This document shows positions 1 to 64,000 of a DNA stretch of 64,000 nucleotides, one piece after another. The notes under the pieces are model-generated. The model was not told the DNA's origin, made no database searches, and saw nothing but the letters and a program-made list of their open reading frames with translations. The position numbers and the translations under genes are program-made. How positions within the stretch are numbered: the stretch's first letter is position 1; the number at the start of each line of letters is the position of its first letter. Source of the DNA: Promethearchaeota archaeon (GTDB taxonomy: Archaea > Asgardarchaeota > Heimdallarchaeia > Hodarchaeales > Hodarchaeaceae); contig JBHLMN010000006.1 in NCBI GenBank assembly GCA_048938105.1, forward strand, positions 96,001-160,000. The letters are read 5' to 3'.

Positions 1-557
1 AATGGATTGTTTTCTTCTCCCTTAGCAATCTCGATTTTGGTCTGGGCCTCTCTGAATTCTATAAATGAGTCTTCTAAATGAGTTTTGACTTCGTGTAGGA
101 GAGGATTCCCTTTCTTTTCAACTAATTCCTGAATAGATGCAGATATCAACCTTCGACCTAGCTCATCAGAGGGACAATGAATGTTAAGAAAGGGAATTCC
201 AATTAATCGTGCAAAGGAGGGGACAGCATCATAATTCCTAGCATGTGAACCGAATTTAAATCCGAGAATTTTCTTATTAATAACTTTTTGAGCTTTTTCT
301 TTGGGTACACCCTTTGATACCAATTGCTCCAGATGTTTTTGAAAGACTTCAAAGTGATTTACCAATCCTACAGGATGATGGGCAATAACACGATCAAATC
401 CATGTTCTTTAGCATATAGGAGTTCAGCTACCCCTATGTCTATTCCATAAAGAATATTTTTGATGTTTTCTCCAGGAACATAGACAGCAGAGTCAGCGGG
501 TAGTTCAGTCATGCCAACTAGATCAAGTGAAATATTGAGGATATCAGCCGTGTCCAA
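1..557 (-). CDS. NIF3/YbgI-like dinuclear metal-binding protein (partial, runs off the left edge; not in ORF track)
   Basis: Manual translation from TTG at 557 with GAGGT SD upstream: MDTADILNISLDLVGMTELPADSAVYVPGENIKNILYGIDIGVAELLYAKEHGFDRVIAHHPVG...NIHCPSD. The GID, AHHP and NIHxxxD motifs are typical of NIF3-like proteins. Confidence 0.65.
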   Translation of the reverse strand, partial: MDTADILNISLDLVGMTELPADSAVYVPGENIKNILYGIDIGVAELLYAKEHGFDRVIAHHPVGLVNHFEVFQKHLEQLVSKGVPKEKAQKVINKKILGFKFGSHARNYDAVPSFARLIGIPFLNIHCPSDELGRRLISASIQELVEKKGNPLLHEVKTHLEDSFIEFREAQTKIEIAKGEENNP

Positions 558-608
558 TTTAAGACCTCAAACAGTTTAAAACATCGTACCATTTTAACTT
601 CATTCATT

Positions 609-2327
609 ATGTTTGATTACCCCATTTGGTATAATAGCTATCCTACAAATGTTCCCAAAACCTTAGAGTATCCCTTGAAGAGTTTAGCTGATGTATTAAC
701 CGAGAATGCAAAGGATTTCCCTAATAACCCCGCATTACTACTTGCAGGTAAACAATTTCACACTACAAGAATTACATATGAACAACTTGATAAAATGTCC
801 ACGAATTTTGCGAAACATCTTCACAAACTTGGTGTGCGAAAGAAAGACCGAGTTGCCCTTTTCTTGCCTAATTTTCCAGAATTTGTTATCGCCTTTTATG
901 GAATACAAAAATTAGGGGCAATAGCTACGCCATTAAACATAATGTTTTCTCAGAAAGAACTGGAGTATCATATTAAGGATTCTGGATCCAAAGCCATAAT
1001 AACAATTGATGTGAAGACTGGGGAACAGGCATTTTTAGAGCTAATTCATAGTGTTGCTAGGAAGGTAGATCATCTCGAACATGTCATTGTTGTTTCTATA
1101 AAGCCGTATATAGGGAAAATAAAGGGATTCCTAGGGGGATTAGTAGGAAAAATAGGAAAGCTCAGCCCTGATGATATCTCTTTTGAAACGATGGTTCAAG
1201 ATGATGACACGGTCTCTTTCCCAAAACCAAATATCGACCCCAAAAATGATGTGGCGATGATTCCGTACACTGGAGGAACAACAGGATTACCAAAGGGCGT
1301 TATGCTAACTCATTGGAACTTAATCACTAATTGTTATGCTGGACACCATTGGATGATTCCTATTTACAACGGACTACCAGATAAAGGTAAGTATCGTTTT
1401 CTTGCTGCTCTACCTCTTTTTCACCTATTTGGAGGAACTTTAGCAATGCTTATCCCGATTTTTCTGGCAGGTGAGATCATATTGATGCCTAATCCTAGGG
1501 AAAGGAATTTTACTGAACTTCTAGAACTAATAGACACTTATAAACCAAATTTCTTACCATTTGTCCCTACAGGATTTATTGCATTACTGAATCATCCACA
1601 GTTTAAAAACTATGACTTAAAATCAATTGATTTTTGCTTAACAGGCGCCGCTCCTTTACCTGTTGAAGTGATGAAGCAATTTGAACAGGCCAGTGGCTCT
1701 ACTCTTTTAGAGGGATGGGGGTTAACCGAAACATCACCAATAGCTAGTGCTAACACTCCATCGAAACGGAAAATTGGTTCAGTTGGTGTTCCTTTCATTG
1801 ATACATCTGTGAAAGTTTTTGATTTAGAAGACAAGGAGAAAGAGCTAGAAATCGGAAAGAACGGAGAATTAGGTATTAAAGGCCCTCAAGTCATGAAAGG
1901 ATATTGGAATAAACCAGAGGAAACAGATTATGTTATGAATAGTCAAGAATACTTTATGACTGGCGATATTGGTCATATGGATGAAGAGGGATTTATATAC
2001 ATCGAGGATCGGAAGAAAGACATGATAATTGCTTCTGGTTACAAAGTTTTTCCTCGTGAGGTTGAAGAATATTTCTTTGAACATCCGCAAATTGAGAATG
2101 TAGCTATTATTGGAATTCCTGATGAATATCGAGGTGAAAGACCTAAAGCTTTTATTGTTTTAAAACAAGGGGCAACCATTACAAAAGATGAACTTATGGA
2201 ATATGCAAAAAAAGGTCTTTCAAAGTATAAGGTACCAAAAGAGATCGAAATACGTGACTACCTGCCTTTAAGTGCTGTAGGAAAGGTTTTACGAAGAGAA
2301 CTACGAGAGGAAGAGGAAAAAAAATAG
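609..2327 (+). CDS. fadD: Long-chain fatty acid--CoA ligase (ANL adenylating enzyme)
   Basis: YTGGTTGLPKG AMP-binding motif, GWGLTET, TGDIG, DRKKDMI, C-terminal AVGKVLRR. Confidence 0.9.
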   Translation: MFDYPIWYNSYPTNVPKTLEYPLKSLADVLTENAKDFPNNPALLLAGKQFHTTRITYEQLDKMSTNFAKHLHKLGVRKKDRVALFLPNFPEFVIAFYGIQKLGAIATPLNIMFSQKELEYHIKDSGSKAIITIDVKTGEQAFLELIHSVARKVDHLEHVIVVSIKPYIGKIKGFLGGLVGKIGKLSPDDISFETMVQDDDTVSFPKPNIDPKNDVAMIPYTGGTTGLPKGVMLTHWNLITNCYAGHHWMIPIYNGLPDKGKYRFLAALPLFHLFGGTLAMLIPIFLAGEIILMPNPRERNFTELLELIDTYKPNFLPFVPTGFIALLNHPQFKNYDLKSIDFCLTGAAPLPVEVMKQFEQASGSTLLEGWGLTETSPIASANTPSKRKIGSVGVPFIDTSVKVFDLEDKEKELEIGKNGELGIKGPQVMKGYWNKPEETDYVMNSQEYFMTGDIGHMDEEGFIYIEDRKKDMIIASGYKVFPREVEEYFFEHPQIENVAIIGIPDEYRGERPKAFIVLKQGATITKDELMEYAKKGLSKYKVPKEIEIRDYLPLSAVGKVLRRELREEEEKK

Positions 2328-2354
2328 ATAGAAAGAATTCAGTAATAAGAGATT

Positions 2355-3095
2355 TTAATACTTTTTTCGTTTCTTTTTTGGAGGTTTAGTGATCAGAGTT
2401 TGAATTTGAGCGATTTCTGGATCCGTCTGATGTTCTTTTCCATATAAACATTGGTCGAGTAAGAAACACTGTGAACACTTGGGATTATTTTTTTGGCAAA
2501 GATTTTGCCCATGAACCACTACTAAGGCATGAAACCTCCCAAACACTTCAAAGTTCGTTTCAAGCTCATTATTTAGTTCTTGCTGGAGGTCCTCGTATTT
2601 AATCTTCAAATAACTCACATTTCCAAGTAGTCGAGTTAAGAAACGTCGTGTATATGTTCCGACAATTGGAACTGGTTTTTGAAAACAATAAACTAAGATA
2701 GAATCAGCGGTTTCCTTACCAATACCCTTACAAGCTAACAATTCTTGCCGAGAGGGTGAATTGTCTCGATCAGAATATGTCAGTAGTAGTGTACTGAGGG
2801 ATTTCAAATATAATGCTTTTTGTTTATAGAAACCAGCTGGTTTGATAAGCTCTTCAAGTTGTTGTACTTTTATTGTTTGTAATTTTTTGAAAGAAAATAT
2901 GGTAGCACCTCTTAAATTCGCTATTGCTTTGTTGACATTTCTCCAATTGGTATTTTGAACCAAAATTGTTCCTATTGCAACCTCGTAAGTTTCTTGTAGA
3001 CTTTTATTATCTTTGATCCAGAGGTTCCATGTTTCTGCATGGGGATCAAGTTGAATATAATGTTGTTTCAATTGTTTATACACTTTAGAGATCAA
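2355..3095 (-). CDS. Endonuclease III-related HhH-GPD protein with C-terminal 4Fe-4S motif (COG2231-like)
   Basis: ILVQNTNWRNV, IKPAGFYKQKA, HhH motif LLACKGIGKETADSIL, CQKNNPKCSQCFLLDQC. Confidence 0.85.
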   Translation of the reverse strand: MISKVYKQLKQHYIQLDPHAETWNLWIKDNKSLQETYEVAIGTILVQNTNWRNVNKAIANLRGATIFSFKKLQTIKVQQLEELIKPAGFYKQKALYLKSLSTLLLTYSDRDNSPSRQELLACKGIGKETADSILVYCFQKPVPIVGTYTRRFLTRLLGNVSYLKIKYEDLQQELNNELETNFEVFGRFHALVVVHGQNLCQKNNPKCSQCFLLDQCLYGKEHQTDPEIAQIQTLITKPPKKKRKKY

Positions 3096-3338
3096 TTCTC
3101 TCTGACACCTAGGTTGAAAAGTACTCCGATTACATTATTATCAATTTTCTTCTAAAAAAACTATAGTGCATTATTCTCCTCCGAAAGGCCTACTCTCATT
3201 CACATTGAAAATTAATTTCAAAAATAGATATGCTAATTAAAAGTTGAATAGTGTCGGGTTGTAATTATAAATTAATGGCAATTTCGGAGGTATTCTCTAG
3301 ATTGTGTTTTATACCTAACCTTCTAAAAGGTATCCTGT

Positions 3339-3752
3339 ATGAAAGATCACGAATTAAACCCAAGAATAGATAACTTAGCTTGGCAAACCATGATTGTTAG
3401 TTTATTTCGGCAATCAGACAGACAAACGCTAAATCTTATTACTTCTATTGTTGGAGTTTCAACTTCTGAAGACACATACACACTCATTAACAATATTTTT
3501 CATCTCGTTAGAAAAGGTGTCATTTATATCCCAGAAGCACGACTAAAAATTCTACATGATGCTCCTGAAAAGGTCGATGTTTATTTAATCAAAAACTTTG
3601 ATGAAGCTATGAAAGAGTTAGCGCAAGAACTCCATGAATTAAGGATCAAAGTTGATCGTTTATCTGAGATAAAGAAAATCCCTAGAAAGGTCTTAATCGA
3701 CCTTGAAAACTATGCGGCAGGGAAGTATATTGAGAAATTTCATTATACATAG
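3339..3752 (+). CDS. Hypothetical protein (possible wHTH plus coiled coil)
   Basis: 137-aa ATG ORF; the LFRQSDRQTLNLITSIVG...LVRKGVIY pattern loosely resembles a wHTH. Confidence 0.5.
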   Translation: MKDHELNPRIDNLAWQTMIVSLFRQSDRQTLNLITSIVGVSTSEDTYTLINNIFHLVRKGVIYIPEARLKILHDAPEKVDVYLIKNFDEAMKELAQELHELRIKVDRLSEIKKIPRKVLIDLENYAAGKYIEKFHYT

Positions 3753-3907
3753 ATACCTTTTTTTCCCACTATTCTCATTACATTATCTTATCTTTAGCTT
3801 TCTTAACGGAGAGATGAAATCCTTTAACTAGTGTACTTTATTAAGGATTTATAGCCATTATTTCTTATATCCCTAGAAGGAACTAAAAAAGTAAAGGTGA
3901 AGAAAAA

Positions 3908-4546
3908 ATGGGTATATTTGATCGGGATAAATTTGGTGTGCAACAAAGGCATCGACGATTACTATCAGCACAAGAAGCATACCACATAAAAGACGTAGAT
4001 ACAGACCAAGATCTCCTTTGGATAAAACGGGACAGATTTGGACGAAAAACGCATATGCATATGTTTCCAGGTGACCCTAAAACAGCTCCAGAGATTATGA
4101 CAATAAAGGATCTTTCATCATTTGATGCTTGGGCTAGTTTTGATGTCTTAGACAATGAAACAAATCAAAACCTTGGGAGAGCAAAACGAAATTTCTGGTC
4201 AAGTATCTTTAGAGAGAATTGGACCGTATGGGATGGATCTGGAAAGGTAGTAGGGAAAGTAAAAGCTAGAAGCTTGTTAATCAGTCTTATGCGAAATATG
4301 CGGTGGATTTTTGGTTGGATTCCTGTAATTGGATGGATAATTGAGTCGTTTGCTTGGTTAATCCGATTGCAATTTGATATTTATTTCATTCAAAATGGTT
4401 CAGAAGTGAAAGTAGGAGAGTTCAATCGCAGGAGGACAATTGGAGATAAGTACATATTGGACATGACTGCAGATAGCAAACGAACGTTCAATCGAAAATT
4501 TGCGGTTGCATTAGCGGTCTTACTCGATTCTGCAGAACAAAGATAA
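3908..4546 (+). CDS. LURP-one/scramblase (Tubby C-terminal-like) family protein
   Basis: Beta-barrel pattern QEAYHIKD, FDVLDNETNQNLGRAKRNFWSSIFRENWTVWDGSGKVVG, IGDKYILD, C-terminal helix RKFAVALAVLLD; GGTGA SD. Confidence 0.7.
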   Translation: MGIFDRDKFGVQQRHRRLLSAQEAYHIKDVDTDQDLLWIKRDRFGRKTHMHMFPGDPKTAPEIMTIKDLSSFDAWASFDVLDNETNQNLGRAKRNFWSSIFRENWTVWDGSGKVVGKVKARSLLISLMRNMRWIFGWIPVIGWIIESFAWLIRLQFDIYFIQNGSEVKVGEFNRRRTIGDKYILDMTADSKRTFNRKFAVALAVLLDSAEQR

Positions 4547-4693
4547 TCTCTACAGCTGGATAATTAATCAAAAATCCCCCCTCCTTCTTTTTTTGGTAAT
4601 TATTCTCTTTTTGAGAATCACACTTAGGGAGGGATAACAAAGTAAAAGCCTAGATTTATTTCCCTTAAATATTACCACGGAGGTCGATAAAGC

Positions 4694-5512
4694 ATGCTGG
4701 AAGGATTAATAGTCAGTATAGGGATTTTCATTATATTAGGACTGGTTACTTATACTGGTGCATGGTATACAGCGAAATCAGACTCCCCACGTGCACTAAT
4801 AGGCGTTTATATTCTATTTCTAACATTAGCTCAATTTTTCGCAGCAAAAATTGCAGAATTTGATTTAGGTCTGGAGTCAATCCCAATCATTGGATCTTGG
4901 TTGATTGATTTAGGGATGCTCCCCATTTTTGCACCCGTAGGCGTTATTGTATTTCCTTTTACTCTTCAAGTTACAGATATGGTTAACGAACGATTTGGGA
5001 GAAAAGTAGTATATGAAATGATCTGGATAGCCTTGGTCAGTCAAATCATTATGGTTCTGCTATTGATATTAGCTGGATTCCTCCCTGCAGCTGGAGAGGA
5101 CCCTTTAGGCCCATTTGCAATTGTCCCTGCTATCACTCTAGCATCATGGATTAGCTTTCTTATTAGCGAACGATTTGATGCATGGATTTATGACAAGATT
5201 CGTTCATGGATTCACACAAATACTGATACAGGAAAAGAGTGGTGGAAATATCTCTGGATTAGAAATGTGTTTAGTGACATCCTAAGTCTAGGCTTAGATT
5301 CCATCATCTTTATCCCATTAGCTTTCGTTGTTTTCCCCTCCATTCAAAAAATAATGGATCCCTCAATCGGTATAATAACTCTTGATTTCATGATTACTCT
5401 CATTATTGGCCAACTAATAACAAAATGGTTCTTAGGTCTAATCGATACTCCCTATATGTACTTGACCCGTTGGATATATGACAAAACAAGTCCTATAAGT
5501 GTTGAAAAATAA
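4694..5512 (+). CDS. yhhQ: Queuosine/archaeosine precursor (preQ0/preQ1) transporter, VUT/YhhQ family
   Basis: FPFTLQVTDMVNERFG, ASWISFLISERFDAWIY, WIRNVFS...DSIIF, IDTPYMY motifs; GGAGG SD. Confidence 0.8.
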   Translation: MLEGLIVSIGIFIILGLVTYTGAWYTAKSDSPRALIGVYILFLTLAQFFAAKIAEFDLGLESIPIIGSWLIDLGMLPIFAPVGVIVFPFTLQVTDMVNERFGRKVVYEMIWIALVSQIIMVLLLILAGFLPAAGEDPLGPFAIVPAITLASWISFLISERFDAWIYDKIRSWIHTNTDTGKEWWKYLWIRNVFSDILSLGLDSIIFIPLAFVVFPSIQKIMDPSIGIITLDFMITLIIGQLITKWFLGLIDTPYMYLTRWIYDKTSPISVEK

Positions 5513-5665
5513 GTTCATGATCTAAGTGATTGAGAAATTTCTCTAATTCAACATGAAAGTAAGCCTTCCAAACTAGTTGAAAGTTGATCTTTCCATTGTT
5601 AGCTTGATACTATAATCATGTGTTCAGAGACTTATGGATCCTTTGTTTGAACCACAAGGGTATCA

Positions 5666-7837
5666 TTATAGCGCTGCTAAGCTCTCTAAAGCATCATTCA
5701 GGAGAAAAGGTTTGGATTTGAAGCTGATATTTGGATAATATTGTGTGTAATACTTCAAACCCACACCCAGTTGAATCACAAACTGATCTTCTCTTGAAAG
5801 TGATTCTCCATTATTATCCAAAGATTGGAGTTTAAAGTCAATGGTGTTTTTCACTGTAGGTACTAATTCTTCCCACAATATGGAAGCTGATTCTTTTAAG
5901 CGATTTCTACAAACAAAGATGACATCAAATTCAATACTCCTTTTCCCTCGAATCTGGGTACTGGTTTCCATCTCCGCTCGAACAGGGTAAACCGCTGTGA
6001 TATAGAATTGATTTTCTAGCAGACTTTCTATTATCGAAGCCCATGCTTTCAGCTGCTTATGATGGAACGTGAATATCAACAGTCCTTCTTTTTTCAACAC
6101 TCTTTGGATTTCTGCAAAAACAGCTTTAAGCCCTTGTTGATAATCCTCATCATGTTTTCCGATTTTAATGTTTTTCACAATTTCAGCTTTCTTTGGTGTT
6201 AAAGCTGGTTTAAACCAGGGATAATACTCTTTCAGGCCTAGCTGTAACCAAACGTAATAGAAATCTGATAATTCTGCATATTGGACATTATCATAATAAG
6301 GGGGATCTGTTATGACCAAATCTACGCTATTTTGAGGAATGTGAATTTCTTGGGAGGAGTGACAATAAAGATAGACATTTCTTGATGGTTCTTGTTCTAA
6401 TTCGGAATAAGATGAGACTACCTGAGCATTGATCTGACGTGTCATCTCTTGACGTTTAGCTTTTCCATCTTTAGCAATGTAATATTCGTACGGTTTTTGA
6501 CAGTATTTCTTTATTCGTATAGTTTTAGCGAAGAAGTTCTTGAACGTTCCTGTGCCATATTTAGCTGTACCAAAGACATTGTTTTCAACTGGATTCAAGG
6601 TGGCTGGAAAAGCATGTTTGCGAAACAAATTATAGATGTAATGGTTCTTTCTATGATATTCACAAAGCAGGTTATTGTATTCCAGAGCGGTTGAAAACGT
6701 AATAAGAAAGAATTCTTTCAAATTTTGGTCTTGAATTTGTAGAATCTCCCTCAATAGTTTTCCTAGCGATAATAGTTGTCTGCTGTTAAACATATCAGTA
6801 AAAAACTGAAATTTGTGGTTAAGTAACTCCTGAGTTTTTGCCCCAATGGGAATAGCTTGTTGAGGAAGGGGTAATTGTTTTTGAATCGACTTGAATTCGT
6901 GACATGCTTGGTGATAAAGTTTGAAATCATTTTGATCAGCTTGTTTGTAACCTCGTGTATTACAAGCAGAGCAGTGATACTCGAGAGCATACAACCGTTC
7001 ATTAGGTCTTCCCTGTTTTGTGCTGACGTCTACTATCTTGGCTGTATGCCCACAGTGGGAACAATAATACTTTCCCCGTTTTACTATAAATGAAAATGGA
7101 TCAAAAGACCAACCACATTTTGGACAGAGAAGATTCTTTTGAGTCAATTCCTGGAAAATTGTTTCACATTTTGGACAGAGAAAGTAAGCTTTAGAGACTT
7201 CTTTCCGATTATTTGCAAATATATAACTTCGAAATAGAGGATTAAATTCTAAACATTGTTCACATTGAATTTCTTTCACCCAGAAGAAATACATAACATC
7301 CGCTTGTTGTGAACAATGTCCACATTGGGTCTTATAATATTTGGAAAGTTCATTCCTTAGCTTAGAAGACAGTTTTTCGAACTTAATTTGGAGGTCATCA
7401 ATATTAACATCTTCCAATGCTTTTTTCACTGTAAACCAAGCAACAGGATTCAAATCTCCTCCAATAATACCCCCGAATCCTAAACGCGAAGCTTCAATGA
7501 CTGTTGTTCCTCCTCCCATAAAAGGATCTAACACTAAAAGATCCTGAAAATTATGTTCTAGTAGGTAGATATCCCAAAAATCCTCCTCATATGGAATACT
7601 ATGATCCTTAAATGGAGTAGCCTTATCTTCTACTATCCTTGTTGAAGAAGAAAGTGATGCAAAAATGAGGATAGATCTAAATACTGACCCTAAACGTCGA
7701 GCAAACCATTTATGAAGAGTTAGAATAGGACGATAATATCTCTTTGCGTTACTCTCTTTATAAGCTATCTCACTGACTTTTGTGAATGGAAAATAACTCT
7801 CAATTGCTTTTTCTGATAATTTTGCTTGTTGGTTCAT
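5666..7837 (-). CDS. Adenine-specific DNA methyltransferase with Zn-ribbon insertion (COG1743/DUF1156-like), copy 1
   Basis: LHKWFARR, motif I LDPFMGGGTT, DLNPVAW, multiple CxxC pairs, motif IV TDPPYYD, FTFHH. Confidence 0.85.
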   Translation of the reverse strand: MNQQAKLSEKAIESYFPFTKVSEIAYKESNAKRYYRPILTLHKWFARRLGSVFRSILIFASLSSSTRIVEDKATPFKDHSIPYEEDFWDIYLLEHNFQDLLVLDPFMGGGTTVIEASRLGFGGIIGGDLNPVAWFTVKKALEDVNIDDLQIKFEKLSSKLRNELSKYYKTQCGHCSQQADVMYFFWVKEIQCEQCLEFNPLFRSYIFANNRKEVSKAYFLCPKCETIFQELTQKNLLCPKCGWSFDPFSFIVKRGKYYCSHCGHTAKIVDVSTKQGRPNERLYALEYHCSACNTRGYKQADQNDFKLYHQACHEFKSIQKQLPLPQQAIPIGAKTQELLNHKFQFFTDMFNSRQLLSLGKLLREILQIQDQNLKEFFLITFSTALEYNNLLCEYHRKNHYIYNLFRKHAFPATLNPVENNVFGTAKYGTGTFKNFFAKTIRIKKYCQKPYEYYIAKDGKAKRQEMTRQINAQVVSSYSELEQEPSRNVYLYCHSSQEIHIPQNSVDLVITDPPYYDNVQYAELSDFYYVWLQLGLKEYYPWFKPALTPKKAEIVKNIKIGKHDEDYQQGLKAVFAEIQRVLKKEGLLIFTFHHKQLKAWASIIESLLENQFYITAVYPVRAEMETSTQIRGKRSIEFDVIFVCRNRLKESASILWEELVPTVKNTIDFKLQSLDNNGESLSREDQFVIQLGVGLKYYTQYYPNISFKSKPFLLNDALESLAAL

Positions 7838-7862
7838 GCTTTTATTCCATCAATTGCCATTA

Positions 7863-8930
7863 TCATGTATAAAGTGCAACAAAGAATTCTCCTAGTAAGT
7901 TGAAGATCACATAGATAATTGCAGAAAAGAGTGCTGATATCGGTGTTGTAATGACCCAACTTATTCCTATTTCTTTGAGACTGTCCTTATCTACTTTCTC
8001 TTTATTTACAAAACCAACTCCAATAAAAGCAGCAACTAGAATATGTGATCCAGACAAGGGAATAGCCATTAATGTACCAAAGAACATGATTAGACTAACA
8101 GAGATGCTAGCCGCTAATGCTGATGTTGGAGAAAGTGCTACAATATCATTTGCAAGTTTTTTCACTACTCTTCTACCAAGGAATATGACCCCAAAGCACA
8201 TTCCTAATCCACCAGCGATTAATGCTAAATACAGTCCAGTTATAGGAAATGGTCCAACCATGTATGTTTCCATCACAAAATCTTCGATTGCCATAAGAGG
8301 ACCAATGGCTTTGGCTACATCATTACCACTTCGAGAAAAAACTGAAATGAGTAAAAAAACTGCTAAGGCATAGAAAGCTACCTTTTCTTGTCTTTCATAA
8401 TCCGCATAACCCTTTGTTTTAACTGATTGTCGAAGTTTTATGATTAATGCGTAAAAAAGAAACCCTCCAACAAGTCCGATAAGAGGACTTACAACCCAAC
8501 TGAGTAGAACCCAAAAGAGAGTATCATAATTCAAAGATATTAATCCCCATTCAATGAGAGCAACCCCTATGACGCTTCCGACAACTGATTGGGTTGTACT
8601 AATCGGAACTCCTTTCAATGATACAATAAACAGCCAGAGAGCCATTGAGATTAGTACAACAAACACCATTGATAGAGAAAGAGCATACTCAGGGGTAGTG
8701 AACTTATTCCCCACTGTCTTTGACACAGATTCTCCTAAGAAAAAAACACCAATAAAATTAAATAGACCACCGATGAGGACAGCAACGCTCAATGAAAGTA
8801 AACCAGCACCTACTGCTGGAGTCATGGTTTCGTCGTTTGCTCCAATCGTGAATGCGACAACAAAACCAAGAAGAAGAGCGGCACCTATAATGATCAGTGC
8901 AGTCAAGGTATTACACCTACAATCAATCAA
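7863..8930 (-). CDS. pitA: Inorganic phosphate transporter, PiT family (start probably TTG 8906)
   Basis: GANDE, PISTTQSVVG, SGNDVAKAIGP, PLSGSH signatures; multiple TM segments. Confidence 0.9.
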   Translation of the reverse strand: MIDCRCNTLTALIIIGAALLLGFVVAFTIGANDETMTPAVGAGLLSLSVAVLIGGLFNFIGVFFLGESVSKTVGNKFTTPEYALSLSMVFVVLISMALWLFIVSLKGVPISTTQSVVGSVIGVALIEWGLISLNYDTLFWVLLSWVVSPLIGLVGGFLFYALIIKLRQSVKTKGYADYERQEKVAFYALAVFLLISVFSRSGNDVAKAIGPLMAIEDFVMETYMVGPFPITGLYLALIAGGLGMCFGVIFLGRRVVKKLANDIVALSPTSALAASISVSLIMFFGTLMAIPLSGSHILVAAFIGVGFVNKEKVDKDSLKEIGISWVITTPISALFSAIIYVIFNLLGEFFVALYT

Positions 8931-9631
8931 CTATGTTTGGCTATGAGCACTTTTAAGTAATCAGTCCCTTGCTCTGCTTCAATGCTAATACGAGTAGTGG
9001 CGTTAAGTATTCGACTTGTACCGCGTGGAAGTTCGTCGTTCACTATCTTTTCTGAGATAGTATAGAAAAGATCTCGTACTTCATCCCTTTTTTCTTCTAC
9101 CTTACGTGCAAGCTGTGATGCTTTTTCATAATCATTGAAAAAGAGTTTATTAGCTTCGACAAAGTCTTCGATCACATCCTCAGTCAAGTCTACTATTCTA
9201 TCGAGTTCGGGAGGAAAATAGCTAGCATCAATTTTTTTAATACAAACTATTCGAACTGCCCTTTCAATCCGATCTAATAGGTGATCTGCATTCAACATCA
9301 TATTGTAGCGTTCCTCAGTGATTTGAGGAAGATAAGCCTTTTTCTTGAAAATTGTTTCGAAGAAGATGTCTTTTACTTCGTCTGCATCCCTTTCAAGCTG
9401 AATTATTTCATCTCTTAACGCAAGACCTCTTTCAAAATCCCCTCCTCTCCAAGCTTTCAATGCTTTTTCGAATTTATCATAAGCTTCTTCTATTGCTTCA
9501 ACAAGCTTAATAAATAACTCTGTTCCCTTTTTATGTATATCTTTATCCTTCAATAATTGTCCAAAGTATTCTCCAGTCATGAAAATCACTTCTATTATGC
9601 TTTTATTAGTCTCGTTAAAAGGATTCTTCAA
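8927..9631 (-). CDS. DUF47/PhoU-like phosphate transport regulator (start probably ATG 9580)
   Basis: Twin helical repeats LERDADEVK and VEEKRDEVR; adjacent to pit. Confidence 0.85.
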   Translation of the reverse strand: MKNPFNETNKSIIEVIFMTGEYFGQLLKDKDIHKKGTELFIKLVEAIEEAYDKFEKALKAWRGGDFERGLALRDEIIQLERDADEVKDIFFETIFKKKAYLPQITEERYNMMLNADHLLDRIERAVRIVCIKKIDASYFPPELDRIVDLTEDVIEDFVEANKLFFNDYEKASQLARKVEEKRDEVRDLFYTISEKIVNDELPRGTSRILNATTRISIEAEQGTDYLKVLIAKHS

Positions 9632-9658
9632 CAGTCACTATTTTGTCTCTTAAGAAGA

Positions 9659-11758
9659 TTACATTTTAATGCCTTTTAGATGATTAAATATATTTGATAA
9701 AATTTCTTCTAGGTTTACTAAAGGATCTCGGTTATAATTTTCAGCAATTTTTGGTAGAAACATTGAGAAAATTTCTTCCCAAGTGGCTACATTCTGGTTT
9801 TGCATTGGAGATGTCGAACTATCTTCTACCTTCCTGATTACCTCCAGTTCTAAGCTCTTCCAATCCATTGATTCCTTTAAGTGTATTTTCGTAGGTGTTT
9901 TCCGACAAATAAGTATAATATCAAAATTTCTTCCTTTAACAGGCCGGGCACGAAACTCACTCTGAACTGGAAATGCTGCAGTTATCTGAAACAAGCTACA
10001 CTTTAATGCCTCAAGAATCATCATCCATGCTGTAACATTAGAGTGGTGAAAAGTAAAAACCATTGGAGCATCTGGTTTTAACACTTTATAACATTCTTGA
10101 AAGATTCTTGTTATTTTTTCAAGGAATTTTTCTTTTTCTCGTGATGTACTCACTTCTCGATCGGTAGGGATGAGAGCTGAACGAAAAAAAGGATATTGAG
10201 AGGTTAAGACTATCTTAAGCCAGACATAGAAAAAATTTGCCAATTCAGAGTATTGAATATAATTAAAATAAGGAGGATCGGTCACTATAATATCAACAGA
10301 AGCCTGAGGAATACCCAATCTCTGAAGATTTTCTGAAGTGTCAGCTATAAGTAAAGTATCAGCTTTAGAACCTGCTTGTAACATCTGAAAAGTTTCAACT
10401 GAATTGGCCTCAATTTTATCTGCAGCAATGGGTATCCTTACAATCGTATTATTTTGAAAAGCTATTTCGAAAGGCGATTTGCAATATTCTTTTGCTTTCT
10501 TTATCCTCTCAAGGTAAGTAATGAATGTCCCATTCCCTTTTTTAGTTCCCCAGACGTTATTTTCTACATACATGGTTGGAACTAAAAAAGATTGGTAATT
10601 AAAGACGTTTACAATCTGTTTCATTGTATAGTTATAAGGACAGATAACTGTATGAAATTCTAAGCTACTTGAAAAAGCCATTAGAAGAAATTCTTTGATA
10701 TTTTGGTCTGATACTTGTGATATTGCCTTTAAAAGTAAACTTAAACTGAGTAATTGTCTTTCATTAAAGAGATCTGAAAATCGTTTGAAGCCATAATTTC
10801 TTAGATTTGATACGTTTTTCCCCTCTTCTGGTAATAGTTCTCGGGGAAATTGAAGATTATCCTCTCTTTTTCTGAATTCTCTCTGAACTTCTACAAATTT
10901 ATCTTTATCCCTCTCACTTGCTTGCTTATAATCGCGGGTTCCACACGCTTGACAGAAGAATTCAATAGCGATTTGTCTTGCTGATAAAGAATGTTCAGTT
11001 TGTTGAAGCAGCTCTAACAATCTATATTCTTTCTGACAATTAGTACAAGTGAACAGTTTCAACCGACAATTCCCCAATTTAGGAATAAAATCATGAGAAC
11101 ATGTGGGACAGGTTGACAGCTCATCAAGTTTTTCCATTGTATAAAATAAATTCTTACAACTAGGACAGATCACCATTGTAGCAGGGTCTTTTCGTTGTTT
11201 CTTACCTATGATGTAATATTTGAATAGATCTTCCTCGGAATGACAGGAAGGGCAAAAAATTGTACGTACCCAAAAAATATACATAATATCCGCATTCGAA
11301 GAGGCACAATTTGGACATACAGTTTTATAATAGGTTTTAATTTGACGACCTACACTTTGAAAGAGTTTCTCAACTTCTTGATCAAAAAGTTCAATGTTGA
11401 AAGGATCCATCTCCTTTTTCGTCGTCAACCAAGCGATTGGATTTACATCAATGCCAATTGTCTTGATTCCAAGACGATGAAGTTCGACAATAGTAGTTCC
11501 TCCACCACAGAAAGGATCTAGGGCGATTTTATCCCGAAAATCGTGATTTTGATAGAAAGCACCTTTTCCTGACCGATTTGGATCAAAAAGAACTTCTTGA
11601 CTAAATTGAGAAAGTCCTATTGCGCGTATTGTACTCCCGGGTCTGCGAGCCCAAGACTTGTGTATGGAATAGATAGGCCGATAAAATTGCCGTCTCTGTG
11701 ATTCTACTTTCGCTATTGGTTGAATAGCATCAAGAGGAAACTGTTCTTCAATTGTCAA
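9659..11758 (-). CDS. Adenine-specific DNA methyltransferase with Zn-ribbon insertion (COG1743/DUF1156-like), copy 2
   Basis: IHKSWARR, LDPFCGGGTT, DVNPIAW, CxxC pairs, TDPPYF, FTFHH; collinear paralog of 5666..7837. Confidence 0.85.
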   Translation of the reverse strand: MTIEEQFPLDAIQPIAKVESQRRQFYRPIYSIHKSWARRPGSTIRAIGLSQFSQEVLFDPNRSGKGAFYQNHDFRDKIALDPFCGGGTTIVELHRLGIKTIGIDVNPIAWLTTKKEMDPFNIELFDQEVEKLFQSVGRQIKTYYKTVCPNCASSNADIMYIFWVRTIFCPSCHSEEDLFKYYIIGKKQRKDPATMVICPSCKNLFYTMEKLDELSTCPTCSHDFIPKLGNCRLKLFTCTNCQKEYRLLELLQQTEHSLSARQIAIEFFCQACGTRDYKQASERDKDKFVEVQREFRKREDNLQFPRELLPEEGKNVSNLRNYGFKRFSDLFNERQLLSLSLLLKAISQVSDQNIKEFLLMAFSSSLEFHTVICPYNYTMKQIVNVFNYQSFLVPTMYVENNVWGTKKGNGTFITYLERIKKAKEYCKSPFEIAFQNNTIVRIPIAADKIEANSVETFQMLQAGSKADTLLIADTSENLQRLGIPQASVDIIVTDPPYFNYIQYSELANFFYVWLKIVLTSQYPFFRSALIPTDREVSTSREKEKFLEKITRIFQECYKVLKPDAPMVFTFHHSNVTAWMMILEALKCSLFQITAAFPVQSEFRARPVKGRNFDIILICRKTPTKIHLKESMDWKSLELEVIRKVEDSSTSPMQNQNVATWEEIFSMFLPKIAENYNRDPLVNLEEILSNIFNHLKGIKM

Positions 11759-11773
11759 TGAGACATCATCCGA

Positions 11774-14089
11774 TTACCTAATGAATTTGTTGAGTTCGTC
11801 GGCTAAAGTTTCATAAAGTTGGCTTAAAAAGTTAGAATCATGGTTAAGAGTCAATATGTCACAAATTTTCTCATCTAGTAGAAATCTAATGTAGTTCTTG
11901 TTATTCTTTGCTTCAATGATTTGTTGATAAAATGATGGGAGTTGGTTTGATTCGAGGATAAATTGATCAAAAATCAGTAGCAACTCTTTTCGATCCGTTT
12001 GTGTCACTTTTCGGGGATTTAAGCAAAAGAAATTCCGCATATCTGTTCCAAAGATCTGTCCGAGGGCTCCAGTCTTTTCTCTACGTAATGCGAAATAAGT
12101 TAAAAGAAATACAGAACTATTCAGGTAAGCCGAAAGAATTTTATCGTTCTCTTCATCAAAAGTTCTAATAAATATGAAATTATCCGTGAGGATAACAGGA
12201 TTGGGAGAGTAATAGGCTATAATATTGTTACTTGACAGGCTGAGCTCATGAGTTAGAGCAACTCTTGCTATTTTCCTCCCCTTTTTAATATGCTTGTAGG
12301 TTAATGCTTTAAATCCTCTTTTGTGAAATTTTTGTTCACCCCATCTTATATAATCCTCAACAGCATTTTCTATTGTATTGTCGTCAGGAATCACGACAAT
12401 ATAATCAGATATTTCTGGAATGATCTGTTTATAATGAGAGGATTTCCTTAATACAGGAGCAATATATTTACGTGACACTTTCAGAACAGAGTTATTTTCA
12501 ATGTTCTGTATTTTAATCCAGTCGCACGATTCGTTAATAATTTTCCAGTATTTATTTGGCAGGTAGAAGAAATCCGAAATCCCAGCACGAAGACCTCGAT
12601 CCGCATCATACCTTGGTGTCTTCACTACTTGAACTACTTGCTTTATCATCTCTAGTTGTCTTACTTGTTCAAATAACTTAAAGAATGTTTGATTGAAGAA
12701 ATAAATTGTCCAATTCATTTGTACTGTTTCTTTTAAGATTTTATTTGAAATATTACGGATTCTAAGATATGAATCCTCATAGTCTTCTGTAGTTTCAGCG
12801 ATTTTTTTTGTTAAATTCAGGATTTCTTTCCTCAATAATTCCTTCTTTAATACTACAAATTTCGTTTTTGATTTAGCTTTTTTGCTTTTTTTAGCAATGA
12901 AGAGGATTTCTTTGAATGCACACTGTTCTGAAAATGTTATTTGGGCTTCTGAAGTAATGATATATTGAAAAGTGAATTTTGATAAAAGAAAACTAAGGAT
13001 AGGTTTCATTGTGTAAGAATTGATAAAAGAAAGTGGTAATACAAAAGCAAGAATACCATTTTCTTTCAATAATCTCAATGAATCCAGAAGAAAATAAGCG
13101 TACAATCCTAAATATTTCTTATTATAAACCAACATTATCTCGTGGTTACGAAGATGTCCCTCTAAGAAGTCTTTATACTCACTATCTAAACGATCAGCTC
13201 GCGTAAAGGGAGGATTCCCAAGAAGTATATCTACATTAGGTATTTTTAATTCCGGGTCTTCTGCTTTTTGATCCATATTAAGTTTAAAGACGTCAAGAAT
13301 AGCAATCTGACTGGTATCCAAAGGATACATAGGATCCTGCAGGGTTAGATTTATTCCAGCAAGCTGAGCTGCAAAGACAGATACATCAATCCCATAAAGG
13401 TTCTGTAAAATTTGGGAATGACTTAACTCTGCATTTAGCTCCTTTAAGCGACGATAAGCGCTCACTAACAGTGTTCCAGACCCACAAGCAGGATCAAGAA
13501 TCTTAACTTGGGTATTTTTTATTGCTAAATGTGTTAAAAAAATACTAGCAACATTTGATGTATAATACGCAGCTAAAAATTTACGAAGCTTAAAAGGAAT
13601 TAATCCGTGGAATATCTTCCCTAAAACGTCTGATGTGAACTTGTGTAATTGAAATGGAAGTAACACCTTTAACACACGATTCAAGGTGGGGACTGATTCT
13701 TCTGGGAGTAGTTCCACGATACGAGCATTAAAAATAGTTCTATTGTTTGTACTGGTAATTAATCCATCAAAAAGTACTTGCATTTGCTTAGTATCTTTTA
13801 TTGTGTTCATTTCTAAGGAATTTTCTTCATTATTTCTGGATAAAATAAGGTAAAAAAAGATTTGAGTGACTATTACGAATGCAGCAGCTCGGACAATAGC
13901 TTTTTCCAGTTCTTTTTTCCCTTTCTCTGATCGAGTGACTTTATTATCTACAACACGCGCATAAAAGAATCCAAGTGGTTGTTCTAGCTTTCTAAATCCA
14001 ACTTCTTTAGTGAAGGTTTCGATTTCATCTACAGCATTCATCAAAGCCTTTAGAATTTCTTCTTCAGTAGAATGCTCTAATTCCTTCAA
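11774..14089 (-). CDS. N6-adenine DNA methyltransferase, gamma class (Eco57I/Type IIG-like M plus target-recognition region; no evident nuclease domain)
   Basis: AAYYT, ILDPACGSGTLL, GNPPF, LAFVLP; C-terminal SAYLNSS helix typical of TaqI-C-like region. Confidence 0.8.
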   Translation of the reverse strand: MKELEHSTEEEILKALMNAVDEIETFTKEVGFRKLEQPLGFFYARVVDNKVTRSEKGKKELEKAIVRAAAFVIVTQIFFYLILSRNNEENSLEMNTIKDTKQMQVLFDGLITSTNNRTIFNARIVELLPEESVPTLNRVLKVLLPFQLHKFTSDVLGKIFHGLIPFKLRKFLAAYYTSNVASIFLTHLAIKNTQVKILDPACGSGTLLVSAYRRLKELNAELSHSQILQNLYGIDVSVFAAQLAGINLTLQDPMYPLDTSQIAILDVFKLNMDQKAEDPELKIPNVDILLGNPPFTRADRLDSEYKDFLEGHLRNHEIMLVYNKKYLGLYAYFLLDSLRLLKENGILAFVLPLSFINSYTMKPILSFLLSKFTFQYIITSEAQITFSEQCAFKEILFIAKKSKKAKSKTKFVVLKKELLRKEILNLTKKIAETTEDYEDSYLRIRNISNKILKETVQMNWTIYFFNQTFFKLFEQVRQLEMIKQVVQVVKTPRYDADRGLRAGISDFFYLPNKYWKIINESCDWIKIQNIENNSVLKVSRKYIAPVLRKSSHYKQIIPEISDYIVVIPDDNTIENAVEDYIRWGEQKFHKRGFKALTYKHIKKGRKIARVALTHELSLSSNNIIAYYSPNPVILTDNFIFIRTFDEENDKILSAYLNSSVFLLTYFALRREKTGALGQIFGTDMRNFFCLNPRKVTQTDRKELLLIFDQFILESNQLPSFYQQIIEAKNNKNYIRFLLDEKICDILTLNHDSNFLSQLYETLADELNKFIR

Positions 14090-14271
14090 TTATGGCCACT
14101 TCTGCCTTTTTAAACCAAGTGTAAGCGAATTTAACATAAGAATGTTGCTAAAATGAATTAGATTATACAATTTTAACCAGAATTTCTTATAATATTTCTC
14201 TCTAGAAAACGTTTTCAAATTTATGTAATGAACAGTAATATCAGGCGTGAACATCCTGTTAGGTGTGACTG

Positions 14272-15174
14272 ATGGATGTGGCAGTTCTTCCTCTCACTAG
14301 AGAATATTACTTACCCTTGGAGAAGATTTACATCCAAATCGTTGGTGATTTTTCTAGTCCAGAAGATCTAAACAACTTCCGTCGGTATATCCGTTATAGA
14401 TCAGATCTAGTCAAAATAGCAATTCATAATTCAAGAATCATTGGATATATTATTGGTAATCAAAGTAGTTCCCTAAAACCAGGGATTTTTTCTCTTTATG
14501 TTGTCCCTGATTTTCGAAAACGTCAAATTGGGAGTAAACTCCTCCATAAACTAGAGAGGGAGTTCACTATGGGGAAACCTAATTTACAATATCTTTCTGT
14601 TCGAATTCCTGAGTCATTTTTTGATTCAAAGGTTTTTTTTCTGAAACAAGGATTTGATGTGATAACAACGATTAATTGTTATGCCAAGGATAATCTTTCT
14701 TTTCCATACCAAGTTAATCCTAAAATTGAAATCAGGTCAGCTACAAAGAAGGACCTCATTGATCTTATTAAATTGGAAAAAATTTGTTTTTCAGACTACT
14801 GGCAAAAAAATTCTGACGATTTCAAAAAAGAAATCGAATCTACGACAAATTCCTTGCTTTTAGCTTTGATTGAGGGGAAACTTGTAGGATATAACTCCAA
14901 CTCAGTATCTATAAACAGAATGGAAGGGATTTATGCTCGTATTGCCACACTTCCGCAATTTCGTAAGCAACATGTTGCAACAAGTCTCACTGTTAAGGCA
15001 TTTCAATGGTTTAGAAAACAAAAGGTTCAAAAAATTTTGTTAACGACATTTGCTGATAGTGAAATTCATAATATAATGTATAAAGGTTGGGGTTTTAAAT
15101 TTATTGAACAAGAATTGATTATGGCTAAAAAATTCAAAGGGTTGATTCCTGACATCACTAACAAAGTATCTTAA
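14272..15174 (+). CDS. Tandem GNAT acetyltransferase
   Basis: Two acetyl-CoA motifs: VVPDFRKRQIGSKLL and TLPQFRKQHVATSL. Confidence 0.85.
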   Translation: MDVAVLPLTREYYLPLEKIYIQIVGDFSSPEDLNNFRRYIRYRSDLVKIAIHNSRIIGYIIGNQSSSLKPGIFSLYVVPDFRKRQIGSKLLHKLEREFTMGKPNLQYLSVRIPESFFDSKVFFLKQGFDVITTINCYAKDNLSFPYQVNPKIEIRSATKKDLIDLIKLEKICFSDYWQKNSDDFKKEIESTTNSLLLALIEGKLVGYNSNSVSINRMEGIYARIATLPQFRKQHVATSLTVKAFQWFRKQKVQKILLTTFADSEIHNIMYKGWGFKFIEQELIMAKKFKGLIPDITNKVS

Positions 15175-15277
15175 AACAGAAGAACAATAATTAGTTCAAG
15201 AAAATCAAATTTAAAACCTTCAAGATAATTTCGAAATAAGGAATAAGGAATTAATACTTATACTTTAGTGATTTATT

Positions 15278-15874
15278 TTGGCAATTGGTAAAGATCAAGC
15301 GCTTACACAGGGCAGATTTTATCCCTCTTCCGATAAGAAAGTTATTTATCAGTGCGCGCTAAACAACACAACTGGATTTCTCAAAGATATCACCATTTTC
15401 TCTGTTCTCATTGGATTTTTTACTTTTCTAATTATGCAGTCCTTAGCGTTTTTAGCTGTGCTTCTTTCGTGGATAATTATTGTTCCGTGGCTTACTCCAA
15501 AGCATTATAAATTCCTACAAATAGATAAGCATGTAATAACTTATGGGACTGGATCGATCTTTGCATTACTTCGATCCAAGATGAAGACAATCTATATTTT
15601 GGAAAGAAATAGATACAGGGATATTCATTATCTTCGACTCGATCGCTGGATAAGAAAAAAGTTTGGTGGTAAAATGGACAGCTTTGGTCGTGTCCAAATC
15701 AAAGTTAATAATTCTAAACCTATATTCCATATGCTCATTGAATCAACAGACTTTACAAAACTCGTGAAAATCTTAGAAGCTCATCGGTTTGATTCAAAGG
15801 TTCAAAAAACATTATCCCGTGGAGAATTAATGCTCATATTCCCATCTTCTCCTCGTTATACTACTACAGCGTAA
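15278..15874 (+). CDS. Hypothetical membrane protein (2 TM plus beta-rich soluble domain)
   Basis: Hydrophobic hairpin at about aa 38-72 followed by a basic soluble region. Confidence 0.55.
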   Translation: MAIGKDQALTQGRFYPSSDKKVIYQCALNNTTGFLKDITIFSVLIGFFTFLIMQSLAFLAVLLSWIIIVPWLTPKHYKFLQIDKHVITYGTGSIFALLRSKMKTIYILERNRYRDIHYLRLDRWIRKKFGGKMDSFGRVQIKVNNSKPIFHMLIESTDFTKLVKILEAHRFDSKVQKTLSRGELMLIFPSSPRYTTTA

Positions 15875-15944
15875 GATCTAATAACAAATTAGTGATGAAT
15901 AATATCACAAAGAAAAAGGAATGATCTTCTGTTTCTTTCTGTTA

Positions 15945-18900
15945 CTACTTTTGTCTTGAAGCCAATTTCCGAACAACTATAAATGCAACGACGATTGTAA
16001 GAAAGAGGACAAGCCGAAGACCAAGAGGAGGCGAGGGAGGGGAAGGTAATTCATTCTGGATATTAAAGATGTCATCAGAGACATCATCAGCTTGTAAACC
16101 ATCTACACCTTCAGCAATAACTTTAAAGAGATATGAACCATCAGGAACATTAGTAGTATTCCAATCAAAAGTATATATAATGATATTTAGAGTAATATCA
16201 CCTCCTGAGGTTGTAGCGAATCGAATCCACGATTGACCATTATTTGATGAATAATAAAATGTATAATAGACTGGATATTCTCGATAATCGATCGCAGATT
16301 TCCAACGCACAGGTATTGTACCATTGAGGAGTTCTCCACCATTTGGAAACACTAATAATAGCCCTACTAATTCATATGGAGGTTGAATTGAAGATTGAAG
16401 TGGATTTTGGTCTTGGTTGTTTGAAGTACCATCAATGGAGTACGGGGTGTCTATAATACCATTAGTATCCACATCTAGAGACAAAACAATCACTTCTTGC
16501 CAGTAATTTAAAGAAAAAACATTGTTTTCCCCGTCGTCTGAAGCTTGAGATTTTCCATCAGGATTATTCCTAATAAAATCGTTCCATTTAATCTTATTTC
16601 TTCTAGAATATACATTAAGTGAAACTCCATAATCGTTATTGTTGGAGATAATATTGCTATAGATATCACAATCATTAGAGTTCCCAACAAGAATTCCATG
16701 TCTATCATTTTCATCTATAGTGTTCATGATAATATTGATTTCCTGACTCTCCTGTAAATAGATTCCGTATGCACCACTGTGGATAATAGTATTATTGAGA
16801 ACATTACAATCATAAGAATTTCTAATATGGATCCCGATCCAAACATTATAGGAAACAATATTACCAGAAATAGTACTGTATGAAGAGTCATGAATCTCTA
16901 GTCCTGATCCTTCATTTCTATTCAAGTCATTAAATGAAATATCACTTCCATCGCTATCGTCTATATAGATTCCACCTCCTCCATTGCTAGAAATAGTGTT
17001 GTTGAAGATGTTACAGTCACCAGATAACGTAAGATAAATACCCATCCACCCGTTAAAAGTAATGAAGTTACCAGAAAGTGTATTATTTTCAGAAGAGTCT
17101 AAATAAATTCCAAATTCATCGTTATCCGACACATTATTCCCTATAATCGTGTTCCCACTGGAAAAAAGAAGTGAAATTCCACTTCTACTATTACTTAATA
17201 AGTTGTTTCTTAGGATAGACAAATTAAAGCTTAAAATAGCTAGTAAACCGACAACACCATTCACCAGATTTTGATTCGTAACTGTCATATCGCTACAATT
17301 GACCAAAATGACTTGCCCTGCTCCACTAGGAATGGTTCCCCCTGATCTATCCTCCCAAAAAATGATTGGTTTTCCATTTATGGTATTATTGGTTACAAAT
17401 CTTTGAGAGAAATGCCCAAGGTGATCTCCATTAATATAAAAGTCATTATTTACTAGGTTATTTTCTACAATGATATTATTCCCCGAGTAATACAATGCAA
17501 TTCCAATCCCATCATTGTTAGAAACAGTATTATTCACCAGCACACTGTCCCAAGACTCATAAAACTCAATTCCTGACCAAAGGTTATTATAAATGAGATT
17601 GTTAGAGAGATTACTTCTCATAGAATGTTGGAGTTCAATTCCAATTCCATCATTTCTAAAAACGATATTATCAACAACTATACCACGTCCAGACTCATAA
17701 AACTCAATTCCTGATCCACTGTTATTGTGAATAAGATTGCTAGCGAGATAACAGCTCTCAGAGTTAACAAGTTCAATTCCAATTCCCTCATTATCGAAAA
17801 CGATATTATCAACGAGTGCACCACCCCTAGACTCATATAACTCAATTCCTGACCCACCGTTATTGTGAATAATATTGCTAGCGAGATAACAGCTCTCAGA
17901 GTTATCAAGTTCAATTCCGATTTCCCCATTGTTGAAAATAGAATTATTGACAAACACGCTATTCTCTGATTCATAGAGATAAATACCTCTCCACGTATTG
18001 TTAAATATGATATTATCAGTTAGATTGCTTTCCTTTGATGCCCAGAGGCTAATTCCATTCTCGTTATTGAAAATAGTGTTATTGACTACTTCATTTATCC
18101 CTGAGTTATCAAGTCCAATTCCATTCTCGTTATTGAAAATAGTGTTATTGACTACTTCACTTATACCTGAGTTATCAAGTCCAATTCCATACCCGTTTTT
18201 AGATATGATATTCCCGAGAATAATGCTTTTGTTTGAGTTGAATAGCCTAATTCCGCTTCCATCCCACCCATACCACCACCAGTTAAAATGGCTATTACTG
18301 GAGATCAAGTTATTCGAAATGATGCAGCTCTCAGAATTCCAAAGATATAATCCGCCTCTGGAATTATTGGAGATAATACTCCTAGTTATATTACTATTCT
18401 CCACTGTATTCAGAAATATTCCGTACCTACTGTTGTTTGAAATATTGTTATTGGAGATAACCAATTGAGAACTCGAAATCGCTATCAGTCCAGATGTGAC
18501 ATTTGAAAGGTTTTGATTGGAAATCGTTATATTAGTGCAATTCACTAAAAAGACCTGACCAGCCTCATCAGGGACGGTTTTATCAGTCATATTTTGCCAG
18601 AAAATTATTGATTTCCCGTTGATTGTGTTATTCGTCACTTCTAACTGACCATAGTCCTCAAACATCCCCTCATCAATGTCTATTCCATTATTTATCAGAA
18701 TATTGTCTTTGATCGTGTTATTTGGAGATTCATAAAGAGAAATTCCTGATTCTTTGTTATTGGAAATGACATTAGTGGAGATTGAACTAGATCCCGATCT
18801 TTCAAGGTAGATTCCAGTTCTACCGTTTTCAAGCAGGACATTATCTGAAATAGTACTTGCCGCGCTTTTCAATAAGAAAATTCCATCCTCCCAATTGCAT

Positions 18901-19901
18901 GAAATAGTGTTGTTCCAGATTGATAACTTAGGACTGGAAATTGCAAATATACCAGATGAAACTTCTGATAGATTTTGATTGGAAACCGTGATATTCGCAC
19001 AATTCACCAATATAACTTGGCCTGCTCCACTAGGAACGATTTTATCAGTCATATTTTGCCAAAAAATTAACTTTTTCCCGTTGATCGTGTTATTTGCTAT
19101 TTCTGTCTGAAAATATCGATCAGCTTCCCATCTATCAACATCAAAACTACAATTCACTAGAATATTATTTATTATCCTATTGTTTGCAGAATGAGAAAGC
19201 CAGATTCCAGACTCTTCGATGTTGATAAGAAAATTGTTTGTTATCTCACAGTTCTCTGAGTCTAAAATGTTAATTCCAACACTACTATCAGTTACAGTAT
19301 TGTATGACACGTTGATGTTCCATGAGTGCCAGAGCTCAATTCCAGACGACCATCAAGAAGAGTTAGTAGTTAGAGTGTTATTATTCAAGACAATGTCTCC
19401 TGACCATGCAAGAATTATACCAGAGTAGCTGTTGTTTACTATATAAGTATTGTAGACATGCACATTCCTCACATTTTCAAGGAGAATCCCGTTACTTCCT
19501 CCGCTAATGATGCAATTTCTTATGTGAAAATGACGATTAGTATTGGAAATTGCTATTATGTCACCCCAATGCTCTGGCGTGGGATTAATATGATAGTTCT
19601 CTAAAATATACGGATCTGATCGAGAGCCACTCCCTGGAAAGTCGTAAATACCGCTAAACTCGTCATTATTATCGATATGAATGGGGCCACGCTGGTCATA
19701 CTTTGTAGATAGATTCGGAGGAAGATTTTGGGATATAGTTTGGAAATCATGCGATGACTGGGTCGAAGATTCTCCCCTCATCTTTTGAACCATTAGGTTG
19801 CTGGTTTTTCCCTCAGTTATGTGAATAGAATACGAAAACGGTTCAATAAAGGTGATTAATAAGAATACAACCAAGAATTCCCCTTTTTGGTTAATTTTCA
19901 T
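15945..19901 (-). pseudogene. Large NosD/right-handed beta-helix surface protein with Ig-like domain and C-terminal TM anchor, interrupted by one in-frame TGA at 19353-19355 (ORFs 19353..19901 and 15945..19310)
   Basis: The frame continues across the stop: NNTLTTNSS*WSSGIELWHSWNINVSYNTVTDSS. The signal peptide and N-cap (GPIHIDNN...GSGSRSDPYILEN) are in the upstream ORF; PbH1 repeats, the PNGGE...DWNTTNVPDGSY domain and TM+RK tail are in the downstream ORF. Confidence 0.75.
18051..18190. repeat. 66-bp intragenic tandem duplication (2 units plus partial) encoding 22-aa beta-helix rungs
   Basis: Units 18051-18116 and 18117-18182 differ at 2 positions; protein GIGLDNSGI(S/N)EVVNNTIFNNEN twice. 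Confidence 0.9.
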
Positions 19902-19958
19902 TGTGTGAACCGTATTCTATTATTTAACCTTCTACCTAGAGATGAACCTCTTAAGTCC

Positions 19959-20432
19959 TCATTTTATGCCTTTGGCAATATGTTCAGCGTCATGAGTGGA
20001 AAGATCATCAATTTGTAGCGCAAAAGGATGTAAGAGTCCCCTGTTATCAGACCACAACTTTCCAAATTCCCTGAAGACTCTTTGACGACTTTGTATGAAA
20101 TATTCACGAACAGTTTCTAAAGAAAGATGTTTCTTTTCGTTGATTATTTGATTATTCCAACGATTTACGAATTTCATTTGCTCTTCTTGCTTATAATCAG
20201 AAAATCGACAAAACCTCGGAATATAGGGTTCTTCATGTATCTGACTTTTCAGAATGTTTAAATACTCCTCATCCCACGCTTGAAGATGAATCATTAGTTC
20301 TTTTAGATTCCAACCATTTGATGCACACCAGTCAGGGTGGAGGTTTAAAATTCTCTCAGTGGAATTCTTTAGAGCTTTTATTTTAGATAACCATTCTTCC
20401 TTACTTATCTGACTTTGATTCAAATAATGCAC
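19959..20432 (-). CDS. DinB/YfiT-like four-helix bundle protein
   Basis: WNLKELMIHLQAWD and C-terminal HDAEH metal-binding motifs. Confidence 0.7.
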   Translation of the reverse strand: MHYLNQSQISKEEWLSKIKALKNSTERILNLHPDWCASNGWNLKELMIHLQAWDEEYLNILKSQIHEEPYIPRFCRFSDYKQEEQMKFVNRWNNQIINEKKHLSLETVREYFIQSRQRVFREFGKLWSDNRGLLHPFALQIDDLSTHDAEHIAKGIK

Positions 20433-20528
20433 AACTTTTATACGTATATTAAGAGTATGCTATCCTTGTGAAACTTATATAATCCTAAAATATGATATGT
20501 ACGAAAATGTTTTTATTTTCTTCAATTT

Positions 20529-20563
20529 AAAAAAAGGAGGAATTGTTTGCACTAACAATTCCT
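20529..20563 (-). terminator. Hairpin plus T-tract terminator downstream of the SBBP gene
   Basis: Perfect 10-bp stem AGGAATTGTT (20538-20547)/AACAATTCCT (20554-20563) with 6-nt loop, followed on the minus strand by CC and a T7 run. Confidence 0.65.
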
Positions 20564-20584
20564 TAACATGTGAGCTTTCTTGAT

Positions 20585-22390
20585 TTACTTTGATAATATT
20601 GATCTTCGCTTATATAGCACAGCCATTGTCCCTATGATTGCTAAGACTGGAAACATCTCGAACCCAATCGTACCGTTCGTAGTTGAGAACGTTGTTGTAG
20701 TCTTTTGTGTTGTTGATGTCGTAGAGGATTTATCTGGAACCCAATCTGGAAGGTTGATTATGCTTAAGAATACGTCATATCTACCTTTACATTCCTTCTG
20801 ATAAGCGTTTTCTGTGACGGGGAAATCATATGAAAAAGTGCAACCTGTGATACATAGATTGCCTGCACTATTGAGTACAGATCCGTATGACCCTATCTCA
20901 ATATAATTTCCTCCTATAAAGGTCGATGCTTGGAGAGCGGAGCCGTCTGCAGCTAATTTTACAGCATAGATGTCGAAATATTCAGTATCAATGACTGCTG
21001 ACTCATTAGGTACAAGAGGAAAATCACTAGATCTCGTCATCCCTGTGATATATAATCTGTTTCCACTATCTAATATACAAGCTCCACTCATTTCATCATC
21101 ACTTCCACCAATGAAGGTTGAATAGAGAAGGGTGGAGCCATCTGCAGCTAATTTTGTGACGAAAGAATCGCCACCTCTTTGATCAAAATAAAAATGAGAA
21201 TCTTGAACCCAACCATTACCTCCATTAAATGTTTGATCATAAGCATTGGTCGTTGTTGGAAAATCACTAGATTTTGTTTCACCGTAAAGATATAGGTTAT
21301 CTGAGCTATCTAGTGTAAGAGATTCAATATGATCATATTTACTTCCACCAATGAAGGTTGAATATACTAGAGAGGTTCCATTGGCTGATATTTTTGTAAT
21401 GAAACCATCAGAACTACCACCATAAGTTGTATTATATGCTGTACTCGTCGTTGGAAAATCATCTGACCACGTTTCACCTGTAATGTATATATTCTCAGAG
21501 CTGTCTAGAGTAATCCCCCGTGAAAGTTCATCACCACTTCCGCCAATAAAGGTGGAATAGAGAAGCTTTGACCCATTGGTTGAGATTTTACTAACATAAG
21601 CATCACCAAAGAAGCGATATAATCCCCAAGGATACAAATAAACCTCATTACTATACCCCCCATATGTTGAGTCAAATGCAGTTGGTGTTGTTGGAAAATT
21701 AGCTGAGTGAGTCGAACCTGTTATATAAACATTATTTGATCTATCTAAGACAATATCATCTACATAATCATTGTCGGTTCCACCAATGAAGGTCGAATAG
21801 AGTAGTTCTGAGCCATCTGCAGATAATTTGGCCACAAAAGCGTCAGTTGTCCCGTTGTGTGTTGAATCATAAGCATGTTTTATTGGGAAATTTTTGGAAT
21901 GTGTTACACCACAAATATATACATTATTTGAACTATCTAATGCAATGCTTTGAGCGTAATCGTGGTTACTTCCACCTAAAAAGGTTGAATATAAAAGCTG
22001 TGAGCCATCAGCTGAGAATTTAACAATAAATACGTCATAACCACCATTATGAGTGGGATCATAAGCATCCGTTGTATTTGGGAACAGTGGGGACATTGTG
22101 CCTCCACAGATGTATATATTGCCTGAACTATCTAAAGCCATATCACCTAATCCCTCCCAGTCACCACCACCGATATAGGTTGATGCAGTTAACTTTTGTG
22201 GATCGATCGTAATAGATTGTAAAGGATCATCCGCTATTAATAGTACTGGTTCTCCCTTGGTGTCTTCAATCAGCTGTATCGATTTGTCATGGTTTATAGG
22301 ATTTATTGCAGAATATATGAAAAGGATCGATAGCGAAAAGAAGCTTATTAAGAATATTACTTTCTTTTGTTTAATTAATTCTTTATTCAT
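20585..22390 (-). CDS. Secreted SBBP beta-propeller repeat protein with Ser/Thr linker and C-terminal sorting/TM anchor
   Basis: Repeats of YSTFIGGS.D....IALDSSNNVYITG.T.S.DFP; N-terminal signal; TTSTTQKTTTT linker; IGFEMFPVLAIIGTMAVLYKRR tail. Confidence 0.85.
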   Translation of the reverse strand: MNKELIKQKKVIFLISFFSLSILFIYSAINPINHDKSIQLIEDTKGEPVLLIADDPLQSITIDPQKLTASTYIGGGDWEGLGDMALDSSGNIYICGGTMSPLFPNTTDAYDPTHNGGYDVFIVKFSADGSQLLYSTFLGGSNHDYAQSIALDSSNNVYICGVTHSKNFPIKHAYDSTHNGTTDAFVAKLSADGSELLYSTFIGGTDNDYVDDIVLDRSNNVYITGSTHSANFPTTPTAFDSTYGGYSNEVYLYPWGLYRFFGDAYVSKISTNGSKLLYSTFIGGSGDELSRGITLDSSENIYITGETWSDDFPTTSTAYNTTYGGSSDGFITKISANGTSLVYSTFIGGSKYDHIESLTLDSSDNLYLYGETKSSDFPTTTNAYDQTFNGGNGWVQDSHFYFDQRGGDSFVTKLAADGSTLLYSTFIGGSDDEMSGACILDSGNRLYITGMTRSSDFPLVPNESAVIDTEYFDIYAVKLAADGSALQASTFIGGNYIEIGSYGSVLNSAGNLCITGCTFSYDFPVTENAYQKECKGRYDVFLSIINLPDWVPDKSSTTSTTQKTTTTFSTTNGTIGFEMFPVLAIIGTMAVLYKRRSILSK

Positions 22391-22495
22391 CTTTCTTGCA
22401 ACTCCTCCTTATTGAGTCTTGAAGTATTTTCAGTTTTTTTCTCATAATTTCTCACATTTCATATCTTTTTTATATAACAAAATAAATAAATCTCC

Positions 22496-22519
22496 TATTA
22501 TATAAATATTTCCATAATA
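22496..22519 (-). promoter_or_regulatory. BRE-TATA-like promoter of the SBBP gene
   Basis: Minus strand reads TATTATGGAAATATTTATATAATA; near-identical motifs at about 53816-53839 and 59998-60020. Confidence 0.5.
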
Positions 22520-22728
22520 AATTATAATATGCAAGTTTATATTACGGTTTATATTTGTATATATAATCCATATTCAAGTATAATTCAATAAATAAAGGAT
22601 CTAAAAATTAATTTATGGATCTTACCTTTATTTTTAACTAAATATTAAATTAAAAAAATAATAATGAAAATATTATAATCATAGGGGAAGAATCAGTCAT
22701 TGTTAATTGAGAAAACATATCTTACATG

Positions 22729-22766
22729 ACATCAAGCTATCATTTGATGTTGCAATAAATTTATAA
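22729..22766 (+). promoter_or_regulatory. Inverted-repeat operator plus TATA box upstream of TrmB-like/GTPase operon 1
   Basis: ACATCAA-N8-TTGATGT (22729-22750) followed by AATAAATTTATAA (22754-22766); the same 13-mer occurs at 57869-57881 upstream of the paralog. Confidence 0.55.
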
Positions 22767-22836
22767 CGAGTATTTATATGTTAATATTCAAACTCTTCAA
22801 CAGATCAACAACCTTATTTTTTTGGCTGATTTTACT

Positions 22837-24006
22837 ATGGCTGGATTGTCAAACGATATCAAAGATACTATTAAGTTTGAATCACTTTTGATGGATATTT
22901 TAAGACCAAACATCAACGAACAGCATGCTCGTATCCTCGCTATGATGTTCAAACTCGGTGGGTATACTACTCTGAATGTCTTGACAAAAAAGCTTACTAT
23001 GGCGCAACCTACTGTGAGTAACAGAGTAGCTGAATTAGTTGAATTGGGTGGTTTTCTAAGAAAGAACTCTGAACTCATGCCCATTGCCCTGGTCCTCCTT
23101 CTTACAGTTGACGAATTAGAATTACTCTTAAGGAACAAAATTATCGCTTACCGAGAGGCATGTCAATTTTTGGTGCAATTGTCAGATATCTCTGACAGTG
23201 AATTGGGAAAATACACATTTATTCAAGCCATTGATAAGTTATATCCTAAATCAACAAGCTATCAATCATATTTAGTACAGCTCATAGCTAATACTTATCT
23301 CCACAGCCCTGTTTCAAGAAATAGATTATTTCAGCAAGTTCGATCTAATTTAGGAGAATCCAAGAAATTAGAAAAAGAATTAAGTTCAATAATTGCTTCT
23401 CATGACGATATTTTTCATATTATTCATCAGAAACAGCAGATAAAGGAAATGTTTGTCCAACCAAAACTCCCTTTAAGGATTTTCGCGCAAAATCGTTTGA
23501 ACTATCTTGAATCCCTATTCTCATATTACCAAGAACTCCTCATAGAGTTATCAGATTTAATGTCAAGTGATTATGATTCAATTACCCCTCATAAATCTCT
23601 CCATTATCCCTCAGAAATCAAACGTAGATTAAATAGATGTCTAAACCATTATTCCACGATTCGTGTTATTGATAATTCGGTCTATCAGGAAAGAGATGAC
23701 ACGAATGGAATATTAGAGCTTTTGTTTGAGAGTAAGAATTTTACACAAGATCATAAAGTTATGATATTAACTAAAAAAAGGGTATTGGTTCCAGATAACA
23801 TTAATTCATCCCAAATTACTGTTCGACCTTTATCTAAGCAGATCAGTAGAGATTATATAACAAGAGATTTCATAATCTTCGAGAAGCATGGATGTTTAGT
23901 ATGTCCATCTGCTTCCAGTGATCCCTATTATAACATATCTCCCCACTTCATTTCAGAGATTTTGAATACTTTTCATTCGATTTGGAGAAAAAAACATGTT
24001 GATTGA
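22837..24006 (+). CDS. TrmB-like transcription regulator: wHTH, second degenerate wHTH, and PLD-like effector domain (copy 1)
   Basis: ARILAMMFKLGGYTTLNVLTKKLTMAQPTVSNRVAELVELG HTH; C-terminal KVMILT...RDFIIFE...NTFHSIW. Start moved from TTG 22822 to ATG 22837 by alignment with the paralog (MAGL vs MVGL). Confidence 0.7.
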   Translation: MAGLSNDIKDTIKFESLLMDILRPNINEQHARILAMMFKLGGYTTLNVLTKKLTMAQPTVSNRVAELVELGGFLRKNSELMPIALVLLLTVDELELLLRNKIIAYREACQFLVQLSDISDSELGKYTFIQAIDKLYPKSTSYQSYLVQLIANTYLHSPVSRNRLFQQVRSNLGESKKLEKELSSIIASHDDIFHIIHQKQQIKEMFVQPKLPLRIFAQNRLNYLESLFSYYQELLIELSDLMSSDYDSITPHKSLHYPSEIKRRLNRCLNHYSTIRVIDNSVYQERDDTNGILELLFESKNFTQDHKVMILTKKRVLVPDNINSSQITVRPLSKQISRDYITRDFIIFEKHGCLVCPSASSDPYYNISPHFISEILNTFHSIWRKKHVD

Positions 24007-24475
24007 CTTTTTAAGGCTGATTAAAGGATTTATTTTAGTTATAGGCCCTAAAGAAGCAGGTAAAACTAGCATTTTGAGAAGGCTTGTAACAGGAACATTT
24101 GAAGAACACAAACCAACTCTGGGTTTTCACGAAGAGAAAATAGCTAGAATGAGAATAATTGAGATCGGAGGACATCAAAATTTTAAGGATTACTGGAAGA
24201 TTGCTCTGGAACAGTCTCCAGTGCATATTTTTTATGTTATCGACATAACAAAAAAGTCTGAATTTACCGATTATCGACAATTCTTAGATGATTTCAATCA
24301 TTCATATCCCCAGCTTACTGAAAAGACAACATTAATAGCTAATAAAATTGATCTAACAATTAAGATTCCCGAACACTTTAAAGAGATTAAGTCTATTATT
24401 CTATCCAGTGCAAAAAATGGGGAAGGGATGTTTGATATATTAGAAACTATTGCAAAATATAAAGATAGCGTTTAG
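23996..24475 (+). CDS. Arf/Arl-like small GTPase (copy 1)
   Basis: G1 GPKEAGKTS, G2 PTLGF, G3 EIGGH, G4 NKID, G5 SSAKNG; overlaps the upstream regulator by 11 nt. Confidence 0.88.
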   Translation: MLIDFLRLIKGFILVIGPKEAGKTSILRRLVTGTFEEHKPTLGFHEEKIARMRIIEIGGHQNFKDYWKIALEQSPVHIFYVIDITKKSEFTDYRQFLDDFNHSYPQLTEKTTLIANKIDLTIKIPEHFKEIKSIILSSAKNGEGMFDILETIAKYKDSV

Positions 24476-24540
24476 ACGACTTTATAGCTTCAACGTGTTA
24501 ATAGAATTTAAGTATCTTTGTAAAGGACATGCAAGATCAA

Positions 24541-26895
24541 TCATTTTATGAGAATTTGGTATAATTCGTCCTCGATTCGCTTAATCCAATCTAAGCTAAT
24601 CTCTGAAATATCTGATAGAATATTTGATTTGAGGAACTGTGTGATTTCGTCTCTTTTTGATAAAATAATTTTGTCGAACTGTTTTTGATAAAAAATTATC
24701 AAAATTGCAGGAACAACTCCTCCCAATTTAAGTATTCTCGGATCCTTAACCATATTATCCCTCACATTAAAGCTAAAAGAGAGGAAATGCCATTCTATAT
24801 CGGTAGGTTCAACAATGGAAGTGTGAGGAAAAGGACCATATATATTTTCGATTTCTCCATGCTGATATAGTACTGCACTATACTCTATCATTGAACGAAG
24901 CTCGTGATCATCAAAGGAGCAATTCCCACCTTTTCCTTGAATAGATAGTCCTTCGTCAGTGAGTGATCCTATACAAACAGCAATAGATAAGTTCTCTAGA
25001 TCTCTTGGAAGAACGGCCGCTTTTTTCTTCCACATAATGAACCCTATGGCTATACTCGCCATAATTATTAACAACATAAGGAAAACTAGATATAATGAGG
25101 ATTTTGGAGAGTTCGAAATGGCAAATTCACCAGAAAAAGCTGTTGATGATAGATCTCCTGAACATGTTGCCACAACTTTGATCATATAAGTTGAATTGTC
25201 TTCAAAAAGAGTCGTATCCCATGTATAATTGGTGGTTGTAAGTCCTGAAACTAGTAAAGTCCATTCATTTCCACCGTCCGTAGAATAATACACAGAATAG
25301 CTGATTAGATGGTTCCGCCAAGAATCATTGACTACAGTCCATTCAATGATGATCATTTCAGAGATGGTTTCACCAGTAATCGGAGACGTAATGTTAAGGG
25401 GAGATAGTTGATGAGGTGGAGAGCGAGATGATAAGGGATATGGATCATATGTATTAGTAATCACTCCAAAAATAGGGTATTTATCATCTACAATACCATC
25501 ATTATTAATATCTGGATCTGTCCACTCACTCCAATAGTTGTATGAAAAATTATTGTTTTCTCCAGAGTCAAGTGCCTGAGAGGATACACCTATATTGTTT
25601 CCAATAAAATCATTCCATTCAAATAGGTTATTGGAAGCTTGTGATGATAAATAAATCCCAAAGTTGGTGTTATTTGAGAAGACATTTCCATAAAGGCTGT
25701 TATTCGAGGAGTACTCAATGTAAATACCGTAACTGTTATTGTTGACAGTATTAGCAGAAAGAATACAACTCTCCGATTTATAAAGTTCAATACCATATCC
25801 AGAATTGTTAGAGGCGATATTATTAGATAGAATATTGCTTCTAGAGTTCCGAATAATAATTCCTACATTCTTATTGTTATCAACAGTGTTGGTTGAAAGA
25901 AAACAACTCTCAGATTCAAAAAGTACAATACCATGTCTAAAATTACGAGAAATAACATTACTGGAAATATTGCAATTTTGAGATCTGCTGTTATTGATTC
26001 CAGACATACCATTTTTGTGAATGAGATTACTGAAGAGAGAGGTACTATCAGAATTTTGGATATTAATTCCATTAAAATGGTTGTTAAAGAGGTTATTATC
26101 TGAAAGCGTGCAATTACGAGAGTTCCAAAGGGAGATGCCATCTTCCATATTATTAAATATCAAATTATCTCTTAGACTGTTCGATTCAGATTCATCAAAA
26201 AAAATTCCTATCTGTACGGAATCTGAAACCAGATTTTTTGAAAGAACATTATTGCCTGAATCATAAAGATTAATTCCATTTTTTTCGTTGTTGCCTATTG
26301 TATTGTTAGAAAGTGTATTGTTTTTCGAACGAATGAAAAAGATCCCATCCCAATTGTTCCTAGACATGTTATTTCTTGAAATTATGTTATTGTTAGAGTC
26401 TACTAGTTGAACCCCTCCCAAGGAGTTTTTGGTGATTGTATTTCTGTCAATGATAATACTCTCTGAAAATTCAATAGAAATCCCTTTTGCATTATTCTCA
26501 ATTATGGTGTTATAAGTAATAAGCCCATTGATGACATTAGTAAGAGAAATTCCTTTTTTTCCCCCATATAAAAAACAGGCATTTATATGAAAATGCACAT
26601 TAGTGTTCCTAATTTCGATTAGGTTTTTATCTGATGGTCCTGTGATATTATATCCAGTAATTTCATAAGGAAATGTCAAGCTTCCATCACCTACCCAGTT
26701 TTCCTTCGTTGCAGTAGCACTAAAGTTTGAATTACCATTGATGTAAATAGGGCTCTGCTCTTCATATTTTATAGAATGGTTAAAAAGAGTAGAGTCAGAG
26801 CCAAGATGATAATTGTGAGTAAGATTTAATGAAACGTTAATTGAGAGAAATAGAAAAAATATAACGAAATGAAAAGAGTTCTGGGAGAACTTCAT
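24541..26895 (-). CDS. Single-pass receptor-like protein: signal peptide, NosD beta-helix, Ig-like domain, TM and conserved cytoplasmic longin/uDENN-like domain
   Basis: PbH1 repeats; YSTDGGNEW Ig-like domain; TM LYLVFLMLLIIMASIAIGFIMW-KKK; cytoplasmic CIGSLTDEGL...EYSAVLYQHG...YGPFP. Confidence 0.8.
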   Translation of the reverse strand: MKFSQNSFHFVIFFLFLSINVSLNLTHNYHLGSDSTLFNHSIKYEEQSPIYINGNSNFSATATKENWVGDGSLTFPYEITGYNITGPSDKNLIEIRNTNVHFHINACFLYGGKKGISLTNVINGLITYNTIIENNAKGISIEFSESIIIDRNTITKNSLGGVQLVDSNNNIISRNNMSRNNWDGIFFIRSKNNTLSNNTIGNNEKNGINLYDSGNNVLSKNLVSDSVQIGIFFDESESNSLRDNLIFNNMEDGISLWNSRNCTLSDNNLFNNHFNGINIQNSDSTSLFSNLIHKNGMSGINNSRSQNCNISSNVISRNFRHGIVLFESESCFLSTNTVDNNKNVGIIIRNSRSNILSNNIASNNSGYGIELYKSESCILSANTVNNNSYGIYIEYSSNNSLYGNVFSNNTNFGIYLSSQASNNLFEWNDFIGNNIGVSSQALDSGENNNFSYNYWSEWTDPDINNDGIVDDKYPIFGVITNTYDPYPLSSRSPPHQLSPLNITSPITGETISEMIIIEWTVVNDSWRNHLISYSVYYSTDGGNEWTLLVSGLTTTNYTWDTTLFEDNSTYMIKVVATCSGDLSSTAFSGEFAISNSPKSSLYLVFLMLLIIMASIAIGFIMWKKKAAVLPRDLENLSIAVCIGSLTDEGLSIQGKGGNCSFDDHELRSMIEYSAVLYQHGEIENIYGPFPHTSIVEPTDIEWHFLSFSFNVRDNMVKDPRILKLGGVVPAILIIFYQKQFDKIILSKRDEITQFLKSNILSDISEISLDWIKRIEDELYQILIK

Positions 26896-27012
26896 TTACC
26901 TTGTTTCCCTCAATGACCTTTGGTTCAACTTTTTTTTTGGATCCTTCCAACACTTGGAACGAGAATTCGGTTATTCCTCACGAAAAGATGAGGGAGTATT
27001 TTAAAGTTGTCT

Positions 27013-28623
27013 CTAAGAAACAAGTGGTGCTCTATACAATCCCAAGAGATGGCGAGTACTACTATGAATTTCAACTTCTTCAACGTGAATTACTCCACTT
27101 TCATATATTGATATTACATTGAATGTATTCATCCTCTTTGAACGAATTTTCTTACTTGAAAAAGTTCCAGCATTCACAAAAACCGTATCTTCAATTTGCA
27201 TTGTTGTAGCGTAATGATCAAGCCCTGATAACACGAGGGGAACTTTATGACCAGTAACAAAATCAATTACATCACCAGCATCAGTGACAGCCCGTTTGAA
27301 ACGAGCACGAGGGATTGGTAAGGCACTATGGTGCATCACAACGAAAAAGAATTTGTATGATCCAAAAGTCTCGAACTCATGTTGAATCATCCTTAACCGA
27401 CTACGGCCAACATGACCTGCAGGATCTGGACCAGTATTAATACCAAGAACACGGAGGGATGGATCTTCAAAAACAGGATCTAAAGGCCCGACTTGTTGAA
27501 CCCATAACTCCCGACCAAAGGGTTGTAGATCTCTTGAGCCAGGTACAATTAAATACGGAATATCATACCCACGAAGCTCTCGTAATTTGATTTTTGCGAT
27601 AGCAAAATCCTCTGGATAAGCATCATTTGTTAAATCTCCGCAATGAATAAGCATATTCGGATTCTCCCGAAGCATCATTTTAATCCCGAGATCATAAACT
27701 TCAGCAAGAAAATGACTACCTGGACTGAAGTGTGTATCGGAAAATTGACAAATTTTGCTTAAGAGTTTATCCCCCGGCACAAGATAGCCAGCTTGTGGTT
27801 TAAGCTCTCCTTTTAAAATTGAAGTTGTTTCTTTGACTGGTTGTTGAAATTTAGAATAAGATTCGATTCCATAAAAGTTGATATTCAATTCTTCATCAGC
27901 TAGTGTGAGTTCTACAAAAGTGTGCCCTGCTTTCCCACGAGTCTTGAAACTACTGAAAGTACCGCAATTCACAAGCAAACAACGTCTTATTCCGTTTGAG
28001 AGGGAGAATATATTTGGGTAGTGACGGTGAGCAGTAATTATCACATCAATTCCCGCCCTCCAGATGACTTGCATGACATCACCTGCGTCTAAGATCATCG
28101 ATCTTTCCCTTCCAGTGTTTGGAATTGGTAATAGGTGATGATGGAAACAAAGAACCTTTACAATGTCATCGCTATAGCTATGAAGTTCATTAATAGCTTC
28201 AAGACCCCGATCACCAATTCTACCAATATTTTCATCGGGTTCAGAACTATCAATGCCAAGGATAATCATATTACCCCCATCTTTCGTTGTGTCAATTAAA
28301 AATTGGCGTTCACCAAAGAAATCTTTCCATAACTTGTCTCCAATGTTTCTCATATCATGATTCCCAGTCAATGTGTAGAAGTTTTCAACCTGGGAAAAAT
28401 GTCTATCAAGAAGTTTTTTGGCATACACAAAGTCCTCATAGGTGCCTGAATCAGTAATATCTCCGAGATGGAGAAGATAAGCATTCGGGTTTTCCTTTAA
28501 AAGACCCTGAATTAGTTTAATCCCTGTTTTAAAAGCTTTCTTATTAAAAAAGCCAGTAAATTTTGAAATATGACTATCAGAAAAAATGATTACTTCTTCT
28601 TTTTGAGAAGAATCCATTGTCAC
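27013..28623 (-). CDS. Tandem calcineurin-like metallophosphoesterase (Icc/CpdA-like)
   Basis: Domain 1: SDSH, GDITD, GNHD, HHH, AHRH. Domain 2: SDTH, GDLTN, GSRD, HHS, GLDH. Confidence 0.85.
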   Translation of the reverse strand: MTMDSSQKEEVIIFSDSHISKFTGFFNKKAFKTGIKLIQGLLKENPNAYLLHLGDITDSGTYEDFVYAKKLLDRHFSQVENFYTLTGNHDMRNIGDKLWKDFFGERQFLIDTTKDGGNMIILGIDSSEPDENIGRIGDRGLEAINELHSYSDDIVKVLCFHHHLLPIPNTGRERSMILDAGDVMQVIWRAGIDVIITAHRHYPNIFSLSNGIRRCLLVNCGTFSSFKTRGKAGHTFVELTLADEELNINFYGIESYSKFQQPVKETTSILKGELKPQAGYLVPGDKLLSKICQFSDTHFSPGSHFLAEVYDLGIKMMLRENPNMLIHCGDLTNDAYPEDFAIAKIKLRELRGYDIPYLIVPGSRDLQPFGRELWVQQVGPLDPVFEDPSLRVLGINTGPDPAGHVGRSRLRMIQHEFETFGSYKFFFVVMHHSALPIPRARFKRAVTDAGDVIDFVTGHKVPLVLSGLDHYATTMQIEDTVFVNAGTFSSKKIRSKRMNTFNVISIYESGVIHVEEVEIHSSTRHLLGLYRAPLVS

Positions 28624-28802
28624 GATATTTTCACCTGAGATATTTATAGAAGTTAGAGAGGATAAAAACTCTACTTTTTATCCAATCCAAACTTAATAAT
28701 TACAAATTTTCTAAAGTTTCCGAACATGATAGTGTGCACCTTAAACTTTTCTTTTTTGTTAGAATAAAATTATGAAGTGGATGAAAAAGTGAGTCTACAC
28801 TC

Positions 28803-30923
28803 ATGAAGTGTCCTAAATGTCTTGGGAAGGGGAAAATTCTCGTCAAACATAAACGAAAATGTCCCATGTGTCGTGGAATGGGTTCAACAAAGATCATTGT
28901 TGGTTCTAAACCAACAGGAAAAAACAAATGTCCAAAATGCCTTGGTACAGGTAAAATTGAGAAAGAAGTTGAGAAGACTTGTCCTATGTGTAAAGGAACA
29001 GGAATTGAGAAAAATCAATGTATTCTCTGTGATAAACCAACACCTTCAAAACAACAACTATGTGAATCCTGTAAGAAAAATCCATTGATTTATGAACTAA
29101 TTACTCCCGTTTCATTAAACGCAGTGGAATTTATGAAAATATATTCAGGTAAAGTAGTGAAGAAAGTTGAATTTGGCATCTTTGTACAACTCGCACAAAA
29201 GGTTGAAGGATTGATTCGTGATAAAAGGTTTAAGGGGGAAGAGGGAGATAAAATCTTCGTTAAATTGAAAAATAGGAAGGGGGAAAAACTAGAATTTCAG
29301 GAAACAAAAATAACAAACATTTCTCAATTCGAGATCAAGCGTGTGCATGATCCTGTTCCTTTACAGAAAATCAACATGGATCATGAGGTTGGGTCCTTTT
29401 TTTCCGTTCAATCACGGGTCGAGAATATTCGCCAAATTCCCCGTGGACCAAAAGTCTTCACACTCCTTGATGAGACTGGTGTGATCGAAGCTGCAGCGTT
29501 TCATCTTGATTTCGCAGAGAAGATTGCAGTTGGAGATATTGTTGAAGTCATGGGACAATACACTAGTCATCGGGGCTCAGAACAAATTGAAATCTCCGAC
29601 ATCTTTGTAGTTGACCCTGCATATGCTAACGCATTCGTGCAAAAAATGGAGAAATTACTTGATACGAGAAGCGAACCACCTCAAATTGACTTTTTAGTGA
29701 GATCTGAAACGTTAGAGTCATTAAAAGAGAGATTTGTGACCATTGCTAAACGTATACGACGAGCTTTACTTGAATTACAACCTATAATCATCAGACACCA
29801 CAATGATTGTGATGGAATCGTAGCAGGGATAGCTTTGGAGACCGCGTGTCGTGAACTATGGTTTCAACTTTTTGGACATTCTGACGAGGATCAATTACGG
29901 CATCTTGTAAAAAGAAATCCCAATAAACCTCCTTTCTATGATCCTCTTGACGCGGTTCGGGATCTAGATTTTGCTCTCTCCGATCAGGACCGATTCGGGG
30001 ATAAGATTCCTATCATTATTATGTTGGATACCGGAAGCAGTGAAGAAAGCTTATTTTCTTACAATTTGCTAAAATCATATGGAATTGAAATAATGGTTAT
30101 CGATCACCACTTTCCATCAAGTAATATTCAGGATGCAATTGATAGCCATCTTAATGTTTATTTTGTTGGTGGTGATTATAATATTTGTTCAGGGATGCTT
30201 GGTTGTGAGTTAGCTCGCTGTGTCAATCCTGATATCACTGATACTATAAACCATCTGCCCGCTATTGCTGGAAAAGGGGATCGTGTTGAAGGGGAAGAAT
30301 TAGACCAATACATCAAGATTGCGAAAAAGAAAGATTATTCAGAACATTTTATTGAGGACATTGCAGTAGCAGTTGATTATCAAGCATATTTCCTAAAATT
30401 TTCACCTGGCCGTCTTCTTCTAAGTGATCTATTAGGAATCCAGGGAAAACAAGAGAAACAAATTAATTATGTCAAATTATTATCAACTGAAGCTCGCAAA
30501 CATTTGGAAAACCAATTGCACATCTCCTTAGAATATGTTCAGGAGGAAACTTTAGTAAATGGAGTTCATTTAGCGATTTTGGACGTAGAAAAATATGCGA
30601 ATCGCTTTGATTACCCTCCTCCTGGAAAGATAACAGGGTCTCTCTTTGATCATCTTGCTAAGAAGGATCGGAATTCTGCGATAGTGACGATTGGTTTAGG
30701 TCCTGATTTCGCTATTTTCCGTTCACAAAATATTAAACTGGACTTTCCCAATTTTATTAAGAAATGTGCTAAAAAATTACCTCGTGCAGCTGTTGAAGGC
30801 GGGGGACATGAGGTTGTGGGTAGTATGAAGTTTATCCATGGTGCATATGATGAAGTAACGGAAACAATAAGAGAATTGTTGACTTTGATTGAAATCCAAA
30901 TTATTAATGAGAAAAAAGCATAA
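28803..30923 (+). CDS. Archaeal RecJ-like DHH exonuclease with DnaJ-type Zn finger, S1 and OB domains (COG1107)
   Basis: Four CxxCxGxG repeats, S1 motif FGIFVQL, HHNDCDG, DTG, DHH, GGGH. Confidence 0.88.
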   Translation: MKCPKCLGKGKILVKHKRKCPMCRGMGSTKIIVGSKPTGKNKCPKCLGTGKIEKEVEKTCPMCKGTGIEKNQCILCDKPTPSKQQLCESCKKNPLIYELITPVSLNAVEFMKIYSGKVVKKVEFGIFVQLAQKVEGLIRDKRFKGEEGDKIFVKLKNRKGEKLEFQETKITNISQFEIKRVHDPVPLQKINMDHEVGSFFSVQSRVENIRQIPRGPKVFTLLDETGVIEAAAFHLDFAEKIAVGDIVEVMGQYTSHRGSEQIEISDIFVVDPAYANAFVQKMEKLLDTRSEPPQIDFLVRSETLESLKERFVTIAKRIRRALLELQPIIIRHHNDCDGIVAGIALETACRELWFQLFGHSDEDQLRHLVKRNPNKPPFYDPLDAVRDLDFALSDQDRFGDKIPIIIMLDTGSSEESLFSYNLLKSYGIEIMVIDHHFPSSNIQDAIDSHLNVYFVGGDYNICSGMLGCELARCVNPDITDTINHLPAIAGKGDRVEGEELDQYIKIAKKKDYSEHFIEDIAVAVDYQAYFLKFSPGRLLLSDLLGIQGKQEKQINYVKLLSTEARKHLENQLHISLEYVQEETLVNGVHLAILDVEKYANRFDYPPPGKITGSLFDHLAKKDRNSAIVTIGLGPDFAIFRSQNIKLDFPNFIKKCAKKLPRAAVEGGGHEVVGSMKFIHGAYDEVTETIRELLTLIEIQIINEKKA

Positions 30924-30965
30924 ATTTTTTACACTAATTGATTGATTCTAAAAAATAAGCCTTAG

Positions 30966-31571
30966 GTGTTCATATTGGTGGCAAAAATCCGTCAATATCA
31001 CCCCTCAGATGAGGAGGAATGGATACAATGCCATTCACTTTCTTATTTAGATTCAATTCATTATGATGAACTAATCAAAGCGAAGCCTCGCTATGAAAGC
31101 CCAAGTGTTGAGTTAGTGGGAATTCTCGATGATAAAATTGTCGGAATTTTAGACATCGAAATGGAACAAAAACATGGCCAATTTTGTTTTGATGAAACTG
31201 AACGTAGTGGAATGATTTCAGTCATTGGGGTACTTTCAGAGTATCGAAGGAAGGGAATAGGAACAAAATTAATTGAGAAAGGAATGGAAATAATCCAAAA
31301 AAATTTTGATGTTCATCGAATCGAAATTTGGGTTCGTAAAGATTCTGGAATAACAGCTTGGTTGAAACAAATCCAGTTTCAAGAGATTCATCGATTTTAT
31401 GAAGTAGTATTAACCGCAGATTTTTTTGAGAAATATCAAATTGATTTACCTTTTGGTTTAGTGCCAGCTGTTCTCACCAGTAATCTAGAATCAGAAGGAT
31501 TTTCTGAATTGACGCAGCAGCATCCTCCCGAAAGATCATTCCCGATTCTAATTTACGAAAGATTCTTTTAG
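30966..31571 (+). CDS. GNAT acetyltransferase
   Basis: GVLSEYRRKGIGTKL motif A. Confidence 0.8.
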   Translation: MFILVAKIRQYHPSDEEEWIQCHSLSYLDSIHYDELIKAKPRYESPSVELVGILDDKIVGILDIEMEQKHGQFCFDETERSGMISVIGVLSEYRRKGIGTKLIEKGMEIIQKNFDVHRIEIWVRKDSGITAWLKQIQFQEIHRFYEVVLTADFFEKYQIDLPFGLVPAVLTSNLESEGFSELTQQHPPERSFPILIYERFF

Positions 31572-32686
31572 AATAACTCTTCTATTGGATCGAAAAGGGA
31601 GAATTTATCAGCTGGCTCACTTTCACTTATAGCTTCCATCATTCCCCTCACAAGACTTGATACTTTGTTGAGTCCTTTTTCTTCAAAAATTGAGACATGT
31701 TCCCATCCCACATGACGCCAACCTGTGAAATAAGACATTTTATTAATTTCTTTCTCAAAATTATGTATATCAGTCTCATTCGCGAGTAATTTTTCCAAGA
31801 TGACTTTCTTTATTTCATCCGCTGAGATACTTTCCAGAATTACTGGTTCAGACCCAGCTTTTGGATATTTTCGCCTCAGATCTGTCCAATTTGTATCTAA
31901 TTCCAACATTGTTGGCCTCATGTCATTGAGTAATCCCAGAATTGCCATCTGATTACCAGGGTCAGCTTGATGGCTTAAACCTAAGGTGAGGGCTCTACTG
32001 AAGATTCGACAGTTAACTAAACTAAAACCTGATAAAAGCATTTTACCCTTACGAGCGTTTCCTGGCTCTAATCCAGTGAAATATTTCTGTTCTAAGGCAT
32101 TAGTAATAATCTGTTCCATATAAGAAAATGGAATCTCTGCAGTATCCTTTTCTACTTCAAAACTACGTCGAGAGATTCTAAAACCCCTCGAATAGTATGT
32201 TACTCCTTCCTGTTTGGCTCTAGCTATCCCTTCGACTATTGTATCACCAAAAGCATTAGCTTCCCGTGTTATTGATTCATTTAGATCTCTTTTAGTAACG
32301 ATAAATGAGATGGGATATTTGTTATATGGTAATACACTTGAAATTGATGATGCTTGTTCAAGTGAATTTGTCCAAAATTGCTTTGTACAAGAATCAAGAA
32401 TTGTAACAATAGCTTCAGCTGTTGAACCAAATCGTTCTCTTAATTTGGCCCATTTCTCTTGGCCTCCTATTGGTAATAATAGACTATAGAATGTCCCTTC
32501 ATCAAAAGAAACTTTCAGGTATTCAGTTTCTATTGTTCCTCCAAAGTCTTCATAGTATTCCATTGAACTATCGGTTCGTGCAGCTAACTTTGTTACAATC
32601 GCTGTCTTACCTCCTGCTTGTGTACCTACAACCAAAATTCTACCAGCGTTGACTTCTTTTTTCTTCATCGGGGTTTCTCCTTTCAA
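31568..32686 (-). CDS. Atypical Ras-superfamily-like GTPase with large insertion
   Basis: G1 GTQAGGKT, G2 GGTIETEY, G3-like PIGGQ, G4 TKRD; probable G5 (HVSIFEEKG) displaced about 190 aa downstream of G4. Confidence 0.7.
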   Translation of the reverse strand: MKGETPMKKKEVNAGRILVVGTQAGGKTAIVTKLAARTDSSMEYYEDFGGTIETEYLKVSFDEGTFYSLLLPIGGQEKWAKLRERFGSTAEAIVTILDSCTKQFWTNSLEQASSISSVLPYNKYPISFIVTKRDLNESITREANAFGDTIVEGIARAKQEGVTYYSRGFRISRRSFEVEKDTAEIPFSYMEQIITNALEQKYFTGLEPGNARKGKMLLSGFSLVNCRIFSRALTLGLSHQADPGNQMAILGLLNDMRPTMLELDTNWTDLRRKYPKAGSEPVILESISADEIKKVILEKLLANETDIHNFEKEINKMSYFTGWRHVGWEHVSIFEEKGLNKVSSLVRGMMEAISESEPADKFSLFDPIEELF

Positions 32687-34617
32687 ATGCCTGCTATGAT
32701 TGTTCTCAAATCTTTGGGATCTGTTGCTCGAGCTTGATCCAAGATTAAGTGTAAGTTGTTCTTTTCGGGACCCATTCTCAGAAACTTATGAGGTCTAAAA
32801 ATTACTTCAACAGGATCAATTCCTTCCTCCGATAAGATATCTACTTCTTTGAATGCCAATGCTTGAATTGTCTCTCCTTCAATACCATAGTAGACGATAA
32901 AAGTTTCATCATCGACAGTGTATACTGTTTGTCTTAATTTCACATTACCATGTAATTGACTAATTTTATGTGTTGGTAAATTAAGAGCTTCAATAAGCAG
33001 ATTTTCTAACAGCTCATTATTGTCAAAATACCAGGGATAGCCTCCTAATTGAGCAAAACGATATTGAAAGATAAAATCATCCCGTGACCACACACTCATA
33101 GTCTGGGGAAGAAGACCCTTGTCTCGTGTAAGATAATCTACTCCTCTTTTAAAATCAGTTTGGATAAGATAAACAGGTATAAACTTTTTCGATGTGACAA
33201 GGCGGGAACGATCTTCGTCCTTGAAGAGATTTTTAATCAAATAAACAGCTTGAGCTTCTTCTTTTACTAGCGCTTCTTCCAAGATAGTTAGTAAGCTATT
33301 ACCAATGAAATTCCACATTCTAGGCGGTAGCTGATTAGTGACTGTATAATTCCCCTCTCGAACATCATTTCGATCAACACGTCCAGAAAGAACAGAGTTA
33401 GCTAGTCTTTGACAGGCTTCGAGCACATCAAATTTGGGCTGTTTATCAGAGATTAACAATAAAGTTGATCGCAAAATTGCTGTTTCAATACCCGAATAGT
33501 CATAAATCCAAGCTTGACTGCCTAATTCCATGACATTCTCAATTTCAAACTGGGCACTTTGCATGAAAGCATTTTCTTGTTTTAATTCATGAAAAGGACC
33601 TAATATTCGCTCAAAAATGTCTCCTAGATCGCTAATATTTCCTAAAATCTCTTTTCGTCTATGTTTATCCATGAAAGAAAGCCCGATGAGGTGCCTTTCG
33701 GTTGAAAGCGACTCTCCACGGATTTCTTCATCTTCTCCTGTTGCAGTTTTTCGACGAAGAGCTGATCTTAACCAATCAAGAAAATTTCCTATTGGGTACC
33801 TATCTGTTGCATCATCATAAACATTATATAAACTACTTTTTTCTGAAATTGGCAGTCCAGGTAAGAGGGTCCGTATAATTTCATTTACTTGCATTTCTGT
33901 GAAGTATCCGTCATTTGGATCTCTCTTATACTTAGACCACTCAAATTGTTCCTCAATACGCCTAAATGAAAGACGAGTTTCAATTAGGTTCTCAATTTGA
34001 CGATCTGCTGAAGAACTATCTTTCTTTTGTTGTAAACAATCTTCAGCTATAGCAGTAAGGATAATTGAATCACAAAAAATGTTGGCTTTATGATAAAAAT
34101 AATTTGGACCAAAATAAGATAATTTGACTTCTTCCAGTACTTCATTTGCATTTAAATGTTCTGTATATGGCCATAAAACTAACCCAAACAATCTTGGTAG
34201 TTCTGCACGGTGTGCAGCGTGTAATAATTTCTCTCTTTGCTGTAAGATATAACCTCTTAGCTGTTTGATTTCTGAAAATAATGCTTTAATTGTTGGATTA
34301 TTACTTTCTTCAATCTCCGTCCAGTATTTCAAATCTTCTTGCTTTATCTGAAATTTAATCTGGAATTGTATTTCCTGTAACTGAGCTTCTAACTCTGTTA
34401 ATTCTTCTGAAATTGGTACAACCACTGGAGCGAGCCACTGAGAAATCATTTGAAATGATTCATACATCCGCTGAGTCATAAGCCTATAATCATCTAAAGT
34501 TGAAGGTAAGTTACGTGCTGAACGAATAACCTCTAGCTGAGGAGCTAAATATTCTACTCCTATCGAGCCATATTTTTCTTTTAAGAGCTCTTCAATATTT
34601 CTCAGATCTGAAACCAT
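32683..34617 (-). CDS. Hypothetical protein (N-terminal coiled coil), in operon with the GTPase
   Basis: 644-aa ORF; 4-nt overlap with the GTPase ORF and 3-nt gap to the upstream gene. Confidence 0.75.
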   Translation of the reverse strand: MVSDLRNIEELLKEKYGSIGVEYLAPQLEVIRSARNLPSTLDDYRLMTQRMYESFQMISQWLAPVVVPISEELTELEAQLQEIQFQIKFQIKQEDLKYWTEIEESNNPTIKALFSEIKQLRGYILQQREKLLHAAHRAELPRLFGLVLWPYTEHLNANEVLEEVKLSYFGPNYFYHKANIFCDSIILTAIAEDCLQQKKDSSSADRQIENLIETRLSFRRIEEQFEWSKYKRDPNDGYFTEMQVNEIIRTLLPGLPISEKSSLYNVYDDATDRYPIGNFLDWLRSALRRKTATGEDEEIRGESLSTERHLIGLSFMDKHRRKEILGNISDLGDIFERILGPFHELKQENAFMQSAQFEIENVMELGSQAWIYDYSGIETAILRSTLLLISDKQPKFDVLEACQRLANSVLSGRVDRNDVREGNYTVTNQLPPRMWNFIGNSLLTILEEALVKEEAQAVYLIKNLFKDEDRSRLVTSKKFIPVYLIQTDFKRGVDYLTRDKGLLPQTMSVWSRDDFIFQYRFAQLGGYPWYFDNNELLENLLIEALNLPTHKISQLHGNVKLRQTVYTVDDETFIVYYGIEGETIQALAFKEVDILSEEGIDPVEVIFRPHKFLRMGPEKNNLHLILDQARATDPKDLRTIIAGI

Positions 34618-34620
34618 TCT

Positions 34621-36321
34621 TCAATCCTCTTTCGTATCTTCTTCCCTTTTAACTATTAATTGTAAAAAATCGAATTGAGGGTGCACTACATCATCAATGA
34701 GTGAGTGAGTGAGTTTCTGTCTTTTCAATGGAGTTAAAGTGCTAGAACCAGAAAACATGACTTCAGCAACCTTTAGTCCAAGAATAGTAGAATAAATATC
34801 AGTGATCTCAGCTTCTCTCCCAACCATCCCAATCGCCTGAGGCCCATATTGTTTCACAAGAGTTTGAGGATCATCAGTACTTGAGGCTAACTCTTTTCTT
34901 AAATCTTGATCACCCATTTCCCGTATAGCAGTCTCAACTTCAGTTTTCATTTCTTCAAAATAGAGCTCACCTCTTGGCACAAGTCGTCTGTGTGGTTCTC
35001 GTACAGCATCTTCAACTAAGTTTTCTTCATCTGTTCCAATGTTTTCATACATCAAAGATACTATTTGAAGTATTTCATCTCTGATCTCTTCGGGTAAGAC
35101 ATATTTCTTCATGTTACTTATTCGTTTATTCATAATAAGACGTGATTGAGTTCGACCACCTACACCTTCTGGTTCTGGAATCTGACTTGCTAAATAGCTT
35201 AAGACTGATTCAATCATTTCTAATCCAAGGTCATAACAGACTTTTTTGGGATTATAACTAGATAGGTCTACTGGTAATGAGACTTCTTTATTGAGCTCAA
35301 AAAAAAGCTCATTTCTTGAATTAAAAAGATGAATAATATCACTCGTATACCCTTTGAAATCTAATTTCGAGGCATATTCAGTTTTTAGGGTAGCAAGAAG
35401 TCGTTCTTTATGAGATTCCCACCTATAAAGCTTGATTGCTTGAAATAAAGCCTTTTTAATGGCGTCATCATCAGAAAATTCTTTGAGAAGATCACTTTTC
35501 TTATTTTCAATGAATTCTGACGCTTGATTATCAAAATCTAATAGGTTTCGAAGCCATAATTGAAATACACGGAATTTATAATATTCTAAATCTCCCCCAG
35601 CCATAAATTTCAGAATAAAATTGGATTTTAGCTTAACCTCTGAATTACCTTGACCAATAAAAGGTCTCATATCTTCCTCCCTCATGTTGGGTTCAATAAA
35701 TCTCTTAACTAAGTATTTATCAGCCTTTTCAATATCAAGTAAGAAATTTATTATATCATTAATCTCTTCATCTGATAAAACAAACATCTTATCTTTTATG
35801 ACGTTTAGTAATCCATAGAATTCTATCTGAACTTGTGCAAACCTCTTAGCTAAATCTTCAGGACTAGATGTCTGAATAAAGGTTCTTCGTTCTGCTTGAT
35901 CCTCATCAGGTTTTGGATCAAGAAATTTCAATAATTCATCTCGTGCTTCTTTAAACATTAAGAAAGTCTCATTTTCCGATTGTAAAGAAGTACGGAGAAT
36001 AAAATCTAGTTCAGACTCTGGTAGTGGAGGAAGAAGTTTAATTTGATCAGCGAAAAAAGATAATTCCCCATACCACGGTCGTATAGTCCTTTCTTGAGTT
36101 TCAATAATTCGTTGGATAATTTTTTGGCGTACACCCCTAGCATCCCAAGCATGGACAGAATCATCGCCTTTATAGATTGACGCTTTATAAGTAATGGCTT
36201 CTGCTGTGCCTGTTTCAAGTGGATACCTAGTGAAATATGTTTCACCAAAAACTGAGGCGGGCCACTTCTTCTTTGTGGAGATCAGCCTCCATTCGGCTCG
36301 TGCATCGTCAAATACTGTCAT
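34621..36321 (-). CDS. Hypothetical alpha-helical protein, first gene of the GTPase operon
   Basis: 566-aa ATG ORF with GAGGT SD; no recognised motif. Confidence 0.75.
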   Translation of the reverse strand: MTVFDDARAEWRLISTKKKWPASVFGETYFTRYPLETGTAEAITYKASIYKGDDSVHAWDARGVRQKIIQRIIETQERTIRPWYGELSFFADQIKLLPPLPESELDFILRTSLQSENETFLMFKEARDELLKFLDPKPDEDQAERRTFIQTSSPEDLAKRFAQVQIEFYGLLNVIKDKMFVLSDEEINDIINFLLDIEKADKYLVKRFIEPNMREEDMRPFIGQGNSEVKLKSNFILKFMAGGDLEYYKFRVFQLWLRNLLDFDNQASEFIENKKSDLLKEFSDDDAIKKALFQAIKLYRWESHKERLLATLKTEYASKLDFKGYTSDIIHLFNSRNELFFELNKEVSLPVDLSSYNPKKVCYDLGLEMIESVLSYLASQIPEPEGVGGRTQSRLIMNKRISNMKKYVLPEEIRDEILQIVSLMYENIGTDEENLVEDAVREPHRRLVPRGELYFEEMKTEVETAIREMGDQDLRKELASSTDDPQTLVKQYGPQAIGMVGREAEITDIYSTILGLKVAEVMFSGSSTLTPLKRQKLTHSLIDDVVHPQFDFLQLIVKREEDTKED

Positions 36322-36382
36322 TTATAGACCTCACATTTACTTAGTTGAAATTTAACTCCATTCTACCACTTATAGACCTCAC
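36322..36382 (-). promoter_or_regulatory. Duplicated 13-bp ribosome-binding site flanking a 5-codon uORF
   Basis: GTGAGGTCTATAA (minus strand) at 36370-36382 and 36322-36334, each directly followed by a start codon: GTG-GTA-GAA-TGG-AGT-TAA, and the ATG of the 566-aa gene. Confidence 0.55.
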
Positions 36383-36577
36383 GCATTGGAATAATATAGA
36401 ACTAGAATTTAAAAGATTTCTATATATATTACTAGTATCTTGAGAGCTCAAAATCTCCAAGAGATCGTGTTGAAGGTTAAAATCGTTTATATAATATCGG
36501 GTGCCGCAAACCAAATCCTAATTAAGGTACTATTATCAAATTATATTCAATCTATACCAAAACTTAGAGAGAAATAA

Positions 36578-38068
36578 TCAGAACCTTTCTTTTCGAAAAA
36601 TGTGACAATATTGATGACATCGATTTCCCACCCATGCATAATTTACTCCTAAAGCAACTAAAGATTTATCGTCCTGTAACCAGATCTTTTCATCCTTTAG
36701 AATCCACGGATGCTCTTTATCCTGAGTCAAACGGATTGCTGTGTCATAAGCTAATGGATAGACCCGCTTATTCGTAAAGACATTATTTGTGATAATCACT
36801 AAATACCCTTTGGTTCGTAAAAGATCATACACTTTCCCAAAAATCTTTTGTTGTTCGTCAAGAAATTTGTTATAATCCCTGAGGTTACTGAGATCTTTTG
36901 GGTGATTATTGCTATATTTGGTTTCTAATCCCATTTCTTTCCGTTTTTTCTGTCGAATTGCATTTCTTTCAAGTTGACTCCAATAAGGTGGACTTGTAAG
37001 ACAAAAATCAACGATAGGTAGTTCAAATTCTTCCCAATAGCTAATTAGATTCCGTGAATCCCCACAAATCACTTTCCAAAAACTTATTTCATTAGTTTGA
37101 TAAAATGGAGGATATGCTGGGATGTTTAACTTTTCTAATCGATGTTCGCTAATTTCAGCGTATTCTGGAGAAAGCTCTACTCCCACACCACTCCTATTAC
37201 ACTGTTTTGTTGCAATTAAGGCGCTCCCAGTGCCAAGAAATGGATCTAGCACTAATTCACCAGGTTTTGTAAAAAAGGTAACAAATTGACGAATTAATGT
37301 CTCGGGAAATTTTGCTGGATGTAATAGCTCTTCTTTTTTGCGAGACGGAGGACGATGTATAAACCATGATTTCGAGAATTTTATCCATTCTCTTCCAGTC
37401 AATAAATTCAAACGATTTTTTAAATTTCGCTTACCAAAAGGGACCCTTTTCTTGCCATTTTGAAGAATTATAGTTTCTGATTCAGTGCCAATCGAATCAT
37501 GATTACTCTCAACCTGTTCTAATTCTGTTTTCTGCACAAAATCTTGGTTGAGGAATTTATCTAGATCTCCTTGGCTAACTTTTTTCATCTTGGATTTAGG
37601 AATTTTGAACTTGTGTAAAGGTTTGATGTCTTGATCTACTAATTTAAACGTGCGAAATGAAATATTATCTGTTTTTGTTTCTCTTTTAATCTGAATAAAC
37701 AAACTTTCTATCTCTTGGCTATAAAAACTCAATAGATTTGATTTAATAGTTTTTACTATAGAAAAAAAAGAATTAGCTGTTTTGAAAGAGACAGAGTCTT
37801 TATTGACGGGATAAAATATAACAGGAGTTTCAAGATCGATATAGAAGACTTTCTTTAGGGAATCTTCCTCCTGATATACTAATTTAAAACATTCCAAATT
37901 TCTTTCTGTAAATAATTGCCATAAATATTGAAGATTTTTATCCTTGGTATGTTGAATCAAATTTTCTAAGGAAACTACTGTTTTTAAATCCCTAGGTTGT
38001 GTTATAAAGGTAAAAAATAACTGAGTTTCCTTCTTTACAGCCTTTTTATAGTTAAATAAAGGTTTCAT
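36578..38068 (-). CDS. Amino-DNA methyltransferase (SPPY, probably N4-cytosine) with about 200-aa N-terminal extension
   Basis: HPAKFP, LDPFLGTGS, GVELSPEY, TSPPYW. Confidence 0.8.
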   Translation of the reverse strand: MKPLFNYKKAVKKETQLFFTFITQPRDLKTVVSLENLIQHTKDKNLQYLWQLFTERNLECFKLVYQEEDSLKKVFYIDLETPVIFYPVNKDSVSFKTANSFFSIVKTIKSNLLSFYSQEIESLFIQIKRETKTDNISFRTFKLVDQDIKPLHKFKIPKSKMKKVSQGDLDKFLNQDFVQKTELEQVESNHDSIGTESETIILQNGKKRVPFGKRNLKNRLNLLTGREWIKFSKSWFIHRPPSRKKEELLHPAKFPETLIRQFVTFFTKPGELVLDPFLGTGSALIATKQCNRSGVGVELSPEYAEISEHRLEKLNIPAYPPFYQTNEISFWKVICGDSRNLISYWEEFELPIVDFCLTSPPYWSQLERNAIRQKKRKEMGLETKYSNNHPKDLSNLRDYNKFLDEQQKIFGKVYDLLRTKGYLVIITNNVFTNKRVYPLAYDTAIRLTQDKEHPWILKDEKIWLQDDKSLVALGVNYAWVGNRCHQYCHIFRKERF

Positions 38069-38306
38069 CCCCTAGAAGATCTTCTTTATCAATAACATTC
38101 CCATAACTATATCATTTAAGAGAATATTTCTGGACTATTATCTTTGTTGTATGATTATCATCTTAGAGTTATTAGAGTACAAAAATTGTAACCACATGGG
38201 ACTTCTCTTTTCCCCCATGTACAAATTTATAAATATTAATTCTATTAGTGTTAATGATCATATTTTAAAAATCTAATTTCCTAAAGGATATTTATGGTGA
38301 TAATTT

Positions 38307-38705
38307 ATGGCAAAGTATTGTGATAAATGTGGGGAGGTAGTGAATCCAGATGATTTGTTCTGTAATAATTGCGGTTCGCAATTAGACAGATCTAAAACAT
38401 GGATTGGAGGTGGAACATCGCCACAGACTTCTAAATTTACCCCAACACCTGAATACGAACCCCGTACATCAACCCAGCCAAAAAGATTTTATCGTAGTAG
38501 AGAAGATAGGTGGATAGCTGGAGTATGTGGTGGTCTAGGAGAATATTTCGATATTGATCCTATTCTAGTTAGACTTGGCTTTATCTTTGTTACGCTTTTC
38601 TACGGATTTGGAATAATTCTATATATCATTTTAGCGATATTTGTGAAAGAAAATCCCCACCAAAAGCCTAGAGAGTACCAGAGACGAGACACACAAGGAT
38701 ATTAA
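38307..38705 (+). CDS. Zinc-ribbon plus PspC domain protein
   Basis: CDKCG...FCNNCG; RFYRSREDRWIAGVCGGLGEYFDIDPILVRL PspC signature. Confidence 0.88.
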   Translation: MAKYCDKCGEVVNPDDLFCNNCGSQLDRSKTWIGGGTSPQTSKFTPTPEYEPRTSTQPKRFYRSREDRWIAGVCGGLGEYFDIDPILVRLGFIFVTLFYGFGIILYIILAIFVKENPHQKPREYQRRDTQGY

Positions 38706-38778
38706 GAAAATCAATCTATGAAGCTAAGCAATGGCAATCATAAATCATTATAGAATTCTCTACTAAAGAATTACAATA

Positions 38779-38958
38779 TTATAGCTCATTTTCTTCATTA
38801 AATTCTATTCTAAGATCGATTTTTTTAATCGCTGGATCCTTTAAATGGAGTGCTTCAACCATACCTACCAATGAATTCCCGATGAATTGTCGTACAAATT
38901 TCTTTGAAGGAATTTTCTTTTCATTAACTTGTAGATCAAATGATTTAATTTTTCTCAA
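38779..38958 (-). CDS. Small 59-aa protein (below ORF-track cutoff) resembling the small C-terminal domain of some archaeal MobB proteins
   Basis: AGGTGA SD and TTG start; MRKIKSFDLQVNEKKIPSKKFVRQFIGNSLVGMVEALHLKDPAIKKIDLRIEFNEENEL. Confidence 0.6.
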   Translation of the reverse strand: MRKIKSFDLQVNEKKIPSKKFVRQFIGNSLVGMVEALHLKDPAIKKIDLRIEFNEENEL

Positions 38959-39066
38959 ATATGATCACCTTAGAAAGTTTGACAAAATACAAGAATAGTA
39001 TAGTTTTTAAATGTCTTAGTAGCAATCCAGTCTTACAAGCTTTAATAAAATCAGGACTCGAAAACA

Positions 39067-39807
39067 TTGCCTCAAATCTCGTTTCAAGAAGTTACTAAAC
39101 AATATCGAATGGGTGAAGTGACTGTAGATGCCCTTCTAAATATAACACTTGATATAGAACCAGGAATATTCGTGGTTTTACTCGGTCCATCGGGTTCGGG
39201 AAAGACAACTCTCTTAAACTTGATTTCAGCGATTGATTTCCCAACTTCAGGAAGAATTCGTATTGAAAATGTTGATATTACCTTTCTCAATCGAAAACAA
39301 AGAGCCCAATTCCGTAGACAGAAGATAGGTTTTATTTTTCAATTCTTCAATCTTTTACCCACTTTAACCGCTTTAGAAAACATTGAATTTGCTTTAGATT
39401 TGGTTGGTGTACCAAACGCAAATGGAAAACGAATATTTAAGAAGAAGAATATTCGTGAAGTTGCTTATGAGTGGCTAGATGCGGTAGGATTAAAGAATCG
39501 TGCTAATCATTTCCCATCGCAATTGAGTGGGGGTGAACAGCAGCGTGTTGCGATTGCACGAGCACTAGCAAAAGATCCTCCAATTATTGTGGCTGATGAA
39601 CCCACGGGGAATCTTGATTATCGTACAGGAGTCTATATTCTTAAGCTAATGAAGGAATTAAACAAACAAACCAATAAAACTTTTGTGCTAGCAACCCATA
39701 ACCGACAGATCTCCAAAATTGCTGATCTTGTTCTCACCATGCAAATGGGGCAAGTGAGTTACTTTGAACAGCGAGAGCCAGAAGATGTGAATAATCTTAT
39801 TTGGTAA
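39067..39807 (+). CDS. ABC transporter ATP-binding protein (LolD/MacB-type)
   Basis: [35 protein letters not shown]. Confidence 0.93.
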
Positions 39808-42503
39808 GACTACAATTAAGGACGCTTAAAATGAAGTTTTTAACCCGCATTTGGCTTAAAAAGCTCAAACGAGATATTACTCAACAGAAACTCTTAACTT
39901 TTGCGTTGATTTTACTTTGTTTTTTCGGCACTGGATCATTTTTAGCCTTATCAATGGGTTATGAAAATCTTCATTCATCATATAAGCGCATTTACAGACA
40001 AACAAATTTTGCAGACGCAGAATTTTCCACATATAGTGATACATGGTTCAATACAACAGAACTAAAAGGTGTATTAGACAATTTTACCTTACAACACAAG
40101 GGAAAAATTCAAGCAATCAACTTTCGACTTATTTTAGGAACAGGATACGAAGTTAATACCTCGCAGGGAAGTTCTTATCGACAATTCTTAGCAAATGGTC
40201 GTGTAATTGGGATAAAATGGCCTCAACCTATTGATAATCGTGTTAATGACCTAATTTTCACAAGTGGTTCTTATTCTAATTCTTTTAATCGGAATAATTC
40301 TGTTTTATTAGAGGCACATTTCGCCTCAAAATTCGAGATTAAAAAGGGAGACACTCTTTCAACAAGAATTTTCGACCAAAATTATGATTTTATTGTTCAA
40401 GGTGTTGTTTTCAGTCCCGAGTATCTCGTTATTATTCCATCAAAACATGATTTTCTTCCCACAAGCGTATTTGGAGTAATTTATCTCCCTATTGAGAGAT
40501 TGCAGGCATACTCTAACCTTACTGGATTAGCAAATAATCTAGTTATCAAAATGACCTCAAATGTTACTACAACAACCCGTTATAGAATAATTGAAGAACT
40601 GACTGAATTACTTGATATATTCACAAATGGGATTTTTGCCGCGCCCATAATGCAAGAAGATCAGGTTTCAAATTTAGCCCTTCGTCTCGACCTAGAAACA
40701 TTTGAAGAAGTAGCATTAACTCTTCCAATAATAGTTCTAGGAGTTGCGTCCATCGCAATCTATATTACTTTGGGAAGAACAGTCCAAGGCCAAAAACAGA
40801 ATATTGGAATCGCATCCTGTTTAGGTTATCTACCTAATGACATTCTTTTACACTATATTTGTTTTGCTTTATTGATTGGGGGAATAGGAAGTATGTTAGG
40901 TACTGGTTTTGGAATTATTATCTCAGGTGCGGTTACATGGCTTTATTCGTACTTTATGAGATTTCCCCAAATAATAGAGATACAGATCCAAGTTCATCTA
41001 GTAATTATAGCAATAATAACAGTTTTAGGGGTAAGTATTTTAAGTGGAGCTATTCCTGCTTGGCGTGCTAGCCGATTAACCCCTCGTAACGCTCTTCAAA
41101 CCATGATTATGGTCGAAAAGGGTTCACGTATATTTTTAGAGAGAATATTTTTCATAAAAGCCATCAAGTTACGATTCACCTTACCATTGCGAAATCTTTT
41201 TCGTAAAAAAAAGCGTACTATAGCGACAATAACAGCTCTTGCTGCAGCAGTCTTAATCATCATTGTTTCTTTTGCGTTTATTGACTCGGTTACGTCTGCT
41301 GTAAATCGTCAGTTCAATGAAACTTCTCAGTATGATCTGATAGTAAAGTATGAAGGCATAAACTATTTTGATTTAGGAGTAAAGGATGATGTAGCATATA
41401 TTCAGAGCTTACCAGGAGTTGTAGCTATTGATCCTCTATTACAAATACCCTCAAGAATTGATATCGATGGAAATCAGCAAGAAGTGCTAATTACGGCGTG
41501 GAATAACTCCAATCCTGCTACTCATAGATTCCATTGGTCTTCCTCTCAAGACACGTTATGGCCAAATGATAGTATGGTTGTTTGCTCTGCTCTTGCTCAT
41601 CAGTTCGATATACATGTTGGAAGTACAATTCAATATAAATTGCCATTCATTAAAAATTATGTCAACTGGGCTTATATAAGAGCTGATAACTTATGGAACT
41701 CCTCTATTGTGTTTGGGGTAGAGTACGCCCGAAATAAAACACTAACGTATCTGAAAGATCTGTTAAAATTAAATACAGAAAGTATCTCGTTTTCCCGAAC
41801 CGTAAACGATATTCTTTTTAGTCACCCCTTAATCACTGTTTCAGGAGTCTCAAAAGAAATATGGGGAAGCATGGTTTATACGACTCTTCCAACCATCACA
41901 AGAGAGATGGGTATAGATATATTTAGAACTGGTTTAAACATTGACTTAACACCCTCTTCGCAATTAATTGTGAAAATAAGCCAACCCTCGAATATAACGT
42001 TATTGGAAGAAATTAAAGATTCGATTATATCGCTTAAGGGGATAAGATCAGTCGAATTTGGTTATGATTTTCATCAATCGGTAAACATATTGATGGCTGC
42101 ATTTAATGCCGTTATTGCGGTATTCTTAATTTTTGCATGTTTATTAGCTGGAGCTGCTATCTTTACAACAATCTATGTGAGTTTTCAGGAACGACAACGC
42201 GAAATTGCAACAATGATGGCTCTTGGACTCTCCGATAGAGAGTTCTTGTATATTTTGACGCTTGAGAATCTCTGTCAGGCAATTTTAGGCATTCTTCTTG
42301 GAATTCCTGTTGGTCTTTGGATTTCAGGTTTAATATTAGATAATATTCTTAGGTTATTCTACTTTGAAATCGTCATTCTCCCACTAACGTGGATACTAAT
42401 TTGGGTGGGAGTAATAGGTGTCGTACTGATTTCCCAAATTCCTGCGTACTATTACGCTGTTAAAATCGATTTAACTGTCGTAACTAAAGAGTTGTCTTCC
42501 TAA
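39801..42503 (+). CDS. FtsX/MacB-like ABC permease (duplicated)
   Basis: Two MacB-PCD/FtsX halves; QKQNIGIASCLG and ERQREIATMMALG motifs. Confidence 0.88.
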   Translation: MVRLQLRTLKMKFLTRIWLKKLKRDITQQKLLTFALILLCFFGTGSFLALSMGYENLHSSYKRIYRQTNFADAEFSTYSDTWFNTTELKGVLDNFTLQHKGKIQAINFRLILGTGYEVNTSQGSSYRQFLANGRVIGIKWPQPIDNRVNDLIFTSGSYSNSFNRNNSVLLEAHFASKFEIKKGDTLSTRIFDQNYDFIVQGVVFSPEYLVIIPSKHDFLPTSVFGVIYLPIERLQAYSNLTGLANNLVIKMTSNVTTTTRYRIIEELTELLDIFTNGIFAAPIMQEDQVSNLALRLDLETFEEVALTLPIIVLGVASIAIYITLGRTVQGQKQNIGIASCLGYLPNDILLHYICFALLIGGIGSMLGTGFGIIISGAVTWLYSYFMRFPQIIEIQIQVHLVIIAIITVLGVSILSGAIPAWRASRLTPRNALQTMIMVEKGSRIFLERIFFIKAIKLRFTLPLRNLFRKKKRTIATITALAAAVLIIIVSFAFIDSVTSAVNRQFNETSQYDLIVKYEGINYFDLGVKDDVAYIQSLPGVVAIDPLLQIPSRIDIDGNQQEVLITAWNNSNPATHRFHWSSSQDTLWPNDSMVVCSALAHQFDIHVGSTIQYKLPFIKNYVNWAYIRADNLWNSSIVFGVEYARNKTLTYLKDLLKLNTESISFSRTVNDILFSHPLITVSGVSKEIWGSMVYTTLPTITREMGIDIFRTGLNIDLTPSSQLIVKISQPSNITLLEEIKDSIISLKGIRSVEFGYDFHQSVNILMAAFNAVIAVFLIFACLLAGAAIFTTIYVSFQERQREIATMMALGLSDREFLYILTLENLCQAILGILLGIPVGLWISGLILDNILRLFYFEIVILPLTWILIWVGVIGVVLISQIPAYYYAVKIDLTVVTKELSS

Positions 42504-42519
42504 GAAGTCATACCCGAGG

Positions 42520-43011
42520 TTAGAAACGACCATTTGAGAACTTATCATTCTGAGATTCATGTAAAGAGCGTGAAATCCAACCTGTATTAGCCTTTCGAGA
42601 ATCAAATAGTGGAACATAAGGTTTGATATCTAGTAAAGGAATGGAATCAAGCATATCTACTCCACGAATATTGAGAATGTTTCTTGAGGGATTAAGAGAG
42701 AATACTTCCACTATCGAGATAGCAATTGGATTTGGGCGAAGAGGAGCTCTTGTGAAGAAAATACCCCGTTCTTCCTCATCTAAAAAAGGAATAATCTTCA
42801 ATTTCACCTCATTTGCTCTATGAAAATAATAGATTAATTGGAGATGGGTAAAATCCTCCAAATCATCTAATCCCTTAACATATTAAGAAAAGATTTCAAT
42901 CCAACCCTCCGCATTAGAGTAACAGGATTGAATGGGGGTTCCTTCTTTTTCTTTAAACGGTGTTCAAATATACCCAATAACCTTAAATTAGACAATTTGT
43001 GAATTTTCCAT
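42520..43011 (-). pseudogene. trmO: tRNA m6t6A37 methyltransferase TrmO (TsaA) pseudogene with three in-frame stops
   Basis: From ATG 43011 (GAGGT SD): MENSQIV*FKVIGYI*TPFKEKEGTPIQ...IEIFS*YVKGLDDLEDFTHL...GIFFTRAPLRPNPIA...PLLDIKPY. Stops at 42988-42990, 42964-42966 and 42883-42885. Confidence 0.85.
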
Positions 43012-43042
43012 TCTATTACCTCGTTTCTAACAGAATAAGAGG

Positions 43043-43855
43043 TTAGATTCCATCAATGTCTATTTCATGTGGTTCAAAGAGTTTTCGTCCCTCCATACCA
43101 CCCGCTACGGTTATGATTTGACCTGAAATGTGACTTGCAAGCCTATCTGAAGAGAGAAACACAACAATCCTTGCAATATCCTCCGAGCGAGCCAATTTCC
43201 GAAGTGGCATTGTTTGAAGCGCACTTCGAACACTTTCATGATCTTTCAAGAATTCTTCAGTCATTGGAGTAATAGTCCAGCCTGGTGCTACAATGTTAAC
43301 TCTTCCACGAGACGCGATATGAATTATTTCATTTTTTAATGAAAGCATTAATCCATGGAGACCCGATTTTGATACAGCGTAATCCGCATGTCCTGCTTCT
43401 CCAAATACTCCAGCAGTGCTGCCAATGAAGACAATACTAGCAGATTTTTTAGGAAAGGTGACTAGATTTTGTATAAATTGTTTACTACACATAAAAGCCG
43501 CACGAAGATTGATTGCTATAGTTTTATCCCATTTTTCTAGTGCCATTTCATGAACAGGAACAGATTTTCCTGGCCAGATACCATGGTTTACCACAAGACG
43601 ATCTATCCGTCCATAAGTGTCAATACTGTCTTGAAAAAGCTTTTCAGTTTGTGATTCTGAGGACAAATCGGCTTGAAGTAAGCAATGATCGCCTACTAAT
43701 TCTGAACTAAATTTTAAAATCTGTTCTTTATTTTTATTATAATGAAGAGAAAGGCAGCAGCCTTCTTCATCAAATAGCTGAGCAATTGCTTGCCCAATAC
43801 CTCCACTTGACCCAGTTATTAAAACATGCTCACCATTGAGTCCTGAATCCACCAC
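43043..43855 (-). CDS. Short-chain dehydrogenase/reductase
   Basis: TGSSGGIG, VVNHG, YAVSK, VNIVAPG. Confidence 0.9.
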   Translation of the reverse strand: MVDSGLNGEHVLITGSSGGIGQAIAQLFDEEGCCLSLHYNKNKEQILKFSSELVGDHCLLQADLSSESQTEKLFQDSIDTYGRIDRLVVNHGIWPGKSVPVHEMALEKWDKTIAINLRAAFMCSKQFIQNLVTFPKKSASIVFIGSTAGVFGEAGHADYAVSKSGLHGLMLSLKNEIIHIASRGRVNIVAPGWTITPMTEEFLKDHESVRSALQTMPLRKLARSEDIARIVVFLSSDRLASHISGQIITVAGGMEGRKLFEPHEIDIDGI

Positions 43856-43933
43856 GAATCACCTAGGAAATTCTTAATTTACTATTCTAATAACTGTAGT
43901 TAATTTTCCCAACTTTCGTTTTAATCCTTCTTA

Positions 43934-44737
43934 TTAGGGATTATCTATAGATAGATCGGAAATTATTGGCCAATGATCTGATGGAAAAATAGAGGGATCT
44001 TTTCCGGGATTATCATGAATAATTTGAGTGTTTTGAATTTTAATAGAGCTATTGACCCATATATAATCAATGATAGATCTACCATTCCATGATAGAATGG
44101 ATCTTTTCTTTCCTTTAAATCCATGAGCTGTAACAGCCCACCGGAATTTTTTATCCTGAATACTGTAAGTTTCGCGAAGATATTGACTTAATTTCAGATA
44201 TTCTTCCGAATTCCTTCCAAAGTTTAGGTCTCCACTCAATATTATTGGTTGATTAGGAGAATAGTTATCTATTTTTGAAATCACTAGTGAAATGCTCTTC
44301 AATCTTATCGAAGATTTTGTATTTTCAAAGTGTGTATTATAGACAGCAAATGGTATGTCATTTATAAAATTAATCCATGTACAAATTCTAAATAATCCTC
44401 CCCAAGTATTAGAACATGTATTGGGCGTATCACTTAACCAAAATGTCCCACTATTCTTGATTTCAAGCTCACGATAAAAGATAGGACAAAATTCTCCTGC
44501 TCGTATCCCATCATCCCGCCCAACCCCTTCGTACTTATATTCAGGGAGATTATTATTTAGAAACTCGAGTTGGTCTTCATAAACCTCCTGAAATCCAATT
44601 ATATCAGGTTTATATTTTTTAATTATCTTTAAAACCCTATTTTTACGGTTTAACCAAATATTTTTAGGATTTGAATAGTCACGGGAATTTTTTATATTAA
44701 AAGTCATTATACGAATTTTTTTCCCCAAAATTATCAC
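43934..44737 (-). CDS. Endonuclease/exonuclease/phosphatase (EEP) family protein
   Basis: MTFNI, GFQE, NTHF, GDLN, IDYI, SDHWP. Confidence 0.9.
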   Translation of the reverse strand: MIILGKKIRIMTFNIKNSRDYSNPKNIWLNRKNRVLKIIKKYKPDIIGFQEVYEDQLEFLNNNLPEYKYEGVGRDDGIRAGEFCPIFYRELEIKNSGTFWLSDTPNTCSNTWGGLFRICTWINFINDIPFAVYNTHFENTKSSIRLKSISLVISKIDNYSPNQPIILSGDLNFGRNSEEYLKLSQYLRETYSIQDKKFRWAVTAHGFKGKKRSILSWNGRSIIDYIWVNSSIKIQNTQIIHDNPGKDPSIFPSDHWPIISDLSIDNP

Positions 44738-44920
44738 TTTTTTTCAGGATTCACAATGAATTAGTAGCATTTATTTAAAAGAATGGATGTGATTTTTTCA
44801 AAAAATGAAATTTTAAGAAGAAATAACTTGAAAGCACCTGTACGAGTTCAGATGCTGTCCATTGTTAATTATTACTTAAATTGATAACTATATTCTAGTA
44901 TTAATTCTTGGTTGTCCATT

Positions 44921-45976
44921 TTAGTAGATCGAAATCTCAAAAAATGACTGAAGATTTGTGATCAGTGTATAAGCCTGTGTTATCGCTTCTCTAGTTTCAT
45001 TACAGGTAATGGTTAAGTTGATTTCTCCCTTTTTGGGTGATTCTACCTTGACAAGGGCTGTACCTAAAGAAGACAACCGATATGATATTTCACTCTTTTG
45101 TTTAATTCCAGTAATGATTTTTTCATCCCCAGTTATGGTAATTTCTTGCCATAGATCATCCCATGATGGTTCTCTTGGTTTTCCGGTAATTTTCAGCTCA
45201 AGGGAAACTTTAGGAAGATTTGGTTGTTTTAGACTCCCATTCATAACAATTTGATTATTGTTAAATCTCACTTTAATTTCCTTCATTGACCCAGAATATG
45301 GAATAAGACGAACAACAAGATCAGTATTACTTTGGTCAAAGATCATATCTTGAACACGATACTGAATGGAAGATAACTTGAATCGTATATCAGCAGTTAC
45401 GAATTCTCTAGGTGGTTTTGCATCAACTGCTTCCTTAAAAACTTTTAAGTTGGATTTAACAGCATTTAGGTCAAAATTTGACCTTCTTGATATCTCTGGA
45501 CCTAGTTTTGATAACGGGAGATCAGGAGTTAATTCAACAGATCCTTTAGAAATAATTCTTTGTTCCATTCTAGGAATTTCTTTTTGAGTAATTGATGTTA
45601 TTCTATGGGGATATTCTCTCCTTACCCAAATCCGAAGCCAAATAAATGAAGTGATTAAAATGGTTGGTAATCCTAACACGACAAAACCGATTATAAGCAA
45701 CTCTATAGGATCCATTGATCCAAATGTAATCGTATATCCCATAAAATTGAATACAAACTGGAATACGTAAAAAATATAAAAAATATAAAACATAGCAAAA
45801 ACTAAACCTACTCTTAACCAAAATGGGCCTTTCCCCCAAACTATCCTTTCAATAAACTGGTCAAAACTATTCACATTTCTAATTAGAAGATCAGGATACC
45901 ATCTTTCTGATTCCTTATTGTATGGTTGTCTCTCTGACTTATCATTATTATTGCTATGGGGCTTTCTTTCAGACAT
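44921..45976 (-). CDS. Hypothetical membrane protein (2 TM plus soluble domain)
   Basis: 351-aa ORF; third gene of a co-oriented cluster. Confidence 0.65.
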   Translation of the reverse strand: MSERKPHSNNNDKSERQPYNKESERWYPDLLIRNVNSFDQFIERIVWGKGPFWLRVGLVFAMFYIFYIFYVFQFVFNFMGYTITFGSMDPIELLIIGFVVLGLPTILITSFIWLRIWVRREYPHRITSITQKEIPRMEQRIISKGSVELTPDLPLSKLGPEISRRSNFDLNAVKSNLKVFKEAVDAKPPREFVTADIRFKLSSIQYRVQDMIFDQSNTDLVVRLIPYSGSMKEIKVRFNNNQIVMNGSLKQPNLPKVSLELKITGKPREPSWDDLWQEITITGDEKIITGIKQKSEISYRLSSLGTALVKVESPKKGEINLTITCNETREAITQAYTLITNLQSFFEISIY

Positions 45977-46005
45977 TCCATCATTCAGCTTAGCTATTGT
46001 TCTGA

Positions 46006-49000
46006 TCAGTTGATATTGGCTGCATTTTCATCCAGTTTGGTTCCACAATGATAACAAAATCGACTTTTTTCTGGGACAATGTCCTTACCGCAAGAAGGAC
46101 ATCGTTTACCCAATCTCTCTTTATCTTCTTCACTTGGTACTAGAATTTCATTATCTGTTATGTCAAGTTCGAATAATTTCTCCGGAGAGACGCCCATTTC
46201 TATAATAAAGACTTCTCTTAACTTTTTAAGATAAGAGTAAAAGGATTCTTCACTTATTTCTCCATAATCTAGATGTAGGGCCCGTTTACGATAATACTCC
46301 TTCTTATATTCCTCCCATTTTTCGTGCTTCTCTTTTGTAACTATCGATTTATCAGCAAAGATAGTGTCAAATCTCTCTATAACTTTTATTAGAGGAATCT
46401 TTACTTTTTTTAGAATCGTCACATCATCTATAACTTGCTGAGCGGGGCGAGTCTCAATTCTTTTAACCATAGCTCTGATTGCATCATCCTGATGATCTCG
46501 AAAATTCTTTACAACTTCGATTGTCTTTGGTGAAAGAGTATGTCTCTTTTCAAGCTGGTTAAGTAAATAGTTAATTCTTCCGACGTAACTGTGCTTTAGA
46601 GTTTTCAGTTCATTTATAATTTTTAATTCCTCTTGATCCAATTTAGCATCTTTTAGAACAATTTTATCTTTCGTAGTTGTTTGCTTTTCATCTTCTGTTT
46701 TTTTATCTTCATCTGGAAATAGTTCTTCTATTACTGCAGATGGTTCTGTTTGTGAATCAGGGACTGATTTTTTCGTTTTCCTTAGTGATTCCTTTGCCTC
46801 AATAGCATAATCAATATCTACGTCCTCTAATTCAAATAAATTTTCAGAAGGAGTACCTATTTCCGTAACAAGGAATTCCCTTAGCTTTATAAGATAGGAA
46901 AAGAAGGATCTTTGACTAGTTTCTCCATAATCTAGATGTAGGGCCCGTTGACGATAGTACTCCTTCTTATGTTCCTCCCATCTTTTTCGTTTCTCATTTG
47001 AAACTATTGATTCATTAGCAAAGAGAGTATCAATTCTCTCTACAACTTTTGTTAGAGGAATCTTTTCTTTGGTTATTTTGGGTTTCTTTATTATTGAACT
47101 TATGAATGCTAGCGTCTTCTCAAGAGCTTGTTTCTCATCATCTTGCAACTTTTTAGTATCAAATCCCTGTAAAAACTTCTGGGAACGGTTTAACATACTC
47201 TGAAAAATTCCCTCGCTTAAATTAGAGTTTAAATACAGGTCTATCTGTTCAACAAACCAGGTTCTCCACTCGCTGATTTCTTTGTCAGCTGTAACTAAAG
47301 TTTGATTTACCTTTAATACCTCTTTCAAGAGCTCGTAAACAGTTTTCTCTACAACCACACCTTCCTGAGGGCTCTCTGTTATTGGTTTTATGTATCTAGT
47401 GAGTATAGCATCAATAAGAGCGCGTATCTCATCCAGGACTCGCATCTCATCAACTTGTAACTCATGAAAGTCTAAGAGATATTGTTTTTGGTATCGTTTT
47501 AACATCTCTTCATATCTACCTGCATTTATCTCTGCATTTTGATAACGATCAGTCTGTCGAAAAAACCAATTATTCCATTCTTGATGATGAGGTGTTTTAA
47601 GTGTTTGATTAAGTTTTAATACCTTCTCTTGTAATTTCGAAATGATTGATTCCATATCCGTAATTTCTGGAGTGACCTGAACCTCCAGTACTGTTTCTTT
47701 AAGTGTAGTATCCCAAGAAGGACGTTTTGCAACTTTTGATTCTCTTCTTGGCGTTTTTCTTATTTTTCTCCTTCTTTCTTTCTCAGGAAGTAGTCTCTCT
47801 TTTTGTTGATGGATTGTCTTTAATAGGTCATACAGGAAGGTGTTAATCTCTTCGTATTCCAATACCTCATCAGGTTGCATATCCTCAATATTGATTTTTA
47901 ATAACGATTCTCCAGAATATCGTAACATCCTTTCAAAAGTACCTAAGTCTATTTTACCTTGCCGATATCGTGTAATTCTCCCAAGCAGCGACCTATGCCA
48001 CTCATATATTTGTTTGTTTGAGTTAGCTAACCTCTGACTTACTTCTAACATTTTCTCAAGGAGCTTAGAGGTTTCTTTTCCTATAATAATGGATTTCTGA
48101 GGAGGTGAAATCTCATCGAAGGGCTTAGATTCAATGAATTCAGAAGATTCTATTGACTGATATTCGTAGAAAGAAAAAGCTCCAGCTTCCAACGCTTTTT
48201 GGTAAGTTTGAAAGTCAGGGAATCCCCCTTTTCGGATTTTCATGACAATTTCAAAATCAGGTGCCTGATAATGATCAATTTCTTCCAACTCGGAATAGTT
48301 TGATGCTCCTAGGTCTTGTGCTCGTGTATAGCTTGAATAGTCAGGAAATTTCCCCCTTTTCATTTTTTGTGCAATTTCAAGATTAGGAGCTTGTAAATCT
48401 TGAACTAGTTGATATTCACTGAAAGATGATGCCCCAACCTCCTGAGCTTTTTGGAAGGCTAGAAAGCTAGGAAATCGCCCTTTTCGGATTTTCATGACGG
48501 TATCAATATCGGGAGCTTGAAAACGATCAAGATCTTGTAACTCAGAGTAATTGAGTGCTCCCAAGTCTTGTCCCCGTTTAAAGCTTGAATAGTCAGGAAA
48601 CTTCCCCCTTTTCATCTTTTGCGCTATTTCATAATTGGGGGCTTGTAACTGATCTATGAACTTCAGTTCTGAGTAGTTTGGTGCTCCTAGGTCTTGTGCT
48701 CGTGTATAACTTGGATAATCAGGAAAGTTGCTTTTTTGAACTCTAATTGCAGTCTCTAAATCTGGTGCATGTAAGTCATCAACTAAATGAAATTCTAATA
48801 CATTTGAAGCTCCGACTCCTAGAGCTTTTTGAAAAGTAATATAATGAGCAAATCCACCTTTTTTGATTTTATCAGCTGTTTCACGATCGGGGGCTCCAAG
48901 ACGTTCAATGAATTCCAATTCGGAGAATGTTCGGACACCTACGTCTTGCGCTCGCTGATATGATTTATAATCAGGAAATTTTCCTTCCTTGATAGCTTTT

Positions 49001-50244
49001 TCTTCGATAATTGAAACTGTAGCAACATCAAGATCTTTGGTCGGGGTTTTTGGTTCTTTTACTTCTATCGCAAGTTCTTCTTCTTGTGCAAGTTTACCTA
49101 CATAAGTGGGTTTACCTTCTATTCCAACCCAGCTATTGAATCCACAAAATGGACAGGGCGGATCTACCATTCCTTTAATTTCCATAAGAGATTCAAATTC
49201 TCTTTTCTCAACTCCTCTGAGGCAACGAGAGCAAAAGATCGCCTCATTATGTTTTATTTTCGTTCCTGATAACATAGAATAAGCACTTATTGTCTTTTGT
49301 AACACAAAGTTTCTCGTATTAGTCGTTATTTTCGCTATCCGCTCCTTATAAGGATAGATGACTCCAAGGAAGAAGAAGAAAGCGATAATTATGAGAATTT
49401 CTAATTTAATAAGAACTGGGTCTACATCAGGGATAGGAAGATCTATCAAAGCGATAATAGCGATAACAGCAATCAACCCGATCCAATGTAAATTATTCCA
49501 TACGCCATAAAATGATTTTTTTAGTGTTTGTCCGATAACAATCAAGCTGGTTTCAAGAATGTTCACGATTGAACCAAAAACCATGCTAAGAAACTTTTTA
49601 ACGCGGGCTGGTAAATTTTTAAGGCCCCGACCAAGATATCTGAAAAATCCACCGACTGTAGTTTTTATTAATTGCCAAAGAGTTGAGAAAAAGGCAACAT
49701 ATTCGAAGTTTCTCACTCTATACCAGAGAATAGTAAAAAGGTTAACAATTTTGTCATCAAGATCTGTACGGTGGGAAGTGAATCCAATAATTGTTATGAT
49801 TCCACCAATAAGCTCTATAATGAAGAGTAATTCAAATTCCAAATCTATGAAAGGGAAAATGAGAAGAGGTAAAAACATTATAAAAACGCCAAGATAGGCA
49901 ATAATCGCTCCCAATGCCCCCCATTCAGAATAATCTCTCCATCGAAGAACATCTAATACTATCCCAAAAAATAAAATAAGGCCTGTGACACCAAAAAGTG
50001 CAATTGCATATTTTCCACCCGCTAATTCTTGCCTTGCAAGGCCAAGAGACACTGTGGCTAGTATAGCTAATACAAAGAGACTTGTTCCAATCAAGGTCAA
50101 TTTTGAGAAAGAAACTATCTCTGAAAAAGACGCTTTTTTGAACGTCTTTCTTTCTTTCTTCACTTCCTTTATCTCCTTAGATTCATTGACAAATGAATCG
50201 TCCTTAGACCCTTTTTCTGGAATACTTGTTTTATCTGAATTCAT
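46006..50244 (-). CDS. Giant membrane-anchored repeat protein with two Zn-ribbons
   Basis: N-terminal TMs; CSRC...CPFC; 42-aa repeats; helical repeats; C-terminal CPSCG...FCYHCG. Confidence 0.75.
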   Translation of the reverse strand: MNSDKTSIPEKGSKDDSFVNESKEIKEVKKERKTFKKASFSEIVSFSKLTLIGTSLFVLAILATVSLGLARQELAGGKYAIALFGVTGLILFFGIVLDVLRWRDYSEWGALGAIIAYLGVFIMFLPLLIFPFIDLEFELLFIIELIGGIITIIGFTSHRTDLDDKIVNLFTILWYRVRNFEYVAFFSTLWQLIKTTVGGFFRYLGRGLKNLPARVKKFLSMVFGSIVNILETSLIVIGQTLKKSFYGVWNNLHWIGLIAVIAIIALIDLPIPDVDPVLIKLEILIIIAFFFFLGVIYPYKERIAKITTNTRNFVLQKTISAYSMLSGTKIKHNEAIFCSRCLRGVEKREFESLMEIKGMVDPPCPFCGFNSWVGIEGKPTYVGKLAQEEELAIEVKEPKTPTKDLDVATVSIIEEKAIKEGKFPDYKSYQRAQDVGVRTFSELEFIERLGAPDRETADKIKKGGFAHYITFQKALGVGASNVLEFHLVDDLHAPDLETAIRVQKSNFPDYPSYTRAQDLGAPNYSELKFIDQLQAPNYEIAQKMKRGKFPDYSSFKRGQDLGALNYSELQDLDRFQAPDIDTVMKIRKGRFPSFLAFQKAQEVGASSFSEYQLVQDLQAPNLEIAQKMKRGKFPDYSSYTRAQDLGASNYSELEEIDHYQAPDFEIVMKIRKGGFPDFQTYQKALEAGAFSFYEYQSIESSEFIESKPFDEISPPQKSIIIGKETSKLLEKMLEVSQRLANSNKQIYEWHRSLLGRITRYRQGKIDLGTFERMLRYSGESLLKINIEDMQPDEVLEYEEINTFLYDLLKTIHQQKERLLPEKERRRKIRKTPRRESKVAKRPSWDTTLKETVLEVQVTPEITDMESIISKLQEKVLKLNQTLKTPHHQEWNNWFFRQTDRYQNAEINAGRYEEMLKRYQKQYLLDFHELQVDEMRVLDEIRALIDAILTRYIKPITESPQEGVVVEKTVYELLKEVLKVNQTLVTADKEISEWRTWFVEQIDLYLNSNLSEGIFQSMLNRSQKFLQGFDTKKLQDDEKQALEKTLAFISSIIKKPKITKEKIPLTKVVERIDTLFANESIVSNEKRKRWEEHKKEYYRQRALHLDYGETSQRSFFSYLIKLREFLVTEIGTPSENLFELEDVDIDYAIEAKESLRKTKKSVPDSQTEPSAVIEELFPDEDKKTEDEKQTTTKDKIVLKDAKLDQEELKIINELKTLKHSYVGRINYLLNQLEKRHTLSPKTIEVVKNFRDHQDDAIRAMVKRIETRPAQQVIDDVTILKKVKIPLIKVIERFDTIFADKSIVTKEKHEKWEEYKKEYYRKRALHLDYGEISEESFYSYLKKLREVFIIEMGVSPEKLFELDITDNEILVPSEEDKERLGKRCPSCGKDIVPEKSRFCYHCGTKLDENAANIN
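48150..48987 (-). repeat. About 6.7 copies of a 42-aa (3x14) coding repeat GKFPDYxSYxRAQDLGAxNYSELxxIDxLQAPxxEIAxKxKR
   Basis: Visible in the translation and as near-identical DNA segments. Confidence 0.85.
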
Positions 50245-53200
50245 TGTTCATCACTCCTCTCTGTTCTACCTTTCAGATTTGAAAGTTTAATAGAATCCCT
50301 CATCAGGAAAGTAATCATGACCAGGATTATTCCGGGAGCAATGAAAGGGATTCCAAGTATGATGAGAATTAGGTTTGGTTGGCCAGCCCAAGCTCCAAGT
50401 AATGTTTCGACCTCTGACTCCAAAATTCTTTGGATATTAAGTAAGGTAAAATTCTGTACGAATTTTGCTATTAGTTCAATAAAAATACCTAGAATTGGTA
50501 GATTTTCTGCTAGGAAAATTTTCGTCCACTCTCCCGAAGGATCAAATATTCCAGATAGAATTAGCACAATTCCATAAAAGATTGCTGAAACAGACAAAAT
50601 TACGAAAAGAATTAGTATAATAGAATCTATCATAGCCACAACTAATTGGCCTAACTGAGTAAATGCTTTAGATAGTAATTTCACAACTGTATAACTTGCT
50701 TTGATAATAGCAGCTTTGGCAGCAACAAAGAAGTTATAAATAGAATGGGCTAATTGAACGAAAACATTACGAATAGTAATGAACAATTGTTGAATGAAAT
50801 GATTAACCTGAACGAACCACGCAGTGTAAAGAAGACCAAGGCCACAAACCAACAACCCTATTCTGACCAACAAATGAAGGTCTGGAAAGACAGCTCTCAG
50901 TATCACAAGTGGACCAGCAAGAGTAGCAAGAGCTCGTAGAATATCTATACGGTGATCCCAGGTATAATGGAGGAAGGTTACAACCGATAAGTAAGCTGAA
51001 CGAACTGCTTGGATAATAGCATTCTTGATAGCAACAAGTACATTGTAAAAAGCATGAATTGTCCGAATAAAAGCGTCTCTAAGAGAAATAAGGGATTGTT
51101 TGATAAAGTGATTAGTTTGGTGAAACCAAGCCACATAGAGAAGAAGAAGGCCTAGAAAGGTTACCACAATAGTTATGAATGGATCGATGAATGGATAACC
51201 AAAGAGAGGTAGAGAGAAGGTTAAGATAATCAGTAAAGATCCAATAATTGTTAAAATACTACGTAAAATATTAATGCGATGATCCCAGGTATAATAGAGG
51301 AAGGCTACAATCGATAAGTAAGTAGAACGTGCAGCTTGGACAATAGCATTCTTAATGTCAACCAGAAAATCTTTGATCTCTGTTCTCCATAACAACCCAT
51401 TTTCTGTAAGACCAATAAACATTAAGGCTAAAGAAATTCTAATCTCTATTGACTCAAGAGGAAGCGGGATAGATGAGACGAAAAATATTACTCCCCAAAG
51501 TACTACACCAATACTTAGAATAGTTCCAACACTTCTGAAAGATGGATGTCCATACCAAATAGCAACTGTTAGAATATACCCACCAACGAAAAGGACTGAT
51601 GCGATTAGAAAATCAGTATACCAGAAAAAAAATCCAATTCCGATGAAGATAAATGCTACAGTTGTGGTTGAGTAACGAATAATCTCCTTGTAATAAGTAC
51701 GAATAAACAGGGCTGTTTTCTTGTATGTTTCTTTCAAGAAACGAACAAAGGCGCGAAATGCTTGAGCTATCGCATTTTTAGTATCAACCAAAAACTTATG
51801 GATGGTATGAGCAACTTTCTTAATTCCTTTAACAATTGAAACAACAGTATGAGTAAAAACATGCCAAAGCTCTATTCGCCAGACTATTCCATCCACCATA
51901 ACACCAACGAGTACCAAGCCACCTGGAATCCAAATAGCCAGTACATCATTGGAACCTAAAACAGTAAGCAGTAGAACGAATCCACAAAGGAAGACTGTAG
52001 TACTAAGAGTCGTTGTAACTGCCCTGAAATTGGCATGTTTGTACCAAATCGCCACACCCACAACGTAACCTATCAAAAAAGGAATTAAGGGTAGTTCGGG
52101 AGGTAATCTAAAAATCCACGATATTAGGGGACCAAGAATCATTAAACCAAGAGCAAAGGTTGTGATAACATCGCGGTAATATGTTTGGAGGAACTGAACT
52201 ACAGAATGGTAGGTGTTTTTTAGGAAAACAACAAATCTATGATAAGTCCGAACACTGGCGTTTTTTAGAGTAATGAGGGATTGTTTGGCAAAATGATTGG
52301 TTTGATAGAACCAAGCAGCATAGAGGAAGAGAAAACCTAGAATTACTACCCCTATACTAATACTTAGATCAATTTGATACTGTGGAGTCACCAAAGCAGA
52401 TAAGAAGAAGGCTGAAATAATCAAAAGAGATCCAATGATTGTTAATAAGGCACGTATAATATCAACACGATGATCCCAAGTATAGTGGAGGAAAGCTAGA
52501 ATTGTAAAATAGATTGAACGGCTTGTTTGAACAATTGTATTCTTAACAACAACGAGGAAGTTATAGATGGCATGATTGGTTTGATGGAACCAAGCGACAT
52601 AAAGGAGAGGCCCTCCAATGATCAAACCCCACCCGACACCACTCAGATTTAAAAACAAGGTGTTAAGGGAAACAGCAAAACCAAAAGCAACAATAAAAGC
52701 ACCAATAATCGTTAAAAAAGCTCGCAGAATACCGACGCGGTGATCCCAGGTATATTTAAGGAAAGCTTTTATTGTCAAATACATTGACAGAACTGTCTTA
52801 CGAATTAATTGAATAGTAGTACGAACGACTTGTACAACAGCATTTTTGACAGCGACAAGAAAATTGAAAATTTCTTGTCTCCAGATAATTCCATTCTCTC
52901 CTAATCCAATGACAATTAACACTCCAGAAATGAGGAGAGGGAGAGGAATAGGCCAAAGTACACCTGAAATAATGTAAGGATATAGTAGATAAAGACCCCA
53001 AAGAAGAATTAAGGTACTTAAAGCCGTAGAAATCTTTCTAAAATGAGTATGGTTTAACCAAACGACAACTCCGAAAACATAACCTCCTAAAAAAAGGCTT
53101 AAAGGTAATCCAATGGCATTATCCCACCCTATGAACCCTAGAGCCATGATCGAAAACGCAATAATGAACAGAAATAATCTAGCAATTAAAAATTTATATA

Positions 53201-53699
53201 CACTTAACCAAAACAATAGAGGCTCATCAATTCGAGTCATCTCAGTAAATGCGCCAATTGCTATCAGAACAAGGCCTAGACCAAGTAGAGGGAGAAAGAT
53301 AGATTTTAGGACTGAGATATTATAATTTGATAAAAAATCTGCTGGAATTAATGATAAAAGACTAACAACAAGCGTTAGAATCAATCCAAAGAGACCTATG
53401 AAACCTCCAAGATTAGTTGATTTATTTCTGTTCTCATTAATCCATCGTAATTGAGCAAATCCTAAAAAAATTCCCCCCAAAAAAGCAATCAAGAGAAAAG
53501 TAATTAAAACTAAAGGAAGAATGTTGTTTGGTTCACTTGGATAGTATATCGGACCTATTTCTACAATCAAAAGCCCTAATACTAGTAAAGATGCAAAACG
53601 GACTAAATTACGTATTTGATTTTCCCGATGTATATATTTTTTAGGGCTAAATTCCTCAATCTCTTCAAAATTTGTTGAACTTTTCTCTGTCTCAATCAA
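50241..53699 (-). CDS. Large polytopic membrane protein built from TM-hairpin/amphipathic-helix repeats
   Basis: Four copies each of FLxYTWDHRxxIxR and LYxAWFxQxNH; overlaps the next gene by 4 nt. Confidence 0.75.
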   Translation of the reverse strand: MIETEKSSTNFEEIEEFSPKKYIHRENQIRNLVRFASLLVLGLLIVEIGPIYYPSEPNNILPLVLITFLLIAFLGGIFLGFAQLRWINENRNKSTNLGGFIGLFGLILTLVVSLLSLIPADFLSNYNISVLKSIFLPLLGLGLVLIAIGAFTEMTRIDEPLLFWLSVYKFLIARLFLFIIAFSIMALGFIGWDNAIGLPLSLFLGGYVFGVVVWLNHTHFRKISTALSTLILLWGLYLLYPYIISGVLWPIPLPLLISGVLIVIGLGENGIIWRQEIFNFLVAVKNAVVQVVRTTIQLIRKTVLSMYLTIKAFLKYTWDHRVGILRAFLTIIGAFIVAFGFAVSLNTLFLNLSGVGWGLIIGGPLLYVAWFHQTNHAIYNFLVVVKNTIVQTSRSIYFTILAFLHYTWDHRVDIIRALLTIIGSLLIISAFFLSALVTPQYQIDLSISIGVVILGFLFLYAAWFYQTNHFAKQSLITLKNASVRTYHRFVVFLKNTYHSVVQFLQTYYRDVITTFALGLMILGPLISWIFRLPPELPLIPFLIGYVVGVAIWYKHANFRAVTTTLSTTVFLCGFVLLLTVLGSNDVLAIWIPGGLVLVGVMVDGIVWRIELWHVFTHTVVSIVKGIKKVAHTIHKFLVDTKNAIAQAFRAFVRFLKETYKKTALFIRTYYKEIIRYSTTTVAFIFIGIGFFFWYTDFLIASVLFVGGYILTVAIWYGHPSFRSVGTILSIGVVLWGVIFFVSSIPLPLESIEIRISLALMFIGLTENGLLWRTEIKDFLVDIKNAIVQAARSTYLSIVAFLYYTWDHRINILRSILTIIGSLLIILTFSLPLFGYPFIDPFITIVVTFLGLLLLYVAWFHQTNHFIKQSLISLRDAFIRTIHAFYNVLVAIKNAIIQAVRSAYLSVVTFLHYTWDHRIDILRALATLAGPLVILRAVFPDLHLLVRIGLLVCGLGLLYTAWFVQVNHFIQQLFITIRNVFVQLAHSIYNFFVAAKAAIIKASYTVVKLLSKAFTQLGQLVVAMIDSIILILFVILSVSAIFYGIVLILSGIFDPSGEWTKIFLAENLPILGIFIELIAKFVQNFTLLNIQRILESEVETLLGAWAGQPNLILIILGIPFIAPGIILVMITFLMRDSIKLSNLKGRTERSDEQ

Positions 53700-54261
53700 A
53701 TCTATCCAACTCTTTTACTACTCTTAATACAGACCTGTGTTAGAGACAAAATCTTTTCTTGATATTTTTTAGACTCTCTTTTAAGTATATCAGATTTTAA
53801 ATTACTCTATTTTTATGTTATATAAAATTTTCCATGAAAAATATAATTATAAAACATTGTGATTGTCGATTTCTGAAAATATAAAATTGTAGAAACAAAA
53901 ATTTTCAAAGATCCAGCTTTAAAAGTTGAAATTTTTCTAGATAATGGACATGATTCTAGAGAATTGCTACAGACAGACAATCTAGTATTATAAATATACA
54001 AATCAACTGTTTTTGATTGAACCTGATTAGTTTTATTTGTTCTCTTTGAATTGTGAAGGAAAGCTTTATTACAACAATGAAGACTAAACCATTTTATAAT
54101 GCGATTATTAGACATGGTTTATTTCGCAAAAAAGATCTTTAAAAAATCTGATGAAGTTTTCCCCGAGAAAATACTTTGTGGTGGAAACAAACAAATTAAT
54201 CCTAAGATTTGCCTGATTAACGAGAAATTCACTTAATTAAAATCAAATTGGAATTTATAGT

Positions 54262-54975
54262 GTGATAAATATGGATTTATTGTCTGATTTACAGCCGACT
54301 CTTGAAATTTTGGATAAGATAGTAGCATTTGAGAAAAAGATGGAATACAACAGGCTTTTGTTATTCTTATGCCTTGCTGGATTTATTGCTATTATTGGAG
54401 GCTGGATTGAATATGTATGTTACCATTTCTTGTTTGTAGATTCCACTTTCTTCATTCTTGGTTTAACCTCTATCGCTGAACCAGTTCTATTTTTAGGATT
54501 ATGGCTTATTTATCTTATACCCCTCATTGGCATCATCATATTTACCACTGGAATTTCTCCAGGCTTTATTAATTGGAATAAAGCGTACCGAAACATAGGG
54601 GCTATAACAATAGGATTATTCATTCTTACACATGTGTTAGTGTTGTTAATTGGTTCAATAGATGCTCCTGATTCCCAATTCATCCCAATTATATGGGGTA
54701 CAATGATATGTCTTGGTTTCCTGCTCGCTAGTAGAATTTTATTCTTAGAAACGAGAAATAAGGAGATACAATTAGGGTTTTTAGCATTCGGAATATTTGG
54801 GTTAGTACTTGGTATAATTTCCTCAATGATTTTTTATCCGTTTAGTAGCGAATTAGCAATGTTTCTCTTTTGTAACATTTTTGGTGTCGTTTTGATTGGA
54901 GCTAGCATGATTAGTTACTGGAAAGTTGGTATATCACCACAAGAAGCTAAAAATAACTATAGGAAAGCTGATTAG
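54262..54975 (+). CDS. Integral membrane protein (about 6-7 TM)
   Basis: Highly hydrophobic; abuts the wHTH gene. Confidence 0.7.
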   Translation: MINMDLLSDLQPTLEILDKIVAFEKKMEYNRLLLFLCLAGFIAIIGGWIEYVCYHFLFVDSTFFILGLTSIAEPVLFLGLWLIYLIPLIGIIIFTTGISPGFINWNKAYRNIGAITIGLFILTHVLVLLIGSIDAPDSQFIPIIWGTMICLGFLLASRILFLETRNKEIQLGFLAFGIFGLVLGIISSMIFYPFSSELAMFLFCNIFGVVLIGASMISYWKVGISPQEAKNNYRKAD

Positions 54976-55296
54976 ATGAAGGAGAGACCAGTTTCCATAG
55001 AAACCCTTATTGGTGAGTTAAACTCAACTCTACACGAACCAGTACGTTTAGGAATACTGATGCTACTTCATTTGAACTCTTCTCTTACTTTTAGTGTAAT
55101 TCAAAAAGGACTAGGTGTAACATCTGGAAATTTAAACACTCATTTGACAAAACTTGATACAGAGGGCTTTATTGTTAGAGAAAAAACATTTGTGAATTAT
55201 CGACCCAGAACGGTCATTTACATTACAAAAGAAGGGAGAGAAGCCTTAAAGAAGTATTCTAAATCACTGAAACGAATACTGATAGAAATTTCATAA
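54976..55296 (+). CDS. Winged-HTH transcription regulator (ArsR/MarR-like, HTH_34 type)
   Basis: LHEPVRLGILMLL...TSGNLNTHLTKL...RPRTVIYITKEG. Confidence 0.88.
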   Translation: MKERPVSIETLIGELNSTLHEPVRLGILMLLHLNSSLTFSVIQKGLGVTSGNLNTHLTKLDTEGFIVREKTFVNYRPRTVIYITKEGREALKKYSKSLKRILIEIS

Positions 55297-55317
55297 TATA
55301 TTGAAGGAGACCCTATA

Positions 55318-55363
55318 TCTTTTTTTCTAGCTCTAACATACATTTCTACTCTAGAAAAAAAGA
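55318..55363. terminator. 13-bp perfect inverted repeat with T/A tracts between convergent genes (possible bidirectional terminator)
   Basis: TCTTTTTTTCTAG (55318-55330) and CTAGAAAAAAAGA (55351-55363), 20-nt spacer. Confidence 0.55.
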
Positions 55364-55394
55364 AAGGGGAAGAAAGACAACGAGACTATTTGAC

Positions 55395-57416
55395 TTATCT
55401 TTTCATCTTTTTCAATGTTAGAATGGATATGATGGAGAAAACAACCATGATTCCAGTCATACCTGGTGAGATTGATGGCAATGCATAAGTTTCATCTGTT
55501 TCTTCTGTCTTTGATTTAGTTGTTTCAACTACTGAAGTCACAGTTTCTGTTACAGTCACGGTGCTTCGAAAGGGGTCTGCAGGGTACATCTCTCGGGGAT
55601 CGTGGGCATTCATTCCAAAGATAGGATTGTAGTGATTGATACCCATTTCTTGATACCCCCATTCGTACCCTCGGAGAACCTTCGCCCAAGTGGACTGATT
55701 TATTTCCCAAGATTGTGCCTGAATCCCTAGTCGACTATCAATGAAGTCGTAAGTTCCGTCTTTAAGACCTGCAACTGCAGTGGTAGCCTCTTTCACCACC
55801 TTGTAAGTGACTGGCGATAAACTGGGTGTTGGAAGCCAGTTACCACCGCCTAACATATGAGGATCATGACCCATGATAGTCGGATCATAAAAAGGATTAA
55901 CTTTGATGAAAATGGTGTCTGCATCAGGATATGAATCAAACATGTAAGCTCCACAACCTATTGGAGGATGTTTGGTATTTGTATCATCAGTTTTCCATTC
56001 CCAAAATGGAGTTTTTTCCATTTCAGCTTTTTGTAAGATAGGTATGTTACCAAATAAGACGGTTTCCACATAAGGATAGAACTTGGGTAAAGTGAACGTG
56101 ATTTCCATATCACCCGTTTTCTGAATATTGCTAGCATCACCCACAATATTGAGTAATGTACCTCGGTTTGGACCCCAGACATCTTCATCTAAAGCAGCCT
56201 GATAGGTAAAGAGGACATCATCAGCGGTTACGGATGTGCCATCAGTCCATTTAACTCCGTCTCGGATAGTAACTGCCCATGTTAAGTAGTCTTCACTATG
56301 AGCCCAAGATTTAGCTAGCCATGGAATCGCATGAGTGAGATTGTAATTACCTCTTCGCCTAGAGAGACGACAAAAGATGTTGTCAAGAATGATGAAATCA
56401 TAATAACTATTAGACATCAGAGGATTAAGGTCAATATAGTCTCCTGGTTGTGCGATAATAGCTGAGGTTTGACCAGTAATTGATAGGTTAGCAAGATTTT
56501 GTCTAAAACCATGAAATAGATCAAATCCTGCTGCATTTATATCCATGGCAAAAACATCAATTTCCTGTCGAATGATAGCTGTAGGCACTTGATCATAATA
56601 CCATTGTTGATATTCTTTCAGGAGTTTGACTCGTTCACCAGGGTCAGGTTCCGCATAAATGTCCGTCCATAACGCAGTCACATTTGGGTATGCCTTATCC
56701 GCCCATTTACCAGAGGTTGGAGCCCCATCCTCAATCCAGTAACAATTAGGTCCTGGAGGAAAGTGATCTTTATCATAATATTCGTTATATGTTGGATCAG
56801 GGGAAGCATCATAACCAACAAAAAACATATCATAACCGCCGTGATCATAATCATAACCAGTACCGACTGGATCAAGGAATAAACGGGGCATAAGTATATT
56901 CCAGTTCCACCAATCTATTGATGCATCAATACCAACATTATTCAGTGCATAACAGATCAGTGATGCCCATTGACTCCTAGCAGTGTTCGTAGTTGGACAA
57001 ACAAGGGTCATTTTGAAATAAGGTACATTTGTGTGGGTAGCATTGGTCCATTCTATATATTCCTCGTATTTTAAACCAAAAACTTCCTCCAAAAGTGCTC
57101 TAGCCTTTGAGGTACTATATTCCCTCACTTGGATACTTGCCTCATATACTCCTTCGAAATTCACCCCGATAGGGGAGGCAATTGGTACTGCGAATCCATG
57201 ATGCAACCCATCAATGATCGTCTGACGGGGAATACAATAATCTATTGCCTGTCGAATTTTTTGCCGATCATAGGCATCAAGGTTGTTATAATACCATTCT
57301 CGCCCTTTTCCTTCCCATGGTGCTGTATTAGCAGCACTAACTGGAACATTCAAAAAAACAGTATATGTCCCAAATATTAAAAGGAAAAATAGCAAAATTA
57401 TTCTTGTTTTATTCAT
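55395..57416 (-). CDS. Family-5 (OppA/DppA-like) solute-binding protein, circularly permuted, with Thr linker and C-terminal anchor
   Basis: IRQAIDYCIPR and KARALLEE precede LNPL...WLAKSW...DGVKWTDGTSVTADDVLFTY...PIGCGAY; tail SPGMTGIMVVFSIISILTLKKMKR. Confidence 0.8.
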   Translation of the reverse strand: MNKTRIILLFFLLIFGTYTVFLNVPVSAANTAPWEGKGREWYYNNLDAYDRQKIRQAIDYCIPRQTIIDGLHHGFAVPIASPIGVNFEGVYEASIQVREYSTSKARALLEEVFGLKYEEYIEWTNATHTNVPYFKMTLVCPTTNTARSQWASLICYALNNVGIDASIDWWNWNILMPRLFLDPVGTGYDYDHGGYDMFFVGYDASPDPTYNEYYDKDHFPPGPNCYWIEDGAPTSGKWADKAYPNVTALWTDIYAEPDPGERVKLLKEYQQWYYDQVPTAIIRQEIDVFAMDINAAGFDLFHGFRQNLANLSITGQTSAIIAQPGDYIDLNPLMSNSYYDFIILDNIFCRLSRRRGNYNLTHAIPWLAKSWAHSEDYLTWAVTIRDGVKWTDGTSVTADDVLFTYQAALDEDVWGPNRGTLLNIVGDASNIQKTGDMEITFTLPKFYPYVETVLFGNIPILQKAEMEKTPFWEWKTDDTNTKHPPIGCGAYMFDSYPDADTIFIKVNPFYDPTIMGHDPHMLGGGNWLPTPSLSPVTYKVVKEATTAVAGLKDGTYDFIDSRLGIQAQSWEINQSTWAKVLRGYEWGYQEMGINHYNPIFGMNAHDPREMYPADPFRSTVTVTETVTSVVETTKSKTEETDETYALPSISPGMTGIMVVFSIISILTLKKMKR

Positions 57417-57868
57417 TTTTTTTTCTCCAATTCCAGTTACAAATTCTTGTTCTTTTTCACTTTCTTTTCTATTAACAAGTAATATTGCAATTTAAACTGT
57501 ATAAGGAGCATTTTTCTGCTCCCCAGGGAGTATTGTTGTTAAAATCTCCATAAATAAGCATATTGAAACAGCTAAAGCATTGTGTGAAGAATAATCTTAA
57601 TGTTATAAAAGTTTATCGAAAAAGTTTATAATATTAATCATCCAAATAATGTATATTCATCATTTAGATTACCTAATAACACAATTTCCTCAATTGAAAA
57701 CCTTTTAGAATGAAAACTTTTCTCCAAAACATATTAATTCAAAGAATTTCATATCAAGATGTTTATCATATTACACATTTGTATTTATTATATACTTAAA
57801 TGTTGGATCTTTATTATTAGTTATAAATATCACATTCCTATATATAACAATACTGTAAAAATTTCATA

Positions 57869-57881
57869 AATAAATTTATAA
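57869..57881 (+). promoter_or_regulatory. BRE/TATA element of TrmB-like/GTPase operon 2
   Basis: AATAAATTTATAA, identical to 22754-22766 and 60 nt upstream of the ATG. Confidence 0.5.
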
Positions 57882-57940
57882 GGTATAAATCACTCTAGTA
57901 AATGAATACTCGAAAATACTTCATTCATAGCTGAAATGCA

Positions 57941-59116
57941 ATGGTTGGCTTAGCAACTGTTACTAACGAAACTGTGACATTCGAACCCCTTTTTATTGAT
58001 ATCCTCGAGGACAACATCAATGAGCAACACTCACGAATCCTTGCTTTGATGTTTAGACTTGGTGGTTACACCACTTTGAATGTCTTGACAAATCTTATCG
58101 GCATTGCTCAACCTACTGTTAGTATTAGAGTAGATGAACTCGTGAAAAAGGGATATATTCGAAAAAACACAGAGCTAATGCCAATGGCGCTCGTTCTTCT
58201 ATTGACTCAAGATGACTTGGATATTCAGCTAAGAAAGCGATTAGAAGTACAACGAAATGCCGCCAAATTTCTCCAACAAGCATCTGACATTAAGAATATG
58301 CAGCTGGTTGAAGACACCTTCATAAAAGCAATTCAGATTTTATATGATACTGAAGAGATTTTAGCTAAGATGATTGCATATATTTATCTCCATCAGAGAA
58401 TTGCAAGAAATAAACTATACCAAATGATTGATCCTGAGGATTCTAAATTTGGATCCATAGATGAACAGGAAAGGGATAGAAGGAAGAAAGATGCGATCAT
58501 TACTTCTCGTCCTGAAATTTTTCACATCATCTACAAGAAACATCAGAAGAAAGCGATGTTTATTCAACCCCGACTTCCATTAAAACTATTTGTGAAACAT
58601 CGTTTAGTATACCTAGAATCATTATACACATATTATAGGGAACTCTTGTTGAAGTTAGGCTCTTTTATGTCAGATGAATACGAATCAATTATTCCTCATC
58701 AACTTCTCAACTATCCTTCTGAATTAAAAATACGAATAGAGACTTGTTTAAAGCACTATTCAATGATCAGAGTCATTGACAATGCAGTCTATCGTCATAA
58801 TAATGGGACTAATGGCGTTGTAGATTTGATTGTTACACGTAATAACTTCTCTCAAAACCATAAAGTGATGATACTTTCTAATAAGAGTATTAAGCTTCCG
58901 AAAACAATAGACACTTCCCAATTTGAGATACGTCCTCTCAAAGGCCGTATTAGCCGGGATTATATGAACCGTGATTTCATTATCTTTGGTAATCATGGTT
59001 GTTTAGTCCTTCCGTCCCAACCTAGATCTATTCCTTATTATAATATCGCACCACGGTTCACCTCATCAGTACTGGATATTTTTAAGGCGAATTGGAGGAA
59101 TTCTACTGCTATCTGA
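57941..59116 (+). CDS. TrmB-like tandem wHTH transcription regulator (copy 2)
   Basis: Full-length paralog of 22837..24006 (NINEQHxRILAxMFxLGGYTTLNVLT, AQPTVS, ELMPxALVLLLT, YPSE, RDFIIF, YYNI). Confidence 0.75.
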   Translation: MVGLATVTNETVTFEPLFIDILEDNINEQHSRILALMFRLGGYTTLNVLTNLIGIAQPTVSIRVDELVKKGYIRKNTELMPMALVLLLTQDDLDIQLRKRLEVQRNAAKFLQQASDIKNMQLVEDTFIKAIQILYDTEEILAKMIAYIYLHQRIARNKLYQMIDPEDSKFGSIDEQERDRRKKDAIITSRPEIFHIIYKKHQKKAMFIQPRLPLKLFVKHRLVYLESLYTYYRELLLKLGSFMSDEYESIIPHQLLNYPSELKIRIETCLKHYSMIRVIDNAVYRHNNGTNGVVDLIVTRNNFSQNHKVMILSNKSIKLPKTIDTSQFEIRPLKGRISRDYMNRDFIIFGNHGCLVLPSQPRSIPYYNIAPRFTSSVLDIFKANWRNSTAI

Positions 59117-59693
59117 TTTTCTACGCTTGATTAAAGGGTTTGTTTTATTTATTGGACCTAGCTCTGCTGGTAAAACCAGTATTTTAAGACGCCTTGTGAC
59201 AGGAAAATTCGAACATCAGGAACCGACGTTAGGATTTTCCGAAGAAAACGTAGCAAAAGTAAGAATAATTGAAATTGGAGGACAATCTACTTTTAGGCAT
59301 TATTGGAAGGATGCTATTGATCAAAATCCTGTAAATATCTTCTTTGTTATCGATGTAACTAAAGAAAAGGACTACAGTGAGTATGTGGATTTTATTGAGG
59401 AATATGAAGGCAATTACCCCCAAATCGCACAAATGACTGTTTTAACTGCCAACAAAATAGATCTAGTACAGAAAATCCCGACTCATCTAAATAATGTCAC
59501 GATTCCAATTCAATGCAGTGCAAAGACTGGAGAAGGAATGTTAGATATATTAGAGATGATTGCCAGTCACCGAAATGAAGCTGAAGCAGTAATACAACCT
59601 CAACGAATTGAGCAAAGTAACAGTGAACAAACCATCAACAATGATGAAGAAAAGGCAGAATCGATATTAAGGGAATTTCAAGGAAAATTCTAA
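59106..59693 (+). CDS. Arf/Arl-like small GTPase (copy 2); probable CTG start at 59106
   Basis: G1 GPSSAGKTS, PTLGF, EIGGQ, NKID, CSAKTG. Upstream in-frame LLSDFLRLIKG matches copy 1 MLIDFLRLIKG; GGAGGA SD at 59094-59099. Confidence 0.85.
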   Translation: MLSDFLRLIKGFVLFIGPSSAGKTSILRRLVTGKFEHQEPTLGFSEENVAKVRIIEIGGQSTFRHYWKDAIDQNPVNIFFVIDVTKEKDYSEYVDFIEEYEGNYPQIAQMTVLTANKIDLVQKIPTHLNNVTIPIQCSAKTGEGMLDILEMIASHRNEAEAVIQPQRIEQSNSEQTINNDEEKAESILREFQGKF

Positions 59694-60319
59694 TAAAATG
59701 TATCGAATCCTTATTTTAAAGGGATAACAATCATCGCCAAAGAAAACCTAGAACGACGGAAAATAGCGGTCTTCTTCTTCTGTCGTTCTTGAATAATGGA
59801 ATTTAAATGTGATTACCATCGCATAAATTGCGAAATTTGACACTAAACAGTTACAACGCATTTCTATATTCATTAATGCAACAAGATAATTTTATTAATA
59901 CAGAACTGGTGACAGGAAGTTGGGTGCCCTTCCTCCTCCAGCCTCCCCTTATTCAATATATATATTTTGTATGTTATAAAAATGTTGCGCTTCTAATTAT
60001 TATATAAAATGTCCATAATATTCTTAGAATTATAAAATTACCGTGTAAAAAACTTTATTCTTAAAATATCAGTTAAATTTTCTATTAAAACTAATCCTAA
60101 AGCTTTATATTTGAAAAGAAATGATATAGTCTCTAAAATAAAAAGAAAATTAAAGAGAAAATAATTATAATACTTCGAATAAGATAAAGACTTAAATTTG
60201 GTAGATATTTAAACTTATTCTCTTTTATAATTTGTATTATAAAAAACTTATAAGAAATGAATATATATTCCTTTTTCTAAGAAAAGGATATTTCATTTAC
60301 AGATGTTATGAAACAGCCT

Positions 60320-61411
60320 TCAAGTGTATGTTGGTACAAACTGAAAACATTCTGAGATTAAGGTGGTAGCTTCTTTATAATCTTCTTCCTTAATAATCGC
60401 TTCGGGAAGAACAGCTTCAAACCTATCAACAAACTTCTCCGAAAAACTCTCAAGAGTATTTATAAGTAATTTTGACGTTTTGACAGTAACTAATACAAAA
60501 GAGAATTCACTCTTATGGTTAATGACTAGTATTGATTTATCGAGGTGGATCTCCCGAACATTTGGGTAGTGTAAAGACTCTTTTAAAATGGTGCTAATTC
60601 CTTCAGTTTCTTCTGAGAAAAACGCTTCACCTGTGGGAGTATCTTGAGTACTTATCCAACGATGAGAAAAAAGAAGTATACCCTCATTGTTGAAAACAGC
60701 TAATCTAGACGTCTTATAAGGTAAAAGAAAAAATATTTGAGGTTGAAATGTAAATGGAATCGCCATCAATATTATTCCAATCAAGAACAATATTTCATTA
60801 ATACCCAATCCAGGGGGGATAAATGTAGTAATGATGTTAATAGAAGGAATGATCCCCATGAAGATGGTTCCTACCAACACCATAATTGAGTATCGTTCTA
60901 AATTTTGGGGACTGTTGATAGAGAGTTTAACAGCATAATAAGTCCATAATAAGGATCTAAAGGAATATAACATAGCTGCAGCGTAATAAGTATGTACGAT
61001 AACATCTTTCGCTGCTTGACCTGGTACTAAAGCATAAATTAAGACTGTAGCTACAATTAAGCCTAAAATTGTAGTTTTTATTGGATCAACAGATGTTCGA
61101 TTAATATAATCGACAAATAACAGTAGGAACAAAGTACTAGGTAGCAAAACAAAGTAACCAATATATCCAAGGAAAGTTGCCAAAGTCATTTGAAAAAATG
61201 GGAATGGCACATCGATTTCTGATAAGAGTAAGATAGTGGATATAGTTGTAAGTCCCATCCAAAAAAACAATCCTCCCCAATCTAGCGCCAAATAGAGAAA
61301 ATGAGGATGTTTTTGCTTCAGATATCTGTATAATGAAACTATCGGAACAATGGCTAAAAATGGTACTGTTAATAAAGCAACAATATTTTCAAAAGCTAAA
61401 ACTAATGCCAT
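60320..61411 (-). CDS. 7TM membrane protein with C-terminal longin-like domain
   Basis: Seven hydrophobic segments, then RLAVFNNEGILLFSH...GISTILKE...VREIHL...FVLVT...LESFSEKFVDRF (beta-beta-alpha-beta-beta-beta-alpha-alpha pattern). Confidence 0.75.
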   Translation of the reverse strand: MALVLAFENIVALLTVPFLAIVPIVSLYRYLKQKHPHFLYLALDWGGLFFWMGLTTISTILLLSEIDVPFPFFQMTLATFLGYIGYFVLLPSTLFLLLFVDYINRTSVDPIKTTILGLIVATVLIYALVPGQAAKDVIVHTYYAAAMLYSFRSLLWTYYAVKLSINSPQNLERYSIMVLVGTIFMGIIPSINIITTFIPPGLGINEILFLIGIILMAIPFTFQPQIFFLLPYKTSRLAVFNNEGILLFSHRWISTQDTPTGEAFFSEETEGISTILKESLHYPNVREIHLDKSILVINHKSEFSFVLVTVKTSKLLINTLESFSEKFVDRFEAVLPEAIIKEEDYKEATTLISECFQFVPTYT

Positions 61412-61620
61412 CTTATAAAACGGGCTTAGATCAATTTGGCTCTGTTGAACTTGGTAATAATTTAAGAATCTTTGTGATATCCATAATTTGAATGAAACAA
61501 AGAAGGAAAGCCAATTCTTGTAGATTTATTCCCCTCCCGATTTTCATTATTTAAATACCATTTTTTTTCCAGATATGATTGGAATTGTTTTTTTAACCAA
61601 GTCTCGTTATTCTCTTTTCT

Positions 61621-63345
61621 TTACGATAAAATAAAACTTAATATCTGTTTCTCAACTTGATTAAGCAAATCAGGTGTGATTTCTGAAACTTTTGAGTATT
61701 TTCTTAATATTAAATTTAATGTGTCACAAATGTCTTTTTTATACAACATTATTATAGAGTCGAATTGTTTGGAATAAAACAACAACAAAGCTGCAGGAAC
61801 TTCCCCCATATGTTTTATAACTCTTAAATCTTCAATTGAGTCATCTATAACTTTAATCCAATATGATACAAAATTCCAACCTTCTTGTAGAACTGTAATA
61901 GTCTTTTCTTCTTCTTTTAAACTTGTAAGAGGAAATGGTCCATACATTTCACCTTCTTTTCCATATTGGTATAGCACAGCACTATACTCTAACATAGATT
62001 GAAGTTGATGGTTACTAAAAGGACAGTTCTCATTTTTTCCCTGAATAATCAATCCTTTATCTGTGAATGATCCAAAACATAATCCTAGTCTTATTTTTTG
62101 CTTGTCAACTTGCTTCAATAATAGTTTCCTTGGAGAACTTACTCGTTTTCGCCATAGAAGGACTCCAAAAAGTAAACTTACTACAATTATAATTACGAAC
62201 AGTGCGAAAATGAACCGAAATAAAGGTGTAAAGATATTTTGTACTGAAAAAGGCCCAAAAAAGGCAGTACTTGTTATATCATTCTCCAAACATGATGCTT
62301 GAACCCTTATACAATAGCTAGAACCATCCTCGACCATCATTGTGTCAAAAATGTAACTATTCGTCCGAAGATCTGATATTAGATGTTTCCAAATTCTTTG
62401 ATCCTTAGAAAAATGCAGAGAGTATATAATATCATATTTAAATGAATCAATTGCTTCTATCCATTGAATGAGAACTTTTCCTTTCAATTTTTCCTTATTG
62501 ATTGGATTTATGATTATCGGGTCTGTTAATAGGTGTTTTTGAGGAGGATTCGGATTACTTAAGGGGTAAGTATCGTTGTTATTAGCAGATCCAGTAATTG
62601 AGTACGATTCATCAATGATACCATCAGCATCAACATCAAATTCGATCCAATCACTCCAGAAATTAAAAGCAAATTTATTACAAAATCCATTGTCATTAGC
62701 CTGACAGTTATAATTATTGTTCTCAGAGAAATCATTCAGTTTTATGATATTTAGCTCTGAGTCTTCCCCTATTTCAATACCGTAATGACTATTATTGGAA
62801 ATCAGGTTTTCTGATATTATATTCTTTTTAGAAAAGTAATCCAATTGGATTCCAACTTCGTTATTGAAGAAGGTATTATTGGTGATATATCCGTTTGAAA
62901 CATTGTTAAATAAAATACCAATTCCTTTCCCTTTTCCATTAAAAAAGCATTTTTTTATTTGAAAACACATGTCTGAATTGTTTATTTTGATTGAATCCCC
63001 AATATTAGTGAAATTATACCCCTTAATAATATAAGGATTTGTTATTGTTCCATTCCCCCTCCAATTCTCTGTAGTGGCCAACTTATCAAAATCATTATTA
63101 CTATCAATACTTATGGGTTCATGTTCCACAGTTTCTAAAGTATCATAGAGATACCTTGAAAAAAGGGTATTATCTTTGGATCTTAGTCCAACTAACTGAT
63201 CATAATAGTAAGATGTAGAATGATGTTTCGTTTGAATATCGTTCATATCGATACTAGAAATTAGACTCAATGTAGAAATTATTAGTATAACAAAGCTAAT
63301 ATTCCACAAAAAGATTCTTTTTTTCATTATTTTCCCATATATCAA
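61621..63345 (-). CDS. Single-pass receptor-like protein: short NosD beta-helix, Ig-like domain, TM and conserved longin/uDENN-like cytoplasmic domain
   Basis: Paralog of 24541..26895: HEPISIDSN...GNGTITNPYII, TM+RKR, CFGSFTDKGL...EYSAVLYQYG...YGPFP. Confidence 0.8.
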   Translation of the reverse strand: MIYGKIMKKRIFLWNISFVILIISTLSLISSIDMNDIQTKHHSTSYYYDQLVGLRSKDNTLFSRYLYDTLETVEHEPISIDSNNDFDKLATTENWRGNGTITNPYIIKGYNFTNIGDSIKINNSDMCFQIKKCFFNGKGKGIGILFNNVSNGYITNNTFFNNEVGIQLDYFSKKNIISENLISNNSHYGIEIGEDSELNIIKLNDFSENNNYNCQANDNGFCNKFAFNFWSDWIEFDVDADGIIDESYSITGSANNNDTYPLSNPNPPQKHLLTDPIIINPINKEKLKGKVLIQWIEAIDSFKYDIIYSLHFSKDQRIWKHLISDLRTNSYIFDTMMVEDGSSYCIRVQASCLENDITSTAFFGPFSVQNIFTPLFRFIFALFVIIIVVSLLFGVLLWRKRVSSPRKLLLKQVDKQKIRLGLCFGSFTDKGLIIQGKNENCPFSNHQLQSMLEYSAVLYQYGKEGEMYGPFPLTSLKEEEKTITVLQEGWNFVSYWIKVIDDSIEDLRVIKHMGEVPAALLLFYSKQFDSIIMLYKKDICDTLNLILRKYSKVSEITPDLLNQVEKQILSFILS

Positions 63346-63537
63346 ATGATTAGAATTTAATATTGTTAAATTTTTTCTAGTAGTCCAATGATTGATATTT
63401 CACTACTTTGTATTAAATTGTATTGTAAATACTATTTTCAGAACAATCTGAGTTTATAGAACCCTATTACACCTAAAATTATATTCTATCAGATTTATAA
63501 CTGATCCTGATTATTAATGTCATGAGAAAATTGGTTT

Positions 63538-64000
63538 TTAGAAAAATGAGAGAACTCGGATATCATTTTCAATATGGTCAAGTTTTTCAGGATTAAAAAC
63601 AGAAATATCTGAAATAGTACCCATCATCGATTTAAATAAGTTGATAAGATGTTTTTTTCGCATTATTATCAATGACTCGTATTTTTTCGGATAGTATAAC
63701 AATAGAACCGCAAGAACACCCCCACTTGGAATTTTCATTCTCGTATCCTTTACTGTAGGATCTATTACCTGGAATCCAAAAGAAATAAAATGCATTTCTT
63801 CTTCTGGTAAGCCTTGTTTCTTTTCCCCCATCCTTATACTAGTTAAAGGAAAAGGCCCGTATATAGTTTCAATTTCTCCATGTTGATAGAGAACTGCACA
63901 ATATTCCAGCATTGATTGAATAACTGATTCATTAAATGGACAAGATTTAGTTTTTCCTCGGATACTCAATCCATCGTCAGTGATCGAACCCAAGCAAAGC
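63538..64000 (-). CDS. C-terminal cytoplasmic domain of a third receptor-family protein (5' part beyond the window edge)
   Basis: Frame is open to the edge: LCLGSITDDGLSIRGK...EYCAVLYQHG...YGPFP. Confidence 0.8.
   Translation of the reverse strand, partial: LCLGSITDDGLSIRGKTKSCPFNESVIQSMLEYCAVLYQHGEIETIYGPFPLTSIRMGEKKQGLPEEEMHFISFGFQVIDPTVKDTRMKIPSGGVLAVLLLYYPKKYESLIIMRKKHLINLFKSMMGTISDISVFNPEKLDHIENDIRVLSFF

Follow-up and report, generated by a model that had tools for sequence, protein, structure and literature searches.

A longin-fold cytoplasmic tail on receptor-like membrane proteins of a Heimdall-group archaeon, proposed to control an adjacent Arf-like GTPase

Longin domains serve as GTPase-activating proteins (GAPs) in several eukaryotic complexes. 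Folliculin–FNIP2 and yeast Lst7–Lst4 form a longin-dimer GAP for RagC/D (PDB 6nzd, 6ulg, 4zy8), C9orf72–SMCR8, which assembles with WDR41 (CSW), is a longin GAP for Arf GTPases (PDB 7o2w, 6lt0), and the longin fold recurs in GATOR1 (NPRL2–NPRL3) and SEACIT (Npr2–Npr3). In bacteria, the Ras-like small GTPase MglA is regulated by MglB, a roadblock-dimer GAP of the roadblock/longin superfamily, and their genes are adjacent. Small GTPases and roadblock/longin proteins each number in the dozens in Asgard archaea and have yet to be paired with one another. Asgard longins of the FLCN/SMCR8 and NPRL2 types have already been published, as soluble longin (or longin plus DENN) proteins and as fusions to two-component domains (PMC12290439; bioRxiv 10.1101/2020.10.19.343400). 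The GTPase partners of the folliculin-type members were posed as a question (PMC12290439), and pairing is hard because Asgard GTPase and roadblock/longin genes generally lie outside operons (PMC10933270). Here, we describe an Asgard longin which, unlike those published, forms the tail of type-I membrane proteins and belongs to a conserved module that also contains a specific clade of Arf-like GTPases and a TrmB-like regulator; this receptor–GTPase–regulator module is undescribed in the searchable papers.

The window, by which we mean the whole 64,000-nucleotide stretch analysed, contains three minus-strand open reading frames whose C-termini share a domain of about 150 amino acids: 24541-26895 (784 aa, receptor 1), 61621-63345 (574 aa, receptor 2) and a third that runs from 63538 past the window end. 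In the alignment, the three tails are 41–44% identical, with 43–44% identity to the first, and have 45 invariant columns, which include motifs picked out earlier as conserved (C.GS.TD.GL.I.GK, SM.EY.AVLYQ.G, YGPFP.TS and D....D.R). A profile built from the three sequences matched exactly three places in the 5.85-Mb genome, with E-values of 1e-82 to 1e-89, thus excluding chance as the cause of the similarity.

Receptor 1 comprises a signal peptide, a right-handed beta-helix (NosD/PbH1) and a beta-rich juxtamembrane domain (25096..26895, minus strand; Pfam NosD 7.6e-56, Beta_helix 2.1e-51; 18 N-x-S/T sequons), a single transmembrane (TM) helix identified by hydropathy and charge count (25027..25095, residues 601-623, then KKK..R), and the longin-fold tail, delimited by alignments, the AlphaFold2 (AF2) model, fold searches and the complex model (24541..25026, residues 624-784 plus the stop). 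Receptor 2 (61621..63345, minus strand) has a signal peptide, a short beta-helix, a beta-rich domain, a TM helix (62155-62223) and the longin tail (61621-62154). The ectodomains do differ strongly, as had been noted, the NosD/beta-helix region spanning approximately residues 100-452 in receptor 1 (E 8e-56) versus 97-231 in receptor 2 (E 5e-7). With a hydrophobic N-terminus, a NosD/beta-helix, one TM helix and Lys/Arg residues behind it, both proteins have the layout of type-I membrane receptors. The third tail (63538..64000, minus strand) belongs to a gene that extends to window-equivalent position 64254; read beyond the window end, it encodes a 238-aa protein that has a pair of TM helices at its N-terminus and lacks an ectodomain. 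The original prediction of three receptor-like proteins was therefore borne out for the 784-aa and 574-aa proteins and not for this one.

AF2 modelled the tail with a pLDDT of 84.6 and a pTM of 0.81. DSSP assignment on this model gave strands at 9-17, 20-26, 56-61, 73-89 and 94-108 and helices at 34-50, 109-128 and 139-154, reproducing the beta-beta-alpha-beta-beta-beta-alpha-alpha order read from the sequences, possibly with one further helix. The five-stranded antiparallel sheet lacks an N-terminal helix, and the top 18 structural matches were all longin-type. In an all-against-48,161-chain search, in which differences below 1 Z count as ties, the best match was 8yqg, the longin of a Lokiarchaeota Roadblock-Longin protein (Z 12.5, rmsd 3.0, 133 aa), followed by the Lst4 longin (11.8) and the FLCN complex (10.1), these two over 124-129 residues, C9orf72–SMCR8 (9.9) and the SEA/GATOR1 Npr2/3-type chains (9.5 and 9.0). 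SNARE and TRAPP longins scored 8-9 (VAMP7 9.1, sedlin 8.7, Sec22 8.0) and roadblocks 6-7. The tail is consequently closer to FLCN/SMCR8/NPRL2-type longins than to SNARE, TRAPP or adaptor longins, by small margins. Foldseek ranked the matches in the same order, again with 8yqg first (E 9.4e-4). An independent ESM Atlas model of the tail matched Folliculin, C9orf72, NPR2 and uDENN clusters, the first three at TM 0.64-0.69, and one of its feature neighbours in the Atlas was an archaeal cluster in which 19% of members carry PF06218 NPR2. These structural comparisons favour the longin half of the uDENN/longin assignment made earlier. The strict uDENN half did not hold: both chains stop at the last longin helix (784/784 and 574/574), and since no DENN core follows, and hence no tripartite DENN module, the tail is a stand-alone longin.

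We also considered two other members of the wider superfamily. A Roadblock/LC7 assignment (MglB, LAMTOR, Robl) was rejected: that fold runs alpha-beta-beta-alpha-beta-beta-beta with an N-terminal helix and one C-terminal helix, whereas the tail starts with a strand, ends in two to three helices and matched roadblocks at no better than Z 6.1-7.2, over 91-99 residues. A longin SNARE (VAMP7, Sec22, Ykt6) was likewise rejected because the SNARE motif is absent and the TM helix lies ahead of the domain, not behind it. Pfam searches with the full proteins gave the tail no name, and 55 isolated domains searched at E up to 5 did not match Folliculin (PF11704, 0/55), NPR2 (PF06218) or Longin (PF13774); PDB sequence-profile searches with the 3-sequence and 55-sequence profiles did not reach longins either. 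Because these sequence profiles fail, the tail is linked to longins through its fold, and the modelled resemblance to eukaryotic GAP longins is one of fold, not of demonstrated common descent.

The TM helix precedes the tail domain, and nothing lies C-terminal of it. Across 19 members, 71 Lys/Arg residues follow the TM helix versus 11 before it, which by the positive-inside rule places the tail in the cytoplasm, as originally predicted; a location outside the cell was rejected on this charge distribution.

Both loci in the window carry paralogous pairs of TrmB-like and GTPase genes. Beside receptor 1, and convergent with it across a 65-nt gap, is the gene for Arf-like small GTPase 1 (23996..24475, plus strand, 159 aa), assigned by Pfam (Arf 1.2e-15), the clade alignment and the complex model; it displays an N-terminal amphipathic helix and the motifs GPKEAGKTS, PTLGF, EIGGH, NKID and SAK. 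This gene overlaps by 11 nt that of a TrmB/TrmBL2-like winged-helix regulator with a PLD-like C-terminal domain (22822..24006, plus strand; AF2 pLDDT 88; Foldseek TrmBL2 8.4e-7, TrmB 1.5e-5), 43 relatives of which share contigs with members of the GTPase clade. At the second locus, TrmB-like regulator 2 (57941..59116, plus strand) is 51% identical to regulator 1, and Arf-like GTPase 2 (59106..59693, plus strand) is 56% identical to GTPase 1 and carries the clade-conserved C-terminal ..ILREFQGKF; it probably starts at CTG 59106, again with an 11-nt overlap. This locus type also includes a conserved 363-aa polytopic membrane protein (60320..61411, minus strand) with about 7 TM helices and a 125-aa cytoplasmic C-terminal domain. 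It did not match the tail profile, either alone or as a six-sequence alignment, and Pfam and PDB searches with its C-terminal domain gave no match; this domain may be a further one of the roadblock/longin kind.

The linkage between tails and GTPases extends well beyond the window. This GTPase clade has 16 genes in the 82 genomes of the class, and a high-scoring tail gene is found no more than 4.1 kb from 14 of them, seven of the 14 being convergent with it at gaps of 40-55 nt; the background density of Arf-type genes is about one per 94 kb (62 in 5.85 Mb). Within the genus, whose genomes are non-independent samples, the GTPase is found in 11/11 genomes with such tails, and the tails are absent from 8/8 without it. 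Receptors bearing WD40 or TPR domains have the same gene neighbours as the beta-helix receptors. In other families of the class, six of nine close homologues directly adjoin the gene of a small GTPase from another clade, which in most cases precedes them on the same strand. No GTPase adjoins four distant paralogues in the source genome (245 aa, 341 aa, a receiver-domain fusion and 306 aa) or eleven distant paralogues in other genomes, nor was one found beside lower-scoring paralogues of 245, 353 and 430 aa or near one soluble relative; the linkage is therefore confined to the closer subfamily.

The tail family is small and is present in 75 of the 82 genomes. Across 55 members, only Gly20, Gly58 and Pro61 (domain numbering) are invariant, with Pro59, Asp89 and Arg91 conserved in at least 90%. 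These hallmarks, namely the hairpin Gly, the GPxP motif and the DxR arginine, correspond in the receptor 1 alignment to Gly649, Gly687-Pro688-x-Pro690 and Asp718-x-Arg720. The arginine (Arg720 of the 784-aa protein) occupies the beta4-beta5 loop and, in loci with two tails, one copy often lacks it. The ectodomains range from the beta-helices of the window to WD40, a beta-sandwich only, or none in relatives, and the same tail is also joined to sensor-type modules of the cytoplasm, namely TPR arrays and, in the source genome, a receiver domain.

Two tails, the GTPase, GTP and Mg were modelled together and compared with three controls. The complex scored 0.79 versus 0.01 for the best control, although this score may reflect the model's memory of solved FLCN–Rag, GATOR1–Rag, C9orf72–SMCR8–ARF1 or MglA–MglB complexes. 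Of 80 solved complexes, 58 attain that mark, as do 2 of 110 mismatched pairs, counts that apply only roughly here (own alignments, riding ligands). The runs agreed in at least 94% of contacts, with a partner pLDDT of at least 88. In the model, the tail would contribute the hairpin 16-22 (Gly20), helix 38-50 and residues 89-92 (Asp89, Arg91), and the GTPase residues 19-20 (P-loop), 37-48 (switch I) and 60-63 (switch II), so that the few invariant residues of the family would sit on the catalytic face of the GTPase. Arg91 is predicted to contact GTPase residues 20 (P-loop) and 40 (switch I). To judge from the complex model and the structures of those proteins, it may correspond to the arginine fingers FLCN R164, NPRL2 R78 and SMCR8 R147.

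Measured against the known systems, the tail shares with Folliculin–FNIP2 a conserved arginine in the loop ahead of the last strand, a conserved glycine in the first hairpin and a modelled interface formed by the P-loop and switches of a small GTPase, while the arginine-less copies at two-tail loci resemble FNIP. Unlike Folliculin–FNIP2, it has no DENN domain, is fused to a TM helix and an ectodomain, and has an Arf-like rather than a Rag-type partner. With CSW it would share, according to the model, an Arf-family client and the arginine-finger logic; CSW differs in being a soluble heterodimer bound to WDR41, with DENN domains and a full GP motif, of which the tails keep only the Gly. The C-terminal domains of the NPRL2 type and the DEPDC5 partner of GATOR1/SEACIT are absent. 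MglB, in addition to its roadblock topology with an N-terminal helix (Z 6.3), has no arginine finger and does not span the membrane; the likeness to MglA–MglB lies in the gene adjacency and in the proposed tail dimer and regulation. The protein of 8yqg is a soluble two-domain protein only 14% identical to the tail, for which we know of no published function; its longin, going by the title of the entry, crystallised as a dimer. The tails are of the same structural class as the published Asgard longins, come from the same Heimdall group, and have an arginine and a hairpin glycine in common with them (PMC12290439; bioRxiv 10.1101/2020.10.19.343400).

Taken as a whole, we put a probability of about 0.62 on a reading in which this cytoplasmic, stand-alone longin tail of the FLCN/Lst7–Lst4/SMCR8/NPRL2 type binds and controls the adjacent Arf-like GTPase, most likely by activating it. 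The tail is most likely a membrane-anchored longin GTPase regulator, and probably a GAP. One TM helix would tether the longin domain to variable extracytoplasmic domains; a longin dimer would engage the divergent Arf-like GTPase of the neighbouring gene on the face formed by the P-loop, switch I and switch II, and control the nucleotide state of that GTPase, most likely through GTPase activation by Arg720 inserted beside the nucleotide.

The GAP assignment competes with a clearly less probable alternative, in which the tail binds the GTPase as a recruiting or anchoring longin-dimer platform or as an exchange factor (compare Mon1–Ccz1, TRAPP and DENN), the arginine being structural or part of the interface. 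Fold, gene linkage and complex model are also compatible with this role, and characterised longin platforms are mostly GEFs or scaffolds (PMC10933270). The GP motif proposed for GAP longins, which closes the beta1-beta2 loop (PMC12290439), is moreover incomplete in the receptor tails: the hairpin Gly is present in 55/55 members, but L/I/M stands in place of the Pro, and the full D-G-P occurs only in the distant 245-aa and 430-aa paralogues. Distant paralogues read D-G-P...D-P-R, as do the published Asgard GP-motif longins. Against it, GAP-type longins are the better structural matches (Z 12-9.5 versus 8.7-6.9 for TRAPP/Mon1–Ccz1), and the arginine, so widely conserved, stands beside the P-loop in the model.

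The direction of the signal is a separate matter. Since the GTPase gene overlaps that of a TrmB-like regulator, the module may couple gene expression to the cell surface. An outside-in pathway, from receptor through a folliculin-type GAP tail and the Arf-like GTPase to the co-transcribed TrmB-like factor, is a tentative and less probable extension of the GAP reading; in some loci, the GAP tail might be paired with an arginine-less partner tail in the manner of FLCN–FNIP. Reversing the direction, the proteins could be surface adhesins or enzymes with beta-helix or WD40 domains whose longin tail serves as a label for sorting or positioning; by reading it, the GTPase would direct the placement, clustering or turnover of the protein, and no external signal would be transmitted. 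NosD/PbH1 beta-helices are typical of carbohydrate-binding or -cleaving surface proteins, the same tail occurs on two-TM forms lacking any ectodomain, and eukaryotic Arf-family GTPases work on cargo and membranes. We nonetheless consider this unlikely, as the fusions to TPR arrays and a receiver domain fit an output domain that is fed by differing inputs, and the conserved co-transcribed regulator suggests a transcriptional output. That the tail is a PAS/GAF-like small-molecule sensor or a SNARE-type regulatory longin unrelated to the GTPase, the adjacency being functionless inherited synteny, is highly improbable: GAF/PHY, PAS and SNARE longins (VAMP7, Sec22, Ykt6) do appear in the fold lists (Z 6-9) but rank below the FLCN/Lst4 type, the SNARE architecture is wanting, the conserved tail residues map to the modelled GTPase interface, and simple inherited synteny fails because GTPase adjacency recurs with another GTPase clade and gene order in other families.

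For one longin family, then, gene order gives the GTPase partner, an Arf-like clade at two locus types with differing ectodomains, and the pair consists of two small soluble domains of 160 aa each that can be directly expressed and assayed. If the tail is an arginine-finger GAP, longin-GAP chemistry would be older than eukaryotes and wired to the cell surface, possibly to transcription, which would bear on the origin of eukaryotic GTPase signalling. If the outside-in pathway were also true, nutrient signalling to transcription by a longin GAP and a small GTPase (FLCN–Rag–TFEB) would have a forerunner in prokaryotes, and archaea would have their first transmembrane signal chain based on a small GTPase.

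Among the soluble family members, the C-terminal half was compared with the TrmB-like neighbour and showed no resemblance, and an NCBIfam scan of the neighbouring proteins and two such members yielded no name for the tail. By Atlas features, one soluble member lies near Asgard longin–Arf-domain fusions, an observation that we offer as a lead only.

Two of the three genes sharing the conserved tail encode receptor-like proteins, receptor 1 (24541-26895, minus strand; 784 aa) and receptor 2 (61621-63345, minus strand; 574 aa), and in each the 3' end is the stretch singled out in the original prediction. In both, a hydrophobic N-terminal signal precedes NosD/right-handed beta-helix repeats, which are followed by a beta-rich juxtamembrane domain and a single transmembrane (TM) helix. 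The two ectodomains differ in repeat content, as had been proposed, with an extensive beta-helix match in receptor 1 (E 8e-56) and a short one in receptor 2 (E 5e-7). The third ORF, from 63538 onwards on the minus strand, has the remaining stretch at its 3' end and runs off the window; its full gene in the genome sequence (L003:1498-2214) encodes a 238-aa protein that has two TM helices but lacks an ectodomain, so that the proposal of three receptor-like proteins holds for two of them only. In the alignment of the three tails, identity to the receptor 1 tail was 43-44% over ~150 aa, and the 45 invariant columns contained every motif originally listed. The three-tail profile matched exactly these three places in the 5.85-Mb genome (E 1e-82 to 1e-89). 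GC content of the window is low (30-37%), and the closest relatives of its proteins carry the names Heimdallarchaeota/Hodarchaeales.

The tail was modeled with AlphaFold2 from six sequences (pLDDT 84.6, pTM 0.81), and the model displayed the element order beta-beta-alpha-beta-beta-beta-alpha-alpha(-alpha). [quoted passage not shown] Foldseek ranked the same structures highest, at modest scores (E 9.4e-4, TM 0.44), and the ESM Atlas's own model of the protein independently resembled a cluster of Asgard longin-GTPase fusions (TM 0.73), a Heimdall cluster with Pfam Folliculin on 23% of its members (TM 0.69), and eukaryotic NPR2 (0.67), C9orf72 (0.66), Folliculin (0.64), and uDENN/Avl9 (0.62). Since no sequence method tried, on tails or full proteins, matched the longin, folliculin, C9orf72, NPR2, or uDENN families, the assignment stands at the level of fold, with homology not demonstrated; a PAS/GAF-like or SNARE-like identity is unlikely. 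The cytoplasmic placement of the tail is indicated by its sequence context, as 71 Lys/Arg residues lie within 15 residues after the TM helix versus 11 before it in the 19 membrane-bound members, and N-glycosylation sequons gather in the ectodomains. Both the longin-type fold and the intracellular location originally predicted are thus upheld, and neither an unrelated fold nor an extracellular placement of the tail was found.

Among 1.84 billion representatives, searched exhaustively with HMMER, only 71 tail-family proteins were found, none with a Pfam domain on the tail; the family is present in 75 of the 82 species-representative genomes of the class. Its members display several architectures: a signal peptide, ectodomain (beta-helix, n = 10; WD40, n = 2; or beta-sandwich only), TM helix, and tail; two TM helices and a tail (~235 aa); a soluble TPR-tail protein; and soluble proteins of 330-470 aa with the longin-type domain at the N-terminus. 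In the genome of the window, a 309-aa protein (G000:C6:365471-366400, equivalent to L019:4471-5400) joins a receiver domain to a diverged tail copy; the response-regulator receiver is N-terminal (Pfam, 4e-21) and the tail-family match C-terminal (E 2e-7), which places a two-component input on the same kind of longin-like domain. A constant tail with changing input modules fits an output or signaling role. Across 55 domains, only Gly20 (in the first hairpin), Gly58, and Pro61 are invariant, while Pro59 and, in the beta4-beta5 loop, Asp89 and Arg91 are conserved in at least 90%; the receptor 1 equivalents are Gly649, Gly687, Pro690, Pro688, Asp718, and Arg720, respectively. For the soluble protein P0055 and its relatives (loci L007, L023-L025, and L029; ~350 aa, longin domain N-terminal), the gene immediately upstream encodes a small GTPase. 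The clusters closest to them in language-model features consist of Arf-domain Asgard proteins of 347 aa, and the C-terminal half of P0055 and its relatives may therefore represent a degenerate GTPase-like domain instead of DENN.

The receptor 1 gene converges, across a 65-nt gap, on a gene for a 159-aa Arf-like GTPase (GTPase 1; 23996-24475, plus strand), which in turn overlaps by 11 nt a gene (22822-24006) whose 394-aa product is confidently predicted (pLDDT 88) to fold as a TrmB/TrmBL2-like winged-helix regulator with a PLD-like C-terminal domain. The second locus carries paralogs of both the TrmB-like protein (51% identity) and the GTPase (GTPase 2; 59106-59693, plus strand; 56% identity); next come the genes for a polytopic membrane protein of 363 aa, for receptor 2, and for the two-TM tail protein. 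For GTPase 2, the clade's N-terminal helix (MLSDFLRL) was matched 5' of the listed TTG start, and CTG at 59106 is the sole codon available for its Met. Translation probably begins at this non-canonical codon; the GTPase and TrmB-like genes would then overlap by 11 nt, as they do at locus 1 (23996 vs 24006).

Both GTPases belong to a tight clade of 76 clusters, 40 of which were aligned (A5), with an amphipathic N-terminal helix and the motifs GPxxAGKTS, PTLGF, the unusual EIGG(Q/H), NKxD, and SAK. The G3 Asp is replaced by an invariant Glu, the catalytic position is His or Gln, and the Pfam Arf score is ~56 bits versus up to 160 bits for other GTPases of the genome. Clade members end in a long linker and a usually conserved C-terminal peptide (..ESILKEFQGKF), present in GTPase 2 and absent from GTPase 1, which looks like a docking motif for a putative partner.

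Among 82 genomes, the clade comprises 16 genes, 14 of which are no more than 4.1 kb from a high-scoring tail gene (7 of the 16 convergent with it at 40-55 nt), against a background in this genome of 62 Arf-type genes per 5.85 Mb; of the two exceptions, one is at a contig end and one in an incomplete genome. Within the genus, the GTPase clade and high-scoring tails co-occur perfectly, with 11 genomes carrying both and 8 neither. Two arrangements recur: TrmB-like > GTPase < receptor (type A) and TrmB-like > GTPase < polytopic protein < short receptor < two-TM tail protein (type B), and WD40- or TPR-bearing receptors are flanked by the same neighbors. Elsewhere in the class, 6 of 9 close homologs from other families have an immediately adjacent small GTPase gene from another clade, usually upstream on the same strand, which makes plain inherited synteny unlikely; no GTPase linkage was seen for distant tail paralogs.

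Modeling of two tails with GTPase 1, GTP, and Mg supported a putative binding of tail to GTPase, with a score of 0.79, whereas the best of three controls reached 0.01. This mark was attained by 58 of the 80 solved complexes and by 2 of the 110 mismatched pairs, a rough guide here, where custom alignments and riding ligands were used. Contact agreement between runs was at least 94% and partner pLDDT at least 88, and the score may perhaps reflect the model's memory of solved longin-GTPase complexes. The modeled interface involves the hairpin 16-22, helix 38-50, 63-66, and 89-92 of the tail and the N-helix, P-loop (19-20), switch I (37-48), and switch II (60-63) of the GTPase. Gly20 contacts GTPase residues 60-63 and Arg91 contacts residues 20 and 40, so that the few conserved residues of the family are those the model places on the catalytic face. 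The tail would act as a membrane-anchored longin-dimer regulator of the neighboring GTPase, most likely as a putative arginine-finger GAP.

In relatives with two-tail loci, the second tail gene no longer encodes the arginine, nor in some cases the hairpin glycine; the arginine-less copy is the two-TM tail at three type-B loci and, at one type-A locus, the second receptor. At the three type-B loci, both residues are retained in the first receptor (the type-A row being unreadable), and both tails of the window's two-tail locus retain the arginine; this sample is small and closely related. An arginine-less second tail recalls the FLCN-FNIP, NPRL2-NPRL3, and SMCR8-C9orf72 pairs. Less likely alternatives to the GAP reading are that the tail serves the GTPase as a GEF or scaffold, or that signaling runs inside-out, with the GTPase acting on the surface protein.

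FLCN-like longin+DENN proteins of Heimdall archaea and NPRL2-like longins joined to two-component domains have been described (Liu et al., bioRxiv 10.1101/2020.10.19.343400), and Asgard FLCN/SMCR8-type longins carry a GP motif and an arginine finger, with their client GTPases posed as a question (PMC12290439). Since distant tail paralogs read D-G-P...D-P-R, the tail family probably belongs among these longins. GTPase-regulator operons are not the rule in Lokiarchaeon MK-D1 (PMC10933270), gene neighborhoods are not treated in the ArfR preprint, and the searchable literature yielded no account of type-I receptors bearing tails of this kind, nor any of the TrmB-like/GTPase/receptor module.

The polytopic protein (60320-61411, minus strand; ~7 TM helices), for which no family match was found, keeps its place between GTPase and short receptor at five loci and is present in duplicate at one; its 125-aa cytoplasmic C-terminal domain shows, by eye, the residue pattern beta-beta-alpha-beta-beta-beta-alpha. 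A 182-aa ORF with a beta-helix match (19353-19901, minus strand) lies directly upstream of a 1121-aa ORF (15945-19310, minus strand). A divergent gene upstream of the TrmB-like gene encodes a 601-aa SBBP beta-propeller-repeat protein (20585-22390, minus strand), which may be a further conserved neighbor of the module; in a metagenomic relative, the WD40-receptor module is accompanied by an SBBP-repeat protein at the equivalent place (L005:13918-15687).
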